Notes under the pieces: model-generated
Seen by the model: the letters and a program-made list of their open reading frames with translations, nothing else
Databases searched by the model: none
What the model was told of the DNA's origin: nothing
In this document: positions 1 through 64,000 of the stretch, one piece after another
How the letters are laid out: each line of letters opens with the position of its first letter
Position numbering within the stretch: the stretch's first letter is position 1
Assembly (NCBI GenBank): GCA_033580375.1
Contig: GCA_033580375.1_4527.1
Reading direction: 5' to 3' (one strand)
From: a phage
DNA length: 64,000 nucleotides
Program-made: the position numbers and the translations under genes

Positions 1-624
1 TAATAACTCAAAGAATTCTTTGAGGCCTCGTATTGTGTGAACATGTGACGCCCCACATTTGGGACATTTAATAGGGGTTGCCAGATAAATTGATGGCGAT
101 ACCAAAAGATTTTTAATATTGATCATGTCATCTTCTGTTATAAGGCCGTAAAGGTCGTTTATTTCTGCTTCAGTTAAATCTTCAACAGGGATAGACTCTC
201 CATTGACAAAAACAGCCTCAATACATGAAGCAATCATTAATGCGATATTTTTATCGTCAAATAATTTAGGTTGACGGAACTTAATTTTAATACCACTGAA
301 CGAATACCAGGGATCGGCCTGTTCATCTAATTGAGTGTGCAATAAATTCATATATACTTGAAATGAATGCCCACAGGAACAATTCCAGGTGTGTTCTTGA
401 TTCACTTCACCTAATGAATGTGCCCACAGATTTACCAACAATAACTCGGCTTCTTGTTTAGACAAGTTTTTAGCATTAGAGCAATTAGTGATAATATTGT
501 TCACTGCTGATTCAATAGTACCGGTAGCACGAGCACCTATGAGCCCTAAATATTCTTTTAAAGTAAAGGCTCTACAATTCACTTCTTTATCGCCTAAACG
601 TACGGTAAACGTATATTTGTACAT
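1..624 (-). CDS. 26: baseplate hub subunit gp26 (stop codon lies just outside window start)
   Basis: Minus-strand frame open for 208 codons from ATG (comp. 622-624, SD AAAGGAG) to position 1; absent from ORF track because no stop in window; divergent from gene 51 as in T4; C-terminal CPKCG motif. Confidence 0.7.
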   Translation of the reverse strand, partial: MYKYTFTVRLGDKEVNCRAFTLKEYLGLIGARATGTIESAVNNIITNCSNAKNLSKQEAELLLVNLWAHSLGEVNQEHTWNCSCGHSFQVYMNLLHTQLDEQADPWYSFSGIKIKFRQPKLFDDKNIALMIASCIEAVFVNGESIPVEDLTEAEINDLYGLITEDDMINIKNLLVSPSIYLATPIKCPKCGASHVHTIRGLKEFFELL

Positions 625-643
625 GTTAACTCCTTTATTGTGT

Positions 644-655
644 ATTTATAAATAA
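644..655. promoter_or_regulatory. bidirectional T4-type late promoter
   Basis: Perfect palindrome TATTTATAAATA gives the late core TATAAATA on both strands, 16-19 nt upstream of the divergent ATGs of genes 51 and 26. Confidence 0.6.
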
Positions 656-671
656 TAGAAAAGGAGTAATT

Positions 672-1424
672 ATGGCTAATATAATTCGTTGTAAATTACC
701 GGATGGTGTTCATCGTTTTAAGCCGTTCACTGTGGCGGATTATAGAGACTTTTTACTAGTTAGAAATGATATCGAACATCGTTCGCCACAAGAACAAAAA
801 GAAATAATTGCCGATCTGATTGATGATTATTTTGGCGAGTACCCTAAAACATGGCAACCGTTTATATTCCTGCAAGTTTTTGCAGGCTCTATAGGCAAAA
901 CAAAAGTTCCCGTTATTTTCACTTGCCCTAAATGCTCTAAAGAAAAAACTGCACCATTTGAGATATATCAAAAAGAACTAGTCGAACCTGAACTTGATGT
1001 TGCTGGTATAAAAATACGTTTTTCTTTCCCTGAAAAGTTTTATGACAACAAAGCATTAATGATAAGTGAAAACATAAAAGAAATATATTATAATGATGAA
1101 TGGTACCCATGGAATGATTTGACTGAAGAGAACCAAATCCAAGTAATAGAAGCAATAGACATTGACTCGCTCGAGAAGGTTATTGCTTCTATGAACCCTA
1201 TTAATTTGACCCTTAGATTAGGTTGTTGTGAACGACATGTTAAAACATATACTGATATCTTAGAGGTTTTTAAATTGTTAGTTAACCCTGATGAGATTTT
1301 TACATTCTATCAGATAAACCATTCACTAGTAAAGAGTCAATACACATTGGATTCTATTATGCAAATGATTCCTGTTGAACGTGGTATTGCTTTAACATTA
1401 GTAGAAAAGGACCATAAAAAATGA
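672..1424 (+). CDS. 51: baseplate hub assembly catalyst gp51
   Basis: 250-aa ORF (T4 gp51 is 249 aa), SD AAGGAG, position between 26 and 27. Confidence 0.8.
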
Positions 1425-2593
1425 CAGTATTCCAACGTCCAGGATATCCTAACTTAAGCGTTAAATTATACCAAGATTATTCGGCTTGGCAAGAAAATAG
1501 ATATGTTGAACTCGCAGCAACAATAACAACTTTAACCATGCGAGATTCACTATATGGAAGAAATGAAGGGATTCTTCAATTTTATGACACTAAAAACATC
1601 CACACTAAAATGGATGGTAGACAGATAGTTCAAATCTCTGTTTCAAATTCAAACACACCTCTCCAAGTTAGAACTCGAATTTATGGATGTAGACATTATT
1701 CCGTGTCTGTGGACTCAAAAGGTGACAATATTATTGCAATTGAGCTTGGAACAATACATTCTATAGAGAACCTTAAATTTGGGCGACCATTCTTCCCAGA
1801 CGCAGGAGAATCTATACGTGAAATGTTAGGTGTCATATATAAAGACCGTACGTTAATTACTCCGCCAATAAACACTATTAATGCTTATGTTCCTGATATT
1901 CCTTGGACAAGCACATTTGATGATTATTTGGCATATGTCAGAGAATTAGGACTTGCCACAGCGAGTGATAAGTTCGTATTCGTATGGCAAGATATTTTAG
2001 GCGTAAACATGATTGACTACGATACTCTTATTGGCCAGGAAGGCATTAAGATGGTTGTAGGCGAGCCAAATACCGTAGGTCAGTATATTCAAGAGCTTGA
2101 GTATCCATTAGTATGGGATTTTACCTGGATGACTAAAGCTAACCAATTTACAAGAGACCCTATTAAAAACGCCACGGTATTCGCCCATTCATTTTTAGAT
2201 ACATCTATTCCGGTTATTGTTACAGGTGATGGTGATAATGCTATTCTTGTGTCAAGATCCGGCGGATATTCCGAAATGACCTATCGTAATGGATTTGAAG
2301 AAGCAAGTCGTCTTCAGACAATGGCTCAATATGACGGATATGCTAAATGCACTACTACAGGTAATTTTAACATAACGCCTGCTACTAAAATTATATTTGT
2401 TGACCAAAAGAACCAATTCAAATCCGAATTTTACGTAGATGAAGTTATTCATGAGTTATCAAATAACAACTCACAAACTCATCTGTACATGTTTACCAAC
2501 TCAATGGTGTTAGAACCTGTTAACCCAGTTAAGGTTAAAAATGAACTTAAATCTGATTCTACCTCTAAAGAAAATAATTCTACCACAGTCTAA
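1421..2593 (+). CDS. 27: baseplate hub subunit gp27
   Basis: 390-aa ORF, ATGA overlap with gene 51 stop; size and synteny match T4 gp27. Confidence 0.85.
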
Positions 2594-3074
2594 TAAAAAG
2601 GTAATGATTCCTAAATTAGGGCTCAAACATTATAATCTTTTAAAGGACGTTAAAGGTCCCGACGAAAACATGAAAATCTTAGCTGATTCTATTTGTAAAA
2701 ATATGAGTCCTGCAGATTTTGATTTTGCATGTCTACATATATTGGAATTTAATAACAAACTTAAGTCCGAAGTTGAAAAAGACGGATTCACTTATAAACT
2801 AGATGACGTCTATGTATGCCAACGAACAGAATTCCAATTTCAAGGTAATACTTTTTATTTTAGACCTCCAGGCAAATTTGAACAATTCGCTACAATCAGT
2901 GAAATGTTATCAAATTGCTTAATAAAAGTTAATGACGAAGAGAAAGAAATTTCTTTCCTTGAGATGCCTGCTTTTGTAATCAAATGGGCAGAAGACCTTT
3001 CGACAACTATTGCTATTCCAGGCCCTAATGGTCCTATTAAGGGTATAGCAGAAATTATTGGATTGCTTGAATGA
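2541..3074 (+). CDS. 28: baseplate hub distal subunit gp28
   Basis: 177-aa ORF with ATG and SD AAGG, overlaps 3' end of gene 27; size and synteny match T4 gp28. Confidence 0.75.
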
Positions 3075-4843
3075 AACCTGAAGAAATGAAATCCATGCGT
3101 AGAAATAAGGTCATTGCCGATAATAAACCACAAAAAGTAGCTGCTGATGCAGCTACCGATTCATTAGAAGCATTGAATGACATTTCATCAAAACTAGACG
3201 ATGTCCAAGCCGCGTCTGAACTCACATCGCAAAGTGTAGAAGATAAAGGCAACGGAATTATTGAATCAATTGGAGACTTAAAGAATTCGACAGATAATAC
3301 TGCTGAAGGCACAGAGCTTATCGCAGAAGTTATTGAAAAACAAACTGAAGTCACTAAAAGTATAAATGAAGTTTCTAGTGCAATAAGCTCTAAGTTAGAC
3401 CGATTAGCTACATTATTAGAGCAAAAATTACAAACATCTACCGCTATTCAAAATACAGGAGGCACCTCTCTTGAAGTAATTGAGAACGCAATACCTGTTA
3501 AAGTGGTTGAGAATGAAACTTCTGATGAGCTGTTTAAAGCATTCCCTACACCTGAAAAGATTGATAATAAGCCAGACGAAGATTTCTTCCCAGCCCCGGT
3601 TCAAGAAAGTGCTAATTCTACTTCCGATTCTAAAGGTGGAATTAGCTTTAAATTGAGCGATAAAATTGCAATGCTCACCAAAACAGTTCAAACCGGGTTT
3701 AATAAATCAATATCAATTTCAGACAGAATTGCCGGAATGCTTTTCAAATACACTATAACGGCTGCTATTGAAGCAGCAAAAATGGCCGCACTTATTCTTG
3801 GTATTGTTATCGGTATTGATTTATTGATAGTCCATTTCAAATATTGGACAGACAAGTTCACTTCTGCCTGGGATTTATTTGATGAAAACTTTACTAAATT
3901 CTCTGATGAAGCTAAAGAGTGGGGTAAATTCTTAAGTGATATATTCACTTCTATTGACTCGATAAAACAATTGTGGGAAGCTGGAGACTGGGGTGGTTTA
4001 ACCGTTGCTATTGTCAAAGGTGTAGGAACAGCATTAATGAACTTAGGTGAACTAATTCAATTAGGAATGGCTAAACTCTCTGCGTCTATATTGCGTGCTA
4101 TAGGTTTTGGCGATACCGCAGACGAAATAGAAGGACGTGCTTTAGAAGGATTCCAAGAAACTACCGGGAACAAATTAAAGAAAGAAGACCAAGAGAAAGT
4201 CGCTAAATATCAAATGAAGCGCGACGATGGGGAATTAGGAACCGTTTCTAAAGGTCTTGATATGTTACAACGCGGCAAAACATTCGTTACTAACTGGGTT
4301 CGTGGTAATGACAATAAAGAAGAGTTTAGTACAAGCGATGAGCGTGCTGCGGAATCGGCAAAATTAAAAGAGTTACCTGAAGAGGAACGTAAAGAGGCAT
4401 ATATAAAAGCTAATGAAACTCGGGCGGCCTTAGTTAGATTTGAGGATTATATCGATAAAATCGATGTGACTAATCCAGAAAATGCTAAAAACGTCGAGAA
4501 GTCTTATGCTGATTTAAGTAAACTTATTAAAGACCCTGAACTTAATAAAACTCCTATTGTTAAAAAGGAATTAGATGCTAGATTTGAAAAGCTAAATAAT
4601 AAAATGGCTGAAGCCAAAAAAGCTCAGACAACAGTTAAGCCTGAATCTTCAACTAAATCTCCGGAAGCAAAACAAGTTCAGTCAATAGAGAAAGGACGTG
4701 CTTCTGAATCTAAACAACAGCAACCGGTAGCGACGATTAGTAACACAAATAATGTCGTCAAAAAGAATACCGTAGTCCAGAATATGACCCCTGTAACAAG
4801 TACAACGGCTCCTGGAATTTTCCATGCCACCGGTGTTAATTAA
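3071..4843 (+). CDS. 29: baseplate hub subunit / tail length determinator gp29
   Basis: 590-aa ORF, same length as T4 gp29, coiled-coil and low-complexity middle, synteny. Confidence 0.85.
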   Translation: MKPEEMKSMRRNKVIADNKPQKVAADAATDSLEALNDISSKLDDVQAASELTSQSVEDKGNGIIESIGDLKNSTDNTAEGTELIAEVIEKQTEVTKSINEVSSAISSKLDRLATLLEQKLQTSTAIQNTGGTSLEVIENAIPVKVVENETSDELFKAFPTPEKIDNKPDEDFFPAPVQESANSTSDSKGGISFKLSDKIAMLTKTVQTGFNKSISISDRIAGMLFKYTITAAIEAAKMAALILGIVIGIDLLIVHFKYWTDKFTSAWDLFDENFTKFSDEAKEWGKFLSDIFTSIDSIKQLWEAGDWGGLTVAIVKGVGTALMNLGELIQLGMAKLSASILRAIGFGDTADEIEGRALEGFQETTGNKLKKEDQEKVAKYQMKRDDGELGTVSKGLDMLQRGKTFVTNWVRGNDNKEEFSTSDERAAESAKLKELPEEERKEAYIKANETRAALVRFEDYIDKIDVTNPENAKNVEKSYADLSKLIKDPELNKTPIVKKELDARFEKLNNKMAEAKKAQTTVKPESSTKSPEAKQVQSIEKGRASESKQQQPVATISNTNNVVKKNTVVQNMTPVTSTTAPGIFHATGVN

Positions 4844-4851
4844 GGATTATT

Positions 4852-5961
4852 ATGATTAGTGTAAAAGAAATAGTAGTAGATGCAAAGGATTTAAATAAAG
4901 CAATCCCAGTCTCAGAAAGTGCTGGGCAAAGCACTAAAACCGAAACAACTACTAAAACTTATGTTGCTCAATTTCCTACAGGAAGAGCAGCCGGAAATGA
5001 CTCCACAGGAGACTTCCAGGTAACAGACCTTTATAAGAATGGATTATTATTTACCGCGTACAATATGTCTGCACGCGATTCAGGATCCCTCAGGAATTTA
5101 CGTCCGGCATACGCCGGGACTTCATCTAATGGTATCATATCAGATTTAACTGATAATGTGAAAGATGCCGTGACTAAATTCTCAAATGGATTGCTTCCTG
5201 CCGGAGCTAATAAATCTACTATAAATAAAACTCCTGTTGCTAATATCCTTTTGCCGCGTTCTAAATCTGACGTTGATACAACTTCGCATCGTTTTAATGA
5301 TATCGGTGATAGCCTTATTACTAAAGGTGGAGGTACTGCTACAGGTGTTTTAAGTAACATTGCTTCTACTGCAGTCTTTGGTGCATTAGATTCTATTACT
5401 CAAGGGCTTATGGCTGATAATAACGAACAGATTTATACGACTTCTCGTAGTATGTACGGCGGTGCTGAGAACCGTACTAAAGTCTTTACATGGGATTTAA
5501 CTCCACGTTCAACTGAAGACCTTATGGCTATTATAAACATTTACCAATATTTTAACTATTTCTCATATGGCGAGACTGGTAAATCACAATACGCCCAAGA
5601 GATTAAAAGTTATTTAGACGAATGGTACCGTTCAACGTTTATTGAGCCTATGACACCAGACGATGCTGTAAAAAATAAGACATTGTTTGAAAAGATTACT
5701 GCGTCATTAACAAACGTATTAGTTGTAAGCAACCCTACAATTTGGATGGTTAAAAACTTTGGACACACGTCTAAATTTGACGGGTTAACTGATGTATTTG
5801 GCCCATGTCAAATTCAAAGCGTACGTTTTGATAAAACTCCAAATGGACAATTTAATGGTCTCGCTGTTGCTCCTAACTTACCATCAACATTTACGTTAGA
5901 GATAACAATGCGAGAAATTATTACATTAAACCGTTCTTCACTTTATGCGGGGACTTTCTAA
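4852..5961 (+). CDS. 48: baseplate tail tube cap gp48
   Basis: 369-aa ORF, synteny 29-48-54. Confidence 0.8.
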   Translation: MISVKEIVVDAKDLNKAIPVSESAGQSTKTETTTKTYVAQFPTGRAAGNDSTGDFQVTDLYKNGLLFTAYNMSARDSGSLRNLRPAYAGTSSNGIISDLTDNVKDAVTKFSNGLLPAGANKSTINKTPVANILLPRSKSDVDTTSHRFNDIGDSLITKGGGTATGVLSNIASTAVFGALDSITQGLMADNNEQIYTTSRSMYGGAENRTKVFTWDLTPRSTEDLMAIINIYQYFNYFSYGETGKSQYAQEIKSYLDEWYRSTFIEPMTPDDAVKNKTLFEKITASLTNVLVVSNPTIWMVKNFGHTSKFDGLTDVFGPCQIQSVRFDKTPNGQFNGLAVAPNLPSTFTLEITMREIITLNRSSLYAGTF

Positions 5962-6923
5962 TGTACTCTTTAGAAGAATTTAATAACCAAGCTATAAATG
6001 CAGATTTCCAACGAAACAATATGTTTAGTTGTGTATTTGCTACTACACCGTCGACCAAATCGTCTTCACTAATTTCGTCAATTGGTAGTTTTGCTTATAA
6101 TAACTTAGGGTTGGATTCCGATTGGCTAGGATTGACTCAAGGTGATATCAATCAGGGCGTAACAACCCTGATTACAGCAGGAACACAGAAATTAATTCGA
6201 AAATCAGGTGTAAGTAAATATCTGATTGGAGCAATGAGTCAACGTACGGTACAAAGCTTGTTAGGTGAGTTCACAGTAGGATCTTATCTGATAGACTTCT
6301 TCAATATGGCATATAATAATACAGGTTTAATGATTTATTCTGTAAAAATGCCTGAGAACCGATTATCTTATGAAACAGATTTCAACTATAACTCACCGAA
6401 CATCAGAATTACCGGTCGTGAAATGGACCCGTTAGTAATAAGCTTTAGAATGGATTCCGAAGCATCTAACTTTAGAGCAATGCAAGACTGGGTAAACTCG
6501 GTCCAAGACCCTGTAACAGGTCTTCGCGCTTTACCACAAGACGTCGAAGCAGATATTCAGGTTAATTTACATGCACGAAATGGTTTACCACATACCGCTG
6601 TCATGTTCACCGGATGTATTCCTGTTAGTGTCTCTTCTCCTGAGTTAACGTATGATGGTGATAATCAGATAACAGTTTTTGATGTAACATTTGCTTATCG
6701 CGTTATGCAATCAGGTGCTGTAAATAGACAGGCTGCTTTAGAATGGCTGGAATCAGGACTTATTAGTAGTGTTTCAGGAATGTTCGGAAATAATCAAAAT
6801 GATTCTGGGCTAGGAAGTGCAGTATCAAGACTTTCTAGATTAGGTGGGACTGCTGGAGGTGTGTCTAATATAAACACATTGACAGGCGTGGTGAATTCTG
6901 CATCAAGAGTTTTAGGCCTATAA
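5961..6923 (+). CDS. 54: baseplate tail tube initiator gp54
   Basis: 320-aa ORF (same as T4 gp54), overlapping stop/start with gene 48. Confidence 0.85.
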   Translation: MYSLEEFNNQAINADFQRNNMFSCVFATTPSTKSSSLISSIGSFAYNNLGLDSDWLGLTQGDINQGVTTLITAGTQKLIRKSGVSKYLIGAMSQRTVQSLLGEFTVGSYLIDFFNMAYNNTGLMIYSVKMPENRLSYETDFNYNSPNIRITGREMDPLVISFRMDSEASNFRAMQDWVNSVQDPVTGLRALPQDVEADIQVNLHARNGLPHTAVMFTGCIPVSVSSPELTYDGDNQITVFDVTFAYRVMQSGAVNRQAALEWLESGLISSVSGMFGNNQNDSGLGSAVSRLSRLGGTAGGVSNINTLTGVVNSASRVLGL

Positions 6924-6951
6924 GAAAAAAAAAAGGGAGACAACGTCTCCC
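6924..6951. terminator. bidirectional intrinsic terminator
   Basis: A10 tract then hairpin GGGAGA-CAACG-TCTCCC then TTTAGGGGTTTATTT; sits between convergent gene 54 (+) and the alt operon (-). Confidence 0.65.
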
Positions 6952-6960
6952 TTTAGGGGT

Positions 6961-7254
6961 TTATTTACGGAATGAAAGGAATGCTGGTGCTCGGAACGGA
7001 GTATCATCTTTAGAGTATTTAACTAATACAACCATTGGTACCTCTGTTTCTAAATGACCTGTCACTACACCGATAAAAATTTGGTCGGTGTGCTCAGGGT
7101 CACGAAAGTTTTTAAGAGGTTCCATAGCAATATGGAATGCACCTGGGAATACTCGATTCAATTCGTCAATCACGGCTTCGTTAAAAGCATCATCCGCTGG
7201 GATAACATCTTCAACTACTAGTTCTTGACCATTAAAGCGAAGCATAGATTTCAT
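6961..7254 (-). CDS. hypothetical protein (alt-downstream small gene)
   Basis: ORF-track ORF trimmed to internal ATG (MKSMLRF...) with SD GAGGAA; the upstream 24 codons encode an early promoter instead. Confidence 0.5.
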   Translation of the reverse strand: MKSMLRFNGQELVVEDVIPADDAFNEAVIDELNRVFPGAFHIAMEPLKNFRDPEHTDQIFIGVVTGHLETEVPMVVLVKYSKDDTPFRAPAFLSFRK

Positions 7255-7284
7255 AACGTTTTCCTCATGTTGTTGATGGGATGA

Positions 7285-7313
7285 TAGTATCACACATCCA
7301 TGTGCTTGTAAAC
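7285..7313 (-). promoter_or_regulatory. T4-type early promoter
   Basis: Minus strand GTTTAC-N17-TACTAT immediately after alt stop. Confidence 0.5.
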
Positions 7314-9400
7314 TATCCTTGAACAAATTTAAATGGAACCGATTCTAAATCCATTAAAGATGCTAACAGTTTCAATCCTTTAGGTGCACTGTTTATTTCT
7401 ACGAATGAGGCAAAAGATACTGGCTCATTTGATTCGATTTCACCCGTCATAGCAACCACCTCGCCTGTTTCCATGAGAACATCACCGTCGTAAATGACTG
7501 CTTCATCCAACTGGTCTGAGGACATGACTTCGGCTTGAATAAATTTAAGGTTGGATTCTAAACCTGCACCAGTGTCAGATGACGCATCTGTAATTTTATT
7601 TATCTGCAAGAGAATGCCTCTAGGCAAAATAATTTCTTGCTCATTAGGGTGATTACTCAACTGTCCTGGATAAATCACGTTAACTTTATGGGCGCCATCA
7701 ATAGCCCATCCAACGTTAACACGGATTTGTTCTGGTGCATGCATAGCTGTTCTTACTTGACTAGGAGAAATAGTAACACCTTCGTCATTATTGTCAATGT
7801 TAAGCTCTTTGCGAACTTCTTCAGGAGCAAGTCCAAGGGCAACGTTCTCTTTAAACCCGCCGAAAATAATAGGAGCTAGTGAAGTAGAAACATAGTTTCT
7901 GAAGTAGAATACCTTATTTTTAACCATTGCTTCGTAAATAGGCATTCTGATAGACTGAGCTCTATACAACGTTAGTCCTTCAGGTAAACGGTCTCCATTT
8001 AAAAACGCCGAATCAAGACCATCAATAGCGCGTTTAACTTCATCTTCATCTGCAACATCATAAAAATCCGGTTTATAACGACCTAACAACATATTATTGA
8101 TATCGGTATACGCAGAAGAGGCATATTCACGAATAGCTCGTTTTTCAGCAACAGAGTATTGTTTAGGGTCACGATTCATTGTTATATTAAAGGTGCCTCT
8201 AGCCGATTCTCGTGCATAAGTATACATCACATTAGACAAGAACGCTGATTTACGTTGTTTCCAAGTTTTTTCAGATACTTCAGCTAAAACGTCGTCAGCC
8301 AGCTGGAAATTATCACGTCTAAAATCTTCAAACCATTCGTCTTTAATAGAGTCTGCAATTTCATTTGCAGCTTCAACAAAAGCAGCTAATGCTTTAACAG
8401 ATGTTGTTTTTTCAGTTTTAATTTTCTTAGCAAACTTTTCTAAAGTCGGCTTAATAACACTACCATAAGAAACTTCATCAGCAAATCTAAAGGATTCATC
8501 AATACGATTATAAATCTTATTTTCGATATCAGCAACTAAAGTGCCTTTTGCTGTGGACGATGCTTGGGCTAGTACGATTTCATATGCTTCAGGAAGTAAT
8601 TCGGCTGTAGCCGGGCCGCTAACTTCTTTAGCAGAATTTTCGTATTTCTGGAATAGCTCACCTTCTTGGCGATCTGCTTCTAAAGATTGACTTGCTGCAA
8701 TAGCTCGACGAGAAATTTTAGTACGAGCAATAACAGGCTTATCTTTACGTTTTTCTTCTACAGCAGCAATAGAACCAGCTATAGCCGTTTCTTTGGTGAC
8801 TTTTTCGCCAGTCTTTTTACTCACATAAACTTCACCAACATCAGAATCTACTTTCGTGTACAACTCTGTGTTAATGTTAGGGATGCCTTTAATATCTTCA
8901 ATGTTGGCATTTTTACGAACCATCATCACATATGTGTGTTTACCTGTGAATTGATACATTGCAGACAATACTTTAAAACGACCACCAGTTTTAGTAGAAA
9001 CTAAACGAGCAAGAAGAGTTTGAAGTTGTTGTCCACGTCCTTTCAATTTCTTGGTAGGGAATCGGAACAGAACTGCATCCATACGAAGAGCTTTAACCTG
9101 TTCATACACTGTATTGAAAATGGTGTTGATTGCATCAATAGGAGCAGGACCAAGGCCATTTTTCAATTCAGCGAGATTACCCTTTTCAGACAGACTCATA
9201 ATAACAACATGAGCGTATTTGTCGCCAAGTTTAACTTGTTTTACAGCGTCGCCTTCGGAAAGGTAAGAGAATAAACGAACTACGATGTTTGTATCGATAT
9301 CACCAATTTTCCAGACTTGTGGAACTTTAGCTTTAGGGTTCAAATTGATGACAGGAAGACTGCCTTCAGATTCAAACACTTCATTTAATTGTTCAGACAT
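7313..9400 (-). CDS. alt: ADP-ribosyltransferase Alt
   Basis: 695-aa ORF (T4 Alt is 682 aa), position between gene 54 and DNA ligase, SD AAGGA. Confidence 0.8.
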   Translation of the reverse strand: MSEQLNEVFESEGSLPVINLNPKAKVPQVWKIGDIDTNIVVRLFSYLSEGDAVKQVKLGDKYAHVVIMSLSEKGNLAELKNGLGPAPIDAINTIFNTVYEQVKALRMDAVLFRFPTKKLKGRGQQLQTLLARLVSTKTGGRFKVLSAMYQFTGKHTYVMMVRKNANIEDIKGIPNINTELYTKVDSDVGEVYVSKKTGEKVTKETAIAGSIAAVEEKRKDKPVIARTKISRRAIAASQSLEADRQEGELFQKYENSAKEVSGPATAELLPEAYEIVLAQASSTAKGTLVADIENKIYNRIDESFRFADEVSYGSVIKPTLEKFAKKIKTEKTTSVKALAAFVEAANEIADSIKDEWFEDFRRDNFQLADDVLAEVSEKTWKQRKSAFLSNVMYTYARESARGTFNITMNRDPKQYSVAEKRAIREYASSAYTDINNMLLGRYKPDFYDVADEDEVKRAIDGLDSAFLNGDRLPEGLTLYRAQSIRMPIYEAMVKNKVFYFRNYVSTSLAPIIFGGFKENVALGLAPEEVRKELNIDNNDEGVTISPSQVRTAMHAPEQIRVNVGWAIDGAHKVNVIYPGQLSNHPNEQEIILPRGILLQINKITDASSDTGAGLESNLKFIQAEVMSSDQLDEAVIYDGDVLMETGEVVAMTGEIESNEPVSFASFVEINSAPKGLKLLASLMDLESVPFKFVQG

Positions 9401-9420
9401 AGTGTTTTCCTTTTAGTAAT

Positions 9421-9428
9421 AATTTATA
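9421..9428 (-). promoter_or_regulatory. possible late-type promoter upstream of alt
   Basis: Minus strand CATAAATATAAATTATT contains the near-consensus TATAAATT about 20 nt upstream of the alt ATG. Confidence 0.3.
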
Positions 9429-9435
9429 TTTATGC

Positions 9436-9456
9436 CAAAAAGAGCCCGAAGGCTCT
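9436..9456 (-). terminator. intrinsic terminator
   Basis: Hairpin AGAGCC-UUCG-GGCUCU followed by UUUUUGG on minus strand, right after the upstream small ORF. Confidence 0.55.
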
Positions 9457-9644
9457 TAATCCACAATCGGGAGCAAAGTACGATAAACTTCAAAATTAGG
9501 GCCTTTTTCGTACCCATTAACGTTATCTACGAAAACCCGATACGAATTTTCATTAGGAAAATCTAATATAATCTGAGAGCAAGAGGTGGAAACATCTCCA
9601 CCGTCCTTCTTAGCTACAATAACTGTTTCTAAATAAGCTTTCAT
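9456..9644 (-). CDS. hypothetical small protein
   Basis: ORF-track ORF begins at GTG; trimmed to internal ATG (MKAYLET...) that overlaps the ligase stop as TAATG. Confidence 0.4.
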   Translation of the reverse strand: MKAYLETVIVAKKDGGDVSTSCSQIILDFPNENSYRVFVDNVNGYEKGPNFEVYRTLLPIVD

Positions 9645-11137
9645 TATAAACCTGTCTGGGACCACGGTCCAAATACGTCTTCAAATGAATCCGCTTCTGT
9701 TTTATCAAAACGGAACCCTTTAATAATTGGAAGGAAAATACCTACAGTACCTTCACGGCCTTTAGAATGAACCCAACCATTACATTCGCAATCAGCAATA
9801 CGTCCGATCAATTTACCTTCACGAGCTTCGGTCATTAATCGTTCACGGTCTAAATCATGACGCTCGTCTAAAGGAATAAGAACCTTTACACCGTCAACTG
9901 TTTTATGAGTTGTATCTTTAAAACCTGAACCACAATCAGTTGTAATACGACGACAACGTGATACGAGTTCGACACCACCCAATTTGTTAGGGTCTTTAGA
10001 GTGTTCATAGTATCCTACAACTTCTAAAGCGATATCAATAACTTCTTTAAATTTAATTAGGTTCTTAGAGCGTTTGTTTTCCCAATATGAATCACGGTTT
10101 TTAAGGATAATACCTTCAAGACCTTGGTCAACATATTTTTTATAAACCACTTTAGCTTCGTCAAGATTACGAACTAACTGATTTTCAATTGGCTCAATTC
10201 GCTTAAAGCCTTCAGCCATATTTTCAAGAGCAGCAAAACGAACATCGTATTTCTGACCTTTAATTTTGCCATCAGAATAGACTTCATCTAAAGGAACATA
10301 GTCCCAGGCTTGAAGAACCATACCTTCCGCTTCTTTAGGAGAAATAGTCCCTTGAAGAGATTTATTTGCTAAACCGTTTGAAGTGCTACGGTCTGCAACT
10401 TGTACTTCTTCGGATTCTTCATTATCACCAAATAAGAACGACAGGTCATTTCCTGAGCTCACAGCCTTTTTAATATCAAATGAATGATAAACTAATTCAC
10501 CGTCGATTAAAACCCCATTAGGGTGTCTTTCACGAGCTTCTTTAGTCATTTCCATTAGTTCATCCGCTAATAGAGTAAGACCATGGTATTCATTACCAGC
10601 ACGAGAAAAAAATTGGACACCGTCATCGCGAACTTCAGCGAAACAACGAGCACCATCTGCTTTTAATTGGGCAAATGCGGGCCATTTAATATTTTTAGTA
10701 ATCAATTTCTCATCATATGCAGATGCTAACATCTGTGGTTGCAATTGAATAAGTCCTGGCCACACCTTATTCGCGATAGACACTGAAGCACCTACTTCAA
10801 GGTCGCGCATCATTACACGACGAAGGACTTCTACATCATCAGGTTTACCGTCAGCGATATAACCCATGAGCTCTTTAATTGCTGCATTACCAGTGAGTTT
10901 ACGAGTGGCTAATGTGAACTCAATAAAATCCAACATGTCATCTAATTCAAGAAGACCATATGCTTGGGACCTTTCACCTGGTCCTGGCCATTTCTTAATA
11001 TAATACTGGATACCACGTGCATATGTTAAACGATACACACGTTCAAGTAATTTGTTGTCCTTATTTTTCTTAAGGATTTCCTGTTTTGTTTTAGTAGAAC
11101 CGATCGCAGCTATTTGGTTTAAAATATCTAAAATCAT
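9644..11137 (-). CDS. 30: ATP-dependent DNA ligase gp30
   Basis: 497-aa ORF with adenylation motif KADGARC; size and position match T4 gene 30. Confidence 0.9.
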   Translation of the reverse strand: MILDILNQIAAIGSTKTKQEILKKNKDNKLLERVYRLTYARGIQYYIKKWPGPGERSQAYGLLELDDMLDFIEFTLATRKLTGNAAIKELMGYIADGKPDDVEVLRRVMMRDLEVGASVSIANKVWPGLIQLQPQMLASAYDEKLITKNIKWPAFAQLKADGARCFAEVRDDGVQFFSRAGNEYHGLTLLADELMEMTKEARERHPNGVLIDGELVYHSFDIKKAVSSGNDLSFLFGDNEESEEVQVADRSTSNGLANKSLQGTISPKEAEGMVLQAWDYVPLDEVYSDGKIKGQKYDVRFAALENMAEGFKRIEPIENQLVRNLDEAKVVYKKYVDQGLEGIILKNRDSYWENKRSKNLIKFKEVIDIALEVVGYYEHSKDPNKLGGVELVSRCRRITTDCGSGFKDTTHKTVDGVKVLIPLDERHDLDRERLMTEAREGKLIGRIADCECNGWVHSKGREGTVGIFLPIIKGFRFDKTEADSFEDVFGPWSQTGL

Positions 11138-11403
11138 TTGATATCCTCGATTTTGGTTACGGTTCTATTATAAGCCACTTCATCTAGAAGCGATTTCAGC
11201 GTTTTCTGATAAGTGGTAACCCGTTTACCGAGTCCTTCAACATAATATTCTGAAATGTAGATGAACCCTTGTTCAACACACTCTTTAAATATTTCTGCGT
11301 CTTTTACTGAACGAAACAATGTCCAGTCTCGAAAGAACATGTTAACATGACCATAGTCACGTGTGGTATTTTTGCCATCTGTAATATCATGAACTACAAA
11401 CAT
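11134..11403 (-). CDS. hypothetical protein (30.1 position)
   Basis: 89-aa ORF, ATGA overlap with ligase start. Confidence 0.55.
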   Translation of the reverse strand: MFVVHDITDGKNTTRDYGHVNMFFRDWTLFRSVKDAEIFKECVEQGFIYISEYYVEGLGKRVTTYQKTLKSLLDEVAYNRTVTKIEDIK

Positions 11404-11412
11404 AATTAACCC

Positions 11413-12231
11413 TTAACAATTTATAGTCCATTTAGACGAATCTAAAGGAAAGTTTTGAATCGTCCGCCATGGCTGCATATCGGTTGGTCCTGGGGTTCGC
11501 CAGGTATATGGAGTACGTGTTGTCGAGGGGCCACCAATTTGATTAGGCCATGCACCTGGACTTGTTGCACCAGATTCTTTAAGCAAATCCGCCAATCGTT
11601 TTAAAAGGTCTTCACGATCTGAATCTGAATTATTCTTAGGCAGAACCAAACGAGATTCAATATCATCCCACGTGTGTACACGTTGTGCAGTACGAGGAAT
11701 ATCATCACGTTCACCACGGGCCAACCAATAAATCGGTACATTAAGAATTTCTGCCGCATGGTCACAATGATGAGCTAAATCGTCAACGTAACAAATTACG
11801 TTATATTTTGTTTTAGCTAGTTCGAATAATTGTTCCTTTGAAGAATCATGACCACACATCATTACTTCAGAGAAAGCGCCTGGGAACAAAGCATTCAAAT
11901 TAAATTGTCTATTCAATCGAGCATCAATTGAATCACCTAACGCCGTTACGGCTACAAAATTATAGTCTTCTTTTAGTTTATTGATAACTCGAAGAGCATC
12001 CGAATAAGGCGCTAAGTAACGAATAAAATCAGAGCGATTATATTTTTCTATTAATTGTTTACCAAGGTTATCGTCGGTATTGAATAGTTTACCAGGAGAA
12101 ATAAATTTTTCGTCCTGAATCATTTTTAAAATATGTTCTAATGGAAGATTATATTTTTGGGCAAAATAAGGAAGTCCAGATTGCCAGCTTAAACATACAC
12201 CATCAATATCAGTCAAAATAGTAGGCTTCAT
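11413..12231 (-). CDS. hypothetical protein (30.2 position), N-terminal DxDG HAD-like motif
   Basis: 272-aa ORF, ATG start, N-terminal LTDIDGV motif. Confidence 0.6.
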   Translation of the reverse strand: MKPTILTDIDGVCLSWQSGLPYFAQKYNLPLEHILKMIQDEKFISPGKLFNTDDNLGKQLIEKYNRSDFIRYLAPYSDALRVINKLKEDYNFVAVTALGDSIDARLNRQFNLNALFPGAFSEVMMCGHDSSKEQLFELAKTKYNVICYVDDLAHHCDHAAEILNVPIYWLARGERDDIPRTAQRVHTWDDIESRLVLPKNNSDSDREDLLKRLADLLKESGATSPGAWPNQIGGPSTTRTPYTWRTPGPTDMQPWRTIQNFPLDSSKWTINC

Positions 12232-12686
12232 AAAGAGTCTCTTAATAGGTTTAACACATCAATAAATTCAGCTTCGGTTAGTATTGTATCATCTTTTGTT
12301 AGGTGGCTGGCCATGCTATGCTTCAAAATTTTTCCTTTAGAGGCTTGTAAGGCATCGCGAAACCCCTTGTTTTGGATCGCTGCTTCAAAATATGCATTTG
12401 TGTATAATTCTTTCCACGCTTCAGAGTATCTTGAAAATGGAACTCCTAACCAGAAGAGAGTCCCATGGTCCTGAGCTCTTGCATAAGACCTTCCAGCTTG
12501 CTGTGCAGCCAATCCAGACAACCCAAATATACGTCTTTGTTGTTCAACATTTTTCACCTTACATCCTTGGAGAAATCCTTCAAGACCTCCGAATTGAATA
12601 CCATCCATGACAAAAGGCCATTGGGCGAAATTACTTAATGCACATGACGGCCATTTGAAATTACTTCTTATTTCTAATTCAGACAT
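12228..12686 (-). CDS. NADAR / YbiA-like (DUF1768) protein
   Basis: SNFAQWPFVMDGIQF resembles the YbiA motif SNFAAWPIKVDG; ORF-track start is GTG, trimmed to ATG (MSELEI...). Confidence 0.5.
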   Translation of the reverse strand: MSELEIRSNFKWPSCALSNFAQWPFVMDGIQFGGLEGFLQGCKVKNVEQQRRIFGLSGLAAQQAGRSYARAQDHGTLFWLGVPFSRYSEAWKELYTNAYFEAAIQNKGFRDALQASKGKILKHSMASHLTKDDTILTEAEFIDVLNLLRDSL

Positions 12687-12897
12687 CTTTAACACTTATA
12701 ATTTCAACATCAGCCCAATGACCATAACCAGGTATACGGTCTTCGATAGATAAATTTCCGTCATTTTTAGGCATTTTAATTGACGTAACGTATGGTTCTA
12801 AACGGTTTTCTGCATAATATGGAAAAACATCTGTTACACGATAAGTAACTTCAATCATTTCCGTACCAAACAATTTCTTGATTAATTTTTTAAGCAT
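12679..12897 (-). CDS. hypothetical protein
   Basis: 72-aa ORF, 8-nt overlap with downstream gene. Confidence 0.5.
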   Translation of the reverse strand: MLKKLIKKLFGTEMIEVTYRVTDVFPYYAENRLEPYVTSIKMPKNDGNLSIEDRIPGYGHWADVEIISVKDV

Positions 12898-12901
12898 TTT
12901 A

Positions 12902-13189
12902 TTAGAACCTCATCTGAAAGCCATGTGATTTAACATTACCGCCGCCGATATCAGAAATGTTAATTTCACTTGCAATCGAAGGATCGATGTCAATTTCACG
13001 ATTAAGTTTAGTGATAGCTAAAGTATCATGCCCATTTACTGTACGAAACTCCAAAGGACATACTACGTTGACATAGTGTTTAATTGACTCGCTAGTAGGT
13101 TGTAAATGGGCCGGAAGGTCTTTAGGTGCTTTAGAGAAAACAACTTCACAAAAGTTTTTGCGGGTATCAAAATAAGTGGTCATAAACAT
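12902..13189 (-). CDS. hypothetical protein
   Basis: 95-aa ORF with SD GAGGA, preceded by terminator hairpin. Confidence 0.55.
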   Translation of the reverse strand: MFMTTYFDTRKNFCEVVFSKAPKDLPAHLQPTSESIKHYVNVVCPLEFRTVNGHDTLAITKLNREIDIDPSIASEINISDIGGGNVKSHGFQMRF

Positions 13190-13205
13190 AATATTTTCCT
13201 CAATA

Positions 13206-13221
13206 GGGAGCCGAAGCTCCC
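13206..13221 (-). terminator. terminator/attenuator hairpin
   Basis: GGGAGC-UUCG-GCUCCC between two minus-strand genes; weak U tract. Confidence 0.45.
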
Positions 13222-13228
13222 AGTTAAA

Positions 13229-13594
13229 TTAGATATCGAATTCATTAAGAACTACATCAAAGATTGCTTCGAGATGTTCAGGTTTAGCTCGGTTACTCAG
13301 GATATGACGAATCCAAGTTTTAACCAGAAGTTTACGATTGACACCGTTCCAGCAAGGATGAGTACCTAAATCACGCTGACGGAAATCATCATCTAATGCA
13401 ATTTTGAAGTTGGAACCTTCCATCGTGATTGAAAGCGTGATGCCATTTTCAAATCGCATATAAACGTAATTAGGAGTCATGCACTGTTCGATTTCACAAA
13501 CTGTACCGTTTTTGTGTTTCCATAAGCAAATAACTTCAGAAGAACCAGCGATACCGTTAGAAACATATTTACGTTCGAAGTTGATGTAGTTCAT
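13229..13594 (-). CDS. hypothetical protein (CMTP-motif paralog A)
   Basis: 121-aa ORF, SD GGAGAATAAAATG, shares a CMTP motif and upstream cassette with the next gene. Confidence 0.6.
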   Translation of the reverse strand: MNYINFERKYVSNGIAGSSEVICLWKHKNGTVCEIEQCMTPNYVYMRFENGITLSITMEGSNFKIALDDDFRQRDLGTHPCWNGVNRKLLVKTWIRHILSNRAKPEHLEAIFDVVLNEFDI

Positions 13595-13635
13595 TTTATT
13601 CTCCAGATGTTTAAGTTGTTTGTTGGTACAGGTCT

Positions 13636-13664
13636 ATAATAACATAACCTGTACCAAAGTAAAC
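13636..13664 (-). promoter_or_regulatory. T4-type early promoter
   Basis: Minus strand GTTTAC-N17-TATTAT. Confidence 0.55.
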
Positions 13665-13668
13665 TGTT

Positions 13669-14037
13669 TTATGCAACTTTAATCCAATTGTCTAAATTTA
13701 AAACACCTTTGGCTTTCATTTTTTCGATCAGGTTATCTGCTGTAATGCGTCCATTTTGATACCATGTAACATCTTCAGAGTAACCAGTTTCTTCGTCAAC
13801 ATATGTTTCTGAACGAATTTTGCCGGTAATAATAGTTTTTAATTCGTATGTGTCACCTGTGAAAAAGTTTGCTAACACAATTTTCCAAGAGAAATCATTT
13901 GAAGGACCTTCAGGGGTCATACAACCTACGATCTCAAATTGCTCTTTGTATAACATCCACTGGAATTCTTTAATTTCGATAGCTTTATAACCGTCGTGGT
14001 CTTTACATTCGATGTATGAGTTCAGATTGATTTTCAT
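13669..14037 (-). CDS. hypothetical protein (CMTP-motif paralog B)
   Basis: 122-aa ORF, SD GGAGAATAAAATG. Confidence 0.6.
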   Translation of the reverse strand: MKINLNSYIECKDHDGYKAIEIKEFQWMLYKEQFEIVGCMTPEGPSNDFSWKIVLANFFTGDTYELKTIITGKIRSETYVDEETGYSEDVTWYQNGRITADNLIEKMKAKGVLNLDNWIKVA

Positions 14038-14079
14038 TTTATTCTCCAGATTGTTTTATTGATTAGGTGGTACAAGTCT

Positions 14080-14108
14080 ATAGTAACACATCCTACAGGA
14101 GAGTAAAC
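14080..14108 (-). promoter_or_regulatory. T4-type early promoter
   Basis: Minus strand GTTTAC-N17-TACTAT. Confidence 0.55.
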
Positions 14109-14144
14109 ATCTTTTTAAACTTTTTCTGCCCTAAACGCACAAAA

Positions 14145-14162
14145 GGGAGACCGAAGTCTCCC
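14145..14162 (-). terminator. intrinsic terminator
   Basis: GGGAGAC-UUCG-GUCUCCC then UUUUGUGCGUUUAGGGC on minus strand, downstream of the small basic ORF. Confidence 0.6.
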
Positions 14163-14167
14163 TAAAA

Positions 14168-14344
14168 TTATGCAACAACCTTTCCAAAACGAGAAGCATC
14201 ATCTCGAAGAACTGCACGTGCTCTGCGCATGATCTTCTCAACTGTTTGATTAATACGAGAGTTCGACCCACGCTTGTATCCAGCGCGTTTAGAATCACCG
14301 ACTTTCTTTTCAACTGCTTTCTTTGCTTTAGTTTGTTTTGCCAT
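14168..14344 (-). CDS. small lysine-rich basic protein (58 aa), not in ORF track
   Basis: ATG...TAA frame MAKQTKAKKAVEKKVGDSKRAGYKRGSNSRINQTVEKIMRRARAVLRDDASRFGKVVA ending just before the terminator; below the track length cutoff. Confidence 0.4.
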   Translation of the reverse strand: MAKQTKAKKAVEKKVGDSKRAGYKRGSNSRINQTVEKIMRRARAVLRDDASRFGKVVA

Positions 14345-14716
14345 TATAAATTCTCTTTAAATGAAAATGCAGGACTTATTGACATTGCCTGCTCAAGCCC
14401 TCAAGGGGAACATAGGTTTTTGGATATTTAACGACCAGGATAACCATAAACCCGTCATCATACCTTATAGCTCTTATCTGTTGCACACCGTTAGCTTAAA
14501 GGTTCCGGGTTCGATTTCTCGAGGATAAGATATATACTGATGGATATATAGGCCTTGAGGCGTACTCCCGATTAGCCATCACCTCGGGGTAGCATGCACT
14601 TACCGCTATAAGAACAACATTCAAGAGGTACACCGTAAAATTGTCGGGGCGGTACTTCTAAAACATACCGATTCGCAAATCGATAATCAGACAATTCGAC
14701 GGCTCCTCGATTTAAC
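14345..14716. other. ORF-free, relatively GC-rich island (candidate structured RNA or regulatory region)
   Basis: About 370 bp with stops in all minus frames, GC-richer than flanks, several short inverted repeats and a tRNA T-loop-like GGGTTCGATT. Confidence 0.3.
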
Positions 14717-14965
14717 TTACTTCAGGGTAATAACAAAATGACGAACTGCTTTACGAGCTGCTGAAGCCAGAGGCTTAGCATATTTCAATTCATCTTTCTG
14801 AGCCAGTACATCACGAAGATCGGCCTGTGCTGGATTCAGATGTTTGAAATATCGCAGGATTTCCAGTGCTTCGGCTTCAACATCAATTGACGCGCCGTAG
14901 TTTTCGTGGCCATTATTCCATGCATGGCGTTGCAGTTCAAGAGCGTGTTGTAATTGTTTAATCAT
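14717..14965 (-). CDS. rIII: rIII lysis inhibition accessory protein
   Basis: 82-aa ORF (same as T4 rIII), adjacent to gene 31. Confidence 0.7.
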   Translation of the reverse strand: MIKQLQHALELQRHAWNNGHENYGASIDVEAEALEILRYFKHLNPAQADLRDVLAQKDELKYAKPLASAARKAVRHFVITLK

Positions 14966-15081
14966 TTTAAATTCTCAATTCGAGATAATATTTAGTAGCC
15001 ACGTTCGTCTGAATTTCACCTTCTTTCGACAGGTCTCTCAGTTGTAGGCTACCGCTTAGAAGAGTGTTCTCTTCATATAGT

Positions 15082-15089
15082 TATTTATA
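15082..15089 (-). promoter_or_regulatory. T4-type late promoter (TATAAATA) upstream of rIII
   Basis: Minus strand TATAAATA immediately after gene 31 stop, about 115 nt upstream of rIII ATG. Confidence 0.45.
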
Positions 15090-15422
15090 TCACTTATAAA
15101 GACACGGAATAGCTTTATAGTGGCATGTTACGAATTTCTGTTTAATTTCTTTAGGTTGTTTAAGACCTAAAGCCACAAATGGATGTGGAACATTTCGAAT
15201 TTGTCCAACTGGTAGTGGAGTCAAATCACCGACTTCAACAAAACCTTCAGGAACATCAGGACCTACAGAATGAACTACACATAGTTCAGGAACTTCACCT
15301 TGAACACGTTTACCAATCACAAGTCCTGATTCGGTAACTTCTTCATCACCTGCTTGAGCGGGTTCAGAAACCAGAATGACATATTCACCAACAGCACGAA
15401 TTGGGAGTTGTACTTCAGACAT
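15090..15422 (-). CDS. 31: co-chaperonin gp31 (GroES-like)
   Basis: 110-aa ORF near-identical in pattern to T4 gp31 as recalled (MSEVQ...[16 protein letters not shown]...[11 protein letters not shown]). Confidence 0.9.
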
Positions 15423-15453
15423 CTTATTTCCTTGTTGTTTGACGATAGATTAA

Positions 15454-15478
15454 TAATACCATACTATTCGTAAAGCAT
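15454..15478 (-). promoter_or_regulatory. candidate MotA-dependent middle promoter for gene 31
   Basis: Minus strand MotA-box-like ATATGCTTTAC then 12 nt then TATTAT. Confidence 0.4.
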
Positions 15479-15479
15479 A

Positions 15480-15788
15480 TTACATAAGAAGCAAACGTTC
15501 GACCGGAGTACCATCAACCGAAATTACTTTATCAAGGCGGAAAGAACGCCACTGACCTAACTTGGTATCGAATGCTCGAACTGATTCACGAGGTTCATAA
15601 CGAACTTCTGTTGCCGGATTGTTATTTTCGTATTTGACTTCAAGTTCGTCGCGAGAAGCAAACATCGTACGAACATCACCGTTAGCCTTTTCAAATACAA
15701 CACAATGAACGCCTACAGACAGAATAGTTTTAATACGTTCACGAAGAACCATAGTTTCTTGTTCAGTTAAAATCATATTATTCACCAC
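15480..15788 (-). CDS. hypothetical protein
   Basis: 102-aa ORF between cd and gene 31. Confidence 0.55.
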   Translation of the reverse strand: MVNNMILTEQETMVLRERIKTILSVGVHCVVFEKANGDVRTMFASRDELEVKYENNNPATEVRYEPRESVRAFDTKLGQWRSFRLDKVISVDGTPVERLLLM

Positions 15789-16359
15789 AAAAGTTTCGGA
15801 TTTGTTCCCAATTCAGAGAACGAAGATTATTACGAGAGTACTGAATTACTTCAATACCAGCTTGTTTTAGAATGTCTGCCCAATTTTCAGGAGATCGGTC
15901 ATATAATTCTGCATATACAACCTTTTTAATACCTGACTGCGTAATAGCTTTAGTACAATCAGGACATGGAGAAAGCGTCGTATATAACGTAGCACCTTCA
16001 ATAGAATTACCTTTACGAGCGGCAAACAAAATTGCATTCAATTCTGCATGGATTTCATTATTAGCAGACCATGCACTATGAGCAGCTCGATGTTCTTTGG
16101 CTAAAACAAAATTATCTACCCGTCCAAATGCTGTAGTGCCTTCTTTATGTCCAGCAACGATGACTGGGATTGGTTTATTCTTCAACCAACCGTTTTCAGA
16201 TGCATGTTCGCAACAGTTAACGCCACCTGCAGGTGAACCGTTATATCCAGTAGAGATAATGCGTCCATCTTTTTCAATGACGGCACCAACTTTCCATGAA
16301 CAACATTTTGATTCTTGAGAAATCAGATATGCAATCTGAAGGTATGTGCTAGCTTTCAT
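15778..16359 (-). CDS. cd: dCMP deaminase
   Basis: 193-aa ORF (T4 Cd is 193 aa), zinc-binding HAELNAI and PCPDC motifs. Confidence 0.9.
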   Translation of the reverse strand: MKASTYLQIAYLISQESKCCSWKVGAVIEKDGRIISTGYNGSPAGGVNCCEHASENGWLKNKPIPVIVAGHKEGTTAFGRVDNFVLAKEHRAAHSAWSANNEIHAELNAILFAARKGNSIEGATLYTTLSPCPDCTKAITQSGIKKVVYAELYDRSPENWADILKQAGIEVIQYSRNNLRSLNWEQIRNFCGE

Positions 16360-17351
16360 TATTGAACCTTATTAATATAAGTTAACAGCTCTTTAGTTTG
16401 TTCCCAACTGATGCACGCATCGGTAACGGAAACGCCATAGGACATATTATCAGAAATTTTTTGATTTCCTTCATGTAGGAACGATTCTATCATAATTCCT
16501 TTGACCAAATCATTAGCTGCTAAATTTTTACCAATACCAATTTGATTGCTATAATGCCCTTCAGCGTTTGCATGGCTACAGTCAACCATTACATAATGAT
16601 TCAGACCTACTGCCCTTGCTTTGTTAGAAGCTTCTTGAATATCAGAAGAATGATAGTTCGGGCCGTTGGTCCCGCCACGCAATACGATATGCGTATTCTG
16701 ATTACCTTCAGCTTCAACAATGCCTACAGTACCATCGACGTCCATACCCATATACCGATGAGGCCAGGCGGCACTATACATCGCGTCTGTAGCTACTTTA
16801 ATAGAACCATTGGTTGCGTTCTTGAAGCCTACGCACATCGGTAGACCTGAAGCAATTTCACGATGTGTCTGACTTTCAGTCGTACGGGCGCCAATAGCAA
16901 CCCATGAGAAAATACCAGAAAGATACTTAATCGTGAATGGGTCTAATACTTCAGTTGCTAATGGAAGTCCCATACGTAGAAGTTTACGACACAATGTTCG
17001 TGCAACTATAAGACCGTGGTTCATATCAAAACTTCCGTCAAGATATGGATCATTTACAAGACCTTTCCAACCTACGGTAGTTCGAGGCTTTTCAAAATAA
17101 ACGCGCATCACTAACAGAACATTAGGAAGACGAGTTTGAAGTTCAGCCAGACGTTTGCCGTATTCAACAGCAGCAATAGGGTCATGAATTGAACAAGGAC
17201 CTACAACAATAAGTTTGCGTGGGTCTTCACCGTTCATAATCGAATTAACTTGTTCGCGATGAGAAGCCACTTGTGATGCGTAAGCTTCCGACAAAGGAAT
17301 AATCTCAGCCAGTTCTTTTGGAGAAATAAGTTTTCCGACGACAGGTAACAT
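16359..17351 (-). CDS. class I DAHP synthase (3-deoxy-7-phosphoheptulonate synthase, AroG/F/H-type)
   Basis: Signature blocks KPRTTVGWKGL, GARTTESQ, HREIASGL; metal ligands in GPCSIH, DCSHAN, HEGNQ and VTDACI all present; ATG with SD AAGGA. Confidence 0.85.
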   Translation of the reverse strand: MLPVVGKLISPKELAEIIPLSEAYASQVASHREQVNSIMNGEDPRKLIVVGPCSIHDPIAAVEYGKRLAELQTRLPNVLLVMRVYFEKPRTTVGWKGLVNDPYLDGSFDMNHGLIVARTLCRKLLRMGLPLATEVLDPFTIKYLSGIFSWVAIGARTTESQTHREIASGLPMCVGFKNATNGSIKVATDAMYSAAWPHRYMGMDVDGTVGIVEAEGNQNTHIVLRGGTNGPNYHSSDIQEASNKARAVGLNHYVMVDCSHANAEGHYSNQIGIGKNLAANDLVKGIMIESFLHEGNQKISDNMSYGVSVTDACISWEQTKELLTYINKVQ

Positions 17352-17471
17352 AACAATCCTTAGGAGATATAAACAGATTCTGATTCAACAATACCTTTAC
17401 CCGGATTAGACAGGCTAAGTTGGTAGTGCTCAGATTTATGACCATTCTCTATAGTAATGAGATAGCTCTCA

Positions 17472-17708
17472 TTATAGTGTTCCATATACTCGAGTTGCTT
17501 CAACAAGACCATCACTGCCTAATTTAAGATTAGTAATTTGGTCACCATCTTTAGGATTAACGATTATGAGAAAAGAACGTGGAGATTCTTGAATAACTCG
17601 TAATGTTGCATCTTGGAAACGTTCAGACACTTTATTGATGAGTGCTTGAGCAAATTCTTTTACTTTAATCTGAAATTCGTGTACTGTAATTGGGTTTTCA
17701 CTTAGCAT
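17472..17708 (-). CDS. hypothetical protein
   Basis: ORF-track ORF trimmed to internal ATG (MLSENPITVHEF...) with SD GAGGAA; the upstream part is an early promoter. Confidence 0.45.
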   Translation of the reverse strand: MLSENPITVHEFQIKVKEFAQALINKVSERFQDATLRVIQESPRSFLIIVNPKDGDQITNLKLGSDGLVEATRVYGTL

Positions 17709-17736
17709 TTCTATTTCCTCATTTGTTGGTAGAGTT

Positions 17737-17766
17737 ATAGTATCACAACTCCACCATGTTGTAAAC
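17737..17766 (-). promoter_or_regulatory. T4-type early promoter
   Basis: Minus strand GTTTAC-N18-TACTAT. Confidence 0.5.
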
Positions 17767-18042
17767 TTAAATTGCAAAACATTTAATTTCTTGTGAATCG
17801 AAATCAACTTCACACTGAATTACTAGTTCAGCATCAAGACCAAACACAACAATCACATGAGCCGAGCTGGGCAACAATGTAACAGACACAGAATCCACTT
17901 GGTCAGGCACCAGAGTATTCAAAACGTAGAGTAGTTCAGAGTGGACCTTAAGCTCGGTAGCAGTATCCAGCTTATCAAAGAAATGATTTGCGATAATCTG
18001 ACTAAAAACGACCTTTACAATTTCAGAATATTTAGGGAACAT
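17767..18042 (-). CDS. hypothetical protein
   Basis: 91-aa ORF in minus-strand early cluster. Confidence 0.5.
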   Translation of the reverse strand: MFPKYSEIVKVVFSQIIANHFFDKLDTATELKVHSELLYVLNTLVPDQVDSVSVTLLPSSAHVIVVFGLDAELVIQCEVDFDSQEIKCFAI

Positions 18043-18049
18043 AATTACC

Positions 18050-18274
18050 TCAGTGTACAGTATTTACTTTAACTCGAACAACAAATTGCTCGGTCGGTTC
18101 GCCTACAGGAACAAACTCTACATGATATTCGCCTTTGTAACGAGTATTCAGGTCGTTACGAATTTCGGTAAGCTTGTTGATTAATGTAGAACTCATATTA
18201 AGTCCTACTAGTTTACGAAGCATTTTGTATGCTTCATCTTCGATTTCATGATGTTTATCGTACATAATTTTCAT
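18050..18274 (-). CDS. hypothetical protein
   Basis: 74-aa ORF. Confidence 0.5.
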   Translation of the reverse strand: MKIMYDKHHEIEDEAYKMLRKLVGLNMSSTLINKLTEIRNDLNTRYKGEYHVEFVPVGEPTEQFVVRVKVNTVH

Positions 18275-18445
18275 TTAACCATTCAATTGCCTGGTCGACG
18301 TTATCAAATATACCACCGTCCAAACGTTCTTCATGCTCATAGTCCAGCACATCAATACCGAACTGTCCATTTACTAAAGGCCAGGCTACAAACAAATATT
18401 CTTTATGCTGTTCGATGGCCTCAATCACTTCATATAATCGTTTCA

Positions 18446-18446
<1 letters not shown>
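18255..18446 (-). CDS. hypothetical protein
   Basis: 63-aa ORF, overlaps neighbours. Confidence 0.45.
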
Positions 18447-19532
<1,086 letters not shown>

Positions 19533-19533
<1 letters not shown>

Positions 19534-19832
19534 TATTTTATTCCTAAGAAAGTTTCAAGAATACGAATGTTATGCTCGCGCCGGTCTTTATTAATTTCAG
19601 CAACGTTTTTATTAATTGACGTACTTCTAACGTTTGAAGAAATAAATTTAATCATATGACTTTTGAGTTGTTGCAAATCCAACCCTTTTTCTTTAGCCGC
19701 TTTACGAAGAGCTTTACCTGCTTCATCTAGTGCCTTTGCAGCATCTTTGTCATAATTGTCAAGTGACGTTCCACGGCAGATATCAATATACTCATCAGAC
19801 CGTTTTATGTAATTCTCTAGTAATGTTTTCAT
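19533..19832 (-). CDS. hypothetical protein
   Basis: 99-aa ORF with SD GAGGAA, preceded by early promoter. Confidence 0.55.
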
Positions 19833-19860
19833 TTAGATTTCCTCAATTATCCATAGGAGC

Positions 19861-19890
19861 ATTATACTCTGCTCCCGAGAGTTTGTAAAC
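19861..19890 (-). promoter_or_regulatory. T4-type early promoter
   Basis: Minus strand GTTTAC-N18-TATAAT. Confidence 0.55.
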
Positions 19891-20114
19891 TATTTTACTA
19901 AAGATTCGATATACTCATGAAGAGCTTTAGTCGCTACTGCCCACTTGTTCTGATATTCATTTTTCAGATTAGCACGAGACTGAACTAACAAGCGGTCATT
20001 AGTCGGAGGCAAAGATTCTAATCGTTGAATCTGACGGCCATAAATCATAGCCGCCATTTCAGAGTCATAGATAAGTCCTTTAAGGTATTCATGCTGTTCT
20101 TTAGTCATTGACAT
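19890..20114 (-). CDS. hypothetical protein
   Basis: 74-aa ORF. Confidence 0.5.
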   Translation of the reverse strand: MSMTKEQHEYLKGLIYDSEMAAMIYGRQIQRLESLPPTNDRLLVQSRANLKNEYQNKWAVATKALHEYIESLVK

Positions 20115-20395
20115 TTTTCCTCTTTTAAACCACTACGATAATAACATAACATAGTCTTCTGGTCATGTACATATCTTTTTACGTCGTTTAACCAGATACG
20201 AAATTCTTGAGAGTCTTCAAATGGCATTCCAACCCATGGATTACCATCAATAATCTTTACTTGCCATTTCTGGTTATATTCAACAATAGATTCAGGCCAT
20301 TGCGGATGTAAAGTTTCTTTAGGGCTTAAGGGCACATCCTGGGCACATCCAGCCAAAATGCCAATAGATAATACAACTGCGGTTAATTTAATCAT
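20105..20395 (-). CDS. o-spanin (outer-membrane lipoprotein)
   Basis: Signal peptide with lipobox LAGC, 96 aa, start overlaps the i-spanin stop; sits where T4 has its spanin pair between alc and pseT. Confidence 0.65.
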   Translation of the reverse strand: MIKLTAVVLSIGILAGCAQDVPLSPKETLHPQWPESIVEYNQKWQVKIIDGNPWVGMPFEDSQEFRIWLNDVKRYVHDQKTMLCYYRSGLKEEKCQ

Positions 20396-20748
20396 TCTGA
20401 GAGCTTCCTGAGGTCTTCTGCAAAGGAATCGAAGGACCTGTTGATTTGTTTTTCAACCAATCCTGGTTTACTTGCCACCACGTTCTTCTTCTTCGAATCC
20501 TTACGGAGCTTTTCATTTTCAGCCTTAAGTTGGTCAACTAAAACACGGTTCTTATAAGTCATTTCTTCGATTGACTGATATTGAACTTTGAAGTCGTCTA
20601 ATACTTTAGCATTGTTTTTAGCAGCCTCTTTAACAGAAGCCAATTCAGTATTCAACGAATCAACTTTGTTGTTTAAGACACCTATTGTTACAGTAGAAAC
20701 TAGAGCAAAAGCTGCTACTATAGCATAAATCGGATTTACTTTAAGCAT
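20392..20748 (-). CDS. i-spanin (inner-membrane component)
   Basis: N-terminal TMD IYAIVAAFALVSTVTIGVL followed by a coiled-coil-like charged region, 118 aa. Confidence 0.65.
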   Translation of the reverse strand: MLKVNPIYAIVAAFALVSTVTIGVLNNKVDSLNTELASVKEAAKNNAKVLDDFKVQYQSIEEMTYKNRVLVDQLKAENEKLRKDSKKKNVVASKPGLVEKQINRSFDSFAEDLRKLSE

Positions 20749-21236
20749 GTTTTAATAATCTCAATGATTTCATCTCGGGATAATCCATTGATAAGAACGG
20801 TTTTCAAACCATCACACTGGATTTTGTACGATTCAAACAATACACACAACTCTTCTGCTGTATGATACTGGCTTGAAATTCCGAGGCGGTTGAATTTGTC
20901 GGTAAGAGGGTCGCAAATAATGTAGAATTTTATACCTGCGATATGTACGTTTGGTTGACTAATATTAATGAACACATTAGCGTCATATTTAGTCAAATTG
21001 TTTTGAAGAAATTCTACCATGGCATTAACTGCTTCTGGCATCGCTTCGCGTTTCTCTTCAGCGTATCGGGTGGAATACTCTTTTTGTTTTACTTTCTTTT
21101 TAAGATTTTTGGCCAGTGTAACACGGAGGTCAGTAAGATAACCAACTGGACGTCCTTTCTTAAAGACTCGGATTCCGTCAGTTGTGTCTCCAAAAGCGGT
21201 TACGACCATATCGTTAGTAATCAATTGCATATTCAT
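20736..21236 (-). CDS. alc: Alc, inhibitor of host transcription
   Basis: ORF-track ORF trimmed to internal ATG (MNMQLITNDM...) with SD GAGGAG, giving 166 aa (T4 Alc is 167 aa). Confidence 0.7.
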   Translation of the reverse strand: MNMQLITNDMVVTAFGDTTDGIRVFKKGRPVGYLTDLRVTLAKNLKKKVKQKEYSTRYAEEKREAMPEAVNAMVEFLQNNLTKYDANVFINISQPNVHIAGIKFYIICDPLTDKFNRLGISSQYHTAEELCVLFESYKIQCDGLKTVLINGLSRDEIIEIIKTCLK

Positions 21237-21266
21237 AATTTTCTCCTCGTGTTGTTGATAAAAGCC

Positions 21267-21296
21267 ATAGTAACACCTTCCTTGGTGTTTGTAAAC
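21267..21296 (-). promoter_or_regulatory. T4-type early promoter
   Basis: Minus strand GTTTAC-N18-TACTAT between rnlA stop and alc. Confidence 0.5.
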
Positions 21297-21298
21297 CA

Positions 21299-22432
<1,134 letters not shown>

Positions 22433-22449
22433 TCAGTTAGTTTTTTTAA

Positions 22450-22479
22450 ATTGTACCACAATCCTTGTGGTATGTAAAC
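22450..22479 (-). promoter_or_regulatory. T4-type early promoter
   Basis: Minus strand GTTTAC-N18-TACAAT. Confidence 0.5.
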
Positions 22480-22889
22480 TACTTTTTCTTATGTTGGATA
22501 TTCCAAGGCGGGTTGAACTTTTTGATAAAAAGCGGTTCTTCAAGGTCCATTGTTGCGATGGTCATTGAACCAAGTTCGTTGGTGACTGAAAGGTCAAAAC
22601 ATTGGCGGGCCCAGAATTCAACCTTTTTGCCTTGCATTAAGGCATCCAAAATCATAAGTGATTTTCTTGAATCTGAAGTCTGGTCTTTTCGATTTATGGC
22701 TGTTCGATAATAGTTAATGCGTTTCTTTAAATTCTTGGTTTTACCAATATACACAAGTTCGTCATCTATAGCAATAGCGTATATGACATTTTTCTTATTA
22801 GGGGCATCAACGGTTTTAATTGTTGCATCTTCTAATAGCTCCAATTCTATATATTTAATAAAGGAATATTCGGCGGCAATATCTTTCAT
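22479..22889 (-). CDS. denA: endonuclease II
   Basis: 136-aa ORF (same as T4 DenA), GIY-YIG-like N-terminus (VIYAIAIDDELVYIGKTKNLKKR). Confidence 0.85.
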   Translation of the reverse strand: MKDIAAEYSFIKYIELELLEDATIKTVDAPNKKNVIYAIAIDDELVYIGKTKNLKKRINYYRTAINRKDQTSDSRKSLMILDALMQGKKVEFWARQCFDLSVTNELGSMTIATMDLEEPLFIKKFNPPWNIQHKKK

Positions 22890-22897
22890 AATAAAGT

Positions 22898-22911
22898 GGG
22901 ACCGAAGTCCC
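22898..22911 (-). promoter_or_regulatory. RNA hairpin in the nrdB-denA spacer
   Basis: GGGAC-UUCG-GUCCC 7 nt upstream of the denA ATG, no following U tract. Confidence 0.4.
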
Positions 22912-22915
22912 GTCC

Positions 22916-24091
22916 TTAGAAATATTTTTTGTATGAATTGATTACATTTTGGTCTACATCATTATCAATTTGTGCAACAAGATAAGAACTGATTTCAACT
23001 TCCTGAGGAGCTGCTTGAACTAAATCAGAGTTCAGATATTCACGAATCCAAGGATACGGATGTTTGGTCGGAGCATCAGTAATTGGACACGGCAAACCAC
23101 ACTGTTTCATACGAGACACAGTCAAGTAATCAACAAAAGCACACATACTCTGTGTATTGATACCTGGACATGTACCGTCTTTAAAGAGGTGCGCAGCCCA
23201 TTCCTTCTCTTGACTATTTACTTCCATAAAAATGTCAACTGCTTCTTGTTCACATTCTTTAGCAATTTGAACCCACTCATCGCCGTCAGTACCAGATTGA
23301 AGTTGACGGATAATGTACTGAGTACCCTTAAGGTGGAGTTGTTCGTCACGAGCAATGAACTTCATAATCTTTGCATTGCCTTCCATAATTTCCATATTTT
23401 TATGGAAGTTGAAAGTACATGCAAATGATACGTAAAAACGAATAGCTTCTAAGGCGTTGATAACGTGCAAACAGAGATAAAGAGATTTCATTAGCTCACG
23501 CTTGGCGTTAAACATTATTTCTTCGTACATCTCAATATCATTCTGCTGGCATGAGCCTAGTGAATACTCATAATTTTCCTTAGCATTTTCCCAATGGCGA
23601 GTCTTGATTAGAACATCATCATAATATTTACCTATTGATTCAGCTCGTTTCATGATTGCTTCGTCTAATACAATTTCATCAAATACCTTAGATGGATCGG
23701 TATAAAGATTTCGCATAATATGAGTATATGAACGAGAGTGAATAGTTTCACTGAATGTCCATGTTGCAACCCATGTATCTAATGAAGGGTCAGAAATAAG
23801 TGCCATAAGTACCGCAGATGGGGCCCTGCCTTGTATAGAATCTAATAATGATTGATACTTAAGATTGTTTGTAAAGATGTCCTGTTGGAACTGAGGAAGC
23901 TTATTGAACTGCGCAGAGTCCAACATCAAGTTTACCTCTTCTGGGCGCCAAAAAAATGAGAGAGATTTTTCAGTAAGGTCTTCAAAAACTTTATGACGTT
24001 GGATATCGTAACGTGCAATGCCTAAACCAGAACCAAAAAACATCGGTTCATTTAAAACATCAACTTGTTGGGTGTTAAAAACTGTGCTCAT
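22916..24091 (-). CDS. nrdB: ribonucleotide reductase small subunit (uninterrupted, no intron)
   Basis: 391-aa continuous ORF with class Ia R2 features; no group I intron. Confidence 0.9.
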   Translation of the reverse strand: MSTVFNTQQVDVLNEPMFFGSGLGIARYDIQRHKVFEDLTEKSLSFFWRPEEVNLMLDSAQFNKLPQFQQDIFTNNLKYQSLLDSIQGRAPSAVLMALISDPSLDTWVATWTFSETIHSRSYTHIMRNLYTDPSKVFDEIVLDEAIMKRAESIGKYYDDVLIKTRHWENAKENYEYSLGSCQQNDIEMYEEIMFNAKRELMKSLYLCLHVINALEAIRFYVSFACTFNFHKNMEIMEGNAKIMKFIARDEQLHLKGTQYIIRQLQSGTDGDEWVQIAKECEQEAVDIFMEVNSQEKEWAAHLFKDGTCPGINTQSMCAFVDYLTVSRMKQCGLPCPITDAPTKHPYPWIREYLNSDLVQAAPQEVEISSYLVAQIDNDVDQNVINSYKKYF

Positions 24092-24729
24092 TTAAAATCC
24101 TTAAATTTACATTTATCATAATGCCATCTTAAAGCATTACCCTTATTAACTTTCTTGCCACAATGTGGACATGGCGGATATTCAGTACCAGATTTAGTCT
24201 TTTCAGATATTAACAATTTTGTTTTATCTGTATGTGGTACACCTCTTGTTGGAGATATTGTACCATACATAGGATTAAGCACACCAAGTTTAGACTTTGA
24301 TATATTTTCACAGTGTTCTTTAGATTTAGGCTTTCTCATCCGTTGGATATGTAAATCTGTAAATTGTCGTCCTTTCAAAGCTTCGCTGATTTTAGCTTTG
24401 GTTTCCTCAGACATTTCACGTCCAGTCATAGCCTCTGATAGAAGTTTCTTGCCTAATTCGTATAGCCTAGAAGAAACGTTATAATTTCTCCCTTTATTGG
24501 TCAAACACATCATACCAAAGGCTTGTTTAAGACCAGGATAAGAATTGAATTTGGTTAATAATCTATGAGCTAAAAAGTGTTCACGACCAGTTAAATCCAC
24601 AAGGTTTTCAACATCATTGGTTCCTCCTAAACATTTAGGAATTATATGATGAGTCTCTTTATATTCGGATAAAGGTTCCCGAGCCTTCGCCCGGGAAATT
24701 AGGTCATTATAGATTTTTTGATAATTCAT
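24088..24729 (-). CDS. mobE: free-standing HNH homing endonuclease (MobE-like)
   Basis: HNH motif HHIIPKCLGGTNDVENLVDLTGREHFLAH plus C-terminal CPHCGK zinc motif; wedged between nrdA and nrdB with overlapping stop/start codons. Confidence 0.75.
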   Translation of the reverse strand: MNYQKIYNDLISRAKAREPLSEYKETHHIIPKCLGGTNDVENLVDLTGREHFLAHRLLTKFNSYPGLKQAFGMMCLTNKGRNYNVSSRLYELGKKLLSEAMTGREMSEETKAKISEALKGRQFTDLHIQRMRKPKSKEHCENISKSKLGVLNPMYGTISPTRGVPHTDKTKLLISEKTKSGTEYPPCPHCGKKVNKGNALRWHYDKCKFKDFK

Positions 24730-26984
24730 TACAATTTACACGCAGAGCAATCTTCGGCTTTAGGTGTTTCTAATTCATAGTCATCTGTACCTGACCCATC
24801 ACGAGTGTTATGATAGTAGAGGTTTTTTCCGCCAAAGTACCAGAAGTAAAGCAGATCGTCAAGCATTACTGACATTGGCACTTTACCTTTCTCAAATACT
24901 GTCGGGTCATAGTAAGTATTAGCAGAAGCAGATTGGCACACCCATTTCAACATGATAGCAACTTGGGTCAAATAAGGTTTATTACCTTTCTTAGCAAGTT
25001 TCCACGCGTAGTCGTAAAGACTCATGTTATGTTCGATATTAGGAACAACCTGACGGAAGTTGCCTTCTTTAGATTCTTTAATACTTACAGGTCCACGAGG
25101 TGGTTCTATACCGTTTGTGCTATTTGAGACTTGACTGCTTGATTCGCATGGCATGAGAGCACTAAGTGTACTGTTACGAATTCCGTGTTCTTTGAGTTCA
25201 GCTCGAAGTTCTTCCCAGTCACAGACGTAGTTCGGAGCTGCGATTTGGTCAATCTTTTTATTGTACCAGTCGATAGGTAATTCGCCTCTAGACCATTTAG
25301 TGTCTGAATAATACTCACAAGGTCCTTTTTCTTTGGCGAGCTTGATTGAAGCTTTGATAAGGCCATATTGTAATCTCTCGAACAATTCATGAGTCAAATC
25401 GTTAGCGTCTTCATATGAAGCAAAGTTAGAAGCTAACCATGCGGCATAGTTCGTCACACCAACACCGAGATTTCGACGCTTTTTAGCTTTTAAAGCTTCT
25501 GGAACCGGATAATCTTGATAGTCTAACAGGTTATCAAGTGCACGTACTTGTACTTCAGCAAGTTCATTAATTTTATCTTGGTCTTGCCAATCAAATTTAT
25601 CTAATACAAAAGCAGATAACGTGCATAAACCAATTTCAGCATCAGGACCATTCACATCATTAGTTGGAATAGCGATTTCACAACATAAGTTACTCTGACG
25701 AATTGGAGCTTTTTCACGAATAAATGGAGTGTAGTTGTTCGTGTTATCAACAAACTGTGGATAAATTCGAGCAGTACCAGAACGTTCAGTCATGAACAAT
25801 TCAAAGAGTTCTAGTGCTTTGATTCTTTTCTTTCTGATTGTTGGGTCTTTTTCAGCTTTCTCATAAAGCTCACGGAATTTATCTTGATCTTCAAAGAATG
25901 AGTAATATAGTTCGCCTGACATTTCGTGAGGGCTAAATAAAGTAATATAATCATTTTTACCAAGGCGTTCCATCATAAGGTCATTAATCTGAATTCCGTA
26001 GTCCATATGTCGAATACGGTTTTCATCCACGCCTTTGTTATTTTTCAGAACTAATAGGTTCTCTACTTCTAAGTGCCACATTGGATAATACGCTGTAGCA
26101 GCACCACCACGAATACCACCTTGAGAACAAGATTTTACTGCAGTTTGGAAATGTTTCCAGAATGGAATAACACCCGTATGTCGAACTTCACCCATACCGA
26201 TCTTAGAACCTTCTGCACGAAGCATACCAACGTTGATACCGATACCAGCTCGTTTAGAAATATATTCAATAATTGATGCTGAAGTTTTGTTAATAGATTT
26301 TAACGAATCGCCGGCTTCAATAACTACACAACTAGAGAACTGGCGAGTTGGAGTACGAGCACCTGCCATAATTGGGGTAGGCAATGAAACTTGATGAGTA
26401 GAAACAGCATCATAAAAACGAATAATATGTTTCAAACGGTCATGAGTTTCGTCTTGATGTAAGGCCATACCAATAGCCATGATAGCAAACTGTGGAGTTT
26501 CATAAATCTTCCCAGTTGTTTTATCTTTAACCAGGTATTTTTCTTTAAGCTGCATAGCACCAGCATAAGTCAGATCAAAATCTCGTTCATGTTTAATCTG
26601 AGAATCGAGATAAATGATTTCTTCTGCAGAATATCTAGACAACAACTCAGGGTCGTATTTGCCTTCATTAACACAATACGAGATATGGTCGATAAAAGCA
26701 GGAGGTTCAAACTGTCCGTACACATCTTTACGAAGTGCAAACATTAATCCTTTAGCGGCAACATATTGATAATCAGGTTCTTCGACAGAAATCGAGTTGG
26801 CTGCAACTTTAATACAAATCTTCTGAATATCTTTAGTGCTCATCCCGTCAACAAGATGGGTCTTAATTTCTTCGTACAATTCATATGGGTCGATTTGTGT
26901 TCCTTCACATTGCCAAGTTAATACTTGAATAATTTTCTGTGCATCAAAATTTTGGGATACCCCACTGCTCTTAGTTACTTGCAT
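24729..26984 (-). CDS. nrdA: ribonucleotide reductase large subunit
   Basis: 751-aa ORF with class I R1 active-site motif NLCCEI and C-terminal CSACKL; SD GAGGA. Confidence 0.9.
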   Translation of the reverse strand: MQVTKSSGVSQNFDAQKIIQVLTWQCEGTQIDPYELYEEIKTHLVDGMSTKDIQKICIKVAANSISVEEPDYQYVAAKGLMFALRKDVYGQFEPPAFIDHISYCVNEGKYDPELLSRYSAEEIIYLDSQIKHERDFDLTYAGAMQLKEKYLVKDKTTGKIYETPQFAIMAIGMALHQDETHDRLKHIIRFYDAVSTHQVSLPTPIMAGARTPTRQFSSCVVIEAGDSLKSINKTSASIIEYISKRAGIGINVGMLRAEGSKIGMGEVRHTGVIPFWKHFQTAVKSCSQGGIRGGAATAYYPMWHLEVENLLVLKNNKGVDENRIRHMDYGIQINDLMMERLGKNDYITLFSPHEMSGELYYSFFEDQDKFRELYEKAEKDPTIRKKRIKALELFELFMTERSGTARIYPQFVDNTNNYTPFIREKAPIRQSNLCCEIAIPTNDVNGPDAEIGLCTLSAFVLDKFDWQDQDKINELAEVQVRALDNLLDYQDYPVPEALKAKKRRNLGVGVTNYAAWLASNFASYEDANDLTHELFERLQYGLIKASIKLAKEKGPCEYYSDTKWSRGELPIDWYNKKIDQIAAPNYVCDWEELRAELKEHGIRNSTLSALMPCESSSQVSNSTNGIEPPRGPVSIKESKEGNFRQVVPNIEHNMSLYDYAWKLAKKGNKPYLTQVAIMLKWVCQSASANTYYDPTVFEKGKVPMSVMLDDLLYFWYFGGKNLYYHNTRDGSGTDDYELETPKAEDCSACKL

Positions 26985-27018
26985 ATATTCCTCGGTATAG
27001 GTTGATAGACATTACTCC

Positions 27019-27042
27019 AAACGGGATAGTATTTATCCCGTT
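27019..27042 (-). promoter_or_regulatory. stable RNA hairpin upstream of nrdA
   Basis: 9-bp perfect stem AACGGGATA / TATCCCGTT with 5-nt loop, about 35 nt upstream of the nrdA ATG. Confidence 0.45.
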
Positions 27043-27071
27043 AATTTATTATACACTTTTAAACTGAAGCG

Positions 27072-27326
27072 TTAATTATTCTTAGCAATAATTTCTTTGT
27101 ATTCTTTAGGAGTCAAGACCGTGATATCGAAATAAACCAATGGTTCTTTTTCCATACCGAATCCACCACAAAATTCACGATATTCATAAATTCGTTCATG
27201 TGAATAACAAACGAATCGTTCACCTTTAACTGTGATTTCACTATTTGGTGAAGGGATATCCAGTTCACTTGGATTTTTCATTTCAAAAATTGTGGTGCCA
27301 TATGAATTAATAAAACGTAAAATCAT
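27072..27326 (-). CDS. hypothetical protein
   Basis: 84-aa ORF between td and nrdA. Confidence 0.5.
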   Translation of the reverse strand: MILRFINSYGTTIFEMKNPSELDIPSPNSEITVKGERFVCYSHERIYEYREFCGGFGMEKEPLVYFDITVLTPKEYKEIIAKNN

Positions 27327-27327
27327 T

Positions 27328-28188
27328 TTATACCGCCATTTTAGCTTTGATAGCTGGATGTGATTCGTAATTTTTAAGAACGAAATCAGAATGTGTCATC
27401 GTTCCAGTAACCCAGTCCATTTGGATTTTTGTAGGCCAATTCTCAAAATTACCAGGCCAATTAATTTCAAGAGAACACAACTCTTTAGGTTCACGACGAA
27501 GAACTTCTTTGCATTGCTCTACGTGGTTGCTGTAGATATGCGTATTGCCGCCTGAGAATACTAAATCACCCGGGATAAGATTACACATCTTAGCCACAAT
27601 ATGCGTCAAGGCAGCGTACGAGGCAATGTTGAACGGCAAGCCCAAGAAAACATCAACACTTCTCTGATACCATTGTAAATCAAGATGTCCATTACGCACA
27701 TTGAACTGATAGAACATGTGGCAAGGAGGAAGAGCCATTTGATTTATTTCAGCTGGATTCCAGGCAGAAACAATTTGACGACGATCAGTTGGTAATTTTT
27801 TAATACGGTCGATTGTTTCAACTAATTGGTCCACACCACCGAAATCACGCCATTGTTTACCATATATAGGACCAAGTTCACCACTATGATAACCAAGGTC
27901 TTTTGCCTGATTTTCGTAATTATCGTCCCAAATAGTTTTACCTTCAATTAGACTACCATGAGTACGAAGTCGTAATTCATTAACATTAGTAGAACCAGAC
28001 ATGAACCATAGTAACTCGGCAATACAAGCTTTCCATGCTAATTTCTTAGTTGTTACTGCAGGGAATCCTTTAGTCAGATCCCAACGTAATTTAGTTCCGA
28101 ATAGGGCAATAGTGCCTGTGCCTGTACGGTCGTCTGTTTCGTAGCCATTTTCAAAAATGTCTTTAATTAAATCTTGGTATTGTTTCAT
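27328..28188 (-). CDS. td: thymidylate synthase (uninterrupted, no intron)
   Basis: 286-aa continuous ORF with active-site PPCH motif; same length as spliced T4 Td. Confidence 0.9.
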   Translation of the reverse strand: MKQYQDLIKDIFENGYETDDRTGTGTIALFGTKLRWDLTKGFPAVTTKKLAWKACIAELLWFMSGSTNVNELRLRTHGSLIEGKTIWDDNYENQAKDLGYHSGELGPIYGKQWRDFGGVDQLVETIDRIKKLPTDRRQIVSAWNPAEINQMALPPCHMFYQFNVRNGHLDLQWYQRSVDVFLGLPFNIASYAALTHIVAKMCNLIPGDLVFSGGNTHIYSNHVEQCKEVLRREPKELCSLEINWPGNFENWPTKIQMDWVTGTMTHSDFVLKNYESHPAIKAKMAV

Positions 28189-28233
28189 TTAGTACCTTAT
28201 ATAAATTATAATACATTTTATGAAGCTAAATAA

Positions 28234-28593
28234 TCAATACAGTTTAGCATCAAATTTTCTTTCGATTTCAGGAGTGAAATATAATTCTTTACCACGTTTA
28301 GAAAAGCGACCAATAATATGATAATTATTCTCATCAAATGTGATATTGCCAATATCCGTAGCTTTCAACCAAATATCGATATTTCTATCCAGCTTTATGT
28401 CAAAATTCCAATACGGAGAACTATTACCGAAAATACTACAAGCGGATTCAGTGAAACAACTGCTATAAATCTTGTCTTTAGGAACTACTAATTGATAGAC
28501 GCCTTTAATAAACTGGGGACCCTGCCACTTTGGCTGTTTCTCATCTTTTTCTAATAGAATAGGGTAATAATTAAAGTTCATATTTTCCGCCAC
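28234..28593 (-). CDS. hypothetical protein (inserted between frd and td)
   Basis: 119-aa ORF in an interval that in T4 holds no gene. Confidence 0.5.
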   Translation of the reverse strand: MAENMNFNYYPILLEKDEKQPKWQGPQFIKGVYQLVVPKDKIYSSCFTESACSIFGNSSPYWNFDIKLDRNIDIWLKATDIGNITFDENNYHIIGRFSKRGKELYFTPEIERKFDAKLY

Positions 28594-28601
28594 GCGTTAT
28601 T

Positions 28602-29431
<830 letters not shown>

Positions 29432-29441
29432 ATTATTTTCC

Positions 29442-29699
29442 TTAAACAGACTTTTTCACAATTTTCCAATCAGCTTTAAACGATTCAACGTCAGAGTGGT
29501 GAATCCAGAATCCTGCACTTTCGCCGTCTTCGTAGAGTGGACATCCGTCACATTCTTCGTTCCAACCCATTTCACGTAAAGCTTCTTCAGCTTGTTCAAG
29601 TAGTTCAGCATCTTTACCAACGACGTTGAAGTACCATTTACCTTTAACTTCAGAATCTTTGATGCTCTGACGTTGTAATCTCATTTTATTCTCCTTCAC
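29442..29699 (-). CDS. hypothetical protein
   Basis: 85-aa ORF. Confidence 0.5.
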   Translation of the reverse strand: MKENKMRLQRQSIKDSEVKGKWYFNVVGKDAELLEQAEEALREMGWNEECDGCPLYEDGESAGFWIHHSDVESFKADWKIVKKSV

Positions 29700-29746
29700 T
29701 TTTGATTTGATAGGGCTATGTTATAGTAGCCCTATCTTGTTATAAA

Positions 29747-30139
29747 CTACTTTTTAAAAGTTTTTTGCAAAAGTTTGATGATTTCGTCGACGTTGGTTTC
29801 ATCTACGATACAATGGATTTTTGTTACACCTAAAGTTATACCTTCGTTAGTAGGTTGAGGCTTTACTAAATCTACCTCAGTAAAGTATTTGAACTCGTCA
29901 GGATAAATCTCAAAATAAGTTTCAATTTCACCACCGGCAGAACATACAGTACCATCTTCCATAGTTACACTTACTACGTTTGGCGTATCATTATCATAAT
30001 CAGGTTCCATTCCGTTTACAACAAAACTGGGCCCGTGGAGTTCAATCAATTTTAACATCTTAGCGTTATTATGTGGTGCTTCTTGAACAAAGTCGTCTTT
30101 AAATAAAGGGTTAATGATATAAGATTTTCCGATTTCCAT
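29747..30139 (-). CDS. hypothetical protein
   Basis: 130-aa ORF with SD GAGGAA, preceded by early promoter. Confidence 0.55.
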   Translation of the reverse strand: MEIGKSYIINPLFKDDFVQEAPHNNAKMLKLIELHGPSFVVNGMEPDYDNDTPNVVSVTMEDGTVCSAGGEIETYFEIYPDEFKYFTEVDLVKPQPTNEGITLGVTKIHCIVDETNVDEIIKLLQKTFKK

Positions 30140-30168
30140 TTTGATTTCCTCATGTTGTTGATAAGTCT

Positions 30169-30197
30169 ATACTAACACATCCAGGGAAGAAGTAAAC
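30169..30197 (-). promoter_or_regulatory. T4-type early promoter
   Basis: Minus strand GTTTAC-N17-TAGTAT. Confidence 0.5.
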
Positions 30198-30224
30198 AAC
30201 TTTTTCGGTAATTTACAGATACTC

Positions 30225-30246
30225 AAAAGGGAGACCGAAGTCTCCC
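30225..30246 (-). terminator. intrinsic terminator after gene 32
   Basis: GGGAGAC-UUCG-GUCUCCC followed by UUUUGAG on minus strand; the 18-nt palindrome is identical to the one at 14145-14162. Confidence 0.65.
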
Positions 30247-30252
30247 GATTTA

Positions 30253-31155
30253 TTATAGACCAGCTAACAGGTCATCGAGGTCGCCATCATCAGAGGATGA
30301 GGTAGAGCTCATGAAGTCATCTTCAGTTTTTGCAGAACTAAAGGCTTCCATGTCTTTATCAAAATCGTCAAGGTCAGAAGCAACTTTATCTGCAACAGAA
30401 GCTGCTGCGGCTGCTGCACCACCAAGAGCGGCAGTACCAAGAACCTTAGCGAAAGATTCATTTAATTTTTCAAAAGATTTGAACTGGTCTTTAGCCGTCA
30501 AAGTAGTAAGGTCTACCATCTGGTCATACAGTTCTTTCTGGAATGCTTCGTCATTAATACGAGGAATTTCAGATTGACCCAAGAATTTAGATTCGTCATA
30601 GTTGCTAAAACCGGAAACCTGCTTAGCTTTCAGAACGAAGTTAGCACCTTCAAACGGACAAGTAACATCAACTGGAGTTTCACCCATTTCGGTATCAACT
30701 GCAATCATTGCATTGATTTTGTCCCAAATCTTTTTACCGAAACGATATTTAAATACTTTACCTTCGTTATCTGGAGCTTGAGGGTCTTTAACAACCAGAA
30801 TATTAGCCCAATAAGAAGTTTTACGTTTCAGTTGAGAATATTCAGTTTTGTTGGTATTGTACAGGTCATTTTTACTAATGTACTGACATACAGGACAAGA
30901 GTCGTAATCACCGTGTGTAGAAGAGCAATTTTCAATATACCATTTACCATTTTTCTTGAAACCGTGGTTAACAAGAATTGCAAATGGTAGTGCATCATCA
31001 GTTTTTGCTGGCAAGAAACGAATTACCGCTTGACCATTACCTGATGCATCTAGCTTCAGCTTCCATTCGCCTTTATCTTCTGAAGAGAAACCTTTGTTAC
31101 CGTTCAGTTTAGCCATTTGAGCAGCGAGGTCAGCAGTAGATTTACGTTTAAACAT
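30253..31155 (-). CDS. 32: single-stranded DNA-binding protein gp32
   Basis: 300-aa ORF (T4 gp32 is 301 aa), zinc-binding Cys/His cluster, acidic C-terminal tail. Confidence 0.9.
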
Positions 31156-31235
31156 TATATTTACCTTTATTTAGATTATTTAATTTATTTAATTTATTTA
31201 CAGTTGGTTGCTACGACACTTATACCTCGTAGCTG
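31156..31235 (-). promoter_or_regulatory. gene 32 autogenous translational operator
   Basis: mRNA reads GCUACGAGGUAUAAGUGUCGUAGC (hairpin/pseudoknot) then repeated UAAAUAAAUUAAAUAAAUUAAAUAA up to the AUG. Confidence 0.65.
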
Positions 31236-31280
31236 GTATGATTTATTTATAAAGTAATTTTAACACACAAGAAATAAAGC

Positions 31281-31934
31281 TTAATACTTACATGATTTGA
31301 TTGTTTCTATGAACAATTTCTTAGCAGCATTTCCATCGATTTGAAGTATTTTTCGATATGCCTTTAATTTGGTAGAATAATTTTGCCAGACTAAATTGTC
31401 GGTAAGTTCGTCATGCTTATCTATAATATTCAAGAATGAATCCAACAACAAGAAGGTTTCAAATGAAATTATATTGCTTTGTAGCAATTTAAATATGTAG
31501 CTCGACTGAACTTTATTATTATAATCAAATATCTCTTGAAGCGCACTAACTTCCACCTTCTTACTGAAATAGTAGATGTTACGTACATCTTCAGCAAACG
31601 TCTCCTTGGCCTGTTTGAGACGTCCAATATATTCCCTATAGAAAACTAATGCATCAGCGTCTGAGATCTCACCAATCCATGCATCTTGGTTAGCAACTAA
31701 GTTACTGATGAATATCAAAGTGAGTTCCTTTAACTTATATTTCTCTGATAGTTTCTCAAAGAAATATTTATCTCGGCGTTTTTGATACGCATTATCCGAA
31801 ACACGCATGCACCAGTTATATTTGATTACGTCATACCGACCATTAAAATGTTGTTTGCACATCAAGTATAGTTTGTATACCGATTTTCCATTAATATAAC
31901 GTTCTCCATCAGGAGGCATGCGTATTTTAATCAT
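31281..31934 (-). CDS. 59: helicase loader gp59
   Basis: 217-aa ORF (same as T4 gp59), synteny 32-59-33. Confidence 0.85.
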   Translation of the reverse strand: MIKIRMPPDGERYINGKSVYKLYLMCKQHFNGRYDVIKYNWCMRVSDNAYQKRRDKYFFEKLSEKYKLKELTLIFISNLVANQDAWIGEISDADALVFYREYIGRLKQAKETFAEDVRNIYYFSKKVEVSALQEIFDYNNKVQSSYIFKLLQSNIISFETFLLLDSFLNIIDKHDELTDNLVWQNYSTKLKAYRKILQIDGNAAKKLFIETIKSCKY

Positions 31935-32269
31935 AATAAGAAATCTAACGTATTAGTTTTTTCACCACGAGCAACTGATGGGCGAAGCATGTTTTCGTCA
32001 ATTGCTTCACTTGTAATTTTTTCAACAATTCCTGTAGGAATAAATTTAGCAAATTGTGTTTCTGGAATAGAATTTTCTTCCAAGAAAGCAGTTGTTGCTT
32101 CTAAATAAGACATACCAAATTGTTCAACCATGGATTCGATAATGAATCCGTTTTCTTGACGGTCAAGCAATTTAGCGATATCATCTTTATCGTGTTTTAC
32201 TGCTAATTCTTGTTCAGATAAACCGGTCTCATCAACCGGTTTAATATCACTTAGTGAAAACTGTGTCAT
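31931..32269 (-). CDS. 33: late transcription co-activator gp33
   Basis: 112-aa acidic ORF (same as T4 gp33), synteny. Confidence 0.8.
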   Translation of the reverse strand: MTQFSLSDIKPVDETGLSEQELAVKHDKDDIAKLLDRQENGFIIESMVEQFGMSYLEATTAFLEENSIPETQFAKFIPTGIVEKITSEAIDENMLRPSVARGEKTNTLDFLL

Positions 32270-32516
32270 AAAGCTCGACTACCTCTTCGTTTTCAGCTTC
32301 AAATTGGTCACGAGCATCTTTATGATAAAGAGCTAACAAACGATTAAACATTTTTCCATCGACGCCAAGCTCTTCTTTAGCACGAGTACGAATGTCTTTA
32401 ATCAGTTCATTATAACCAGAAATTTTAAGTTTGTTATCAGAAGCTTCTTTGACTAGTTTAGCCAGTTCTTCACCATGCACATCTTGATTAAATTCAACTG
32501 CTTCTTTCTTAGCCAT
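32247..32516 (-). CDS. dsbA: double-stranded DNA-binding protein DsbA
   Basis: ORF-track ORF trimmed to ATG (MAKKEAVEF...) with SD GAGGT, giving 89 aa as in T4. Confidence 0.7.
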   Translation of the reverse strand: MAKKEAVEFNQDVHGEELAKLVKEASDNKLKISGYNELIKDIRTRAKEELGVDGKMFNRLLALYHKDARDQFEAENEEVVELYDTVFTK

Positions 32517-32523
32517 GTTTACC

Positions 32524-33441
32524 TCAGAATTCATTAATTACACTTGTTAATTTAGAAAGTCCAGATTTTACAAAGTACGAATAAATCTTGCCTTTAGGTT
32601 GTGGTTTATATGAGTTATAATACTCTATAATGGTTGAAGCAATATTATCAGGGATATAATCAAAATCAATGAGAATCAAATTTTCTTGATACCGTTTATA
32701 TTCTTCTGCACTTAATAATACTTCAGCTTGAGAACGGTCATTGGCAATTGCTTCAATAATTGATGTTTTCATGCTTGGAGTTCGTTCACCATCAACTCTG
32801 GTAAACCAGAAGTCGCCACGAACTCGAACAGATGCAACACCATCTTTACGGTCGCCTTTAAGAATTTTAGTCATGCAATCAATTTCAGCAGAACCATTCT
32901 TAATTTTAACCCATTTTTTCTGCGGTGGCGACCACTGTTTAACGTTAGGGTATTTGTGTAATTGTGTAAAGTCACCATCTGATGCAACAATACACACCTT
33001 ATGACCAGCTAATGACAAATATTTAGTTAATACACCGATATGGTCATCCGCTTCGTATTTGTCAATATCCATTACAACGTATGGCATATATTTCTTAATC
33101 TCATCAACGACTTGATGGAGTGCAGTAAAATATCCTTCCCAATCCCACTTTGAAGCTTCACGATCAGTTTTACGATTTTTCTTGTAATAGTAAGCAAAGT
33201 CGCGTCGCCAATACCCAGAAGTAGCGTTATCCATGCACAATACAAATTTTGTATAACCTTGCTTACGGAACATCACTACGTTTTTACGAATTGAATTCAA
33301 GACCACATGGCGAACCATCGGAACAGTAATTTTATCACCGTCTTCAAAGTTGTTTAATGCAGCTGCCAATGCAATGTTACTAAAGTCGGCAAGTGCAATA
33401 CCTTCTTTGTAATCTTCATCCAACATCATTTCTAAATCCAT
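32524..33441 (-). CDS. rnh: RNase H (5'-3' flap exonuclease)
   Basis: 305-aa ORF (same as T4 RNase H), synteny next to gene 34. Confidence 0.85.
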   Translation of the reverse strand: MDLEMMLDEDYKEGIALADFSNIALAAALNNFEDGDKITVPMVRHVVLNSIRKNVVMFRKQGYTKFVLCMDNATSGYWRRDFAYYYKKNRKTDREASKWDWEGYFTALHQVVDEIKKYMPYVVMDIDKYEADDHIGVLTKYLSLAGHKVCIVASDGDFTQLHKYPNVKQWSPPQKKWVKIKNGSAEIDCMTKILKGDRKDGVASVRVRGDFWFTRVDGERTPSMKTSIIEAIANDRSQAEVLLSAEEYKRYQENLILIDFDYIPDNIASTIIEYYNSYKPQPKGKIYSYFVKSGLSKLTSVINEF

Positions 33442-33474
33442 ATGAACCTCTTGTTCAGTTAGTCAACTTGGACC

Positions 33475-33504
33475 ATAGTAACATACTAGTTCGAAAGCGT
33501 AAAT
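33475..33504 (-). promoter_or_regulatory. T4-type early promoter for rnh
   Basis: Minus strand ATTTAC-N18-TACTAT. Confidence 0.45.
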
Positions 33505-33519
33505 AGTCTTTTACTCATT

Positions 33520-33527
33520 TATAAATA
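33520..33527 (+). promoter_or_regulatory. T4-type late promoter for gene 34
   Basis: TATAAATA about 34 nt upstream of the gene 34 ATG. Confidence 0.6.
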
Positions 33528-33561
33528 GTAAAATAGAACACATGATGATAAGAGGACTACC

Positions 33562-36500
33562 ATGGTTGACATCAAACGTAAGTTCAGGGCCGAAGATGGT
33601 CTTGACGCAGGCGGTGATAAGATAGTTAACGTTGCGCTTGCTGACCGCACAGTTGGCACCGATGGCGTGAACGTTGACTTTTTGGTGCAAGAAAACACCG
33701 TACAGAATTATGACGAGACGCGCGCGTATACAAAAGATTTTATTGTTCTTTATGATAATCGTTTTTATCAAGCTTTAAACGATATTCCAGCTCCGGCAGG
33801 CCCTTTCTCTTTGGCTAAATGGAAGGCAACTCGTACAGATGCAGAATGGATTACAGTTCAAGGCGGAGATTTCCAATTATCAGTAGGTAACTCTATCGCG
33901 GTTGATACTTCAGCTGGCACTGATATTAATTTCACTTTGCCTCAAAATCCTTTAGATGGCGATACAGTTATTTTGTCTGATATTGGTGGTAGAGTAGGCT
34001 ATGTAAAAGTTCAAATTACTGCAGAGGCTCAAAGTATTGTAAACTTTAGAGGACAACAGGTTCGTTCAGTTTTAATGACGCACCCAAAATCTAAAATGGT
34101 CTTCATTTTTAGCAACCGCCTATGGCAAATGTATGTTTCTGATTACGAACGTAATGCAGTCACAGTAACTCCTGCTAAGCCATATCAGGCGCAACCTAAT
34201 GATTTTATCATTCGACGTTTTACATCAGCCGCTCCTATTAATATTACATTGCCTCGTAATGCTAATAATGGCGATATTATTAATTTAGTTGATTTAGACA
34301 AATTAAACCCATTATATCACACAATTGTCAAAACTTACGATGATACAACTTCTATACGAGAAGCTGGTGTTCATGTAGCAGAAGGACGTAATACTGCGGA
34401 AGCATTCTTTGTTTATGATTCTGCTAATAGCTTATGGCGTGTTTGGGAAGGTGACCAGAAATCTCGTTTACGTATAGTTCGTAATGATACTGATTTACGC
34501 CCTAATGAAGAAGTTCTTGTTTTTGGAACTAATAATGATACAATCTCAACGGTAAATCTTACTTTGCCTACAGATATTTTGTCTGGTGATACTGTTAAAA
34601 TATCGTTGAATTATATGCGTAAAGGGCAAACTGTAAAAATTAAAGCTGCTGAAGGCGATACAATTGCTAGCAGTATTTCTTTATTACAGTTCCCAAAACG
34701 TTCGGAGTATCCACCTGATGCACAATGGGTTTCTGTTAGTGAGCTGGAATTTAATGGTGATACTTCGTATGTACCTGTACTTGAGTTAGCTTATATAGAA
34801 GATTATTCATCTGAAACAAAATATTGGGTAGTTCAACAAAACACCGTAACCGTCGAACGAGTCGATGCATCGAGCAATACCACTCGAGCTCGTTTAGGTG
34901 TTATTGCTCTTGCTTCTCAAGCGCAAGCAAATGTCGATTTAGAAAATGCTCCTGGTAAAGAACTGGCTATTACTCCGGAAACATTAGCAAATCGTACAGC
35001 AACTGAAACTCGTCGTGGTATTGCTCGTATTGCAACAACTGCACAAGTTAACCAGAATACCGATTTTGCATTCCAAGACGACTTGATTATTTCTCCTAAG
35101 AAATTGAACGAACGTACAGCAACTGAAACCCGTAGAGGTGTTGCTGAAGTTGCAACTCAGGCTGAAACTAATGCTGGCACAGATGATACCACTATTATTA
35201 CTCCTAAGAAATTGGATGCCCGTCAAGGTTCTGAAGTTTTATCTGGTATTGTAAAATACACATCTACGACTGGTACTACAGCTGCTACTATTCGTGGTAA
35301 TGCTGGGACTAACGTTTATAACAAAGCCGTAGATAATTTAACTATTTCTCCAAAGGCTCTTGACCAGTATAAAGCTACCCCTACTCAACAGGGCGCAGTA
35401 ATTCTTGCTATTGAAAGTGAAGTTATCGCTGGCGAATCACAAGCCGGTTGGGCTAATGCTGTAGTGACCCCTGAAACTCTGCATAAGAAAACTTCTACTG
35501 ATGGACGTATTGGTTTAATTGAAATTGCTACGCAAGCAGAAACTAACACTGGAACTGATTATACTAGAGCAGTAACGCCTAAGACGTTAAATGATAGGAA
35601 AGCTACGGAAGGATTATCCGGCATAGCCGAAATTGCTACGCAAGTTGAATTTGATACTGGAACTGACGATACTCGTATCTCGTCTCCACTGAAAATTAAA
35701 ACTCATTTTGATTCTTCTGACCGTACCAGTGTTAATTCTGATTCCGGACTTATTGAAGAAGGAACCTTGTGGAACCATTATACTCTTGATATTTCTAAAG
35801 CAAATGAAACACAACGTGGTACACTTCGTGTAGCGACCCAAGCAGAATCTAATGCAGGAACTTTAGATGATGTTCTTATTACTCCTAAAAAGCTTTTAGG
35901 GACTAAGTCCACTGAAACGTCTGAAGGCGTGATTAAGGTTGCTACTCAGGCTGAAACTGTAACAGGAACTTCTGCTAATACTGCTGTATCTCCTAAGAAT
36001 TTAAAATGGATTGTCCAGAATGAACCAACATGGGCTGCTACTACTGCAATAAGAGGTTTTGTTAAAACTTCATCTGGTTCAATCACATTCGTTGGTAATG
36101 ATACAGTTGGTTCAACACAACCTTTAGAATCATATGAAAAAAATAGCTATGCTATATCTCCATATGAATTAAACCGTGTACTTGCTAACTATTTGCCATT
36201 GAAAGCTAAAGCCGTAGATAGTAATCTGTTAGATGGTCTAGATTCTCTTCAGTTCATCCGTAGAGACATCGACCAGACGGTTAATGGTTCTTTAAGTCTT
36301 ACTAAACAGACCAACCTGAGTGCTCCTTTAGTATCTACAAGCACTGCTTCTTTTGGGTCCGAAGCATCTGTTACTCGTAGATTAACTCTTAATGACTCTA
36401 GCGGTTCTGAAATAGTTTTCACTAAAGGAACCCAATCTCTTAGTAATAAAGAGAATTTCGTTGTTAGAGCATGGGGTAATAGCGCTACAGATGGTGCCCG

Positions 36501-37395
36501 TGATACAATATTTGAAGCTGGTGACGAAACCGGATACCATTTCTATTCTCAGCGCGCTTCTGATAATAAAGTATCATTTAATATTAATGGAACGCTTTAT
36601 TCAACAGGTATTGTTTCTACAAATGGATTAAATGTTACAGGTGTTTCTACCTTTACCGGGCCTATTAGTGCTACAGGTGAAATTGTTTCTAGTTCTCCTA
36701 TTGCATTCAGAGCTATTAACGGTAACTATGGTGTTATGCTTTATAATGCTGGTGACAGTTCTTATATTGCATTAACTAACTCAGGTGACCAGACCGGGAC
36801 GTTTAATAACTTACGCCCGATCACGATTAACAATGCCACAGGCTTAGTTCGTCTTGACAATGGTGTTCAAATCACAAGTGGTGCAACAATAACTACCGGT
36901 GGGTTAACTGTAAATAACAGAATTATTTCTAACGGCGTTAAAACTGCCACTGTTTATACCGATAAACCAACAGCTTCTACTGTAGGTTTTTGGTCTATTG
37001 ACATTAACGATTCTGCTGTATATAGCCAATTCCCTGGTTACTGGACGCGTGATAACAAAGGTAACCGTGACCAAGAAATTAAATATCCTGGTACTTTGAC
37101 TCAATTTGGTAATAGCTTAGATTCGCTTTATCAGGATTGGATTTGTTATCCTACAGGTGCAAATGGTGGTAGTATTCGTTATACTCGTACATGGCAGAAA
37201 AATAAAGATGCTTGGACCTCATTTGCAATGGTATTTGATAGTGGCAACCCACCTTCACCTAGCGATGTCGGTGCTATCCCATCTGATAATGCTGTGATTG
37301 GAAACCTTACTGTTCGAGACTTCTTACAATTAGGAAATGTGAGAATTGTTCCAGACCCGGTTAACAAAACAGTTAAATTTATATGGGTTGAATAA
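33562..37395 (+). CDS. 34: long tail fibre proximal subunit gp34
   Basis: 1277-aa ORF (T4 gp34 is 1289 aa); about 7 internal repeats of T-E-x-R-G-x-a-x-(I/V)-A-T-Q-A-E-x-N-x-G-T-D. Confidence 0.9.
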   Translation: MVDIKRKFRAEDGLDAGGDKIVNVALADRTVGTDGVNVDFLVQENTVQNYDETRAYTKDFIVLYDNRFYQALNDIPAPAGPFSLAKWKATRTDAEWITVQGGDFQLSVGNSIAVDTSAGTDINFTLPQNPLDGDTVILSDIGGRVGYVKVQITAEAQSIVNFRGQQVRSVLMTHPKSKMVFIFSNRLWQMYVSDYERNAVTVTPAKPYQAQPNDFIIRRFTSAAPINITLPRNANNGDIINLVDLDKLNPLYHTIVKTYDDTTSIREAGVHVAEGRNTAEAFFVYDSANSLWRVWEGDQKSRLRIVRNDTDLRPNEEVLVFGTNNDTISTVNLTLPTDILSGDTVKISLNYMRKGQTVKIKAAEGDTIASSISLLQFPKRSEYPPDAQWVSVSELEFNGDTSYVPVLELAYIEDYSSETKYWVVQQNTVTVERVDASSNTTRARLGVIALASQAQANVDLENAPGKELAITPETLANRTATETRRGIARIATTAQVNQNTDFAFQDDLIISPKKLNERTATETRRGVAEVATQAETNAGTDDTTIITPKKLDARQGSEVLSGIVKYTSTTGTTAATIRGNAGTNVYNKAVDNLTISPKALDQYKATPTQQGAVILAIESEVIAGESQAGWANAVVTPETLHKKTSTDGRIGLIEIATQAETNTGTDYTRAVTPKTLNDRKATEGLSGIAEIATQVEFDTGTDDTRISSPLKIKTHFDSSDRTSVNSDSGLIEEGTLWNHYTLDISKANETQRGTLRVATQAESNAGTLDDVLITPKKLLGTKSTETSEGVIKVATQAETVTGTSANTAVSPKNLKWIVQNEPTWAATTAIRGFVKTSSGSITFVGNDTVGSTQPLESYEKNSYAISPYELNRVLANYLPLKAKAVDSNLLDGLDSLQFIRRDIDQTVNGSLSLTKQTNLSAPLVSTSTASFGSEASVTRRLTLNDSSGSEIVFTKGTQSLSNKENFVVRAWGNSATDGARDTIFEAGDETGYHFYSQRASDNKVSFNINGTLYSTGIVSTNGLNVTGVSTFTGPISATGEIVSSSPIAFRAINGNYGVMLYNAGDSSYIALTNSGDQTGTFNNLRPITINNATGLVRLDNGVQITSGATITTGGLTVNNRIISNGVKTATVYTDKPTASTVGFWSIDINDSAVYSQFPGYWTRDNKGNRDQEIKYPGTLTQFGNSLDSLYQDWICYPTGANGGSIRYTRTWQKNKDAWTSFAMVFDSGNPPSPSDVGAIPSDNAVIGNLTVRDFLQLGNVRIVPDPVNKTVKFIWVE

Positions 37396-37403
37396 GAGGT
37401 TAT

Positions 37404-38528
37404 ATGGAAAAATTTATGGCAAGGTTTGGACAGGGATACGTCCAAACGCCGTTTTTATCGGAAAGCAATTCAGTTAGATTTAAGCTAAGTATAGCGGGTT
37501 CATGCCCGCTTTCAACAACTAATCCGTATATTTTGTTCCAAAATGAGCCTTTAGGGTTGCAGTCTTTTGGTATTGGACTAAATGTTAGGGTAATAAATCC
37601 GGAAAATGGAACTATAGTTGATAGTAAATTATACAATTTTGCGCCTACAAATAATGCAACTTCAGCTGCATTTATTTCGTTTGTTAATACATACGCAGAT
37701 AATTTCATTTTCGCATTTATTTCTAATAACAAATTTAATTTGCCACCAGAAATAATTGAATGGTTTAAAGCTGCTGGGAGTTCAGTTATACCGTCAATTG
37801 AAGTTGCTAGTCTTGTTGATATTTCATATTCAGCGTTTTATGTTTCAGGTAAAAATACTATTGCATTGGAACACATAAAATACAGTAATAAGAAAACAAT
37901 TTCTGATTACTCAACTCCATTAGATATTGTATATGACTCTATTGCTGATATAGGTGCTACCGGCTATCCTAGACGTACATACGAAGCTCTAGAAACGTTT
38001 TTATCTCCTGTTGGAGGAACTAACAATGAAATAAAAAGGGTGCCTACATCATCCCTTGTTACTCCTATCGCAAACTATGGATTAAAGCCTACAGATTTTC
38101 TTTATTTGAAATTTCAATTAATGGCTGATGAAGCATTACTAGAGGAAGGAACCACAAGACTTTCAATTCGTTTCTTTAAGTCTCCATCTAGCTCTCCTAT
38201 ATCGTCTAAAGATATAAACTTTGACGGAACTGCTGGGGTGTGGAAGCTGTATGAAGAATACGTTGAAATACCAGCTGAAGCCGATGGTTTTACAGTATAT
38301 TGTTACCGTACGGCCCCAGTCGGTCAAGGTGGACTAAGAAATGTTATTTTCACTGAAGTATCATGTAACGGAAGTATAGCAAAACCTGCCGAGTTTGGCC
38401 TAAATGGTATTCGTGCTAATTACATCGATGAATCATTAACCGGTAATGATATAATGGACTTGCCTACTCAGTTATCTAACGACACGGGTAAGGTATTTGG
38501 GCAGGAATTTAAAGAGTACACAGAATAA
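37404..38528 (+). CDS. 35: long tail fibre hinge connector gp35
   Basis: 374-aa ORF, synteny. Confidence 0.8.
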   Translation: MEKFMARFGQGYVQTPFLSESNSVRFKLSIAGSCPLSTTNPYILFQNEPLGLQSFGIGLNVRVINPENGTIVDSKLYNFAPTNNATSAAFISFVNTYADNFIFAFISNNKFNLPPEIIEWFKAAGSSVIPSIEVASLVDISYSAFYVSGKNTIALEHIKYSNKKTISDYSTPLDIVYDSIADIGATGYPRRTYEALETFLSPVGGTNNEIKRVPTSSLVTPIANYGLKPTDFLYLKFQLMADEALLEEGTTRLSIRFFKSPSSSPISSKDINFDGTAGVWKLYEEYVEIPAEADGFTVYCYRTAPVGQGGLRNVIFTEVSCNGSIAKPAEFGLNGIRANYIDESLTGNDIMDLPTQLSNDTGKVFGQEFKEYTE

Positions 38529-38529
38529 A

Positions 38530-38549
38530 GGAGACTTCGGTCTCCTTTT
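38530..38549 (+). terminator. intrinsic terminator after gene 35
   Basis: GGAGAC-UUCG-GUCUCC followed by UUUUCG. Confidence 0.6.
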
Positions 38550-38553
38550 CGCG

Positions 38554-38561
38554 TATAAATA
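38554..38561 (+). promoter_or_regulatory. T4-type late promoter for gene 36
   Basis: TATAAATA 26 nt upstream of the gene 36 ATG, SD AAGGAG. Confidence 0.6.
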
Positions 38562-38587
38562 CTTTAATATTAATAAGGAGACACGAA

Positions 38588-39244
38588 ATGGCCGATTTAA
38601 AAGCCGGAAGTACAGTTGGTGGTTCCGTCATATGGCATCAAGGCAATTTTCCTTTAATGCCAGCTGGCGATGACATCCTATATAAAACATTTAAATTATA
38701 CACTGAATATAACAAGCCAAAAGCGGCTGATAACGATTTCGTATCTAAAGCAAACGGCGGGACATATCTCAAAAAGGTAATCTTTAACGAAGGTGTTGCA
38801 GTCAAAACAGCAGATGACCAAACGAATGGTATTTTTTCTGGTGGTGGTGACGCCGCGACATTCGACCAAACAAACATGGATATTGTTTCGTGGTATGGTA
38901 TTGGGTTTAAATCATCTCAAGGTACCGGTGAAAGAACTGTTGTAATTGATACTCGCACCGGTAATATAAGTTCTAAAGGCGTTATTGAAGCATCTCAATT
39001 CAGAGCCACAACGTTAGCACCTTTAAATAATTACGACCTTACTCGCAAAGATTATGTTGATAGTCAAATAAATACAGTTAATGCTAATGCAAACAGTCGT
39101 GTACTCCGTTCAGGAGATACAATGACCGGTGCGCTAACCGCCCCAAACTTTTTCTCACAGAATCCTGCATCTCAACCCTCGCATGTTCCGCGATTTGACC
39201 AAATTGTTATTAAGGATTCTGTTCAAGATTTCGGCTATTATTAA
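38588..39244 (+). CDS. 36: long tail fibre distal connector gp36
   Basis: 218-aa ORF (T4 gp36 is 221 aa), synteny. Confidence 0.8.
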   Translation: MADLKAGSTVGGSVIWHQGNFPLMPAGDDILYKTFKLYTEYNKPKAADNDFVSKANGGTYLKKVIFNEGVAVKTADDQTNGIFSGGGDAATFDQTNMDIVSWYGIGFKSSQGTGERTVVIDTRTGNISSKGVIEASQFRATTLAPLNNYDLTRKDYVDSQINTVNANANSRVLRSGDTMTGALTAPNFFSQNPASQPSHVPRFDQIVIKDSVQDFGYY

Positions 39245-39252
39245 GAGGACTT

Positions 39253-42200
39253 ATGGCTACTTTAAAACAAATACAATTTAAAAGAAGCAAAACCGCAGGC
39301 GCACGTCCTGCCGCTTCAGTATTAGCCGAAGGTGAATTGGCTATAAACTTAAAAGACCGTGTACTTTTTACCAAAGATGACCAAGGAAATATTATTGATC
39401 TTGGTTTTGCTAAAGGCGGTAGTATTGACGGGAATGTTATTCACACAGGTAATTATAACCAAACTGGCGATTATACTTTAAATGGCACCTTCACTCAGAC
39501 AGGTAATTTTAATTTAACTGGTATTGCTCGAGTAACTCGTGATGTTATTGCCGCCGGGCAGATTATGACTGAAGGCGGAGAACTTATTACAAAAAGTTCA
39601 GGTACAGCACATGTTCGTTTTTTCGATAACAATAGTCGCGAACGTGGAATCATTTATGCCCCGGCTAATGATGGTTTAACTACACAAGTACTTAATATCA
39701 GGGTTCAAGACTACGCCGCTGGTGATGAAAGCACCTATGCATTTTCGGGCAGTGGACTATTTACTTCACCTGAAGTATCAGCATGGAAATCTATTTCGTC
39801 TCCACAAATTCTGACCGATAAAGTTATTACAAATGGGAAGAAGACGGGCGATTATGATATCTATTCATTATCAAATAACACTCCATTGGCAGAAAGCGAA
39901 ACGGCTATTAACCACCTCCGTGTTATGCGAAATGCTGTAGGAGCAGGTATTTTCCACGAAGTTAATGTTAATGACGGAATAACCTGGTATTCCGGAGATG
40001 GCTTAGACACTTATCTTTGGTCGTTTACCTGGTCCGGTGGATTGAAAGCCGGTCATTCTATCGCTGTAGGTCTTCCAGGCGGTCCAAAAGGATATTCTGA
40101 ATTAGGAACGGCCTCAATTGTTCTTGGTGATAATGATACCGGATTTAAGTGGCATCAGGATGGATATTTCCATACAGTAAACAACGGAACAAAAACTTTC
40201 ATTTACGGTCCTGCGGAAACACAAAGCCTTAGAAAAATGGTTATGGGTTATTCTCCAGATGGGCTTCTTATGACAACGCCACCGACAGAAAACTATGCTT
40301 TGGCCACTGTTGTTACTTACCATGATAATAACGCATACGGCGACGGTCAGACTCTTTTAGGATATTATCAAGGCGGTAATTATCATCACTATTTCCGCGG
40401 TAAAGGTACTACAAACATTAATACTCACGGCGGTTTGTTAGTTACTCCAGGTAATATTGATGTTATTGGCGGTTCTGTTAATATAGATGGTAGAAATAAT
40501 TCTTCTACACTAATGTTTAGAGGCAACACAACAGGATACAGCTCGGTTGATAATATGGATATTAAAGTTTGGGGTAATACGTTTGTTGATCCAAGCGGAG
40601 GTATCCGTAAAAACATTATGGAAATTTCTGATGCAACTAGCTGGATGAGCTATATTCAAAGACTTACTACTGGCGAAGTAGAAATGAACGTTAATGGTTC
40701 ATTTGAATCATCTGGTGTTACTGCTGGAGATAGAGGAGTTCACACAACAGGTGAAATTTCATCTGGAGCAGTGAATGCTCTTCGCATTTGGAATGCAGAT
40801 TATGGAGCCATTTTTAGACGTTCAGAAGGAAGTCTTCATATTATTCCAACTGCTTACGGTGAAGGTAAACACGGTGATATCGGTCCACTTCGCCCGTTTA
40901 GTATGGCTTTAGATACCGGTAAAGTTACTATTCCGGATTTACAATCAAGTTACAATACGTTCGCTGCTAACGGTTATATTAAATTTGTTGGTCATGGAGC
41001 GGGTGCCGGTGGTTATGACATTCAATATTCTCAAGCGGCTCCTATTTTCCAGGAAATCGATGATGATGCTGTAAGCAAATATTATCCTATTGTTAAACAG
41101 AAGTTTTTAAACGGTAAATGCGTTTGGTCTTTAGGTACTGAAATTAATTCGGGTACATTCGTTATTCATCATCTGAAAGAAGATGGTTCACAAGGCCATA
41201 CGTCTCGTTTTAATCAAGACGGTACTGTTAACTTCCCAGATAACGTTTCTGTCGGCGGCGGTGAAGCTACTATTGCTCGTAATGGTAACATCTGGTCTGA
41301 TATCTGGAAAACGTTTACTTCAGCAGGCGACGTAACTAATATTCGCGATGCTATTGCTACTCGCGTTGCCAAAGAAGGCGACACGATGACCGGCACTCTT
41401 TGGATTAATAAAGATGCCGCTGGAATAGTTCTTAATCCTCCTTTGACCAGTGATTCATCATTTATTCGTTCTGATACGGCCGGGGCCAATAATTGGTATA
41501 TTGGTAAAGGCGGTGCCGACAATGGTCTAGGTTTTTACAGTTACATTACACAAGGCGGTGTATACATAACAAATACCGGTGAAATATCGCTTTCTCCTCA
41601 AGGACAAGGAACATTTAATTTTAATAGAGACCGCCTTTATATAAATGCTAGTCAATGGGTTGCACATAAATCTGGCGCTTGGGGCGACCAATGGGGCTTA
41701 GAAGCTCCTGTATTTGTGGATTTTGGCTACGTCGGTAATGATAGTTATTATCCTATTATTAAAGGAAAATCTGTTATTACGAATGAAGGATACGTGTCAG
41801 GCGTTGATTTTGGTATGCGCCGTACCCCTAATATGTGGGCACAAGGTATTATCCGTGTAGGCAACCAGGAAAACGGTTCAGACCCACAAGCCATCTATGA
41901 ATTCCACAGTAACGGTACTTTTTATGCCCCTAGCCTACTTAAGAGCAACAGAGTATCAGCAGGTGGCGGTGACCCCGTATGGGCCGGGCCATGTATTGTT
42001 CTTGGCGATAATGACACAGGTCTAGTTTGGGAAGCAGATGGTATTTTCAACGCATATGCAAACGGACAAGGTGTATTCAGTTTTAGAGCCGGTCTCGCAC
42101 AAACATTTGGTAACGTAGCGTTAAACGTTAACGCAGGTATGTATGTTCGTGATAACATTGATGTTAACGACGTTTATATCCGTTCTGATATTCGCTGTAA

Positions 42201-42504
42201 GTCAGAAATTAAGCTTATTAAGAACGCTCAAGAGAAATCTAAACTCTTAGGCGGCTATACTTATCTGCTTAAAAACTCTGTTACAGACGAAGTTAAACCA
42301 TCTGCAGGTTTAATTGCTCAGGAAGTTCAAGAAGTATTGCCTGAACTTGTTTCTGAAGATAAAGAGACCGGACTGCTTCGTTTGAACTATAACGGTATTA
42401 TTGGTTTAAATACTGCCACTATCAACGAGCATACTGACGAAATCAAGGAATTGAAATCTGAAATTGCTGAGTTGAAAGCATTAATTAAATCATTGATAAA
42501 ATAA
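39253..42504 (+). CDS. 37: long tail fibre distal subunit gp37 with C-terminal intramolecular chaperone (S74-like) domain
   Basis: 1083-aa ORF; C-terminal ~106 aa (from RSDIRCKSEI, containing GLIAQEVQEVLPELV) matches the endosialidase-type auto-cleaving chaperone domain. Confidence 0.85.
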   Translation: MATLKQIQFKRSKTAGARPAASVLAEGELAINLKDRVLFTKDDQGNIIDLGFAKGGSIDGNVIHTGNYNQTGDYTLNGTFTQTGNFNLTGIARVTRDVIAAGQIMTEGGELITKSSGTAHVRFFDNNSRERGIIYAPANDGLTTQVLNIRVQDYAAGDESTYAFSGSGLFTSPEVSAWKSISSPQILTDKVITNGKKTGDYDIYSLSNNTPLAESETAINHLRVMRNAVGAGIFHEVNVNDGITWYSGDGLDTYLWSFTWSGGLKAGHSIAVGLPGGPKGYSELGTASIVLGDNDTGFKWHQDGYFHTVNNGTKTFIYGPAETQSLRKMVMGYSPDGLLMTTPPTENYALATVVTYHDNNAYGDGQTLLGYYQGGNYHHYFRGKGTTNINTHGGLLVTPGNIDVIGGSVNIDGRNNSSTLMFRGNTTGYSSVDNMDIKVWGNTFVDPSGGIRKNIMEISDATSWMSYIQRLTTGEVEMNVNGSFESSGVTAGDRGVHTTGEISSGAVNALRIWNADYGAIFRRSEGSLHIIPTAYGEGKHGDIGPLRPFSMALDTGKVTIPDLQSSYNTFAANGYIKFVGHGAGAGGYDIQYSQAAPIFQEIDDDAVSKYYPIVKQKFLNGKCVWSLGTEINSGTFVIHHLKEDGSQGHTSRFNQDGTVNFPDNVSVGGGEATIARNGNIWSDIWKTFTSAGDVTNIRDAIATRVAKEGDTMTGTLWINKDAAGIVLNPPLTSDSSFIRSDTAGANNWYIGKGGADNGLGFYSYITQGGVYITNTGEISLSPQGQGTFNFNRDRLYINASQWVAHKSGAWGDQWGLEAPVFVDFGYVGNDSYYPIIKGKSVITNEGYVSGVDFGMRRTPNMWAQGIIRVGNQENGSDPQAIYEFHSNGTFYAPSLLKSNRVSAGGGDPVWAGPCIVLGDNDTGLVWEADGIFNAYANGQGVFSFRAGLAQTFGNVALNVNAGMYVRDNIDVNDVYIRSDIRCKSEIKLIKNAQEKSKLLGGYTYLLKNSVTDEVKPSAGLIAQEVQEVLPELVSEDKETGLLRLNYNGIIGLNTATINEHTDEIKELKSEIAELKALIKSLIK

Positions 42505-42509
42505 TAAAA

Positions 42510-42523
42510 GGGCCTTCGGGCCC
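42510..42523 (+). promoter_or_regulatory. hairpin between genes 37 and 38
   Basis: GGGCC-UUCG-GGCCC immediately followed by SD GGAGG and the gene 38 ATG. Confidence 0.45.
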
Positions 42524-42534
42524 TGGAGGTTTTT

Positions 42535-43314
42535 ATGGCAGTAGTAGGAATACCTGGTTGGATTGGAACATCAGCAGTGGCTGAAACAGGTCAACGTTGG
42601 ATGTCAGCAGCTTCTAGAGAATTACGTCTAGGGAACCCATCTTGGATGTCACAATTCGCTGGACGTTCAAGAGAAATTATTCACACTCTTGGAGCAGACC
42701 ATAATTTTAATGGTCAATGGTTCCGTGACCGTTGTTTTGAAGCCGGTGGCGCTCCTATAGTGTTTAATATCACAGGCAACTTAGTATCATATTCTAAAGA
42801 CGTTCCTTTATTCTTCATGTATGGTGATACTCCTAACGAATATGTTACTTTGAATATTCATGGTGGTGTTCATATGTGGGGCCGAGGTGGTAATGGTAGC
42901 GTAAATGGAAGCCCAGGCACTAATGGTGGCGACGTAATCCAAAATGATATTGGTGGACGACTTCGCATTTGGAACTATGGCGTTATTGCATCAGGTGGCG
43001 GTGGCGGCGGTGCAGTGTCGTTAAAGAATAGCTGGGATGCGTATGCTACGGCTGGTGGCGGTGGTGGTAGACCATTTGGTCTCGGCGGTGCTGGCGTTAA
43101 TTGGCCTGGCGGCAATGCTAGTTATGACGCCCCGGGCGGCGCCGGTTACACTTCCCAATTCGGCGGAGGCAATGGCGGTGATGCTGGGGGCGCTGGTGGT
43201 GACGGATGGGGCAGTCACTTATCTAGATCTGGTGGTGGTGCTCCTGGTAGAGCAGTATTCGGAAGTTCACCTTCATGGGGTGCTACAGGCACAATCTATG
43301 GCTCCTGGATTTAA
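42535..43314 (+). CDS. 38: T2-type receptor-recognising adhesin gp38
   Basis: 259-aa ORF with conserved N-terminus ([11 protein letters not shown]...[35 protein letters not shown]) and glycine-rich blocks GGGGGG / [14 protein letters not shown] / [15 protein letters not shown]. Confidence 0.85.
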
Positions 43315-43332
43315 ACGATAATACCTCTCAAT

Positions 43333-43340
43333 TATAAATA
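43333..43340 (+). promoter_or_regulatory. T4-type late promoter for holin t
   Basis: TATAAATA about 20 nt upstream of the t ATG, SD GGAGG. Confidence 0.6.
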
Positions 43341-43359
43341 TTGATAAATGGGAGGTAAT

Positions 43360-44019
43360 ATGGCAGCACCAAAAGTATCATTTTCGCCTAGTGATATTTT
43401 ATTTGGGTTGCTAGACCGCATTTTCAAAGATAACGCCTCTGGAAATATTCTTATTTCCAGAGTTGCTGTTGTAGTTCTTTTGTTCCTAATGGCACTAATA
43501 TGGTACAAAGGGAGTATTTTTATGGATTATTACGTGAGGTCGAAATATGATACTTACACAGAAGTAATTCAAAAAGAAAGAAATACACGATTTGAATCTG
43601 CGGCTTTAGAACAACTACAAATAGTCCACGTCACATCAAGGGCGGATTTTAGTTCGGTGTATTCTTTCAGACCTAAAAATCTAAATTATTTCGTCGACCT
43701 TATTGCGTATGAAGGTAAGTTACCTAGCACAGTAACTGAAAAATCTATGGGAGGATTTCCTGTCGATAAAACGACAGCAGAATATTCGGTCCATTTAAGT
43801 GGACTTCACTTTACTTCTAAAACAGATTTTGCTTTCTTACCTACCAAATCAAAAACTCCGGAACTGGCATATATGTATAGTTGTCCTTACTTCAATTTGG
43901 ATAACATATATGCTGGAACTGTTTCTATGTATTGGTACAAGGGGTCGGATGTGTTAAATGAAGAACGCTTGGCAGCAATATGCAACCAAGCAGCAAGGAT
44001 ATTAGGGCGGGCTAAATAA
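43360..44019 (+). CDS. t: holin T
   Basis: MAAPKVSFSPSDILFGLLDRIFKDNA... matches T4 holin as recalled; start moved from track ATG (43348) to ATG after SD GGAGG; single N-terminal TMD. Confidence 0.9.
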   Translation: MAAPKVSFSPSDILFGLLDRIFKDNASGNILISRVAVVVLLFLMALIWYKGSIFMDYYVRSKYDTYTEVIQKERNTRFESAALEQLQIVHVTSRADFSSVYSFRPKNLNYFVDLIAYEGKLPSTVTEKSMGGFPVDKTTAEYSVHLSGLHFTSKTDFAFLPTKSKTPELAYMYSCPYFNLDNIYAGTVSMYWYKGSDVLNEERLAAICNQAARILGRAK

Positions 44020-44292
44020 TTAGTTGTTAGAATACATCGTCAAATGGCGATAAATATTTTCAAAACCTTCATTGAATTCACTAATCAGTGTTTTCTTTTC
44101 TTCGGCAGTTAAATTTGTAATTAGTTTTCTGAACGAATTCTGATTTAGCTGTCGACCATCTTTTTTAATTCCAATCTCATTCAAGAATCCGATGAAATTT
44201 GCTCGGTCTTCAACAATATCTTCCCTCGAGAATTTAATCAAAATAGAAGCAACAGTAATAATTTCACGTACAATTTCAATATCTTTATTCAT
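44020..44292 (-). CDS. asiA: anti-sigma70 factor AsiA
   Basis: 90-aa ORF (same as T4 AsiA), N-terminal MNKDIEIVREIITVASILIKFSREDIVEDRANF. Confidence 0.9.
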   Translation of the reverse strand: MNKDIEIVREIITVASILIKFSREDIVEDRANFIGFLNEIGIKKDGRQLNQNSFRKLITNLTAEEKKTLISEFNEGFENIYRHLTMYSNN

Positions 44293-44326
44293 AACGTTTT
44301 ATTCATTCCATTTGGTTGATACGATT

Positions 44327-44356
44327 ATAGTACCATTATCAGTGTTGATTGTAAAC
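44327..44356 (-). promoter_or_regulatory. T4-type early promoter for asiA
   Basis: Minus strand GTTTAC-N18-TACTAT(AAT). Confidence 0.5.
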
Positions 44357-44500
44357 AGCTTTTTCTACACTTTTAACGTAATCAGTGTAGTCTTCCTGTT
44401 CATACGAGTGTAAGGCCAAGAACATGGCTAATAGTTCATTATAGACTAAAGCCTCACGCTCACGTTCTGCCTCTACTACGTTCTGAAGATTATGGCTCAT
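44339..44500 (-). CDS. hypothetical small protein
   Basis: Track ORF trimmed to ATG (MSHNLQ...) with SD AAGGAA; 53 aa. Confidence 0.35.
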   Translation of the reverse strand: MSHNLQNVVEAEREREALVYNELLAMFLALHSYEQEDYTDYVKSVEKAVYNQH

Positions 44501-44501
44501 A

Positions 44502-44789
44502 TCATTCCTTATAACTATCAATGTAGTCCTGTATGTCAAAGAATGACATTTCATATTCTAGGACATTAAGAGCCCGTTCTTCAGTATAGTCAGAACCAAA
44601 TACGATAGTGATTTCACCAGGCTTCATATGATTGAAATCGACACTAAAAGGAATACGAGAACATACTTCGTCTGCCATATCTGCAACAACACTACGATAT
44701 ACTTCTCGGTTAACCTGATAAAGCTCTGCAAGTTCTTCGCAACGAATAACAAGTTCAGTAGCAGGATTTTCTTTGATTTTAGTAAACAT
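44502..44789 (-). CDS. hypothetical acidic protein (Arn position)
   Basis: 95-aa acidic ORF in the asiA-motA interval where T4 carries arn; identity not verified. Confidence 0.45.
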   Translation of the reverse strand: MFTKIKENPATELVIRCEELAELYQVNREVYRSVVADMADEVCSRIPFSVDFNHMKPGEITIVFGSDYTEERALNVLEYEMSFFDIQDYIDSYKE

Positions 44790-44863
44790 AGTCTTTACCC
44801 TTATGTTTTTGTTTACGCTTAGATTGAAGTTCCGATTTCTTCTTGTCCTTATGGACAGAAGCC

Positions 44864-45091
44864 TTATTGAAATCGTGTTTTGCTACAAGATTGTTCATAA
44901 TGATTTATAACCTCATTTAAACATTTATCGGTAAAAGAAAACTTTTTAGCCACAGAACATTCGATAATGTGTTCTTTCAAATCTTTAGAGTCGGTATAAC
45001 CCATCTCAGTAATAAAGTGGCGAATTAAAGCTTTATTCTTATCATTAACAGAATTAAAATAATCTGCTTTAGAATCAATTATTCTCATCAT
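44864..45091 (-). CDS. hypothetical protein
   Basis: 75-aa ORF. Confidence 0.45.
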   Translation of the reverse strand: MMRIIDSKADYFNSVNDKNKALIRHFITEMGYTDSKDLKEHIIECSVAKKFSFTDKCLNEVINHYEQSCSKTRFQ

Positions 45092-45356
45092 CTAATTTCC
45101 TTAATTGATATTGCAACGAGCTAATAATTTCTTCGTTCATTTTAATATACATGTCACGCAAGAAAGGTTTTAACCCTTCACGAATAATTGCTAATGTATC
45201 ACCTTTACATAAATTAACCAAATAAGGATGATCTAAAGCGTCCCAACCAGGCTGATTAGCATACATGCCATAGTTTTCTTCCATCATATGATTAAGACGT
45301 TTGATATCTTGGATACGTGATTCAATAGCATCTTTCTGGAGTTGTTTAATATTCAT
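45075..45356 (-). CDS. hypothetical protein
   Basis: 93-aa ORF. Confidence 0.5.
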   Translation of the reverse strand: MNIKQLQKDAIESRIQDIKRLNHMMEENYGMYANQPGWDALDHPYLVNLCKGDTLAIIREGLKPFLRDMYIKMNEEIISSLQYQLRKLDDENN

Positions 45357-45817
45357 TAATAAAGGTCCTCTGAATAAAGTTCTTTCTCACTTCCACCACG
45401 TTCAATACGCACCTGTCCAGCATACGTTGCAATAATCATTGCTTCTTCGCGCGTCCAGTAATTAGAGTATTGGTCAATAAAGCCTTGGTCGTCACCACAA
45501 ACTTGTTGCGAGACTAATTGAGGACCAACTATATCAAGTACTTCAGCCATATCTTTAGAGTAATGACGAACTCCAGGAATAACCAGAGTTCCACCACTCT
45601 TCAATTTAAACCTATTAGCTGCACATACTATAACACGTTGAACTTTTTGGTCATTATTCCAATAACACGTTTGCCAACAGATTTCAGGAACTTCATTCAT
45701 TATATCATCAGCAGAATAATTATAACCGTAGGACTGGAATTTTTCTGCTAGACTTTCAGGAGTCTCACGAGACAAGGCCAAATCTAATAGCTCTAAACGT
45801 TCTTTAAATGATTTCAT
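45356..45817 (-). CDS. hypothetical protein
   Basis: 153-aa ORF, ATGA-type overlaps with neighbours. Confidence 0.55.
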
Positions 45818-46143
45818 TTAAACCATTCCTTAATACGTTGCCAAATAGATTTTTGTGCTTGTTTATTTACACCAATCGAACGAATAACAGGTTGTGACTG
45901 CTGATATTCTTTATAATCTTCTTTATAGATTTCGTAAGCCGCATCAACAAATGAACTGATCGCTGCCATGTAGTTTTTACGAAGGCCAAATGGCGCATCA
46001 TTATTTTCACGAATAACCGTATATTGGCCTGCTTTAATCTTTACAATTGTCCCTAAATAAGCCCCGTGGTACCAAATATCCCATCCTTCCTGAGTAGGTT
46101 CTGCACATTTACGAAGTTCGTTAATAATATTCAGCTTATTCAT
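45814..46143 (-). CDS. hypothetical protein
   Basis: 109-aa ORF. Confidence 0.5.
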
Positions 46144-46153
46144 TATGTATTCC

Positions 46154-46786
46154 TCACAGTACGTTAGTTACAAGGGTAATGATTTCTTTGGACACATTAG
46201 GGAAGTCAATGTAAGTATATTTACCACCGATCTTAATCTTAACATCATTTTCAAGAGAAGTAAACAGCTTTGATTCAGTTTCTGACATGTTGTATGCAAA
46301 GATTCTAAGAGCGCCGTCTCGTCGAATTTCAATTTGGCGAATGCCTAGAACTCGTTTTGCAAATCGAACTTCTAAGTTACTACGGTTTTCACCAATTTCT
46401 TTAACTTCAACTTTATCTTTAATATTTTCAAAAACAAAGTTTGCTAATTCATGCATTTCAGGAGTAACTCCACGTGCTTTTCTGGTGTTACGTTTCTGAA
46501 GAAGTTCTGGAGCATTTTCTTGAGCAAATAGGTCTGCAGCTTTTTGGATAATATCCATTGCTTCGCCGGTTGCCACAAGTCCATCACCAGATTTTTCGAC
46601 TAAACCTTTCTTAATCAATACACCAATGTTAGAGTTAACAACTGATGCATTGTATTCTGCTTCCAGAGCTTCACGGACATTGGCAGCAGTGGTGAAGTTG
46701 TTCTTAATGATATAAACCATTATTGCAGCAGTTTTTTCATTCAGAGCGTTTTCAGAAGCTTTGATGATGTAAGTAACTTTAGACAT
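46154..46786 (-). CDS. motA: middle transcription activator MotA
   Basis: 210-aa ORF (T4 MotA is 211 aa), MSKVTYIIKAS...VNSNIGVLIKKGLVEKSGDGL matches T4 MotA as recalled. Confidence 0.9.
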   Translation of the reverse strand: MSKVTYIIKASENALNEKTAAIMVYIIKNNFTTAANVREALEAEYNASVVNSNIGVLIKKGLVEKSGDGLVATGEAMDIIQKAADLFAQENAPELLQKRNTRKARGVTPEMHELANFVFENIKDKVEVKEIGENRSNLEVRFAKRVLGIRQIEIRRDGALRIFAYNMSETESKLFTSLENDVKIKIGGKYTYIDFPNVSKEIITLVTNVL

Positions 46787-46823
46787 TTTATTTCTCCAAA
46801 TTAGTATTTGTTTTGATAGGTCT

Positions 46824-46852
46824 ATAATATCACGTTTGAAGCAAAAGTAAAC
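46824..46852 (-). promoter_or_regulatory. T4-type early promoter for motA
   Basis: Minus strand GTTTAC-N17-TATTAT with extended -10 TGn. Confidence 0.55.
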
Positions 46853-46889
46853 TTTATTTTGGGCTCTTTTTCAAAAGCCCTGGTAAAAT

Positions 46890-47105
46890 TTACAAACTCA
46901 TTTCTTTAATAAGGCCAATAAGTTTTGCCTTTTTAGAACGAAGCTTTTCTAAATGATATCCGTTTGAACCGCGAACAACTAAAGAATTGATTTCAACTTC
47001 TAAGAAATTTAATTCTTCAACAAGTGCTTTACGGGGAGCATTCATACCAGGTTTAACTTTACCAAAACGAGTAGTTGTGTTTTGGGTTAATTTCATTTTA
47101 GACAT
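46890..47105 (-). CDS. hypothetical basic protein
   Basis: 71-aa ORF with its own upstream early promoter. Confidence 0.5.
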   Translation of the reverse strand: MSKMKLTQNTTTRFGKVKPGMNAPRKALVEELNFLEVEINSLVVRGSNGYHLEKLRSKKAKLIGLIKEMSL

Positions 47106-47144
47106 TTTATTTCTCCAATTTGGTTGTTTTGTTTTGATAGGTCT

Positions 47145-47173
47145 ATAATATCACGTTTGAAGCACATGTAAAC
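47145..47173 (-). promoter_or_regulatory. T4-type early promoter
   Basis: Minus strand GTTTAC-N17-TATTAT; near-duplicate of the motA promoter. Confidence 0.55.
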
Positions 47174-47180
47174 TGTTTTG

Positions 47181-47214
47181 TGAAAAAAATGCACAAAAGG
47201 GAGCCGAAGCTCCC
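47181..47214 (-). terminator. intrinsic terminator after gene 52
   Basis: GGGAGC-UUCG-GCUCCC followed by UUUUGUGCAUUUUUUU on minus strand. Confidence 0.65.
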
Positions 47215-47290
47215 TAATCGCGATTGTCCAACCAATACAGCCAAATCACTAGTGCAGCTATTGCACCGAGAAATCCTAAGGCTAGGGCAC

Positions 47291-48616
47291 TCAAAGTGCC
47301 TCCAAGTCTTTAGTGTACTCTGTCACAACATCAGTAGACTTCCAATACTCGTTTTCTTCTTTCTTAGCTTTAGCTTCTTCTGCTAGTTTACGTGCTTCGT
47401 CGGAAGTGATATGGAAGATGTTAAGACCTACCAGTTTATCGACATGTTCTTTATACATTTCGATTTGTGCTAGCTCTTCAGTCAAAGCTTTACGGGTCTT
47501 GCCTTGAATCACAATTTCGCCACTGATAACTTTTTTGATGAAGTGTGCCTTAGCAAAAGCAAGTTTAAATGCTTTTTCAGATTCAAGGATTTTGTTGTCA
47601 ATACGTTTCTGAACGTAAGTCTTACGGACTTCAACAAAATCTTTGATTAAGTCTACTACATTATCATAGACCGCTAATTTACCCTTTTCATTAATCACTG
47701 TGATGTTTTGTGAACGACGTTCGATGAGACTAAAATCTTTCATGATTTTTTCATGACGTAGCTCTTCATCATCAGGAAGCGAGTACTCTTTACGGAACTT
47801 CACCTTAAACCCAAAGCCGTGTTCACCACAATCGTCTTCCCATGAGATTAGTCCTTTGTCTTCCAACGGGTCAAGAACCTTACTCACATACGTTTCACGG
47901 TCGAATTTATATGGGATTTCAGTTATCTGCATTTGAGTGCGAGATGTGAACTTATATGTTCCGTGAATCTCATAACGCCCATCAACTTCATGTACTTCAC
48001 CACGGAATTCCGGGAATTCAACTTTTGGCTTAGTGACATTTTTACCTTGAAGAGCTTGTAATACTGCCTTTTTGACAGATTTAAAACTATGAGGCAGAAT
48101 ATTTGTTGCGTAACCGGTTGCAATACCGGAGACACCATTCAAAAGAACTGTCGGAATAATAGGAAGATAGAATTTTGGTGGAACGTGTTCTTTATCTTCA
48201 TGAGCTGGAGCATATTCAGTATCTTTATAGACATTATAGAAATTTTTACTTACACGAGCAAAAATATAACGAGATGCTGCAGCTTTTTGGACTGTTCTAG
48301 AACCAAAGTTGCCTTGGCCATCTAACAGTGGATAGTTGTTGTTCCATGTGTTAGCCATCAATGCGCCTGCATCTTGTGCAGAAGATTCACCATGGTGATA
48401 ACCTAAATCTGCAACACCACCCGCAATTGACGCAAGTTTATGAAATTTTTCTTTATTACCACGAGCCAAATCTAATGCACGATGAACCACAAAACGTTGA
48501 ACCGGCTTAAATCCATCAATCATATTTGGGATTGCACGGTTTTCAACGGTGTACATCGCGTATGCTAAGGCTTCGTTATCAATAATACTTTTTAGATTAC
48601 GAGAATTCAATTGCAT
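47291..48616 (-). CDS. 52: DNA topoisomerase II medium subunit gp52
   Basis: 441-aa ORF (T4 gp52 is 442 aa), GyrA-like N-terminal region. Confidence 0.9.
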   Translation of the reverse strand: MQLNSRNLKSIIDNEALAYAMYTVENRAIPNMIDGFKPVQRFVVHRALDLARGNKEKFHKLASIAGGVADLGYHHGESSAQDAGALMANTWNNNYPLLDGQGNFGSRTVQKAAASRYIFARVSKNFYNVYKDTEYAPAHEDKEHVPPKFYLPIIPTVLLNGVSGIATGYATNILPHSFKSVKKAVLQALQGKNVTKPKVEFPEFRGEVHEVDGRYEIHGTYKFTSRTQMQITEIPYKFDRETYVSKVLDPLEDKGLISWEDDCGEHGFGFKVKFRKEYSLPDDEELRHEKIMKDFSLIERRSQNITVINEKGKLAVYDNVVDLIKDFVEVRKTYVQKRIDNKILESEKAFKLAFAKAHFIKKVISGEIVIQGKTRKALTEELAQIEMYKEHVDKLVGLNIFHITSDEARKLAEEAKAKKEENEYWKSTDVVTEYTKDLEAL

Positions 48617-48620
48617 ATTT

Positions 48621-48761
48621 TCACCATATTAATGAACGAATAATCATTATAACATCTGAAATGAAAAGCACTACTTGGATTAGTCCAAACATCACACCGT
48701 AGTACAGAACCGTAAGCAACAACAAGAGCCCGAAGGCTCCTGCTAAGATGTTCTTAATCAT
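48621..48761 (-). CDS. small membrane protein (46 aa), not in ORF track
   Basis: ATG...TGA frame MIKNILAGAFGLLLLLTVLYYGVMFGLIQVVLFISDVIMIIRSLIW; start overlaps the upstream small ORF stop (TAATG). Confidence 0.45.
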   Translation of the reverse strand: MIKNILAGAFGLLLLLTVLYYGVMFGLIQVVLFISDVIMIIRSLIW

Positions 48762-48907
48762 TACTCGCCTTTTAACACGTTAATAAGAGCTAAGACCGCT
48801 AAGGTACCTTGTGATACGGCCTGTTGAAATACTGTTGTTTCGCCCGTAACTAAAGTGTTAACGAATAAAAACGACCAACACAGCAATGCAATAATCCATG
48901 CTACCAT
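48761..48907 (-). CDS. small membrane protein (48 aa), not in ORF track
   Basis: ATG with SD GAGGT; MVAWIIALLCWSFLFVNTLVTGETTVFQQAVSQGTLAVLALINVLKGE; T4 ac/52.1 position. Confidence 0.45.
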   Translation of the reverse strand: MVAWIIALLCWSFLFVNTLVTGETTVFQQAVSQGTLAVLALINVLKGE

Positions 48908-48932
48908 TTTAATTACCTCAAAAATAAATTAA

Positions 48933-48952
48933 AGGCCTAACTTAATAGGTCC
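48933..48952 (-). terminator. possible terminator after ndd
   Basis: Imperfect hairpin GGACCUA...UAGGCCU followed by UUUAAUUUAUUUUU. Confidence 0.3.
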
Positions 48953-48959
48953 GTATAAA

Positions 48960-49406
48960 TTAGTAACTCTGCAGAATGAATTTGAAATTATCAGCCAGAA
49001 GACGGTTCATTTCAGTGAGTGTTTGATATTCTGACGTATGGTTGCGAGTGAATGCCAGAGCCAATTGACCTTTACCATAACCAGTAGTCAGTGGTTTCAT
49101 GTTCTTAGCTGCAACAAAGATTACATCATATTCAGTATTGTTAGTGGCCATGGTACGAGCTAGTTGTGAACGGCCTTGACGAATGTGAGAAAGAATTGCA
49201 TCTAACCCTTGTTTAGAACGTTGACGTCCTACAAAGAATCGTGCTGCTACTTGACGCCAGTCAGATGAACCTTTAACGAAGAAGTAAAAACCTTCACGAG
49301 AACGAAACTCTTTAGAAACTTCAGAACCGTATTCGCCATTACGAACTACTGCAACAACTTCACCGCCAACTTCCAGAAGGTCTTTACGAGTTAAATATTT
49401 GGACAT
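48960..49406 (-). CDS. ndd: nucleoid disruption protein Ndd
   Basis: 148-aa ORF; C-terminal half (RSKQG...LSHIRQ.RSQLART...[38 protein letters not shown]) matches T4 Ndd as recalled. Confidence 0.8.
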
Positions 49407-49450
49407 GCTAATTTCCTCAATTGATTAATGTTTTTGTAATCCATGAGAGC

Positions 49451-49480
49451 ATTATACTCTGCTCTCAAGAGTTTGTACAA
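49451..49480 (-). promoter_or_regulatory. T4-type early promoter for ndd
   Basis: Minus strand (T)TGTACA-N17-TATAAT. Confidence 0.45.
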
Positions 49481-49482
49481 TT

Positions 49483-49683
49483 TTATTCGGCTATATCAGA
49501 ACGTTCAAAAAGCTCTTCAACAGTTAAACATTCAGTGTCATCTTCAATAAAGAATCGAGTCCAACACGTTGGGGCGATACAGTTATGAGTTTGTCCGGCG
49601 ATAGAAGCTACACGAATAAGCTGCTGACCATTATTCAGAACAAATTTTTCGCCAATTTCAACATCTTTAAAAAGCTTAGCCAT
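49483..49683 (-). CDS. hypothetical protein
   Basis: 66-aa ORF, ATG start. Confidence 0.5.
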   Translation of the reverse strand: MAKLFKDVEIGEKFVLNNGQQLIRVASIAGQTHNCIAPTCWTRFFIEDDTECLTVEELFERSDIAE

Positions 49684-49743
49684 TTTGTGTTCCTCATGTT
49701 TCAGTAAGACTACTATACTATAATCCTACCGTGATGTAAACAA

Positions 49744-49854
49744 TTAAATTACATTAAAATATGTTAAAGCCAACCATGTTCCAGTGAACGAACATGCAAT
49801 GTAAAAAACCGTATCACAAATTGTTTTTAGTACAATAAGAAGTGCATTTTTCAT
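49744..49854 (-). CDS. candidate hydrophobic micro-protein (36 aa)
   Basis: ATG with SD GAGGT; MKNALLIVLKTICDTVFYIACSFTGTWLALTYFNVI; ATGA overlap with upstream micro-ORF. Confidence 0.3.
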   Translation of the reverse strand: MKNALLIVLKTICDTVFYIACSFTGTWLALTYFNVI

Positions 49855-49937
49855 AAGTACCTCAATGCAATTGAAAATATTATACAAATCATAGGGATAC
49901 TAAGCAACCATATTCCGATCCACATTTTAGAGCTCAT
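49851..49937 (-). CDS. candidate hydrophobic micro-protein (28 aa)
   Basis: MSSKMWIGIWLLSIPMICIIFSIALRYL; ATGA overlap with the stop of the upstream 87-aa ORF. Confidence 0.3.
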   Translation of the reverse strand: MSSKMWIGIWLLSIPMICIIFSIALRYL

Positions 49938-50197
49938 ATCTCAACTTCCGCGAGTTCCATATATCCTTTGCTGATAACCTCTTTAAGGTCTTTAGAAAGA
50001 ATAACATCAAAATGGTCGTTCATATGTCCATTAACCAGACGAGTTATTTCGGCTTCAGATGACATATAAGGCACGTCCGAGTCCCAATGAGATAGGCCTA
50101 AATGGGTATAAATCATCCCTTCGTCGTCTGCAGTGTTGTACATTGAAACAAACTCACCTGTCACTTTATGTTTTGCGTAGAAAAATTTAAATTTCAT
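49934..50197 (-). CDS. hypothetical protein
   Basis: 87-aa ORF, preceded by a promoter-like sequence. Confidence 0.5.
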   Translation of the reverse strand: MKFKFFYAKHKVTGEFVSMYNTADDEGMIYTHLGLSHWDSDVPYMSSEAEITRLVNGHMNDHFDVILSKDLKEVISKGYMELAEVEI

Positions 50198-50223
50198 GAT
50201 GTTATCCTCTTTTAGATAGGACT

Positions 50224-50253
50224 ACTGTATCATAGTCCTACTTAGTTGTAAAC
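50224..50253 (-). promoter_or_regulatory. candidate early promoter
   Basis: Minus strand GTTTAC-N18-TACAGT (weaker -10). Confidence 0.35.
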
Positions 50254-50265
50254 ACTTTTATGAAA

Positions 50266-50823
50266 TTAAAGTTGAAGATACCACCCGTTGTAGTTGCTCT
50301 TGCGGACGATTTTCTTTAGGTCTTCATGGTCTCCCACGAACTTTATAGAATAAGAGAAGACGTCAGGTGAGGTTTCTTTGACATTCAATATAATAATACA
50401 GTCTGCAACTCGATGATTCAGGAATGGCCCTATGTTGATTCCGTTGCCACCCGGATAATCACCACTGTATCCTGTGGTAACAGAAATCCATTTAGAATCC
50501 ATCTGATGTGTCTTGACTTCTACACGAATTCCACAATATTTGGGATGGGCTAACACGTCCCATGCATATGTGTACGGGTCTTCTACGTCTTCATTACCTT
50601 TATTAACATATCCGTCTAGCCAATTTGCTACTACATACTCTGCAAAGACTGCAACCTTACAACGTCGAACTACATCTTCTTTGTTTTGGTCTGGATTTTG
50701 GCTCAATGAATACCGAGCAGTGTCAGCAATCTTCACTTTCATTTCACTAGTCAAAAACTCATTCGACAGGATAAATGTCGGAAGATTCTTCAGTCTCAAC
50801 AGTCCCAAGTTCGTCTTTACCAT
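50266..50823 (-). CDS. denB: endonuclease IV DenB
   Basis: Track ORF trimmed to ATG (MVKTNLG...) with SD GAGGT, giving 185 aa as in T4; position between rIIB and ndd. Confidence 0.65.
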   Translation of the reverse strand: MVKTNLGLLRLKNLPTFILSNEFLTSEMKVKIADTARYSLSQNPDQNKEDVVRRCKVAVFAEYVVANWLDGYVNKGNEDVEDPYTYAWDVLAHPKYCGIRVEVKTHQMDSKWISVTTGYSGDYPGGNGINIGPFLNHRVADCIIILNVKETSPDVFSYSIKFVGDHEDLKKIVRKSNYNGWYLQL

Positions 50824-51046
50824 AGATACCTCTGATGTGTAGTTCGCCAAAATAAATGCGGTCTCCTTCTTCAAGATAGTTAGCATCTACCGGTGGGATT
50901 TCAATAACAACTTCGTCGCATTCTAACCAGCCATAGTGTGCATCACCAGGATGTTTTACCAATTTAGCACAATAAACTGATTTACACTTATGATGACCAC
51001 GAAGATTAGCAATTTTGGATTCTGATACGTCAAATGGATGAATCAT
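50759..51046 (-). CDS. hypothetical protein (start uncertain)
   Basis: Track ORF starts at TTG inside the terminator hairpin; trimmed to first ATG (MIHPFDV...); overlaps the proposed denB start. Confidence 0.35.
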   Translation of the reverse strand: MIHPFDVSESKIANLRGHHKCKSVYCAKLVKHPGDAHYGWLECDEVVIEIPPVDANYLEEGDRIYFGELHIRGIYGKDELGTVETEESSDIYPVE

Positions 51047-51052
51047 AATTAC

Positions 51053-51084
51053 CCCTAAAGAAAAAAAGGGGACCGAAGTCCCCA
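51053..51084 (-). terminator. intrinsic terminator after rIIB
   Basis: GGGGAC-UUCG-GUCCCC followed by a U7-8 tract on minus strand. Confidence 0.65.
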
Positions 51085-51088
51085 ATTA

Positions 51089-52024
51089 TTATTCTGCAAA
51101 TAATTCAGTAACGTCTGAAATTACTTCATAACGACAAGTACGCATCTTAGCATCGCCATAGTCAACTGGGATAGATACAACATCGCGCGGATGAACTTTA
51201 ACCTTAACAACTTTATCTGAGCTAGAACCAAAGTAACGAATATATGATTTAGCGCAAACATGTAGACCACGGGAGCAGGTTTGCGTATCATCATCGTTAA
51301 CACGAGTACGAGGCATTGAAACAACTTTACCTGGTGAGTTATCAAATGTACCGCTATAGCAATCTAAATAATCTTTACGAACTACTTTCCACGCGTAGAA
51401 ATGCCCATCTTCAGTGATTTCAATATCATTTGCAACCAAGAAGTCGAATAAACGTTGTACAGCTTTTTCGCTCGGGTTTTCTAACAGGTTTTCAAGGAAC
51501 GGCAGATAGAATTTAAAGTCTTCGCCTTTTTCCATGGAATCAATAATACGATTAACCAGACCTGAACGAATTTCTATACCTTGATAAAATAAACTACCAC
51601 CTTCAATAGTAACATTACCATCAACAAACTTAGTAATAGCTTTCTTGACGTTAATAAGTTCAACAGCTTTACTAAGGTTTCCTGCGACCAGATTAGCTTT
51701 AATTTCTTCAAAATTTGCATGACTTGATGGGGTCGCATTGTATGCTACGCGTCCTTCAATGATTGAAATAAATTTAGATGACGCGTTCCATATGATTTCT
51801 GGACGATGTCCGCCGATAATAGGTTCATCATTTTCTGGGACCTGTTCTTCGTCTTCAAATTCAGCGGCTTTCTCTTCAGCTTTAAAATTCTTAACAATCT
51901 TACGAAGAGTATCTGTTGAAATGTCGAAGTAATCGGCAATTTCTTTACGAGTCCATTTGCCTGATTCAACCAGGCCATAAGCTTCTAACTGTTCTTCTTG
52001 GGGCAAGCATTTGATATTGTACAT
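51089..52024 (-). CDS. rIIB: rIIB membrane-associated protein
   Basis: 311-aa ORF (T4 rIIB is 312 aa), synteny rIIA-rIIB. Confidence 0.85.
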   Translation of the reverse strand: MYNIKCLPQEEQLEAYGLVESGKWTRKEIADYFDISTDTLRKIVKNFKAEEKAAEFEDEEQVPENDEPIIGGHRPEIIWNASSKFISIIEGRVAYNATPSSHANFEEIKANLVAGNLSKAVELINVKKAITKFVDGNVTIEGGSLFYQGIEIRSGLVNRIIDSMEKGEDFKFYLPFLENLLENPSEKAVQRLFDFLVANDIEITEDGHFYAWKVVRKDYLDCYSGTFDNSPGKVVSMPRTRVNDDDTQTCSRGLHVCAKSYIRYFGSSSDKVVKVKVHPRDVVSIPVDYGDAKMRTCRYEVISDVTELFAE

Positions 52025-52033
52025 AATGTTTCC

Positions 52034-54247
52034 TTATTTGGCTGCTTCCACAGCCTTCATGAATTTAACGATTTGAGCGACCTGTTCTTTGGAAAGAGTA
52101 CCACGTCGTCCCATGTATTCTGACACAATATGATAATTGGTTTCGAATTCAATAACCATTTTATCATCATTATCGTAAGCATTATCTTTAAGCTTATCGA
52201 AAATTTTAGCACACAATTCTAACTTTTTATTCAGTTCTCTGTTAGTAGCACCTGAGAATCGATTCCATCCCCAACGATTATTTACTGTTGAGAGTTTTGC
52301 AAAATCTTTACTGATTTCTTTGTTTTTAGAGCTAAAATACTTACTAAGGAAGTTAAGCTCTTCATTACGAGTAATATGATTCAAATAAGGTTGAGCTCTA
52401 CGACTTGGTGATACATACTCATCATAATCCACTTTATCGATTAGCGTAATATAGTCGTTAATTGATTTTTCGAACAAGCATTCTACTTCGCCAAGTTTAC
52501 GAACTTTCTTAGCAATCTGTGGACGAACTACAGTGAACTCTTTAATACCTGACAAATCAGCAATACGGGTCAAGAAATTGGAGTCATAGTTCAACCAACC
52601 TTTATCTGCGTCAAGACATTCAGCATTAGAACGATTACGAACTATAGCATAACCTTGGATTTCATCTGCTTCACTTGCCGGAATAAAGAGGTCTTCTGAT
52701 ACCCAAACATCGTTTTCATTCTTAAAGAATCGATGAGCACTTGGCGATTTAGGACGAGGCTCATTAGTCCGTTTCCTGACTTCAATCCATGGCTTAACGA
52801 TTTGTAAAAGCTCTGAAGTCTTGTACATGTTAATGTTGTCGCCATCAAAGATAACTTTAAGGCGTTCCAGAAGTTTCATTGCATCTTCGTCTGTAGGGTC
52901 AACGAATAGTACGCTTTTACCAAAACCGCGTGGAACTTTACCGGTTAATTTAACCTCGTCTTTAGACATTTCAATTGAATTAAGAGCTCGCATTAATGGA
53001 ACGCGTCCCTTAACGTCGTCAATAACAATTTCAACGTTTTTAATGTTAATGCCAATCAGGCTGTTAATTGAAATAGTTGATGATGAGCTACCACTTTCAC
53101 GAATACGACGAAGACGAGGGGATTCAACGATATCGTATACGACGCCAAGATTACACCACTCAGGCCCCATTTTAAAACGTTTGTACAACTCAGAATAAGT
53201 TAGTTGTTCTTTAGAGTATTTCAGTGATTCAATATTAGACCCGGCCTTTTCCATGTATTTACGAGCGGTATAACCAAGAGAATCAATTTCACGGAACACA
53301 TGACGTGGGTATTTACAATCAATCCATTTCTTAGAATCTTCAGCGAACAATTTAGCATCGATTTCTGCAACGCGTTTATGGATATTTGCTACTGTACGTT
53401 TATCAAATGACAACGCTTCACGAGACGGAGCTACATCTAGTTCACCCATAGGGAATTTAATATAAGCTGTAGTGCATCGCGTCATCATCCATGTTTGTTC
53501 TTTAATAACACTTCCGATTGGATATACAATACCGCCGTAAACAGCCATGATATTACCACGTTCACCCCATGGAGCTTCCTTGGCCAAATATACATCGTCA
53601 AATTCTGGGAAGTATTTGATATCTTTAACACCACGAACTTCTGCAATATCACCGAGAGGACGCATAACATAAGCAATTTCGGATGCGAACTTTTCAAAAT
53701 CTTCTGGGTTAACCGGCACAACTACTTCTACACCCGTACGGTCATCAGGGCCCATTTTATCTACGAAGGTTGGCTTAATTTGTGGACCTGTGTCATCTTG
53801 GTAGATTACGTAACCACGAACTTCGCCGTTGTGATAAGACGTAAGGTTAAACGTATCGGTATATGCTAGTGGAGCTTTAGAGCCTAGACCGAATCCACCA
53901 ATGAAATCGTTACTCGATGTTTTAGTTGAAGCAAAATATGAGTTATAGATTCCTGGCTCTTCGTCATTACCTCGAATAGTGAAATCACTCATACCAGGAC
54001 CAAAGTCTCGAACTACAAAGCGTGGGTCTAAACGACCTGGAGCCTGAACAATAAACTTATCAGTGCAACCATTAAGAATTTGTCCATCAATACAGTTTGT
54101 GATTAATTCACGTACACAAGCCAATTCTTTGTTTGTATAAAGGTCATTAGACAAAATCTTATAAACTTTACTATTGCCTTGAATAGTGAATGCCGTGCTC
54201 TTACCGCCTGAACCAATAATCGTTTCTTTAGCCGTTTCAATAATCAT
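52034..54247 (-). CDS. rIIA: rIIA membrane-associated protein
   Basis: 737-aa ORF with N-terminal GHKL-type ATPase-like region; size and synteny match T4 rIIA. Confidence 0.85.
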   Translation of the reverse strand: MIIETAKETIIGSGGKSTAFTIQGNSKVYKILSNDLYTNKELACVRELITNCIDGQILNGCTDKFIVQAPGRLDPRFVVRDFGPGMSDFTIRGNDEEPGIYNSYFASTKTSSNDFIGGFGLGSKAPLAYTDTFNLTSYHNGEVRGYVIYQDDTGPQIKPTFVDKMGPDDRTGVEVVVPVNPEDFEKFASEIAYVMRPLGDIAEVRGVKDIKYFPEFDDVYLAKEAPWGERGNIMAVYGGIVYPIGSVIKEQTWMMTRCTTAYIKFPMGELDVAPSREALSFDKRTVANIHKRVAEIDAKLFAEDSKKWIDCKYPRHVFREIDSLGYTARKYMEKAGSNIESLKYSKEQLTYSELYKRFKMGPEWCNLGVVYDIVESPRLRRIRESGSSSSTISINSLIGINIKNVEIVIDDVKGRVPLMRALNSIEMSKDEVKLTGKVPRGFGKSVLFVDPTDEDAMKLLERLKVIFDGDNINMYKTSELLQIVKPWIEVRKRTNEPRPKSPSAHRFFKNENDVWVSEDLFIPASEADEIQGYAIVRNRSNAECLDADKGWLNYDSNFLTRIADLSGIKEFTVVRPQIAKKVRKLGEVECLFEKSINDYITLIDKVDYDEYVSPSRRAQPYLNHITRNEELNFLSKYFSSKNKEISKDFAKLSTVNNRWGWNRFSGATNRELNKKLELCAKIFDKLKDNAYDNDDKMVIEFETNYHIVSEYMGRRGTLSKEQVAQIVKFMKAVEAAK

Positions 54248-54259
54248 ATTTTTCTCTCA

Positions 54260-54460
54260 TCACAAGTTACGTTTAAAAATTTCTGCTACTTCAAGAAGTT
54301 CTTCTTTAGTGGCTGTATCGGTTTGTATTTTATATCGAATTTCTTTAAAGCGTTCTTTAAAGGACTCTGCTGACTCGATATCAAAAAATCTTTGGATAAG
54401 CCGGAATTCCCGGAGCACTGCTTTATCAAAAAGTTCCAAGTCCACGTTATATGTTCTCAT
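54260..54460 (-). CDS. hypothetical protein (rIIA.1 position)
   Basis: 66-aa ORF with SD AAGAG. Confidence 0.5.
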   Translation of the reverse strand: MRTYNVDLELFDKAVLREFRLIQRFFDIESAESFKERFKEIRYKIQTDTATKEELLEVAEIFKRNL

Positions 54461-54552
54461 AATATTCTCTTCAGTAGATTCCTAGGGCACTATTACTAAA
54501 GACCATATAATCTATCATCTTATGTGTAATAGCGCCTCAGGCGATTCAGGAT

Positions 54553-55653
54553 TTACGCTGTGAAGATTTTATCCCACATTGCAACAACTGCATCTCGGTT
54601 ATACTTCTTCCATACTGCTTCAGCACGTTTAACTCGAGCTTCGTACGTGTCAGTGAATTCTAATACAGCTTTTGTGTAAAGCGCAACTACTTCTTTCTTA
54701 GGAGTAGAGGAATCAATTTCTACACGCACAGTATCTGGGTCATATTCGAATGTCGCATGCGGATAATCCTTAAAAACTAACTGAATTACAGGGACACCTT
54801 TAGAGATGGCTTCAATAGAACTATTCTCTACCGTACCCGTGTCAGGACACGTATTAATAAGTGCTTTAGCTGTTTTAAGACGTTCCATGATTTCACTGTG
54901 TGGAGCATCAATAATAACAGGATACTTAGCTGGTGGTGCCCATTTGCTTGGACAATAACCAATACCATTTTCGCCTAGTGCTTTAATCGCTTCAAGAGCA
55001 ACATCAGTACGACGCATCTTAGTGTCATAACGTTGAGCACTAATAATCAAATCAGTTGCTGGAAGAACTTCAGGTTTCTCATTCAAACAAATAACCGGAT
55101 AATCTTCGGCTTCAAACAACGGATTTGCTCGCCAATAATCATAATCAATTTTGTCAGTCAGACCCGAAGTCATATAACAATATTTACGTTCAAATTCACG
55201 GAAGGCTTTAGTAGGAGCATAACTCTTACCACCATTCTTATGAATTTGAATAGTCTGGTCCCAAATTTGAACAATGCCACGAGATACCGGTTCAAATGGT
55301 GTTGCCATAAAATTCTTATGAACTTTAGAGAGACCTGCGTCTTTAATTGCCTGAACGGTTAGTTTGGTCGGTTCCATTGTAACAACGAAATCGTACTCAT
55401 TAATGCCGGCTAGTTCAACAATCTTACGAGCCATAGTATAACTCATACCTAGACTGAATTTAGTCAGATGACCAACAGGATGGTGTGTAACTTTCCAATC
55501 ACCAAATGTGTCATTATCAAAACCAATATAATCAATATCAGCACCGATGGACACAAGATATTTCAACACATTTAAATGTACTGCTTCAAGACCACCTTGT
55601 ACACGCTCTGGGTTAAACGGGACTGCGCGAGATGGGATAAACATAACTTTCAT
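54553..55653 (-). CDS. putative GT-B fold glycosyltransferase (candidate DNA hydroxymethylcytosine sugar transferase)
   Basis: 366-aa ORF; C-terminal ...TGTVENSSIEAISKGVPVIQL resembles the nucleotide-sugar binding region of GT-B enzymes; occupies the rIIA-39 interval. Confidence 0.45.
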   Translation of the reverse strand: MKVMFIPSRAVPFNPERVQGGLEAVHLNVLKYLVSIGADIDYIGFDNDTFGDWKVTHHPVGHLTKFSLGMSYTMARKIVELAGINEYDFVVTMEPTKLTVQAIKDAGLSKVHKNFMATPFEPVSRGIVQIWDQTIQIHKNGGKSYAPTKAFREFERKYCYMTSGLTDKIDYDYWRANPLFEAEDYPVICLNEKPEVLPATDLIISAQRYDTKMRRTDVALEAIKALGENGIGYCPSKWAPPAKYPVIIDAPHSEIMERLKTAKALINTCPDTGTVENSSIEAISKGVPVIQLVFKDYPHATFEYDPDTVRVEIDSSTPKKEVVALYTKAVLEFTDTYEARVKRAEAVWKKYNRDAVVAMWDKIFTA

Positions 55654-55676
55654 AATTAAGCCTTATTAAAATTAAA

Positions 55677-55696
55677 ATGAAGCTCCCGAAGGAGCT
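55677..55696 (-). terminator. terminator/attenuator hairpin after gene 39
   Basis: AGCUCC-UUCG-GGAGCU overlapping the gene 39 stop, followed by UCAUUUUAAUUUUAAU. Confidence 0.45.
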
Positions 55697-57513
55697 TAGG
55701 ACATCCATTCTTTACGAAGTTCTGAATCATCACCCAACAACATTTCAAAGAGTTCTTTCCAATTTTCAGGAAGTTTAACTACGTCGTACACAGGGTTTTG
55801 AATCATTTCACGATATTCTGACTTTTCAAGGGAGCCCAATCCCTTGATGTATCGAATACTATGCTTAGGCAGTGTATCTTTAGCTTCTTCATACTCAGCT
55901 ACAGTATAAAACCATTTTTGAGATTTGCCAATTTGTGCAATAATTACAGGCGTTTTAACGAAGCGAATACGTCCTTGTTCAAACAATTCAGGCCAATTAC
56001 TAAAGAAAGCAAGCAAAGCCGGATAAATACTTCCAAGGCCGTCATGATCGGCATCGGTCATAATTGCAATATTACGATAGTTCGTATTCTCTGCCTTTTC
56101 ACCAAGAATAAGACCTGTGATAGCACAGATATCAAAGAGCTCTTTGTTCTTCATCATATCAGCATATGACATACCCCAGCTATTCATCACCTTACCACGT
56201 AATGGGAATCCACCGTGTAGTTCACGGTCACGAACATCAATGAGATAACCAATTGCCGAATCACCTTCTGTTAAAAACAATGTCGTATCTGCATCTTTAC
56301 CACATTGGTTAGCTTTAATATGCTTATGAACCTTAGCTTTAGTTGCCTTTTTAGCGGCTTTAGTTTCTGCAGCCTTTTCTGCCGCTAATTTACGAGCTAA
56401 TGCTGCTTCAACAATAGGCATAATCAAGGCTTCGTTTTTAAGAAGTGCCTGAGCAATTTTCTTAGCATCTAATTGGATATGATTACGAATATCACCATAC
56501 GTTGACGTTAAACGTTCTTTAGTCTGAGAATCAAAACGCATGTTACTCATGTCTCTAATAAACATCAACATTGTGAGGCATTCTTTAACACGAGCTTTAG
56601 TGACTTCAATACCCTTATATTTCTTTTTAATACCGGGCAAAAGATGTTCGCAGATATCATCCATTACACATTCAACATGATGACCACCATTTTTAGTATG
56701 GATGTTATTCACATAAGTTAAATGACGGAAGCCATCTGGTGATGTTGTGAATGCTATAGAGACTTTATCATTTTCTTGAATGATGTTATCTTCACCAAAT
56801 TGTTTAGCAAATCGTTTAAAATTGCCATCAACCTTTTTACCATTAAATGTGAACTTGATATCAGGATAAACGACTGCCAATGTTTGAAGTCGGTCTAAAG
56901 TAATATCTAAATAAATTTGAGATAAATTATGCTCTTCAAATGAAGTGAAATCAGGAGTGAAGATTACTTTAGTGCCTTTACCTTTAGATTTCTTAGAAGA
57001 CCATGATTTGTTTTCCATTCCGTTTGAACAGTTAACAGTGATTTCATTTTCACCATCTGACGTGATGCCTGTAAACAACGTAGAGAAGATATTAGTTAAA
57101 CTACTCCCGACGCCGTTCATACCACCAGTCTTGCGTTCAGAGTCATCACCAAAGTTACCACCGGCCTTTGGAATAGTCCAGGCTGCTACAGGCCCAGGAA
57201 TTTGTTCGCCCGTTTGGTCGGTAACTAAACCTTGAGGAATACCACGTCCGTTATCTTCCACCGAAACTTGATTATTTTTAATTTGCACATCAATTTTATT
57301 TGCAAACTTAAATGATGTACGAATAGCTTCATCAACCGAGTTGTCAATAATCTCATCGATTAATTTTACCAGACCAGGAACATATTCAACTTGTTGATAT
57401 TTACCAAACAAAAAACGTTCATGTGCTTCTTTAGCAGAAGAACCAATATACATACCACTACGTTTCTTAATATGTTCTACATCTGACAATACCTTAATTT
57501 CATTTTTAATCAT
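55696..57513 (-). CDS. 39: DNA topoisomerase II large subunit gp39 (uninterrupted 39+60 type)
   Basis: 605-aa ORF, GyrB-like ATPase N-terminus and Toprim region in one frame; SD GAGGAG. Confidence 0.9.
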   Translation of the reverse strand: MIKNEIKVLSDVEHIKKRSGMYIGSSAKEAHERFLFGKYQQVEYVPGLVKLIDEIIDNSVDEAIRTSFKFANKIDVQIKNNQVSVEDNGRGIPQGLVTDQTGEQIPGPVAAWTIPKAGGNFGDDSERKTGGMNGVGSSLTNIFSTLFTGITSDGENEITVNCSNGMENKSWSSKKSKGKGTKVIFTPDFTSFEEHNLSQIYLDITLDRLQTLAVVYPDIKFTFNGKKVDGNFKRFAKQFGEDNIIQENDKVSIAFTTSPDGFRHLTYVNNIHTKNGGHHVECVMDDICEHLLPGIKKKYKGIEVTKARVKECLTMLMFIRDMSNMRFDSQTKERLTSTYGDIRNHIQLDAKKIAQALLKNEALIMPIVEAALARKLAAEKAAETKAAKKATKAKVHKHIKANQCGKDADTTLFLTEGDSAIGYLIDVRDRELHGGFPLRGKVMNSWGMSYADMMKNKELFDICAITGLILGEKAENTNYRNIAIMTDADHDGLGSIYPALLAFFSNWPELFEQGRIRFVKTPVIIAQIGKSQKWFYTVAEYEEAKDTLPKHSIRYIKGLGSLEKSEYREMIQNPVYDVVKLPENWKELFEMLLGDDSELRKEWMS

Positions 57514-57549
57514 GTTGTCTCCTCGTTATGAAGGTATTCTATCATCCGA

Positions 57550-57576
57550 AATCTAAAGCAAAAAGGGCCGAAGCCC
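57550..57576 (-). terminator. intrinsic terminator
   Basis: GGGC-UUCG-GCCC followed by UUUUUGCUUUAG on minus strand. Confidence 0.5.
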
Positions 57577-58002
57577 TTATTTAAATTTAATTTTCTGAAG
57601 TGCATCAATTGCAGCCAAACGCCCTTGTTCACTTTTAACTGTAATGACCACATCGCCTGATATGATCACCGAACCATCAACAAATTCTATAGAGCCTTTT
57701 TTGAAACCGACAGCTGTATCTTGTTCCGGGACTTCTTCAAAGAATTTAAATTCTGCACCATAAAGCAGAATATCACCTTGCATACTATGAATAGTTCGGC
57801 CATAATCGCCTACGGCTTCTACAGCAATAACCGAAACGCCGTAACCAATCATCTCTTCCACAATAAAATCTTTGGACAATAAAGTAGTATGCAGATTAGT
57901 ATTAAGACGTTTACCAGTCGTATTAAGAATTCTCAAGAAATTATCTTCCTGTCCTTTGATAATACGGTATTTCTTGCCAATTTCAAAACCTTTAAAAGCC
58001 AT
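57577..58002 (-). CDS. hypothetical protein
   Basis: 141-aa ORF. Confidence 0.5.
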   Translation of the reverse strand: MAFKGFEIGKKYRIIKGQEDNFLRILNTTGKRLNTNLHTTLLSKDFIVEEMIGYGVSVIAVEAVGDYGRTIHSMQGDILLYGAEFKFFEEVPEQDTAVGFKKGSIEFVDGSVIISGDVVITVKSEQGRLAAIDALQKIKFK

Positions 58003-58004
58003 AA

Positions 58005-58184
58005 TTATCCCTTCTTAAGTAAGTCGTAAAAACCACCGTTCACATGTTTAGGAGCAGAAACCCGACGAGTAGACAGACGGTGACATTCAGGGCAAACATC
58101 GTTTTCTCGTTCAGAAATCCTTTTAATTTTTTCATATTCATGACCACAATCTTCAGATTGACATTTATAGTCGTATAACGGCAT
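58005..58184 (-). CDS. FmdB-like zinc-ribbon protein (59 aa), not in ORF track
   Basis: MPLYDYKCQSEDCGHEYEKIKRISERENDVCPECHRLSTRRVSAPKHVNGGFYDLLKKG; Cys pairs CxxxxC and CxxC; SD AAGGAA. Confidence 0.5.
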   Translation of the reverse strand: MPLYDYKCQSEDCGHEYEKIKRISERENDVCPECHRLSTRRVSAPKHVNGGFYDLLKKG

Positions 58185-58186
58185 TA

Positions 58187-58597
58187 TTATTCCTTAAAAT
58201 GTGCTTTCAACATTTGATACAAAGACCATGCCTGGTCGTTATTTTCGATAGTAATCGTCATCACCGGAAATTCGGTCAATTCATCAAGTTCTCCAGAGTC
58301 TTGCTCTTCAGACGCTTGATATGGATTTCCAACTTCATCAAAAAACTCTGCTTCACTAGTAGAGAGCCAGATAAAGTTTTCATCAAGAATATCACCACCA
58401 GTGGCGTATCCAACCATGCCAGTAGATGTCACAATTTTAGTAGGTCGTCCAAGATGGTCAACATCTAATACTTTAAATGGTTCCATGCCAAGACGTCGTG
58501 CATAAATCCCATTATCAGTGTGGTTTTTAATAAACTCTTCTTGGGCACGTTTATCTTTAAATTGGTACCATGAGTTAACGCGGAATTTATTAGCCAT
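58187..58597 (-). CDS. hypothetical protein
   Basis: Track ORF begins at TTG; trimmed to ATG (MANKFRV...) that overlaps the upstream stop by 1 nt. Confidence 0.5.
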
Positions 58598-58824
58598 TAG
58601 TAAGTTTCCTTCCAATAAGTTGTACCATTTTCAGTGATTTCACGGAAGATACCATAGATAGGCATTTCATCACCGAGTTTTTCGTAAACGTAAACCACTT
58701 CAGTGTAGCATAAAAATTCAGTCCAGTTTTTCTGTACAACAACTAAATCAGGATTAAATAGAACATCTTCAAACTCATCGATGTTTGAATCAGTAGTTAC
58801 GTTTTTAATGATTTGACGTTTCAT
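58597..58824 (-). CDS. hypothetical protein
   Basis: Track ORF trimmed to ATG (MKRQIIKNV...) with strong SD AAGAGGAG. Confidence 0.45.
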
Positions 58825-58881
58825 AATATTCTCCTCTTGTTTTGATAGGTCTATAGTATCATAGCCCATAGTTGTTGTACA

Positions 58882-59406
58882 TCATTTTAGCAAAATAAAA
58901 TCAACTTGTTCTGCCAATGAACGTCTGAACATTAATTGACAACTTCCGAGGATGAAATCAGGTGCTTCATAGACCGCGATGTAGTATCCTTTAGCTTTCA
59001 AGAGTTCAACATCTACCTGGTCATCAAACCATGCATAAACCGCGTCAACACTTTCAAATCCAAAATAGAACCCTTGAGCCCAATCTTCACTCAATTCAAA
59101 TGTGTGCTCAATTCTATAGTATCTTAAGATATTTTTTTCAAGGAGTTTATCTTCATTTACTGTAGGACGATTAGGGACATTATAGTTGTCGCCGTGATGG
59201 TAGAAATTACCTGAGAGTATTCCATGTTTATCAAGGAACTCCCATGTTTCTTCAGAGTTGTCGGTGCCCGACCAACCGTATGGCGAACGAGGTTCTTTAT
59301 TCCAAGAGGTTTCCCAAATTCTGACGGCTTTACCGTCTTCAATAGCAATTCCTGGTAATGATTCACGTTGAGTACAAAAACTACGTTCTACGCGGTAAAC
59401 TAACAT
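58882..59406 (-). CDS. hypothetical protein
   Basis: 174-aa ORF with SD GGAGAA and its own early promoter. Confidence 0.5.
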   Translation of the reverse strand: MLVYRVERSFCTQRESLPGIAIEDGKAVRIWETSWNKEPRSPYGWSGTDNSEETWEFLDKHGILSGNFYHHGDNYNVPNRPTVNEDKLLEKNILRYYRIEHTFELSEDWAQGFYFGFESVDAVYAWFDDQVDVELLKAKGYYIAVYEAPDFILGSCQLMFRRSLAEQVDFILLK

Positions 59407-59432
59407 ATTATTCTCCTCTGGTTGATATGGTT

Positions 59433-59461
59433 ATAATATCAAAACCAGAGGAGAAGTAAAC
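59433..59461 (-). promoter_or_regulatory. T4-type early promoter
   Basis: Minus strand GTTTAC-N17-TATTAT. Confidence 0.5.
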
Positions 59462-59465
59462 AACT

Positions 59466-59885
59466 TTATGCGAAAGCAGCCGGGCTATATTTTTTAATTT
59501 GGAATTCAGGAACTACCATGAACTGACCAGCGAAAACGATGTTATAAAGCTTAACACCATCTTCTACCCAACGGTCGCTAATAAATCCGGCGATTTGCTT
59601 AGTTTTCCATGGCGTTCCATCGGTTGCCGCAGCAATAGTGAATTCGTGGTCTTTTTCAACAGAAACTGATCTGCATAGTCCCCATTTGAACGCTTTTTCT
59701 TCTGGTTCAATGAATTGGCTTGAGACGTAACCAATGTTGCCATCAGCATCACGAACTTTAACTTGATGTGGACTAAAGAGTCCACAACTTACAGAAAGAA
59801 CTTCAACCAACTTCCCAGCAACTTTAGAGCGAGAAGCAACAGGTACATATACGTAATCACCAATAGAGAGATTTGCAATATTCAT
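59466..59885 (-). CDS. hypothetical protein, tandem paralog 1 of 3
   Basis: 139 aa; shares N-terminal SRSKVAGKLVEV and C-terminal GFISDRWVEDGVKLYNIVFAGQF blocks with the next gene. Confidence 0.55.
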   Translation of the reverse strand: MNIANLSIGDYVYVPVASRSKVAGKLVEVLSVSCGLFSPHQVKVRDADGNIGYVSSQFIEPEEKAFKWGLCRSVSVEKDHEFTIAAATDGTPWKTKQIAGFISDRWVEDGVKLYNIVFAGQFMVVPEFQIKKYSPAAFA

Positions 59886-59894
59886 AATAATTCC

Positions 59895-60380
59895 TTAAGC
59901 TTTACGAGGAGACACATAACGAGTGATTTCGGATTCTTTAACAACTCTGAAGTCACCTAAGAATACGATATTGTATAACTTTTCACCATCTTCAACCCAT
60001 TGGTCACTAATGAAGCCACACATAGTATCAGTTTTGCTTGGATAACCGTATTCATCGATGAAGTCAAATTCTTTATCAGTCTGGAATTCAACACCTTTAC
60101 ACAAGGCCCATTTGAACTGTGCATTATGCTCTGTGGATTCAACTTTTTCTCTTGAAGCAAAAGCACTACTCACAGGCGTTTCCAAGAACTTTGCACGAAC
60201 ATAAGCAAATTTGGTTTCCTGTGTCCCAAAACTAGGAATAATACGAACTTTTACCTCAGAATCTTCATCTTTAACGCCTTCTTTAAGTTGAATACTTACA
60301 ACTTCGACCAATTTTCCTGCGGCTTTAGAACGAGATTTGTTAGATACGCGAACGATTTCACCAATAATACCAAGATTCAT
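59895..60380 (-). CDS. hypothetical protein, tandem paralog 2 of 3
   Basis: 161 aa; SRSKAAGKLVEV ... GFISDQWVEDGEKLYNIVFLGDF. Confidence 0.55.
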   Translation of the reverse strand: MNLGIIGEIVRVSNKSRSKAAGKLVEVVSIQLKEGVKDEDSEVKVRIIPSFGTQETKFAYVRAKFLETPVSSAFASREKVESTEHNAQFKWALCKGVEFQTDKEFDFIDEYGYPSKTDTMCGFISDQWVEDGEKLYNIVFLGDFRVVKESEITRYVSPRKA

Positions 60381-60412
60381 AATTTCTCTCTCTCTTTGTT
60401 TAAATTGAATTC

Positions 60413-60442
60413 ATTATACTCCGTCCATCCTTGGATGTACAA
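60413..60442 (-). promoter_or_regulatory. candidate early promoter
   Basis: Minus strand TGTACA-N17-TATAAT; shares CCAAGGATGG..GGAGTATAAT with the promoter at 60971-61000. Confidence 0.4.
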
Positions 60443-60444
60443 CA

Positions 60445-60939
60445 TTAATTAAGGATATTAACCACAGCACTACGTGGAACTACACTAAAATCACCTGCAT
60501 GAACAACGTTCAGAAGTTCAACACCGTCTTCAATCCACTGGTCAGTTACCCATCCATTTACTGGATAAGCGAACGGGCGTCGAATTGAAACATATTTACA
60601 CAGCAAATCAGTAGGCTCAATAGGCTTAATCAGAGTACCGTACATACAAGCGATATCCATATCAATACAGACGTCTTTAACGGGTTCTACTTCTTCAATC
60701 AACAGTTCAAAGTCGGTGCTTGGAAGGGCGGTAGTAGAAATTGTATCGTATGAATTTTTAATTTCTAAGAATAACCAAGGGCCTTCAGCTTGTTTGATGA
60801 AGTTAACAATAGTGAAACTATTACCTTGAGTGGCACCTAAAATTTCACAAAACTTTTCGTAAGCTCGCACTGAAGCACTGTACCAGTTGATTTGTTTTTC
60901 GTCTTTCAGGATGTAAGTAGCCGTAGTATTGATATTCAT
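60445..60939 (-). CDS. hypothetical protein, tandem paralog 3 of 3 (C-terminal domain only)
   Basis: 164 aa; C-terminal GWVTDQWIEDGVELLNVVHAGDF matches paralogs 1 and 2. Confidence 0.55.
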   Translation of the reverse strand: MNINTTATYILKDEKQINWYSASVRAYEKFCEILGATQGNSFTIVNFIKQAEGPWLFLEIKNSYDTISTTALPSTDFELLIEEVEPVKDVCIDMDIACMYGTLIKPIEPTDLLCKYVSIRRPFAYPVNGWVTDQWIEDGVELLNVVHAGDFSVVPRSAVVNILN

Positions 60940-60970
60940 AATGTTTTTCCTGTTTGGTTAAGATAGAAAG

Positions 60971-61000
60971 ATTATACTCCAACCATCCTTGGTTGTAAAC
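60971..61000 (-). promoter_or_regulatory. T4-type early promoter
   Basis: Minus strand GTTTAC-N18-TATAAT. Confidence 0.5.
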
Positions 61001-61005
61001 TGATT

Positions 61006-61683
61006 TTATCGCTGTTTTACACTTAACGGGTCAGGATTCTCAGGGACATCTTCAAGACCAAGCGCATAACGCTGAGCATATTTTAACATCAAAATATCTT
61101 TAGCACAATCATGAATACTATCATGGGCAACGAATCCTTTTAGCGTACCCATCGGTAATGGACACATACTTAATCCTCGTGTCAACGAGTAAGCTTCGAT
61201 TGCCGTACGAATATCGCGTTGAGCCCAGAATTTAACCGGTTCTAATTTATCAGTATCAATATCTGGTTCAAGAACACCTTCATCACGATAGAGGTCACGA
61301 ATCAAATCGACCAAGATCGGGAAGTCAAAGCTCATACCACGGCACCACATTTGTGATTTCCATTGGTCAACTTTATTAGCTCGACAATAATCTAAAAAGA
61401 TTTTAATGCCTTCAAGCGTAGTGACATCGTCTTCAGACGGGGCCAGGTTTTTACGTGCTTCTGCCGATTGTTCTTTCCACCATTTCATAGTGGATTTAGC
61501 GAAAACTCGCTTCCCTTTTTGAGAAGCTAAATTAAATTTAATTCGCTTACCTCGTTGAACAAGTTCTTCGAATGTTTCAACAATTTCAGGGTCGGAATTA
61601 TATGCAATAACCGCAAGGTCAATAACAGCCGCTTTTGATGTATTGCCGAATGTTTCAAAATCTATAATAACATCAGTGCTCAT
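61006..61683 (-). CDS. dexA: exonuclease A (DEDDh 3'-5' exonuclease)
   Basis: 225-aa ORF (T4 DexA is 227 aa), N-terminal IIDFETFG motif, next to dda. Confidence 0.8.
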   Translation of the reverse strand: MSTDVIIDFETFGNTSKAAVIDLAVIAYNSDPEIVETFEELVQRGKRIKFNLASQKGKRVFAKSTMKWWKEQSAEARKNLAPSEDDVTTLEGIKIFLDYCRANKVDQWKSQMWCRGMSFDFPILVDLIRDLYRDEGVLEPDIDTDKLEPVKFWAQRDIRTAIEAYSLTRGLSMCPLPMGTLKGFVAHDSIHDCAKDILMLKYAQRYALGLEDVPENPDPLSVKQR

Positions 61684-61692
61684 AATTTTCTC

Positions 61693-63006
61693 TCAAATAA
61701 AATGGACGTCAAAACGACCACGAGTTGTGCCGACATACAATAGTTGTTTAGCTAATTCTGAATCGGCATAATGGATACACGGTGTATAAACAAAGGCCGT
61801 GTCAACAGACATACCCTGAGCCTTATGGAAGGTTGATACTGGTAGTGCCTTCACCTTAGTGAACATACGTTTAGCATCCCAGAATTCACTCCATGGAGCT
61901 TTACCACCTTTATTCCAGAATTTGTATGTTTCTGCGGTCTTAGCCAAAAACAAATTGAATTTATAAAGCTCTTCTTCGGAAGAAATAACCTTTATATCCT
62001 CGCGGACGTATTCTTCATCATCCCCATATGTTTCTACTGTAAGATTCCAGTATCGTATCATATATTCGCCTGAAACACCACGTGCTTTAACGAATGTAGA
62101 CGTTTCTACAGCATCTCGAATACGAACGAATTGCCCGTTATTGAAAAGCATTTCGGTCATATTTTTGCCATCTAGCTTATATGTCTTAGTAAATGGCTCT
62201 TGTAGAACAATGACCTCGTCTTTAATAAATGGTTTTTCTGTTTCAAGAAGTTTTCGGCGAATAATTGAATTCAACTTGTCAACCGACTTATTTGTGAATG
62301 CCATCATTCGATTTTCGAAAAGGTCTTCAGGAGTTTTAACGACATTAAAATAGTTCATCATATACGATTTAAGGTCTGTATATCCATGAACACCATGTCC
62401 GTCAACTACTTTATCATAAATCCATTTGCCATTACGAATATCAGTCGCAACATCAATAATTGGTGCATTGCTACGTTTAACTTCTGTAAGGTTGCATTGC
62501 ACGAAGTCTTTGTGAGTGAAGAAAGGACTTAGATACGCAGTGGATTCGCCTGGGTCTACAGGTCGAATCTGACATCGGTCACCAATTCCAATTACTGTGC
62601 ACCATTTAGGGATACTAGCTAACATTATTTTAAACAGAGAACGGTCACACATTGATGCTTCATCAAATAACAGTACACGACACAAGGCTAAGTCGGGAAC
62701 CTTTTTCTGTTCAAACAATACGTTTTCTTCGTATGTGGTTGGGTTGATTTTAAGAATGCTATGAATGGTTGATGCTTCTTGTCCGGCAAGTTTGCTTAGA
62801 ACCTTTTTAGCAGCGTGTGTTGGTGCTGCTAAAATAATACCTGATTCTCCAGAAGAAATAAGGGCTTCAACGATGAATCTAGTAAGGGTTGTTTTACCTG
62901 TACCAGCAGGCCCATTAATAGTTACATGATGTTTCTTTTCTTTAATAGCGTTCATAACAACGTTGAAGGCGTTTTTCTGGCCGTCAGTCAAATCATCAAA
63001 TGTCAT
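61693..63006 (-). CDS. dda: Dda DNA helicase (SF1B)
   Basis: 437-aa ORF (T4 Dda is 439 aa), Walker A GPAGTGKTT, DEAS box. Confidence 0.9.
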   Translation of the reverse strand: MTFDDLTDGQKNAFNVVMNAIKEKKHHVTINGPAGTGKTTLTRFIVEALISSGESGIILAAPTHAAKKVLSKLAGQEASTIHSILKINPTTYEENVLFEQKKVPDLALCRVLLFDEASMCDRSLFKIMLASIPKWCTVIGIGDRCQIRPVDPGESTAYLSPFFTHKDFVQCNLTEVKRSNAPIIDVATDIRNGKWIYDKVVDGHGVHGYTDLKSYMMNYFNVVKTPEDLFENRMMAFTNKSVDKLNSIIRRKLLETEKPFIKDEVIVLQEPFTKTYKLDGKNMTEMLFNNGQFVRIRDAVETSTFVKARGVSGEYMIRYWNLTVETYGDDEEYVREDIKVISSEEELYKFNLFLAKTAETYKFWNKGGKAPWSEFWDAKRMFTKVKALPVSTFHKAQGMSVDTAFVYTPCIHYADSELAKQLLYVGTTRGRFDVHFI

Positions 63007-63314
63007 CGTAAAGTCCCTGCAATTGGAATACTAACAATACGGCCTGTGTCCAGGATTCGTTGATATAATCTTTGCGTCTCCGCATCTAGTTTAATGTGTT
63101 TCATTTCAAGCTTATTAAACCAGAACTTACGCGGAGTTTCGACCATTCTTAGAACTCCCATTTTTAAATCTGTTTTATACTGTGTTTTCAAAGTATCGAA
63201 AACTTTATCTGCAATATCCTTTCTAAAAAATACTGCAGGACGATGCTCATCAAGTGGAACCGGGACAGTAAATCCTTCCATATCTCGATAAACTATTGCA
63301 TATACATAAACCAT
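63003..63314 (-). CDS. hypothetical protein (dda.1 position)
   Basis: 103-aa ORF, ATGA overlap with dda. Confidence 0.5.
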   Translation of the reverse strand: MVYVYAIVYRDMEGFTVPVPLDEHRPAVFFRKDIADKVFDTLKTQYKTDLKMGVLRMVETPRKFWFNKLEMKHIKLDAETQRLYQRILDTGRIVSIPIAGTLR

Positions 63315-63316
63315 AA

Positions 63317-64000
63317 TTAACCTTTAATTAGTTGGAATAATGATGCGCTAAGTGGTAAGCCACGTTTCAATTTTAATTTACCAATGAAACCAATCTTTTC
63401 AAAACGTTGCAAACCTTGGATAACTTTATCATATGTATCGAAAAGCGATTCAGCGTCAGTTAATTTAGTTTTAGTTTTCCAGTCAGAGCCTTTAAGAAGA
63501 ACGTTGAGTTTAGTAAGTTCATGGCCTTCTGCTTGATGTGAGCCATTAATGCGTGCCTTCAAAGCAACAATTCTAAGTTTAGATTCGTTAGATAAAGGTT
63601 GATTTTTCATCATGTTAGCCATATGCTTAACACGATTTTCACGTTTTGCTCGGATTTTTAAAATAGTACCATAAACCTTTTTAATTTGGGCCCATTTCTT
63701 CTCATCAAGATTAAGTTTCTCTACTTTACGGACAGAAGGATTAGCGATACGTCTTGCAATGGCATCACGTTTCTCAATAAGTTCTTCTAATGTTAAATCA
63801 GAACGAGCCGTGTTATATTTTTTCTTAACTGGGATAACATTACCTTTAATGTAGCCGATATCGTTATCAAAACGTTCTAAGGATAATTTCTCACCTTCAA
63901 CAGAGTTATTGAAAGATTCACCTGAGTAAGCGCAGACCTTTTGATCAAGAATGTTTTTAAGGTAATTAAAGTCTAAGTTAAAATCCTTAGAGCGTCTCTT
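63317..64000 (-). CDS. hypothetical protein, 5' end outside window (degenerate HNH-like motif)
   Basis: Minus frame is open from the window end through the listed 63317-63622 ORF (at least 228 codons); contains KVCAYSGE...LSLERFDNDIGYIKGNVIPV; srd position. Confidence 0.45.
   Translation of the reverse strand, partial: KRRSKDFNLDFNYLKNILDQKVCAYSGESFNNSVEGEKLSLERFDNDIGYIKGNVIPVKKKYNTARSDLTLEELIEKRDAIARRIANPSVRKVEKLNLDEKKWAQIKKVYGTILKIRAKRENRVKHMANMMKNQPLSNESKLRIVALKARINGSHQAEGHELTKLNVLLKGSDWKTKTKLTDAESLFDTYDKVIQGLQRFEKIGFIGKLKLKRGLPLSASLFQLIKG

Follow-up and report, generated by a model that had tools for sequence, protein, structure and literature searches.

An intact orthologue of T4 gene 30.3 (adfN) in an RB69-like Mosigvirus and its predicted role against DarTG1

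The open reading frame at 12228..12686 on the minus strand of the window (the whole stretch of 64,000 nucleotides of phage DNA that was analysed, contig GCA_033580375.1_4527.1) is very probably an intact adfN, the orthologue of T4 gene 30.3, in an RB69-like Mosigvirus, and its product would clear ADP-ribose from guanine against DarTG1. For this gene the analysis showed orthology to the T4 gene, the NADAR fold, conservation of the active-site residues, a C-terminal helix that is intact, and a signature of purifying selection. The function of AdfN is already known, T4 gp30.3 being a characterised enzyme, and the value of the analysis therefore lies in annotation and in prediction.

Gene and genomic context

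The 152-aa reading frame that the first-pass annotation had placed here was real, running on the minus strand from an ATG start codon to a TGA stop codon. A program-made list of open reading frames contained a longer version of 155 aa, beginning at an upstream GTG at 12695. The ATG was preferred because this start agrees residue for residue with the annotated genes of T4 and RB69. The gene and its overlaps with both neighbours are as follows.

12228..12686, minus strand: adfN (T4 gene 30.3 orthologue), encoding a 152-aa phage-type NADAR, predicted to be a guanine-specific DNA ADP-ribosylglycohydrolase; intact full-length allele
12679..12686, minus strand: 8-nt overlap of the adfN start codon with the end of gene 30.4, ATGTCTGA, read from the sequence
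12228..12231, minus strand: ATGA overlap of the adfN stop codon with the gene 30.2 start codon, read from the sequence

The 8-nt overlap suggests that gene 30.4 and adfN may be translationally coupled within one co-directional gene string.

The source genome was of the RB69-like Mosigvirus type. The 2.6 kb around adfN showed 98.9% identity to Shigella phage ESh27 and 96.4% nucleotide identity to RB69. The gene was flanked by the orthologues of T4 genes 30.4 and 30.2 and lay near the ligase gene 30. All genes of this stretch were located on the minus strand, and their order in the direction of transcription was 30.9, 30.8, 30.7, 30.6, 30.4, 30.3, 30.2, 30.1, 30 (DNA ligase) and a gene for an Alt-like ADP-ribosyltransferase. 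T4 gene 30.5 had no counterpart here, and the gap between 30.4 and 30.6 (12897..12902) was 4 nt, as in RB69. The gene at 7313..9400 (minus strand) encoded a protein of 695 aa with an ADP-ribosyltransferase exoenzyme domain (PF03496, E = 6e-28), which is presumably the Alt orthologue. The presence of a phage ADP-ribosyltransferase (ART) and an ADP-ribose-removing NADAR in one co-directional string has been pointed out for T4-like phages (PMC9503650).

A scan of 9400..15800 yielded 20 promoter-like sites, with 19.7 expected, and two terminator sites in all, with 4.7 expected and none of the two on the minus strand. Inside adfN, at 12446..12550 (minus strand), the start ATG of the internal out-of-frame T4 gene 30.3' (75 aa) was kept. 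As its frame meets a stop after 34 codons, 30.3' is not conserved in the window and, in this phage at least, is unlikely to be a genuine gene.

The similarity to T4 varied from gene to gene along the string (window 11134..14344, minus strand). The products of 30.3, 30.6, 30.7 and 30.9 had protein identities of 93-96% with a dS of 0.2-0.7, and those of the interleaved genes 30.1, 30.2, 30.4 and 30.8 had identities of 44-74%, with a dS of 0.9 for 30.4 and of 1.7-2.5 for 30.1, 30.2 and 30.8. Such a mosaic over 30.1-30.9 suggests either that these genes are under very different constraint or that Mosigvirus and Tequatrovirus have exchanged small segments by recombination.

Orthology with T4 gp30.3

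The window protein matched PF08010 (Phage_30_3, "Bacteriophage protein GP30.3") with 231.2 bits at a cut-off of 36 (E = 4e-69), covering positions 1-138 of the 138 in the model, and phrog_652 with E = 1.3e-51. It was identical to T4 gp30.3 in 146 of 152 residues (96%) over the full length. The two proteins are equally long, are encoded in the same slot between 30.4 and 30.2, and have E36, K43, H123 and the C-terminal helix in common. They differ by six substitutions, K11R, H74R, E89P, I120V, M125I and H128G (the window protein having K11, H74, E89, I120, M125 and H128), two of which flank H123. The genomes are of different genera, Tequatrovirus for T4 and Mosigvirus for the window, and the 30.3' annotated in T4 is the frame that is broken by a stop in the window.

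At an amino acid identity of 96% and a nucleotide identity of 89%, the comparison of adfN with the T4 gene gave a dN/dS of 0.06, a ratio which indicates that the gene has been under strong purifying selection. A tblastn search detected relatives of the protein in 1,511 phage records, with T4-like phages of Escherichia, Klebsiella, Shigella, Aeromonas, Acinetobacter and Vibrio making up most of them. The protein of Escherichia phage F2 (MN864145.1) was 100% identical to the window protein. In nearly every record among the matches listed the gene was labelled 'hypothetical protein', and a few had 'Bacteriophage protein GP30.3' or 'ybiA-like protein'; neither adfN nor NADAR occurred as a label among these GenBank/RefSeq phage records.

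Membership in the NADAR superfamily

The first-pass annotation had assigned the protein to the NADAR/YbiA fold on the strength of the motif SNFAQWPFVMDGIQF, which it compared with SNFAAWPIKVDG of E. coli YbiA. Both motifs had been quoted correctly, the first being residues 18-32 of the window protein and the second residues 30-41 of YbiA as translated from the K-12 record, and the assignment itself was confirmed by the family profile, hhalign, the PF08719 matches of relatives and the predicted structure. A relationship at the profile level was significant when the family was aligned to the YbiA family with hhalign, but it was not seen with the window protein alone, for which a Pfam search gave no match to PF08719 at E ≤ 1. 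A single-sequence search of PDB sequences with the window protein also gave no match at E ≤ 10. Profiles and structure were needed to show homology to NADAR proteins. The missing PF08719 match reflects the split of the family in Pfam, in which PF08010 is a sister model, and not an absence of homology. Within the NADAR/YbiA superfamily PF08010 forms the "phage NADAR" branch, and later papers credit de Souza and Aravind with recognising the phage gp30.3 group as a branch of NADAR.

The family alignment comprised 57 relatives with identities of 35-87%. A profile built from a 58-row version of this alignment, to which the T4 protein had been added, matched the NMR structure of YbiA (2b3w) with E = 0.0034 over the S-N-F ... 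E ... Q ... K stretch. When the gp30.3 family was compared by hhalign with an alignment of 43 YbiA relatives, a probability of 97.5% and an E-value of 8.7e-12 were obtained over 125 columns, which is nearly the whole of both proteins. Eight of the 57 relatives matched PF08719 directly, the best with E = 1.5e-7. An AlphaFold2 model of the window protein, built from the alignment of 57 relatives without the T4 sequence, reached a pLDDT of 92.7 and a pTM of 0.88. Its strong structural matches were NADAR structures only, and YbiA ranked second at a sequence identity of about 20%. The model had the alpha-helical core flanked by two small beta-sheets that characterises the YbiA fold. The window protein is best read as a minimal, core-only NADAR-fold enzyme; in the literature, phage NADAR is described as the core domain alone.

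Function known from T4 and predicted for the window protein

T4 gp30.3 was renamed AdfN (anti-DarT factor NADAR) after the DarTG1 resistance of T-even phages had been mapped to gene 30.3 (Johannesman et al., Nat Commun 2025, PMC11825919). In that study T-even phages needed AdfN in order to resist DarTG1, and AdfN was sufficient for this resistance: T4 and T2 without adfN were DarTG1-sensitive, and RB69 was rescued from DarTG1 by ectopic adfN (PMC11825919). Purified AdfN took ADP-ribose off DNA in vitro, and a two-hybrid assay gave no sign of binding between AdfN and DarT1 (PMC11825919). DarTG2 was not countered by AdfN, uninfected E. coli was not rescued from DarT1 by T4 AdfN, and non-T-even phages were barely helped (PMC11825919). 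Purified T4 gp30.3 hydrolysed G-ADPr, not T-ADPr, and did not rescue E. coli from DarT1 (PMC11125620). In vitro hydrolysis of guanine-ADPr, including RNA G-ADPr, has been reported for all NADAR families.

The removal of ADP-ribose from guanine and the counteraction of DarT-type toxins, which the first-pass annotation had proposed, have therefore been demonstrated for an orthologue that is 96% identical to the window protein. That the enzyme is active, that it is specific for guanine and that it is both necessary and sufficient against DarTG1 is taken from this literature on T4 and would hold for the window protein by analogy. In the published mechanism, infection triggers the DarTG1 of the host, DarT1 ADP-ribosylates guanine in the phage DNA, and replication is blocked. 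AdfN cleaves the N-glycosidic bond between guanine and ADP-ribose and leaves the phage DNA clean, without binding the toxin, so that replication can go on, as was shown for T4, T2 and rescued RB69. The window protein would act in the same way.

It is unlikely that AdfN acts mainly on soluble or RNA-linked ADP-ribose derivatives, DNA clean-up against DarT1 being secondary. Candidate substrates would be immune signals derived from ADPr, by-products of RNA repair, RNA guanosine-ADPr or side products that arise from the Alt-type ADP-ribosyltransferase of the phage itself. The Alt-like ART at 7313..9400 (PF03496, E = 6e-28) lies in the same co-directional string, RNA G-ADPr removal in vitro is reported for all NADAR families, and AdfN is no antitoxin in uninfected cells, all of which would fit such substrates. 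However, deletion of adfN in T4 and T2 has a strong and direct DarTG1 phenotype with ectopic rescue, purified AdfN de-ADP-ribosylates DNA, and no phenotype linked to soluble ADPr is reported in the AdfN/NADAR literature cited. The linkage to alt is moreover ordinary T4 synteny, which is lost in distant phages that keep adfN.

T4-type AdfN is fully effective only during infection by T-even phages (PMC11825919). That it needs a phage-encoded partner for which gene 30.2 would be a candidate, for example in processing the released ADP-ribose or in recruiting AdfN to replicating phage DNA, is nevertheless very improbable. The gene 30.2 orthologue (11413..12231, minus strand) encodes 272 aa, starts with MKPTILTDIDGVCLSW and has a HAD-phosphatase-like D-x-D-G-V motif (N-terminal D-I-D-G-V). 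Its match to Pfam HAD_2 was below threshold (E = 0.02), and some GenBank records call it HAD-like. The adjacency of adfN and 30.2 was kept in an Acinetobacter T4-like phage. No gp30.2 gene was found next to adfN in the Aeromonas, Vibrio and Ralstonia phages examined, and among 80 IMG/VR loci encoding an AdfN relative only 21 had gp30.2 within 4 kb. Because of these results 30.2 is not a conserved partner, and a conserved functional pair was rejected, the local synteny being limited to the nearer relatives of T4.

Active site

Clearance of guanine-linked ADP-ribose by the window protein would depend on three residues that are mechanistically relevant in NADAR proteins, namely a Glu (E43 of Phytophthora NADAR, PnNADAR; E88 of E. 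coli C7), a Lys (K50 and K95, respectively) and a residue of the last strand, for which the YbiA family has Glu, DarG1 has Asp and phage NADARs have His (PMC11543638, PMC11125620). Their counterparts in the window protein were E36, K43 and H123, encoded at the following positions.

12558..12581, minus strand: active-site helix motif E-x3-Q-x2-K, codons E36-G-F-L-Q-G-C-K43, with the catalytic Glu and the phosphate-binding Lys (from invariance, alignment and T4 mutants)
12318..12320, minus strand: codon of H123, the histidine in the last strand that is the mark of phage NADARs (from invariance in 57 relatives and the predicted strand 120-123)

The helix motif aligned with E48..Q52..K55 of YbiA and with E43/K50 of PnNADAR (SSE..KRK motif). 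E36, G37, F38, Q40, K43 and H123 were all invariant among the 57 relatives. In T4 AdfN, the exchanges E36A and K43A abolished most of the activity and allowed only partial rescue (PMC11825919). H123 was located in the strand 120-123 of the AlphaFold2 model. In the hhalign alignment H123 was set 1-2 columns off the YbiA Glu, and its exact register is for this reason an inferred one; the two fit when the alignment is anchored on the T-G-x-A-x-L shared by the family consensuses. From the literature and from this anchor, H123 appears to be the counterpart of PnNADAR E125 and E. coli C7 D171. Hydrolysis by AdfN would proceed through E36 and K43, as shown for T4, and through H123, by homology to D171 and E125. 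By analogy with the crystal structure of the Phytophthora NADAR with ADP-ribose, the distal ribose would lie between E36 and H123, with the pyrophosphate held by K43.

The first-pass annotation had doubted catalytic competence, as the window protein has E-G (E36-G37) where YbiA has E-H (E48-H49). Although this difference in sequence is correct, the doubt did not stand up. PnNADAR, which has been crystallised and is active, has E-Q at this position, and an "EH dyad" is therefore not a requirement of the family. G37 is invariant in the gp30.3 family and T4 AdfN is active with E-G, and catalytic inactivation through this replacement was thus ruled out. There is next to no chance that the window protein is a catalytically dead NADAR relic which acts, if at all, by binding. 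G37 in place of YbiA H49, the His where other NADARs have an acidic last-strand residue and the lack of a direct PF08719 match could be taken as signs of decay, but T4 AdfN is active with the same E36-G37 and H123, its function is reduced by E36A and K43A, and it showed no binding to DarT1 in the two-hybrid assay. The invariance of E36, G37, K43 and H123 in 57 relatives, the dN/dS of 0.06 and the E-Q of the active PnNADAR likewise argue against a relic.

Comparison with the YbiA and DarG1 families

E. coli YbiA and Phytophthora NADAR (PDB 2b3w and 8bau; PF08719) share the motifs S-N-F ... D-G ... E-x3-Q-x2-K with the window protein at sequence identities of 18-20%. The catalytic Glu is followed by H in YbiA, by Q in PnNADAR and by G in the window protein. 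The last-strand Glu that defines the YbiA family is replaced by His: the consensus of this strand is L-x-H-S in the gp30.3 family and V-E-H-T, with an invariant E125, in the YbiA family, and the window protein has K122-H123 and no Glu. The Y-W-G-x-G which follows the last strand in YbiA relatives had no clear counterpart in the gp30.3 family in the hhalign alignment. A YbiA-type N-glycosidase of riboflavin-pathway intermediates, encoded by an auxiliary metabolic gene, can be dismissed as extremely improbable, for although E. coli YbiA carries an N-glycosidase annotation, came second among the structural matches and has lent the labels 'YbiA' or 'ybiA-like' to relatives in some metagenome sources and one GenBank record, its identity to the window protein is only about 20%, its defining Glu is a His here, no riboflavin-pathway genes surround adfN, and the published phylogeny places phage NADARs nearest the DarG1-type and not YbiA.

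DarG1 (BC4488 family; Geobacter lovleyi NADAR, PDB 8bat; E. coli C7 NADAR) catalyses the same hydrolysis of guanine-ADP-ribose with the same catalytic Glu and Lys, and the DarG1-type is the branch nearest to phage NADARs in the published NADAR tree (PMC11825919). However, the gene for DarG1 adjoins the DarT1 toxin gene, whereas adfN of the window is flanked by the 30.2 and 30.4 orthologues. DarG1 has an N-terminal beta-beta-alpha extension with a basic DNA groove and is 219 aa long in 8bat, while the window protein has 152 aa and, in the AlphaFold2 model, a single short strand (residues 3-6) before the S-N-F motif and no such extension. The last strand carries Asp in DarG1 and His in the window protein, and T4 AdfN, unlike DarG1, does not neutralise DarT1 in uninfected cells. 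No match to the DarT family was found, and the PADLOC defence models, among which DarG-type antitoxins would be represented, gave no match to the window protein; adfN is therefore an orphan antitoxin-like gene. Its identity as DarG1 was rejected, since an adjacent DarT1, the last-strand Asp and the N-terminal extension were all missing. A copy of adfA (T4 61.2), the other anti-DarT factor, was not found in the window by tblastn; a T4-type map would put adfA outside the window.

Intact allele of the window and frameshifted allele of RB69

RB69, the closest well-known genome, encodes a gp30.3 with 96% amino acid identity to the window protein over residues 1-137. In RB69 a T inserted at gene position 411 shifts the frame, so that the protein ends at T137 and the last helix is lost. 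The DNA alignment showed that the window does not have this extra T and that all 152 residues are encoded, including the terminal helix, which comprised residues 138-151 in the AlphaFold2 model.

12231..12275, minus strand: C-terminal alpha-helix, codons for residues 138-152, lost in RB69 by the frameshift (from the AlphaFold2 model and the DNA alignment)

Shortened T4 AdfN has reduced activity (PMC11825919). RB69, with its naturally truncated AdfN-RB69, is DarTG1-sensitive, whereas the window allele is of full length. The 61-nt segment of RB69 with the insertion (RB69 2745..2805, corresponding to window 12246..12305) occurred exactly in only 2 RB69 records among 598 matching phage records, and the best 60 DNA matches to adfN all covered the full 459 nt. 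The 60-nt 3' segment of the window was present at an identity of at least 99% in 442 records by summary count, but only 7 of the 12 matches listed were identical to 100%, and no weight is put on this count. From the exact matches and the full-length coverage, the window adfN is judged to be the common intact allele, and the +T frameshift seems to be particular to the stock or lineage of RB69 and not a trait of Mosigvirus.

With 96% identity to T4 AdfN, intact length and conserved residues, the window allele is predicted to behave like T4 AdfN, and on these grounds the phage, unlike RB69, would resist DarTG1. Bas46 and Bas47, the two closest RB69 relatives tested, were DarTG1-resistant (PMC11825919); this is consistent with resistance of the window phage, to which they are likened as relatives of RB69 and not by sequence.

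Significance

The results point to an annotation gap, in which a gene mostly recorded as hypothetical could be named adfN and described as encoding a guanine-specific DNA ADP-ribosylglycohydrolase, a counter-defence against DarTG1. The new point is an RB69-like genome with an allele, predicted to be functional, that RB69 lacks; the gene is otherwise ordinary. The state of the allele bears on host range, as the reference RB69, with a weakened frameshifted allele, is blocked by DarTG1. Because its allele is intact, the window phage is predicted to plate on DarTG1-bearing hosts.

Follow-up and report, generated by a model that had tools for sequence, protein, structure and literature searches.

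A covarying nine-helix non-coding RNA between rIII and gene 30.9 in T4-type phages

Several described RNAs bear comparison with the element that we report here. Phage T4 makes two stable structured RNAs, species 1 and 2 (rnaC and rnaD), which are matured together with tRNAs. Ribozymes built on a four-way junction exist, namely the hairpin and twister-sister ribozymes. The putL and putR RNAs of phage HK022 and the EAR element of Bacillus have a highly conserved host machine as their partner. A comparative prediction of covarying motifs in phage intergenic regions and viral metagenomes yielded 10,006 candidates (Fremin, Bhatt and Kyrpides, 2023; PMC10690425). As far as the main text of that study goes, no T4-like rIII or uvsY motif is named and the catalogue gives neither a function nor a curated family for such a motif; the element may be among its candidates. 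In the literature that we searched, six diagnostic strings of the element were absent and nothing relevant was found on rIII/30.9, on T4-like structured RNAs or on Straboviridae non-coding RNA. Two preprints of 2026 that mine non-coding elements are silent on these phages.

We analysed a gap next to rIII in a 64,000-nt stretch of phage DNA (contig GCA_033580375.1_4527.1; the window). It holds a 150-nt RNA of nine helices that is carried by about 400 relatives of the well-studied T4-type coliphages, some of them put forward as therapeutic phages against E. coli, Klebsiella, Shigella, Enterobacter and Yersinia, and that is absent from annotations and from the RNA-family libraries that we searched.

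Composition of the gap between gene 30.9 and rIII

The first-pass annotation had described an ORF-free, GC-enriched interval bounded by a small basic ORF and rIII. The boundaries are exact, with 372 nt (14345-14716) lying between the 58-aa ORF, gp30.9, and rIII, and the gap is indeed free of ORFs, with 4-10 stop codons in each of the six frames checked. Neither gp30.9 nor rIII has a Pfam model. The GC enrichment is real (42.2% G+C in the gap and 45.4% in its central 152 nt, compared with 37.7% in the window) but modest, since 200-nt stretches elsewhere nearby reach 47-48%. The same annotation took T4 to have protein-coding ORFs at the equivalent position; T4 has instead a 244-nt unannotated gap between 30.9 and rIII. 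Both outer spacers of our gap are also found in T4 and the central 152 nt are not, and the gap is a composite of three parts rather than one object. Its features, in the direction of transcription, are the following.

14717-14965, minus strand: rIII (82 aa), upstream neighbour, on the same strand as the RNA element
14614-14716, minus strand: rIII-side spacer, common to T4, with a terminator-like hairpin (14666-14685) and then a U-rich tail (14657-14665)
14462-14613, minus strand: structured RNA element, 152 nt, the whole covariance-model match; its core from P0 to P0 is 14464-14612
14345-14461, minus strand: 30.9-side spacer, common to T4, with two hairpins and the 30.9 ribosome-binding region
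14393-14411, minus strand: small hairpin GUUCCCCUUGAGGGCUUG, in the 30.9-side spacer
14369-14392, minus strand: hairpin GCAGG...CCUGC with a U-rich tail (14359-14368), in the 30.9-side spacer
14168-14344, minus strand: gene 30.9 (58-aa basic protein), downstream neighbour, on the same strand as the RNA element

Two inverted repeats had been proposed within the gap, and one of them stands. The repeat CGATTCGCAAATCG (14670-14683) is a true hairpin, and the hairpin at 14666-14685 shows compensatory changes in an alignment with T4, PhAPEC2 and CHD2BS1; a simple terminator scan does not call it. The pair TCGAGGA/TCCTCGA, with 175 nt between its arms, finds no support: one arm lies within helix P5 of the element and the other in spacer that cannot be aligned in Klebsiella, Edwardsiella and Citrobacter phages. 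Among phages, about 70 to 150 nt separate the element from 30.9, with or without an extra block of about 50 nt, and the small hairpin GUUCCCCUUGAGGGCUUG of this spacer also occurs 3' of the element at a second locus, between uvsY and uvsW. The term regulatory hub, offered earlier for the whole gap, may be an apt description of the outer spacers with the hairpins and U-rich tails that they have in common with T4.

Aligned to T4 and PhAPEC2, the element is a discrete insert. A T4-like junction without it would read ...GAATGT adjoining ATGATGACGGG...

Fold, strand and non-coding status of the element

Two covariance models find the element as the sole significant match in the 64 kb, with 177.8 bits (E 2e-40) for model R1 and 171.4 bits for model R2. 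The RNA folds into nine helices around a gapless four-way junction (P0, P2-P1, P3 and P4), with a three-way junction in the P4 arm. Its parts are as follows.

14605-14612, minus strand: 5' strand of the closing stem P0, CUUAUAGC, paired with 14464-14471
14464-14471, minus strand: 3' strand of the closing stem P0, GCUAUAAG, paired with 14605-14612
14551-14604, minus strand: Arm 1, made of P2 (GGU/GCC), an internal loop, P1.0, a bulged A, P1a, P1b and a GAUG loop
within 14551-14604, minus strand: conserved internal loop of Arm 1, AAGUGCAU / CUCAAG
14531-14550, minus strand: P3 hairpin, 6 bp with an 8-nt loop
14472-14530, minus strand: Arm 2, with P4 (7 bp) around a three-way junction with P5 (a GAAA-capped hairpin) and P6
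14479-14510, minus strand: near-invariant strand ACCCGGAACCUUUAAGCUAACGGUGUGCAACA, which comprises P6, its loop and the strand that joins P6 to P4

Alignment across related phages, which had been suggested as a check for covariation, bears this fold out. In a MAFFT alignment of 23 sequences from type A phages and Yersinia phage JC221 (alignment A3), 97.9% of pair cells were standard and 16 of 31 pairs changed on both sides, compared with 2-5 when the partners were slid. None of 500 shuffles reached the observed values; kinship by descent inflates figures of this kind, but leaves the difference from the slid-partner controls unexplained. With a refined structure of 39 pairs and 29 distinct sequences, standard pairs rose to 99.1% and both-side changes to 26 pairs (3-6 with slid partners). 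RNAalifold predicted the same helices from scratch on alignment A3. By contrast, the folding energy of single sequences was no better than that of shuffled ones (z = -0.48 and -1.12), and the case therefore rests on the comparative evidence.

P0 varies from 4 to 15 bp across phages, with 19 distinct stem variants in sequence or length and both-side changes in 4/4 modelled pairs; that the stem is retained through all of these variants points to a self-contained folding unit. In the P1.0/P1a helix seven of nine pairs change on both sides, and P1b varies via G:U pairs. The P3 stem is seen as UAUAUA/UAUAUA, UAUACA/UGUAUA, UAUUCA/UGAAUA, UAUGUA/UACAUA and UAUAUG/CAUAUA, with three of its six pairs compensatory. 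Both-side changes occur in 5/7 pairs of P4 and 4/4 of P5, and P6 changes from CCG/CGG to CUG/CAG in the type B subfamily. The near-invariant nucleotides are concentrated in one internal loop, in the loop of P6 and in its joining strand. None of the 23 sequences of alignment A3 departs from ACCCGGA or GCUAACGGUGUGCAACAG, and only 3 positions of these two strings vary in the remaining type B copies; the P6 loop between them has a few more variable positions.

The invariant strands include GCUAACGGUGUGCAAC and AAGUGCAUG. GCAU and GUGC could form a tertiary pairing, and both sides are invariant, with no covariation to read. An H-type pseudoknot, GAGGYG/CGCCUC, was dropped because sequences from Serratia and Erwinia phages break it; covariation is seen instead in P1b and P1.0, which are nested helices.

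The pairing also has a polarity. We counted 39 G:U against 2 A:C cells, and 99.1% of pair cells can pair in the sense of the genes compared with 95.8% in antisense. This G:U excess places the RNA on the gene strand (minus), in the same direction as rIII and 30.9. The T-loop-like string GGGTTCGATT (14507-14516), which had raised the idea of a tRNA, lies on the antisense strand of the RNA and complements P5 on its 3' side and P6 on its 5' side. ARAGORN found no tRNA genes in the window and there was no match to the Rfam tRNA and tmRNA models. The element is non-coding: in no member is any of the six frames free of stop codons, and members are 149-161 nt long, with differences that are not multiples of 3.

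Rfam 15 gave no match at gathering scores in the window or in five homologous loci. Within the element no family matched at E up to 10, even with a 176-nt search space and lax filters; the weak matches of a 701-nt search fall outside it, on the terminator after 30.9 and on a stretch inside rIII. Short word matches to 16S rRNA and tmRNA are at chance level, and the Rfam models give them no support. Together, these data make us highly confident that the element represents a real, uncatalogued family of structured RNA. The earlier suggestion of a structured non-coding RNA is thus strongly supported for the central 152 nt (14462-14613), but only there and on evidence other than that first cited.

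Distribution and transcription context

The element is 98.6% identical to that of another coliphage, 92-93% to copies in Klebsiella, Edwardsiella and Citrobacter phages and 82-83% to those in Serratia and Erwinia phages. Its divergence follows the phylogeny of the phages. In the phages where it is 92-93% identical, across host genera, genes 31, rIII and 30.9 are 65-80% identical. The constraint on the element exceeds that on the essential co-chaperonin gene next to it, which implies that its molecular partner is a precise one.

In all, 412 phage records match the element, at one place in each listed record and at two in a single rearranged genome. In the genomes that we examined among about 400 of the matching records, it lies between rIII and 30.9. 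The second position is unrelated: in 20 records of Slopekvirus, Pseudotevenvirus and relatives, including Yersinia phage JC221 (genus unassigned), a divergent copy lies between the convergent genes uvsY.-2 and uvsW.1, with no gene 3' of it. These 20 copies score 84-107 bits with R1 and 117-130 bits with R2. An ORF that overlaps the JC221 copy is unrelated to gp30.9, and we rejected gp30.9 as a partner that moves with the element.

Closely related Tequatrovirus and Mosigvirus genomes show a clean presence or absence of the element. Any function must be accessory, because the element is missing from T4 and from over half of the relatives of T4; its absence also makes T4 a natural knock-out background. 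A covariance-model search of T4 from 100 to 150 kb, which covers both loci, found no hidden copy. Beyond these phages, we found no blastn match in 5,426 E. coli genomes that would point to host origin or mimicry, and no match to the combined pattern in 185,579 GTDB genomes. A 16-mer scan of metagenome contigs gave 94 loci, among which only those that re-found the known T4-like element score with the model; the rest stay at 23 bits or below, close to the score of the seeded exact match by itself. Matches to the 5'-arm pattern in GC-rich environmental viral contigs were coding sequence from the same genes sampled repeatedly, and were discarded.

At the rIII locus, scans for sigma-70 promoters and simple terminators found no dedicated promoter or terminator adjoining the element, and a terminator scan of 14000-15200 found no terminator-like site. 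An intrinsic terminator is annotated over helix P1 in the Tequatrovirus SA21RB record; we rejected it, as the P1 hairpin is followed by AGUACGCC, with no U-run. A candidate promoter lies further upstream.

15082-15089, minus strand: T4 late-promoter consensus TATAAATA, upstream of rIII

This motif is found 386-483 nt upstream of the element in all seven type A phages checked and is annotated as a late promoter in the SA21RB record. It is likely the source of late transcripts that read on from rIII into the element. In Citrobacter phage CF1 the rIII stop codon lies 3 nt before the start of the element. Every type B copy is preceded, 6-9 nt upstream, by an (N)ATAAATA or TAAATA motif. At the uvsY/uvsW locus, a transcript that starts 6-7 nt past the late-promoter-like motif would lack the greater part of the P0 5' strand. 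On its 3' side the element is followed there by a terminator-like hairpin and a U-run.

Possible roles of the element and comparison with known RNAs

The two genomic contexts, one of them without a downstream gene, lead us to prefer a functional RNA that works independently of its context to a leader of 30.9. The element would be an autonomous, probably late-expressed RNA whose invariant loops bind a conserved host or phage macromolecule, possibly as a decoy or modulator of the RNA or translation machinery. At the rIII locus, transcripts of rIII would carry it as their 3' part, at least those that start from the late promoter upstream of that gene; between uvsY and uvsW it would apparently have its own late transcription unit, ending at the terminator-like hairpin. 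As a whole, a blend of the family claim and the mechanism, this explanation seems to us rather probable. Trans-acting binding to a putative partner is, as a separate proposal, tentative, if quite conceivable. The broader claim, in which the element is the founding member of a new class of functional RNA in T-even-type phages, either a ribozyme or a high-affinity aptamer or decoy made late, is possible and somewhat doubtful. In that case the invariant loops of the element would capture a small-molecule signal or a conserved host factor, such as a component of an anti-phage defence or of the RNA-decay or translation machinery. Such capture, if true, would explain how the element can be kept more strictly than essential gene 31 and yet be lost, and a ribozyme, aptamer or decoy would be a new RNA-based tool among phage accessory functions.

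Other readings keep the element tied to its transcript. It could be a cis-acting element of transcription, as a riboswitch-type aptamer for 30.9 and beyond or as an antitermination RNA like HK022 put or EAR, which would be directed at RNA polymerase and carry it through downstream hairpins and terminators. The element is always in sense orientation between a promoter-bearing gene and such hairpins or terminators: the small conserved hairpin and a second stable one lie ahead of the 30.9 ribosome-binding site, a strong terminator follows 30.9, and the terminator-like hairpin with its U-run comes after the element at the uvsY/uvsW locus. The extreme sequence constraint would be explained if the partner were RNA polymerase or a universal metabolite. 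The spacing in phage CF1, together with the lack of an own promoter or terminator at rIII, would allow for an element that acts only in cis within the mRNA. However, T4 has the downstream hairpins without having the element, and the uvsY/uvsW locus has no downstream gene to regulate. No conserved alternative pairing joins the 3' strands of P0 or P4 to a downstream hairpin across a 30.9 spacer of such variable length, and no Rfam riboswitch or antitermination family matches. As for a riboswitch in particular, the covarying conserved fold is there, but the constant position in the 5' leader of a coherent gene set is not, with the element upstream of 30.9 in about 400 genomes and in a convergent region without a downstream gene in 20. 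We consider a cis-acting role unlikely. A new class of catalytic RNA, self-cleaving or otherwise, which would process the polycistronic transcript 3' of rIII (or uvsY) in any transcript context, would sit well with the conserved core of junctions and loops and the variable peripheral hairpins (P1b, the P3 loop and P5), with the patchy accessory distribution in two unrelated intergenic contexts and with a fold that P0 insulates from its flanks. Against this, no Rfam ribozyme family matches even when E is allowed to reach 10, the sequence points to no cleavage site, and the unpaired and conserved positions, only about 50 of 152, fit binding equally; catalysis thus appears distinctly improbable to us.

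The remaining readings take the element not to be an RNA at all. Several GenBank records annotate small protein-coding genes here (automated annotations CHD2BS1_176 and 177, COW86c_228, Olmo_16 and 17 and JC221_170), and ORFs of 36-45 codons can be drawn across the element. This reading is already contradicted, and we give it practically no credence: beside the six-frame stops in every member, there are indels of 1, 2, 4 and more nt between members, the annotated ORFs differ in frame and strand among genomes, and substitutions are paired across helices rather than codon-periodic. The spurious 'hypothetical proteins' and the 'terminator' that lie over the element in several GenBank records need correction. 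The first-pass annotation had also suggested a degraded mobile-element footprint. Such a feature at the DNA level, be it the footprint of a miniature mobile element, a homing-endonuclease scar or a recombination hotspot whose conservation reflects recent horizontal spread, would account for the clean presence or absence among close Tequatrovirus and Mosigvirus genomes, for the different filler of about 50 nt at the same site in PhAPEC2 and for the inverted repeat that bounds the element. It does not fit a single copy per genome (one match in the window), a T4 junction without visible target-site duplication, or a bounding repeat that is the covarying stem P0 and alters its sequence while retaining complementarity. 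Neither does it fit a divergence that tracks phage phylogeny, a constraint stronger than that of neighbouring genes, or a G:U asymmetry that points to single-stranded RNA of one polarity. We hold it to be very improbable.

As a comparison, rnaC and rnaD of T4 are, like the element, small (119-139 nt) structured RNAs of T-even phages that are dispensable and have no function assigned. By contrast, they sit in the tRNA cluster, where the element's covariance model finds nothing (model R1 had no match at E up to 1 in T4 69000-74000, which includes both). The put RNAs and EAR are structured and embedded in phages or operons, and act in sense wherever they are placed between a promoter and terminators. 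The put RNAs are double hairpins of about 70 nt that do not resemble the element in sequence or structure, and read-through of the antitermination kind at the uvsY/uvsW locus would yield only antisense RNA to uvsW.1 and uvsW. The SAM-I and cobalamin riboswitches and the hairpin and twister-sister ribozymes differ from the element, which has no Rfam match at E up to 10, no consistent downstream gene and no evident expression platform, but they have in common with it a compact fold on a four-way junction, with conserved loops and junctions and variable peripheral hairpins. Phage tRNA genes, finally, differ from an element of 150 nt that has no junction linkers and no D-loop, T-loop or anticodon-loop signatures. 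Like the element, however, they are accessory, patchily distributed and far more conserved than neighbouring protein genes, and they too have a closing stem and three arms on a four-way junction.

The composite gap between rIII and gene 30.9

The window derives from a T4-type coliphage that is near-identical to Escherichia phage phiC120 (genus Mosigvirus), with 100% identity to the phiC120 record over the 372-nt gap between rIII and 30.9 and 98.8% over the surrounding 3.5 kb. All genes of the locus are on the minus strand, and the flanks are T4-like (genes 31, cd and the 30.8–30.x series).

14717–14965, minus strand: rIII, an 82-aa ORF
14462–14613, minus strand: the element, the central 152 nt of the gap
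14168–14344, minus strand: gp30.9, a 58-aa basic ORF

Beside dCMP deaminase (cd; window beyond 16359, minus strand), where T4 has cd.1, the gene annotated in phiC120 and PhAPEC2 is a DAHP synthase (phospho-2-dehydro-3-deoxyheptonate aldolase), a possible auxiliary metabolic gene.

The first-pass annotation described 14345–14716 as an ORF-free, GC-enriched island. This interval coincides exactly with the rIII/30.9 intergenic gap, and every one of its six frames holds 4–10 stop codons. The G+C content is above that of the window (42.2% versus 37.7%), but the local rise is modest and comparable values occur at other places nearby. The annotation also placed T4 ORFs here, whereas in the T4 reference record the space from 30.9 to rIII is 244 nt long and carries no annotation. 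ARAGORN found no tRNA in the window, which rules out a tRNA, and the presumed T-loop, GGGTTCGATT, is the complement of AAUCGAACCC, the 3' side of helix P5 plus the 5' side of P6. No Rfam 15 family matched at gathering scores, and folding of the single sequence was no better than that of shuffled sequences on either strand (z = –0.48 and –1.12), so sequence alone is insufficient to settle the nature of the gap. A noncoding structured feature is nonetheless present, as had been suspected, although with other supporting details and a different extent.

Alignment with T4, PhAPEC2 and Tequatrovirus CHD2BS1 showed that the outer parts of the gap are common to T4, and that the middle has approximately 153 extra nt in the window and CHD2BS1 versus two bases in T4. 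PhAPEC2, with a gap of 263 nt, has approximately 50 nt of unrelated filler at this site (about 1650–1700 of its locus, L003). This junction is an insertion/deletion hotspot among close relatives. With BLAST, gap positions 127–261 were 90–95% identical in T4-like phages of Klebsiella, Raoultella, Enterobacter, Citrobacter and Edwardsiella, and the flanking spacer of these phages gave no alignment to that of the window. In the genomes opened, the block lies between rIII and 30.9 in Jiaodavirus, Kanagawavirus, Moonvirus, Muldoonvirus, an Erwinia phage and phage EcS1. As a 150-nt query it matched 412 phage records (396 over at least 80% of its length), at one place per record for nearly all matches among the records listed. 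Because the full gap as query matched 994 records over some part of its length, over half of the relatives, T4 included, are without the block. In Klebsiella phage vB_KpnM_17-11 (MW239157, L024) the element is split at the P3/P4 boundary, with the 5' half in normal orientation (1493–1607, +) and the 3' half approximately 90 nt away on the opposite strand (1655–1788, –); this is either a true inversion or an assembly error.

Structure and covariation of the element

The element folds as follows.

14605–14612 with 14464–14471, minus strand: P0, the closing stem
14551–14604, minus strand: arm 1, consisting of P2, an internal loop, P1.0, P1a, P1b and a GAUG loop
14531–14550, minus strand: P3, a 6-bp hairpin
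14472–14530, minus strand: arm 2, in which P4 (7 bp) opens into a three-way junction with P5 (GAAA loop) and P6

No nucleotide is unpaired where P0, P2, P3 and P4 meet, making this a perfect four-way junction, and the 3' strand of P4 continues without a break into that of P0. The P0 stem is retained at 4–15 bp and occurs as 19 distinct variants in sequence or length, as would be expected of a stem that only closes an autonomous fold. Arm 1 has bulges (a C in P1.0 and an A between P1.0 and P1a), and the hairpin loops of P1b, P3 and P5 vary between subfamilies. The invariant nucleotides are in the arm 1 internal loop (AAGUGCAU opposite CUCAAG) and the arm 2 strand ACCCGGAMCC...GCUAACGGUGUGCAAC. 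One of the few changes in the latter, CCG/CGG to CUG/CAG in the divergent type B subfamily, is compensatory and defines P6.

Compensatory changes supporting a structured RNA were visible by eye in the first alignment of 17 distinct copies. Further copies, including a divergent one from EcS1 and type B, were gathered from IMG/VR, metagenomes and GenBank. In a plain MAFFT alignment of 23 sequences with a 31-pair structure, 97.9% of pair cells held standard pairs and 16 of the 31 pairs had changes on both sides, compared with 2–5 when the 3' partners were slid by 1–3 columns; none of 500 shuffles matched the observed values for any measure. RNAalifold, given this alignment and no structure, returned the same helices plus P1.0 and P6, both already found by inspection. 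Re-aligning 29 distinct sequences with the refined 39-pair covariance model (R2) gave 99.1% paired cells, both-side changes in 26 of 39 pairs (3–6 in slid controls) and a covariation score of 0.478 (0.03–0.09 in slid controls). The R2 alignment is fitted to its own model and so favours structure, a bias from which the MAFFT test and the slid controls are free. The pair cells include 39 G:U versus 2 A:C, so that pairing is 99.1% on the window's minus strand and 95.8% on the plus strand. The RNA reads in the same direction as the genes around it.

All six frames are interrupted by stop codons in every copy, and the copies are 149, 152, 153, 156, 157, 159, 160 or 161 nt long, which makes the small "hypothetical proteins" annotated here artefacts. 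Such automatic CDSs, differing in frame and strand, overlie the element in MZ234027 (L002), PP597396 (L022), PV425437 (L133), MN508817 (L023) and OL960580 (L134), and one record adds a "rho-independent terminator"; these calls look like mis-annotations. The "terminator" over the P1 hairpin in phage SA21RB is also an artefact.

A second locus, sequence constraint and transcription cues

A 38-nt BLAST match in Yersinia phage JC221 led to a full divergent copy, which as bait recovered the type B subfamily (20 records, including Slopekvirus phiEap-3 and mtp5 and Pseudotevenvirus GAP161 and Olmo). These score 84–107 bits with the earlier model, R1, and 117–130 bits with R2 (E about 1e-23 to 1e-26). 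Type B copies are between the convergent genes uvsY.-2 and uvsW.1 in the sense orientation of uvsY. They are followed by another 150–380 nt of noncoding sequence and then a hairpin with a U-run, with no downstream gene at the loci examined. Each genome has one copy, at either locus. T4 lacks the element at both, its uvsW/uvsY.-2 gap being 55 nt, and the model had no match in T4 100–150 kb or in the T4 tRNA/rnaC/rnaD region, ruling out rnaC and rnaD. Slopekvirus and JC221 have an extra conserved noncoding block of approximately 150–200 nt between the element and the terminator-like hairpin (L023 1555–1940; loci L135 about 1365–1560 and L136 about 1365–1590; alignment A7). This block contains GGCGUAAUCUUUUGCG...GGUGAUUGAUAAGAUACCUUCGA and, with few distinct sequences to go by, could represent a second structured RNA or domain.

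Compared with the window, element identity is 98.6% in a Tequatrovirus (84–92% for genes 31, rIII and 30.9), 92–93% in Klebsiella, Edwardsiella and Citrobacter phages (65–80%) and 82–83% in Serratia and Erwinia phages (60–79%). The element thus evolves far more slowly than its neighbours, including the essential co-chaperonin gene 31, and its divergence tracks phage relatedness. Strong purifying selection combined with repeated loss is a better fit to this pattern than a selfish element that swept recently.

All type A (rIII/30.9) copies examined have the T4 late-promoter consensus TATAAATA 386–483 nt upstream. The window's instance occupies 15082–15089 (minus strand), directly after gene 31, and the motif is labelled as late promoter of rIII in one GenBank record. 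The element of Citrobacter phage CF1 begins 3 nt after the rIII stop, so there it could be transcribed only with rIII. An (N)ATAAATA or TAAATA motif is 6–9 nt before every type B copy; this motif and the terminator-like hairpin downstream give the type B locus the look of a late transcription unit of its own. A scan that is blind to T4 middle and late promoters found no sense sigma-70-type promoter adjoining the element in either context. We infer the transcription cues at both loci from these motifs.

Other hairpins occur nearby. A small one, GUACCC-loop-GGGG(C/U)UUG, is downstream of the element at both loci (window 14393–14411, minus strand; L023 about 1590–1610; L133 about 2199–2216; L135) and in T4 (L004) without the element; its stem is constant and its loops are CUUGA, UUUGA, UCGA, UUGU or GAAA. 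Just downstream of rIII (14657–14685, minus strand) is UAUCGAUU-UGCG-AAUCGGUA followed by AUGUUUUAG. The T4 equivalent is UAAUGAUU-UGCG-AAUCAUUA, with compensatory changes that preserve the stem; the hairpin probably serves rIII as a weak terminator or for processing. In the 30.9/30.8 spacer (14038–14167, minus strand), GGGAGACUUCGGUCUCCC and the U-run after it form a strong intrinsic terminator, which explains why PhrS and BSR0709 gave weak Rfam matches through their terminator parts. Next come GTTTAC...TACTAT, which resembles a T4 early promoter, and a ribosome-binding site for 30.8 that contains GGAG. We take this spacer, rather than the rIII/30.9 gap, to be the early-promoter and RegB region of the T4 literature.

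Identity and possible function

No Rfam 15 family matched the element, homologous loci included, and apparent distant relatives from short-pattern searches were chance matches in coding DNA. A host-derived origin was rejected, as blastn gave no match in 5,426 E. coli genomes and a combined pattern gave none in 185,579 GTDB genomes. A survey from 2023 (PMC10690425) lists 10,006 candidates for structured RNAs in viral sequences, and the element may be among them. In the literature searched, neither its sequence nor any treatment of an RNA at the rIII/30.9 locus turned up. The element is strongly supported as a real structured RNA family, apparently not described before, in phages that have been studied very thoroughly.

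The element is a self-contained, sense-oriented, single-copy, accessory RNA fold with very strong sequence constraint in its unpaired strands, and it occurs at two unrelated loci, one without anything downstream. With these properties a leader dedicated to 30.9 is a misfit and an independent module fits. A cis-acting transcription element, such as a riboswitch-like aptamer or a put/EAR-like antiterminator, is rather unlikely in our estimation, and a new self-cleaving ribozyme is somewhat more doubtful still. The single copy led us to reject a multi-copy mobile element, and an explanation at the DNA level is very improbable. Protein coding was rejected from the six-frame stops and has almost no probability; even jointly, the DNA-level and coding explanations have very little.

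We tentatively favour a late-made RNA whose invariant loops would bind a conserved host or phage macromolecule, and which may either remain part of the 3' region of rIII or uvsY transcripts or be freed from it. Such an RNA would resemble phage tRNAs and the stable RNAs of T4, which are accessory yet near-invariant because their partners are invariant.

Follow-up and report, generated by a model that had tools for sequence, protein, structure and literature searches.

A 64,000-nucleotide stretch of phage DNA (contig GCA_033580375.1_4527.1; "the window" below) carries a gene for a type I-alpha DAHP synthase in which residues involved in feedback inhibition of the bacterial enzymes have been replaced. 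We consider it fairly probable that this is an active, early-expressed DAHP synthase that escapes feedback by Phe, Tyr and Trp and keeps the aromatic flux up during infection. We also put somewhat better than even chances on a broader reading, that the DAHP synthases of the Straboviridae are a naturally evolved, clade-wide deregulated form, in which the N-terminal arm was removed, the inhibitor-binding residues were rewritten and the new pocket has long been fixed. Such an enzyme could override host end-product control during infection. No description of clade-wide deregulation of the Straboviridae enzymes was found in the literature searched.

The gene itself is already known, being routinely annotated in more than 200 phage genomes, and the first-pass annotation of this DNA underestimated how well known it is. 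That it is an auxiliary metabolic gene (AMG) has reasonably been inferred before, by PHROGs and by a 2025 paper in which the Kanagawavirus homolog was named an aromatic-amino-acid AMG. What is added here is the Mosigvirus cassette with its repeat, the locus and clade common to eight genera, the dN/dS estimates, and the pocket substitutions.

The gene was placed by profile, alignment and structural model as follows.

16359..17351, minus strand: type I-alpha DAHP synthase gene, 330 aa, ATG start

The first-pass annotation had reported a 330-aa minus-strand gene here, and the open reading frame was found at exactly these positions. The motifs that it quoted (GPCSIH, FEKPRTTVGWKGL, GARTTESQTHREIASGL, DCSHAN, HEGNQ and VTDACI) were all present in the translation. 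The four metal ligands that it named, C53, H260, E289 and D311, align with C61, H268, E302 and D326 of E. coli AroG, and are invariant across every phage and bacterial homolog examined. We used R92, K97, R99, T100, R165, K186 and R234 of AroG, with the KPRT, GARTTESQ, GFKN and LRGG motifs, as the reference for substrate binding, and all seven PEP/E4P-binding residues were present (R83, K88, R90, T91, R156, K177 and R225).

The proposed assignment to the class I enzymes was borne out by these intact catalytic residues and by the AroFGH (I-alpha) profiles, which were matched above their curated cutoffs. The scores were 252.7 bits for Pfam PF00793 (E=3.7e-75; cutoff 25.5), 428 bits for NCBIfam TIGR00034 aroFGH (cutoff 173.2) and 455.6 bits for NCBIfam NF009395 (cutoff 343), while the scores for the AroG-specific (363.5 bits vs 568) and AroH-specific (386.5 bits vs 463) NCBIfam models fell below the cutoff. 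The PDB sequence match was to AroF (6agm, E=7.5e-105). The AlphaFold (AF2) model (pLDDT 92.8, pTM 0.91) was a confident (beta/alpha)8 barrel with the I-alpha decorations, as expected from the first reading. Foldseek matched it to solved DAH7PS structures (1KFL, 1GG1, 4HSO and others) with TMq of 0.94-0.96 and rmsd of 1.4-1.7 A, and to the E. coli and N. meningitidis enzymes with TM of 0.96 and rmsd of about 1.5 A. The alignment revealed neither a different best family nor a loss of catalytic residues. The family, the fold, the metal ligands and the KPRT and GARTTESQ motifs are common to the phage protein and E. coli AroF (6AGM), AroG and AroH. From sequence and model together, we infer that the product is a metal-dependent DAHP synthase of type I-alpha and that it is catalytically competent. 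PADLOC gave no match to defence or counter-defence components at E<=0.01.

By tblastn, the gene was seen in 213 GenBank phage records, 140 of them at 95% identity or more, and the usual GenBank label of these copies is 'phospho-2-dehydro-3-deoxyheptonate aldolase'. The protein belongs over its full length to phrog_5045 (E=2.9e-182; category 'moron, auxiliary metabolic gene and host takeover'). The Straboviridae copies of this family (for example phiC120 ORF64, Shf125875, ST0, PEi20, CHI14 and Klebsiella phage KLB31) are the same gene at the same pseT-cd locus, and this locus holds the gene in eight Straboviridae genera. Mosigvirus copies are 98-99.7% identical to the window copy, which is an ordinary member whose sole notable residue is a G6 in place of R6. 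Between phage genera, the overall identity is only 56-77%, and the phage DAHP synthases formed one clade (200/200 bootstraps).

Identity to E. coli AroF, AroG and AroH was 51, 47 and 44%, and the best bacterial matches were just 50-55% identical and came from unrelated phyla as well as from Enterobacterales. Since the phage enzymes are monophyletic and have no close bacterial donor, a recent capture from the host is ruled out, in agreement with the first-pass annotation. An origin from AroF specifically was not supported, as the phage enzymes grouped with Enterobacterales AroF in only 28/200 bootstraps.

The phage is a T4-like coliphage of the genus Mosigvirus (phiC120/JS09 group) and not T4 itself. 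Identity between the window and complete Mosigvirus genomes is 98.9%, and the wider flanks of the gene hold cd, pseT, gp31 and rIII; together with the locus shared between genera, this indicates a bona fide virus genome and not host contamination. The surrounding features are given below.

15778..16359, minus strand: cd (dCMP deaminase), downstream neighbour, predicted to be translationally coupled
16357..16361, minus strand: TAATG junction, in which the DAHP synthase stop (TAA) and the cd start (ATG) share one base
16335..16362, no strand: downstream repeat copy, 28 nt, the true cd start and right-hand cassette boundary
17355..17359, minus strand: Shine-Dalgarno AAGGA, 5 nt 5' of the ATG, read directly from the sequence
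17352..17471, minus strand: 120-nt spacer from cd.2 to the DAHP synthase gene, specific to the Mosigvirus cassette
17448..17475, no strand: upstream repeat copy, 75% identical, directly after the cd.2 stop, left-hand cassette boundary
17472..17708, minus strand: cd.2 homolog (78 aa, DUF7320, phrog_1504), upstream neighbour, probably co-transcribed
17737..17765, minus strand: candidate sigma-70/T4-early-type promoter, GTTTACA ... TGATACTAT, aligning with the T4 Pe133295 region
18446..19345, minus strand: pseT (polynucleotide kinase/phosphatase), upstream anchor of the conserved locus

The gene lies between cd.2 and cd. Its own Shine-Dalgarno sequence and its stop/start overlap with cd, both described in the first reading, could be read as AAGGA and TAATG, and the one-base overlap implies that translation of the two genes is coupled. 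T4 was correctly said to have only small cd.x ORFs in this interval; it carries just cd.1-cd.5 there. The DAHP synthase gene is absent from both T4 and RB69. In the window, it sits inside a 1,113-bp cassette, at about 16363-17475, that is missing in RB69 and is bounded by a 28-nt imperfect direct repeat. The upstream copy of the repeat is a second, decayed version of the start of cd.

A consensus scan detected no promoter or terminator in the 120-nt spacer, and on reading the sequence we saw no MotA-box or late-promoter motifs in it. In one relative, a small ORF (17360..17515) is annotated at this spacer. The annotated early promoter of T4, Pe133295, lies between cd.3 and cd.2, and its homolog is conserved about 390 nt upstream of the DAHP synthase gene. 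The 17737..17765 element is the likely promoter for cd.2, the DAHP synthase gene and cd.

To look at the regulatory site, we compared 24 phage clusters with 98 bacterial sequences over 350 aligned positions, counting a residue as fixed at 90% or more. Fixed differences were seen at only six positions (AroG numbering): 150 P>I, 151 Q>K, 155 D>G, 180 S>P, 209 F>Y and 223 T>A. The remodelled pocket residues correspond to I141, K142, G146, P171 and Y200 of the phage protein. Feedback involvement has been reported at 10 positions (review PMC9529685), and four of the six fixed differences (P150I, Q151K, S180P and F209Y) fall on them (hypergeometric P=5e-6). Q151 and S/T180 were kept in 98/98 bacterial sequences and replaced in 24/24 phage clusters, while P150, F209 and D155 are near-invariant in bacteria. 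Where the E. coli isozymes have the bacterial Q151, S180, P150, F209 and D155, the phage enzyme has K, P, I, Y and G. Conservation is also higher in the changed pocket (entropy 0.54) than over the whole protein (0.95), a pattern that would fit a lock in the active state and equally a pocket that binds a different ligand.

The first-pass annotation had pointed to an N-terminus shorter than that of AroG and lacking the region for feedback inhibition, and both points held up. The phage protein is about 8 residues shorter before the conserved Pro19 (8-9 residues in comparison to the three E. coli isozymes), and there is no in-frame start further upstream of the ATG. What is absent is a stretch that helps to form the inhibitor site, as the residues equivalent to AroG 2-9 and AroF 2-10 are missing, including AroF Asn8, whose mutation leads to feedback resistance. 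An intact inhibitor site, with P150, Q151, S180 and F209 along with the N-terminal arm (D6/D7 in AroG, N8 in AroF), was not found. The stronger evidence for deregulation, as judged from the alignments, is the pocket substitutions and not the N-terminus alone, and these had been missed in the first reading.

The phage changes fall at the same positions as those of known feedback-resistant enzymes, namely AroG P150L, S180F and F209A, AroF N8K and yeast ARO4 Q166K. Substitutions at these positions confer resistance in AroG (PMC9529685) and in Aro4. The Q>K change is identical to that of the feedback-resistant ARO4-Q166K allele (as reported in PMC7513737 for Hartmann et al. 2003), and in Aro4 it abolishes regulation by itself. 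P150I and S180P differ from the substitutions tested in AroG (P150L and S180F). AroF N8K, which loses thermostability, alters an N-terminal determinant that the phage enzyme does not have. Whereas the laboratory alleles are single mutations, the phage clade has four to six fixed changes, maintained from genus to genus, and this suggests a deregulated enzyme that was optimised in nature.

Taken with the locus, these observations are consistent with the following mechanism. The gene would be transcribed early, probably together with cd.2 and cd from the T4-type early promoter, and its product would convert PEP and erythrose-4-phosphate to DAHP. With the allosteric pocket rebuilt and the N-terminal arm removed, inhibition by Phe, Tyr and Trp is probably impossible. 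Once the phage has stopped the host from expressing its genes, the host DAHP synthases would not be re-inducible and would still be feedback-inhibited. The phage enzyme, coming from a lytic phage, is presumably outside TyrR/TrpR control, and would bypass both host controls at the flux-controlling step; carbon entry into the aromatic pathway is controlled by DAHP synthase (2025 paper; review PMC9529685). Carbon would then keep flowing to chorismate, and on to the aromatic amino acids and possibly to folate and quinone precursors. T4 and RB69 thrive although they lack the gene, so any benefit must be conditional. In the literature searched, we found neither an enzyme assay nor a complementation test or infection phenotype for any phage DAHP synthase. 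Further observations count against this reading. The first enzyme of the pathway is carried alone, since no further shikimate-pathway genes occur in 50 kb of annotation whose coordinates are identical to those of the window; and the Mosigvirus copies differ at too few sites to reveal purifying selection within the genus, with one copy disrupted.

The same pocket might belong to an active enzyme that is still allosteric but has acquired a new effector, with I141, K142, G146, P171 and Y200 re-purposed for a ligand such as chorismate, prephenate or a nucleotide. In this exotic version, the pocket would put the enzyme under a new phage-relevant effector, and the neighbouring cd enzyme, controlled by dCTP/hm-dCTP, would offer a parallel. 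A lost site should drift, and this one is nearly invariant among genera that are otherwise 56-77% identical; towards the former ligand site, the pocket has also gained a positive charge (K/R142) and a hydroxyl (Y200). P180/Y209 occur in a related 262-kb viral contig as in the phage clade, but together with N151 and a full-length N-terminus, suggesting stepwise remodelling rather than decay. However, residues that fill the cavity and stabilise the active conformation or the dimer interface should be equally conserved; the phage enzyme lacks the N-terminal arm by which host enzymes close the pocket, Q>K alone suffices to abolish the regulation of yeast Aro4, and no ligand can be inferred from the sequence. 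We regard a new effector as unlikely. A conventional, Tyr-type (AroF-like) feedback, with the gene serving as extra enzyme dosage and the pocket differences as lineage noise, appears improbable to us. The top matches in PDB and NCBIfam are indeed AroF-type, the Gly aligned with AroG residue 211 is of the Tyr type, as in AroF (cf. the N. meningitidis S213G structures), and D146, L179 and V221 are retained, but noise would not be expected to replace Q151 and S/T180 in every phage cluster, to gather the diagnostic sites in the feedback site, or to hit positions where substitutions give resistance in AroG and Aro4.

The benefit may also lie outside the aromatic amino acids, in p-aminobenzoate and hence folate for td, frd and the hydroxymethylase, or in a PEP/E4P drain that re-routes host metabolism. 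T-even phages rely heavily on folate, and the gene sits in a nucleotide-metabolism block, next to cd and with nrdAB, td and frd at most 12 kb downstream. Cofactors and other products were named as possible ends in the 2025 paper. Against this, the interval is known to vary in its small accessory ORFs, so that adjacency to nucleotide genes may mean little, and no pab, fol or other downstream-pathway genes accompany the gene in the 50 kb of annotation. We give this a small chance; it shares its enzyme mechanism with the deregulated-enzyme reading, and the sequence level separates neither. Finally, a gene that is carried as a dispensable passenger, has no role at present and is heading for loss could explain why T4 and RB69 are without it, why the copy in the Mosigvirus vB_EcoM_G53 is disrupted, and why pN/pS within the genus is about 1, although the latter rests on very few substitutions (across eight Mosigvirus copies, nine variable amino-acid positions and few synonymous sites). 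This is very hard to reconcile with a gene kept at one locus in eight genera, intact at every locus examined but one, with all catalytic residues invariant, a long-term dN/dS of 0.15-0.23 (vs the seven other genera), some 140 near-identical intact copies, and a divergence that tracks that of the flanking core genes; we consider it highly improbable.

The deregulated enzyme resembles, in concept, the psbA and talC genes of cyanophages, where likewise a lytic T4-like phage carries one enzyme for a controlling step. Here, however, the target is amino-acid biosynthesis in enterobacterial hosts, and the trick would be the removal of allosteric control and not mere replacement of a short-lived host protein. 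If deregulation is true, this would be a clear amino-acid AMG of an enterobacterial lytic phage in which the adaptive change, beyond dosage, is the removal of allosteric control. Engineering of aromatic production normally starts with a feedback-resistant DAHP synthase, and biotechnology could then make use of a variant with several substitutions that was optimised in nature and works in the E. coli cytoplasm. Aromatic residues make up 10.0% of the long ORFs of the window; in E. coli proteins, they make up about 8.2%.

The first-pass annotation had placed a class I DAHP synthase gene between cd and pseT as a candidate auxiliary metabolic gene. We observed that this reading frame and every motif quoted for it were present in the translation:

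16359..17351, minus strand, DAHP synthase (DAHPS) ORF, 330 aa with an ATG start, read in the sequence

The gene has its own Shine-Dalgarno (AAGGA, 5 nt upstream of the ATG), and the last base of its TAA is also the first base of the start codon of cd, the dCMP deaminase gene downstream (TAATG), as had been described. Its G+C (0.43) was slightly higher than the local background (0.36-0.39); that of pseT was likewise raised.

The protein matched Pfam DAHP_synth_1 (PF00793, E=3.7e-75) and exceeded the cutoffs of the NCBIfam aroFGH equivalog TIGR00034 (428 bits, cutoff 173) and of NF009395 (455.6 bits, cutoff 343), but missed those specific for AroG (363 vs 568 bits) and AroH (386 vs 463 bits). 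The nearest solved structure was E. coli AroF (6AGM, E=7.5e-105). Both the AroG/AroF/AroH family membership and the clear divergence from the E. coli enzymes were thus borne out, identity being 47% to AroG, 51% to AroF and 44% to AroH. The four metal ligands were intact, with C61/H268/E302/D326 (AroG numbering, used below unless phage is stated) aligning to phage C53/H260/E289/D311, and 7/7 substrate-binding residues (R92, K97, R99, T100, R165, K186, R234) were kept. The catalytic residues were invariant in every homolog examined. Structural modelling agreed, as a confident AlphaFold2 model from a 38-sequence alignment (pLDDT 92.8, pTM 0.91) superposed on the E. coli and N. meningitidis DAH7PS structures (TM 0.94-0.96, rmsd 1.4-1.7 A).

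The gene is already known, as an annotation and as a published hypothesis. A megablast of window 15000-19500 matched 140 phage records over at least 80% of its length (top, Escherichia phage CCU7, 98.9% identical). By tblastn, 213 phage records encode the protein, and in 140 of these the identity is at least 95%. Phage records call it 'phospho-2-dehydro-3-deoxyheptonate aldolase', 'DAHP synthase I alpha' or 'aroF', among other names, and a DAHP synthetase domain was noted for ORF64 in the phiC120 genome paper (PMC8022965). The auxiliary metabolic reading had already been given by PHROGs, where the matching family (phrog_5045, E=2.9e-182) is in the category 'moron, auxiliary metabolic gene and host takeover', and by a 2025 paper that explicitly proposed this role, in aromatic amino acid metabolism, for the Kanagawavirus KLB31 copy (PMC11845039). 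In our literature search no enzymology, genetic work or infection phenotype turned up for any phage copy; the sole element of the present analysis not found there is the rewriting of the feedback site, which spans the clade and is statistically concentrated. In the bacterial protein search, a 98%-identical cluster (P0001) was labelled 'Escherichia coli' by NCBI, and its longest contig is phage-genome-sized (170,875 bp); such entries seem to be phage genomes deposited under the host name.

We compared the regulatory site of 24 phage-clade clusters with that of 98 bacterial sequences (the best bacterial matches together with E. coli AroG, AroF and AroH). The N-terminus was shorter than in AroG, as had been claimed, with 8-12 residues before the conserved Pro19 in every phage protein vs 16-53 in bacteria. 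This shortness is genuine, since there is no further in-frame start codon upstream of the DAHPS ATG. The phage enzyme lacks entirely the segment containing AroF Asn8, whose change to Lys is listed as feedback-resistant in PMC5784704 (citing Jossek 2001). An unbiased scan of 350 aligned positions for sites fixed (at least 90%) to different residues in phage and bacteria returned just six: P150>I, Q151>K, D155>G, S180>P, F209>Y and T223>A. Four of the six lie among the ten positions linked to feedback in a review (PMC9529685), for which the hypergeometric P is 5e-6; against a 22-position pocket list, derived from a 28-position list drawn up before any scan, P was 1.6e-4. According to this review, P150L and D146N abolish Phe inhibition of AroG, and S180F, L175D, L179A, F209A/S and V221A give feedback resistance; Gln151 takes part in inhibition, Ser180/181, conserved across species, contacts the inhibitor main chain, and a D155 salt bridge stabilises the inhibitor site. 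In a gapless alignment, phage K142 corresponds to AroG Q151 and to yeast Aro4 Q166, and ARO4-Q166K is described in PMC7513737 as a standard feedback-resistant allele.

The remodelled pocket was more conserved among the phages than the whole protein (entropy 0.54 vs 0.95), which argues for constraint and against decay. The pocket may have become a cavity that is filled and locked in the active state; that the same residues form a site for a new ligand is less probable.

No promoter-like site was found in the 120-nt gap directly upstream of DAHPS. The cd.3-cd.2 intergenic region (17765-17737) carries GTTTACA...TGATACTAT and aligns with the T4 region holding the annotated early promoter Pe133295, so early expression of DAHPS along with cd.2 and cd is probable. 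The best-supported reading of these sequence comparisons is an early-expressed, active DAHP synthase that would escape end-product inhibition. Being phage-encoded, it would also escape TyrR/TrpR repression and host shut-off, and would hold chorismate-ward flux high during infection. The feedback-site rewriting is a concrete and easily testable prediction. Aromatic residues make up 10.0% of the window's long ORFs and ~8.2% of E. coli proteins, a difference that offers a plausible rationale on the demand side. The same composition is found in T4 and RB69, however, which lack the gene, so its benefit must be conditional. Candidates for the useful product are aromatic amino acids, folate/quinone precursors, or drainage of PEP/E4P.

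The nearest relatives of the window are Mosigvirus (phiC120, ST0/JS09, LF82-x), not Tequatrovirus, and the LF82-4 annotation matches it coordinate for coordinate. The local order is pseT, two small ORFs (at the cd.5/cd.4 positions), cd.3, cd.2, DAHPS, cd, 31.1 and 31. As had been stated, T4 has only cd.1-cd.5 in this interval, and no DAHPS. The same interval holds DAHPS in seven further genera.

Further genera with DAHPS in the same interval
Kanagawavirus: CIP9, PEi20
Kagamiyamavirus: EcS1
Marfavirus: Kpn BM7
Winklervirus: CHI14
Gualtarvirus: PSTRCR_121
Bragavirus: vB_SdyM_006
Uncultured T4-like contig

As EcS1, CHI14 and vB_SdyM_006 have a cd.1 homolog between DAHPS and cd, the order cd.2-DAHPS-cd.1-cd is probably the older one. 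Within Mosigvirus, RB69 lacks DAHPS and has a clean empty site (L101:7237-7255) where cd.2 abuts cd directly (cd.2 TAATG cd). Homology of the window to RB69 ends at 16362 and resumes at 17457; the 1,113 bp absent from RB69 are bounded by a 28-nt imperfect direct repeat (16335-16362 and 17448-17475), whose upstream copy (17448-17475) is a decayed duplicate of the first cd codons right after the cd.2 stop. This homology break and the flanking repeats indicate that in this genus DAHPS behaves like a separate cassette.

The 120-nt spacer between cd.2 and DAHPS is crossed by a small ORF that also overlaps the cd.2 end (17360..17515, minus strand; 51 aa if read from GTG, ~41 aa if read from an internal ATG). 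The annotation of vB_EcoM_G53 has a similar ORF of 50 aa (L015:140-292). The window ORF is perhaps spurious, perhaps a remnant of the cassette. Both the window and RB69 lack T4 gene 31.2 between 31.1 and cd (15480..15788, 15778..16359 vs T4 L002:3883-4119), and in the window 31.1 directly overlaps the cd end. In Providencia phage PSTRCR_121, one homing endonuclease gene lies immediately between DAHPS and cd and another upstream of the cd.x genes (L010:4490-5056 and L010:1296-2012), a hint that exchange driven by endonucleases may play a part in how patchily the locus content is distributed. About 10 kb downstream of DAHPS, beside frd and nrdAB, thymidylate synthase is annotated in the near-identical LF82-4 as two CDSs split by a homing-endonuclease gene in a td intron-like arrangement (L102:26744-28621, the same coordinates in the window).

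The first-pass view that the gene is not a recent host pick-up was also upheld. Beyond the 44-51% identity to the E. coli isozymes, the nearest bacterial sequences were just 50-55% identical and taxonomically scattered, and the phage proteins formed one clade in 200/200 neighbour-joining bootstraps. Phage and Enterobacterales AroF were sisters in only 28/200; relative to AroG and AroH, the phage clade evolves faster than the AroF group. Across genera, identity to the window copy was intermediate for DAHPS (59-77%), lower for pseT (45-67%) and higher for cd (65-84%), which fits a gene that has long been resident in the locus and has repeatedly been lost. dN/dS against seven other genera was 0.15-0.23, values that are upper bounds because dS is saturated. 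Within Mosigvirus nine amino-acid positions varied, none catalytic, counts too small for a ratio. The sole broken copy seen was that of the Mosigvirus vB_EcoM_G53, annotated as a misc_feature of 1,048 nt and matched by tblastn in two pieces (L015, MK327943.1 133134-134181).

Two IMG/VR contigs (L028 and L030; 261,788 and 26,642 bp) carry a second viral DAHPS lineage, which 160/200 bootstraps place as sister to the T4-like clade. It shares P180 and Y209 with that clade, but unlike it has N151, P150 and a full-length N-terminus; the neighbouring genes include eukaryotic-type topoisomerase IB and thymidylate kinase. DAHPS genes also occur on ~55 putatively viral IMG/VR contigs (L032-L095), mostly named GVMAG (giant-virus MAGs), and many of these bins have a type I-alpha enzyme with the normal cellular signature P-Q-S-F. 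About 13 proteins of this set are 633-682 aa; in the two examined (L057:2980-5016 and L089:2965-4965), DAHPS is fused to a prephenate dehydratase domain. Seven 'viral' IMG/VR contigs (L026, L027, L029, L033, L044, L076, L081) encode an ordinary enterobacterial-type AroF (~356 aa where complete) that shares 48-53% identity with the query and has the whole regulatory signature. These genes probably belong to the host, on contigs that are prophage or wrongly binned, and are not phage auxiliary metabolic genes.

Follow-up and report, generated by a model that had tools for sequence, protein, structure and literature searches.

Identity and position of the open reading frame between nrdA and nrdB

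In the phage DNA analysed here, a 64-kb stretch referred to below as the window, an open reading frame is wedged between nrdA and nrdB. This raises the question of whether it is a working mobile endonuclease, how it came to be there and which sequence it acts upon. The preliminary description of this DNA had reported an HNH reading frame with overlapping stop and start codons at both of its ends, in the position held by mobE in T4. Both observations were borne out by the gene borders listed below, the nrdA-X-nrdB arrangement being that of T4 and T6. The description was silent on the strand; the gene lies on the minus strand.

24088..24729, minus strand: mobE coding sequence, 213 aa, ATG start (ORF list)
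24729..26984, minus strand: nrdA, the upstream gene, 751 aa; mobE is presumably transcribed from the nrdA promoters
22916..24091, minus strand: nrdB, the target gene, 391 aa, a continuous, intron-free ORF
24726..24731, minus strand: TAATGA overlap of nrdA stop and mobE start, read from the sequence; possible translational coupling
24088..24091, minus strand: ATGA overlap of mobE stop and nrdB start, read from the sequence; alike in T4 and T6

At the upstream border, the nrdA TAA (24731..24729) and the mobE ATG (24729..24727) have one base in common, which yields TAATGA; the same overlap is present in T4, T6 and mogra, and the UAAUGA arrangement has been described for T4 (PMC2988022). At the downstream border, the mobE TGA (24090..24088) overlaps the nrdB ATG (24091..24089) to give ATGA. 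The order nrdA-mobE-nrdB on one strand was also found in T4, T6 and the loci L093-L095.

The encoded protein matched PHROG 655, 'homing endonuclease', with E=7.7e-63, and was 100% identical in amino acid sequence to the LF82-1 'homing endonuclease'. The sequence comparison to MobE that had been proposed earlier gave full-length, collinear alignments covering 100% of the query, with 74.6% aa identity to T6 MobE and 60.8% to the 232-aa ORF at the mobE position of T4; the T6 gene between nrdA and nrdB carries the annotation mobE. No meaningful match, I-HmuI included, was obtained when the PDB sequences were searched with the MobE protein; in structure searches, its AlphaFold model matched neither I-HmuI nor another nuclease at a significant level, and an NCBIfam search returned sub-threshold matches only. 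Judged by these alignments, the ORF is a MobE ortholog, a free-standing HNH homing endonuclease of T-even-type phages, and the gene in the window phage should carry the name mobE. The MobE gene is already known, its location, mode of regulation and target in nrdB having been published in 2009, and an identical protein is present in GenBank.

Domain content and intactness of MobE

Three domains were recognized in the protein.

24565..24651, minus strand: HNH catalytic motif, residues 27-55 (Pfam HNH; H27, H28, N42, H51, H55)
24370..24423, minus strand: NUMOD3 DNA-binding repeat, residues 103-120 (Pfam)
24109..24171, minus strand: C-terminal CCHC zinc finger, C187-x2-C190-x12-H203-x3-C207, classical spacing

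The HNH motif (MobE residues 27-55) reads HHIIPKCLGGTNDVENLVDLTGREHFLAH and scored 23.5 bits against Pfam HNH (cut-off 21.4), while NUMOD3 scored 37.4 bits (cut-off 20.4). The finger, which bears a weak resemblance to C2H2/C2HC fingers, has its four ligands (C187, C190, H203 and C207) invariant among 51 homologs. A canonical HNH motif together with a C-terminal zinc motif, as initially reported, is thus confirmed. The loss of catalytic residues had been named as an observation that would speak against an active enzyme; none is lost, H27, H28, N42, H51 and H55 all being invariant in the same 51 homologs. In T4 MobE, deletion of residues 33-62 abolishes nicking (PMC2790892), and the HNH motif of the window protein overlaps this stretch.

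Values of dN/dS for mobE were 0.12 (against an allele with 93% aa identity), 0.16 and, against T6, 0.20; they were similar across the three protein regions, with 0.08-0.23 for the HNH part, 0.17-0.18 for the central part and 0.07-0.17 for the C-terminal one. Since the catalytic and zinc-binding residues are conserved and dN/dS is 0.12-0.20, mobE is not a decayed remnant. The dN/dS values and the invariant residues rule out reading it as a pseudogene, and by the same measures the gene is under purifying selection, intact and functional-looking, with a presumed nuclease activity.

Introns and other endonuclease genes in the window

The preliminary description had further stated that td and nrdB lack introns, that no seg gene lies between genes 32 and 59, and that this phage keeps a single mobile endonuclease.

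27328..28188: td, 286 aa, a continuous ORF
30253..31155: gene 32
31281..31934: gene 59, separated from gene 32 by a 125-nt spacer

The first two statements agree with our data: td (286 aa) and nrdB (391 aa) are uninterrupted, an Rfam search over the whole window returned no family at gathering score, group I introns included, and the 125-nt spacer is free of ORFs. When the ORFs of the window were compared with MobE, I-TevI, I-TevIII-like and DenA (GIY-YIG) seeds, no further homing-endonuclease match was found, and the presence of additional genes of this class was rejected for the window on this basis; the DenA seed matched only DenA, the conserved endonuclease II present in all relatives. The statement on a single mobile endonuclease therefore stands for the 64-kb window, in which the MobE, I-TevI and I-TevIII-like seeds brought up no other endonuclease-like ORF, and as a statement on the whole genome it reaches beyond that scope.

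Putative regulatory sequences inside mobE

The mobE gene contains three sequences of possible regulatory function.

24676..24697, minus strand: hairpin with a 9-bp stem and a 4-nt loop, UUCCCGGGC-GAAG-GCUCGGGAA, then CCUUUAU; MFE fold -18.7 kcal/mol
24257..24281, minus strand: middle-promoter-like site of the MotA type, TGCTTAA, 12 nt, TACAAT; ~160 nt upstream of the nrdB ATG
24130..24139, minus strand: a further match to the MotA box, TAATGCTTTA, lacking an evident -10 element; unchanged in T4 and T6

The hairpin stands in the same register as in T4 and T6, with one A-U pair changed to G-U and a different loop. As a putative terminator it corresponds to the weak one inside T4 mobE, the function of which was demonstrated by 3' RACE and RNase protection (PMC2790892). 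A simple terminator scan left the mobE hairpin unflagged because its T run is short, as would be expected of a terminator that has been described as weak.

In T4, the middle promoter of nrdB lies in the 3' part of mobE (PMC2790892), and the site at 24281..24257, which differs from T4 and T6 by one synonymous spacer base, is a candidate for the same role; the second MotA box, at 24139..24130, may be the counterpart instead. A pattern scan of the window for such sites yielded 12 matches, against 3.8 expected. A sigma-70-like match was also noted at 24734..24706; transcription from it would start downstream of the mobE AUG, and for this reason it could not express MobE. In T4, mobE and nrdA are transcribed together (PMC2790892).

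The nrdB target site

The published nicks introduced by MobE fall at nt 122-126 of T2 nrdB (PMC2790892), and the corresponding part of nrdB in the window is as follows.

23936..23978, minus strand: MobE target region as it reads in this phage itself, nrdB nt 114-156, GAA AAA TCT CTC TCA, then FFWRPEE

A specific cleavage target in mobE-less relatives had been predicted in the preliminary description. Such a target has already been mapped for T4 MobE (PMC2790892), and its sequence occurs in ESh27, mobillu and phi25-307, which read GAA AAG CAA TTR TCG TTT TTY TGG and so closely resemble the validated T2 substrate. Around nrdB nt 114-131, T2, ESh27 and mobillu have GAA AAG CAR TTG TCN, and the window differs from them: its codons AAA TCT are T6-like, and the T2/ESh27-type target is absent from the window even with 3 mismatches allowed.

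The association of the target allele with mobE is imperfect, some mobE-less phages carrying AAA alleles: NHEP36 and O157tp3 have AAA TCC TTG, and phiC120 has AAA CAA TTG. The published rule by which every mobE-less phage has AAG at codon 42 is thus not absolute. The nrdB alleles of NHEP36 and O157tp3, both mobE-less, look resistant. In RB69, the nick position itself coincides with what appears to be a -2/-1 compensating deletion in nrdB. When IMG/VR was scanned with exact patterns of the target alleles, the T2 type was matched at 5 loci and the window type at none, numbers too small for statistics; none of the 5 encodes a MobE relative, and both of those with a readable nrdA-nrdB junction have a ~55-bp spacer.

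Borders of the mobE cassette

The window belongs to an RB69-like phage, a Mosigvirus. Most relatives of this phage are without mobE, and in RB69, ESh27, phiC120, NHEP36, O157tp3, phi25-307 and mobillu a spacer of ~55 bp separates nrdA from nrdB in its place. The window allele was found only in the window itself, in ten LF82-series records and in one Logan assembly; a protein scan of IMG/VR yielded no close relative of it, the best match reaching 39% over the full length. The T6-type copies listed sit in Tequatrovirus-type phages (T6, SHFML-26 and similar), and the window allele in Mosigvirus.

23943..24755: cassette or co-conversion tract, 99.7% identical to LF82-1 and Logan SRR35259238, delimited by mismatch maps and Fisher tests

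LF82-1 and ESh27 served in this mapping as stand-ins for the true parents. Against LF82-1, 2 mismatches were counted in the 813 nt of the tract (24755..23943) and 137 in 1914 nt of its flanks (p=2.8e-19). Against the mobE-less ESh27, nrdB nt 1-141 contained 24 mismatches and nt 142-1176 only 3 (p=2.7e-20), which places the crossover in the window nrdB at nt 141-150; relative to the ESh27-like backbone, the foreign tract spans at least 23951-24741. The cassette of ~800 nt hence consists of the last ~13 nt of nrdA, mobE and the first ~141 nt of nrdB, and its right border lies 15-28 nt beyond the published nick site. An additional cassette, of the T4 type, was found in the Mosigvirus mogra, whose identity to T4 amounts to 98.7% for mobE, 100% for nrdB nt 1-128 and 78-82% for the flanks; the right border of this cassette lies at nrdB nt 128/129. 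The 98.7% identity of the mogra allele to T4 argues for transfer of mobE between genera. These two Mosigvirus alleles of mobE are unrelated, and their right junctions lie 2-28 nt from the T2 nick site; the right border of these sharply bounded cassettes abuts that site.

The cassette keeps 99.7% identity across three backbones with flanks that diverge by 3-10%, which implies that it spread recently. This bears on the view that mobE is an inactive or domesticated remnant, which would cut nothing and be kept for the nrdB promoter and translation signals it carries. The promoter-like site and the nrdB start overlap do lie within or at the end of mobE, and according to Wilson and Edgell the promoter embedded in the gene puts its deletion at a selective disadvantage (PMC2790892). 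Such a constraint would act on the 3' end only, whereas dN/dS is low in all three regions and every catalytic residue and zinc ligand is invariant; together with the recent spread, this leaves the view improbable.

The cassette could also have been moved by ordinary homologous recombination in co-infected cells, the endonuclease having no part in setting its borders. T4-like phages recombine at high frequency, and genomes that are mosaic elsewhere as well could have exchanged the mobE cassette in this way: divergent patches unrelated to mobE lie nearby in nrdA (25461-25623, against ESh27) and nrdB (23495-23610, against LF82-1). Against this stand the borders of two independent alleles (nt 128/129 and nt 141-150), both within about 30 nt of the nick in a gene of 1176 nt, and the 93% allele (L093), in which nrdB nt 1-141 diverge along with mobE and the flanks do not. 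We therefore give this explanation, too, only a small chance. Read along the sequence, the borders appear to show a recent arrival of mobE by the copy-and-paste route described for T4.

Proposed mechanism of MobE homing

Taken together, these results make it very likely that the window carries mobE in an RB69-like genome, under T4-like regulation and homing into the nrdB of mobE-less relatives; its activity, the position of its cut and the immunity of the variant site are inferred. As in T4, mobE would have no promoter of its own and would be transcribed with nrdA, and its translation would probably be coupled through the TAATGA overlap. The weak hairpin terminator ~30 nt into the gene would lower MobE expression, and the middle promoter at its 3' end would restore transcription of nrdB. 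Upon co-infection with a mobE-less relative, the HNH domain would nick or cut the nrdB of that phage near codon 42 (nt 122-126), the conserved block beside the cut that codes for FFWRPEE being the presumed binding site of the NUMOD3 repeats and the CCHC finger. Through recombinational repair the recipient would then acquire mobE together with ~130-140 nt from the 5' end of nrdB and the final few codons of nrdA, and the nrdB of the window phage itself would presumably be spared by the variant sequence at its cut site. For T4 MobE, cleavage by the purified protein in vitro was never demonstrated, and action through another nuclease is considered possible by the authors (PMC2790892).

Hardly any weight is left for a different nrd-region endonuclease, either Hef, found in place of mobE in phage U5, or a free-standing I-TevIII: both target nrdB, and MobE and the 269-aa I-TevIII-like ORF of KAW3E185 both have an HNH N-terminus and a CCHC finger, but the likeness to this ORF is limited to 25 finger residues (E=5e-4) and a weak N-terminal match, against 61-75% full-length identity to MobE, and Hef, by its description in a review a 'unique endonuclease', has an entry apart from that of the HNH enzyme MobE. 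An identification of the gene as I-TevIII was rejected, nrdB being continuous (391 aa) without an Rfam intron, the ORF lying outside nrdB and full-length similarity being absent.

The value of these observations is modest and confirmatory, in that they support the MobE homing model in natural populations of a second genus, Mosigvirus: three backbones with one cassette and a fourth with a T4-derived one, their junctions lying beside the T4 x T2 nick site, constitute this support. More tentatively, and with the balance of our expectation against it, natural genomes may record MobE homing precisely enough for the cleavage site and escape from it to be mapped without biochemistry; MobE alleles and nrdB target variants would then be engaged in an arms race that is still under way, and the divergent central region of the 213-aa protein would possibly be tuned to Mosigvirus targets.

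Comparison with known systems

The closest functional reference is MobE of T4, with which the window gene shares its place between nrdA and nrdB, the TAATGA and ATGA overlaps, the HNH residues, nearly identical N-terminal 30 and C-terminal 30 residues, the register of the 5' hairpin, the 3' promoter-like site and a variant nrdB target in its own genome. The T4 protein is longer (232 against 213 aa), its 19 extra residues lying in the central NUMOD3/linker region; the hairpin of the window contains a G-U pair, its loop being GAAG, and the own-site allele is CGG CAG ATC in T4 and AAA TCT CTC in the window. Unlike T4, the window has no nrdB intron or I-TevIII downstream that could be mobilised in trans. 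MobE of the T6 type (T6, slur02/04, HY03, SHFML-26 and others) resembles the window protein in length (213 aa), in 73-75% aa identity, in position and in its own-site codons AAA TCT, while nucleotide identity is only 74-76%.

The mobE genes of mogra and KAW3E185 share with that of the window the Mosigvirus background, the insertion site and a cassette that includes the first ~128-141 nt of nrdB, but they are of the T4-type 232-aa allele, at 73% nucleotide identity to that of the window; in KAW3E185, moreover, a 269-aa ORF, which is only presumed to be I-TevIII, interrupts nrdB. I-TevIII of the RB3 nrdB intron is similar in its HNH N-terminus, its CCHC finger(s) and its nrdB target; it differs in being intron-encoded, in making a double-strand break and in having no full-length similarity to the window MobE. 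I-HmuI of Bacillus phage SPO1, proposed by Wilson and Edgell as a model for MobE (PMC2790892), has a comparable modular architecture of an HNH domain with an extended DNA-binding part and nicks in a strand-specific manner; it is intron-encoded, and it matched MobE neither in PDB sequence nor significantly in structure. Finally, the MobE of Aeh1 is likewise an HNH enzyme of the nrd region and bears the same name, but it is inserted within nrdA and splits that gene, whereas nrdA of the window is intact, with 751 aa.

Identity and integrity of the mobE gene

The preliminary description had placed a free-standing HNH endonuclease gene with a C-terminal zinc motif between nrdA and nrdB, overlapping both neighbours, and the present analysis bears this out.

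24729 to 24088, minus strand: mobE ORF, 213 aa (ORF list)

At its 5' end the ORF overlaps the 751-aa nrdA by one base (nrdA stop TAA and mobE start ATG, together TAATGA), and at its 3' end its stop TGA and the start ATG of the 391-aa nrdB run together as ATGA. Pfam recognised an HNH domain (23.5 bits; cut-off 21.4) and NUMOD3 (37.4 bits) in the product, and PHROG 655, 'homing endonuclease', matched residues 1-210 (E=7.7e-63). The HNH motif reported earlier corresponds to residues 27-55, and C187-x2-C190-x12-H203-x3-C207 at the C-terminus is spaced like a classical zinc finger; its four ligand residues, as well as H27, H28, N42, H51 and H55, were invariant across an alignment of 51 homologs. 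Comparison of a MobE AlphaFold model with known structures gave no significant match to I-HmuI or another nuclease.

The region is 96-98% identical to that of RB69-like phages of the genus Mosigvirus. In RB69, ESh27, phiC120, NHEP36, O157 typing phage 3, phi25-307 and mobillu, nrdA and nrdB are separated by a spacer of ca. 55 bp with no mobE ORF, whereas ten LF82-series records encode a protein 100% identical to that of the window, annotated 'homing endonuclease', and in mogra and KAW3E185 this position is taken by a different version of 232 aa. The T6 protein annotated MobE (213 aa) is 74.6% identical to the window product and the T4 ORF (232 aa) 60.8%; both genes are flanked by nrdA and nrdB and overlap them at either end in the same way. 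Relatives of 99%, 93% and 80% identity in metagenome assemblies all occur in an nrdA-X-nrdB context. This distribution and placement among relatives, together with the likeness to T6 and T4 and the shared overlaps, identify the ORF as mobE; both this type of gene and this particular sequence were known before.

One alternative is that the ORF is a remnant, kept merely for the promoter embedded in it. This is disfavoured by dN/dS values of 0.12 against the 93% allele, 0.16 against the 80% allele and 0.20 against T6, comparably low in all three thirds of the protein (HNH, middle, C-terminal), and by the conservation of all catalytic and metal-binding residues. The window thus holds an intact MobE ortholog, which by analogy would be an active nuclease cutting at the position mapped for the T4 enzyme.

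Borders of the cassette and signs of recent mobility

When compared to LF82-1, one of the LF82-series records, the window displays only 2 mismatches in 24755..23943 (813 nt), as against 137 in 1914 nt of flanking sequence (Fisher p=2.8e-19). Compared to the mobE-less ESh27, 24 mismatches fall in nrdB nt 1-141 and 3 in the remaining 1035 nt (p=2.7e-20), with 7 in the 3' 700 nt of nrdA. From this distribution, the window looks like an ESh27-like backbone that has received an LF82-type cassette, which runs from the final ∼13 nt of nrdA through mobE to nrdB nt 141. If LF82-1 and ESh27 are taken to represent the parents, the right-hand crossover is placed between nrdB nt 141 and 150, 15-28 nt past the published nick. 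The same cassette, at 99.7% identity, is present on a third backbone (Logan SRR35259238), and for the 93% allele mobE and nrdB nt 1-141 are divergent together, between flanks that are not.

A second, independent case is offered by mogra (L010, 3414-4263), in which mobE is 98.7% identical to that of T4, with 100% identity in the final 13 nt of nrdA as well as in nrdB nt 1-128. The flanks are only 78-82% identical, and identity falls to ∼80% after nrdB nt 128, so that junction and nick site are 2-6 nt apart. A T4-like cassette amid such flanks points to an apparent homing event from Tequatrovirus to Mosigvirus, i.e. a transfer between genera.

Such borders are what homing would predict, as DNA from the cut to the insertion point must be co-converted. 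They fall short of proof, since the parents are inferred and mosaic patches unrelated to mobE lie nearby: one in nrdA (25461-25623; 79-88% identity to ESh27 over ∼160 nt) and one in nrdB (23495-23610; 60-75% identity to LF82-1 along ∼110 nt that include an 8-nt indel), both surrounded by 97-100% identical sequence. We regard the junction analysis as a small confirmatory bonus.

Target site alleles in nrdB

The published nick maps to nt 122-126 of T2 nrdB, and mobE-containing phages are variant in sequence at this site (PMC2790892). Codons 41-48 of the window nrdB read GAA AAA TCT CTC TCA TTT TTT TGG, similar to T6 (GAG AAA TCT TTA TCA), as compared to GAA AAG CAG TTG TCA TTT TTC TGG in the T2 substrate; the mobE-less ESh27 and mobillu have GAA AAG CAA TTG TCG TTT TTC TGG, and phi25-307 is nearly identical to them. 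No T2-type target was found in the window with up to 3 mismatches allowed. By analogy, the variant site of the window would be immune to MobE.

Target allele and mobE presence do not correlate perfectly. Among mobE-less Mosigviruses, NHEP36 and O157 typing phage 3 carry a sequence like that of mobE-containing phages in codons 41-45 (AAA TCC TTG), and phiC120 has AAA CAA TTG; all three have AAA at codon 42, and the published rule of AAG at codon 42 in all mobE-less phages (PMC2790892) fails in this larger sample. In RB69, codons 41-44 (cf. window 23957-23969) read GAA ATC CTG TCA, versus GAA AAA TCC TTG TCA in NHEP36: a net loss of 3 nt precisely at the nick position reported for MobE, explainable as a -2 and a -1 deletion. 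This loss may have been left by repair or may represent an escape allele; the deviating alleles of all four phages may be resistant, may remain from partial conversion, or may simply reflect variation.

Other mobile genes and occupants of the nrd region

As stated earlier, neither td (286 aa) nor nrdB is interrupted by an intron in the ORF list, and there is no seg gene between 32 and 59, which only 125 nt separate. No Rfam family reached its gathering score across the 64-kb window. The claim of a single mobile endonuclease stands for the window only: a phmmer scan of all 238 window ORFs of at least 60 aa, seeded with MobE, I-TevI, an I-TevIII-like ORF and DenA, retrieved only mobE and denA themselves.

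Besides mobE, only three segments were specific to the window in the comparison with RB69 and LF82-1:

16363-17456, ∼1.1 kb: DAHP-synthase-like gene next to cd
28192-29446: replaced frd region, containing an additional 119-aa ORF
tail-fibre gene 37: a variable stretch

The first is missing in RB69; LF82-1 has it, with the gene annotated as phospho-2-dehydro-3-deoxyheptonate aldolase (DAHP synthase). Such an auxiliary metabolic gene is unusual beside cd. In the second, the frd (dihydrofolate reductase) allele has only 63-68% nt identity to RB69 and LF82-1, with flanks of ∼95%; td and frd overlap in RB69, whereas in the window the 119-aa ORF (28234..28593, minus strand; no Pfam match) lies between them. 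The frd region looks like another replaced cassette of the nucleotide-metabolism cluster.

In the Mosigvirus KAW3E185 (L011, 3055-3864), a 269-aa ORF lies inside the expected nrdB, for which no single CDS is annotated. In size and CCHC fingers the ORF agrees with full-length I-TevIII, so that this phage seems to combine mobE with an nrdB intron endonuclease. In two distant T4-like IMG/VR contigs (L097 and L098), which carry the T2-type target sequence, the nrdA-nrdB gap is filled by a ∼590-nt insert (L098 7129-7720) with a 76-aa ORF lacking MobE similarity, by sequence a different occupant of the mobE site.

Comparison with the regulation of T4 mobE

In T4, mobE lacks its own promoter and is transcribed together with nrdA, a hairpin that serves as a weak intrinsic terminator follows soon after its AUG, and the nrdB middle promoter sits in its 3' part; in T4 x T2 crosses mobE was inherited in excess, for which the HNH region was needed (Wilson and Edgell, PMC2790892). 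The UAAUGA overlap has been described, and translational coupling suggested, in a review (PMC2988022). Probable or candidate counterparts of these signals in the window are as follows:

24697..24676, minus strand: hairpin UUCCCGGGC-GAAG-GCUCGGGAA, then CCUUUAU (sequence and fold)
24281..24257, minus strand: candidate middle promoter TGCTTAA-12 nt-TACAAT (middle-promoter geometry)
24139..24130, minus strand: candidate second MotA box (motif match)

A sigma-70-like match, TTGTAA-17-TATAAT (10/12), spans the nrdA stop and the mobE start (24706-24734, minus strand); its -10 position reads TATAAC in T4, and a transcript from it would start past the mobE AUG, shortly before the hairpin. The TAATGA junction is the same as in T4. 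Compared to T4 and T6, the hairpin is in the same register, with one A-U pair changed to G-U and a different loop, and the candidate middle promoter differs by one spacer base.
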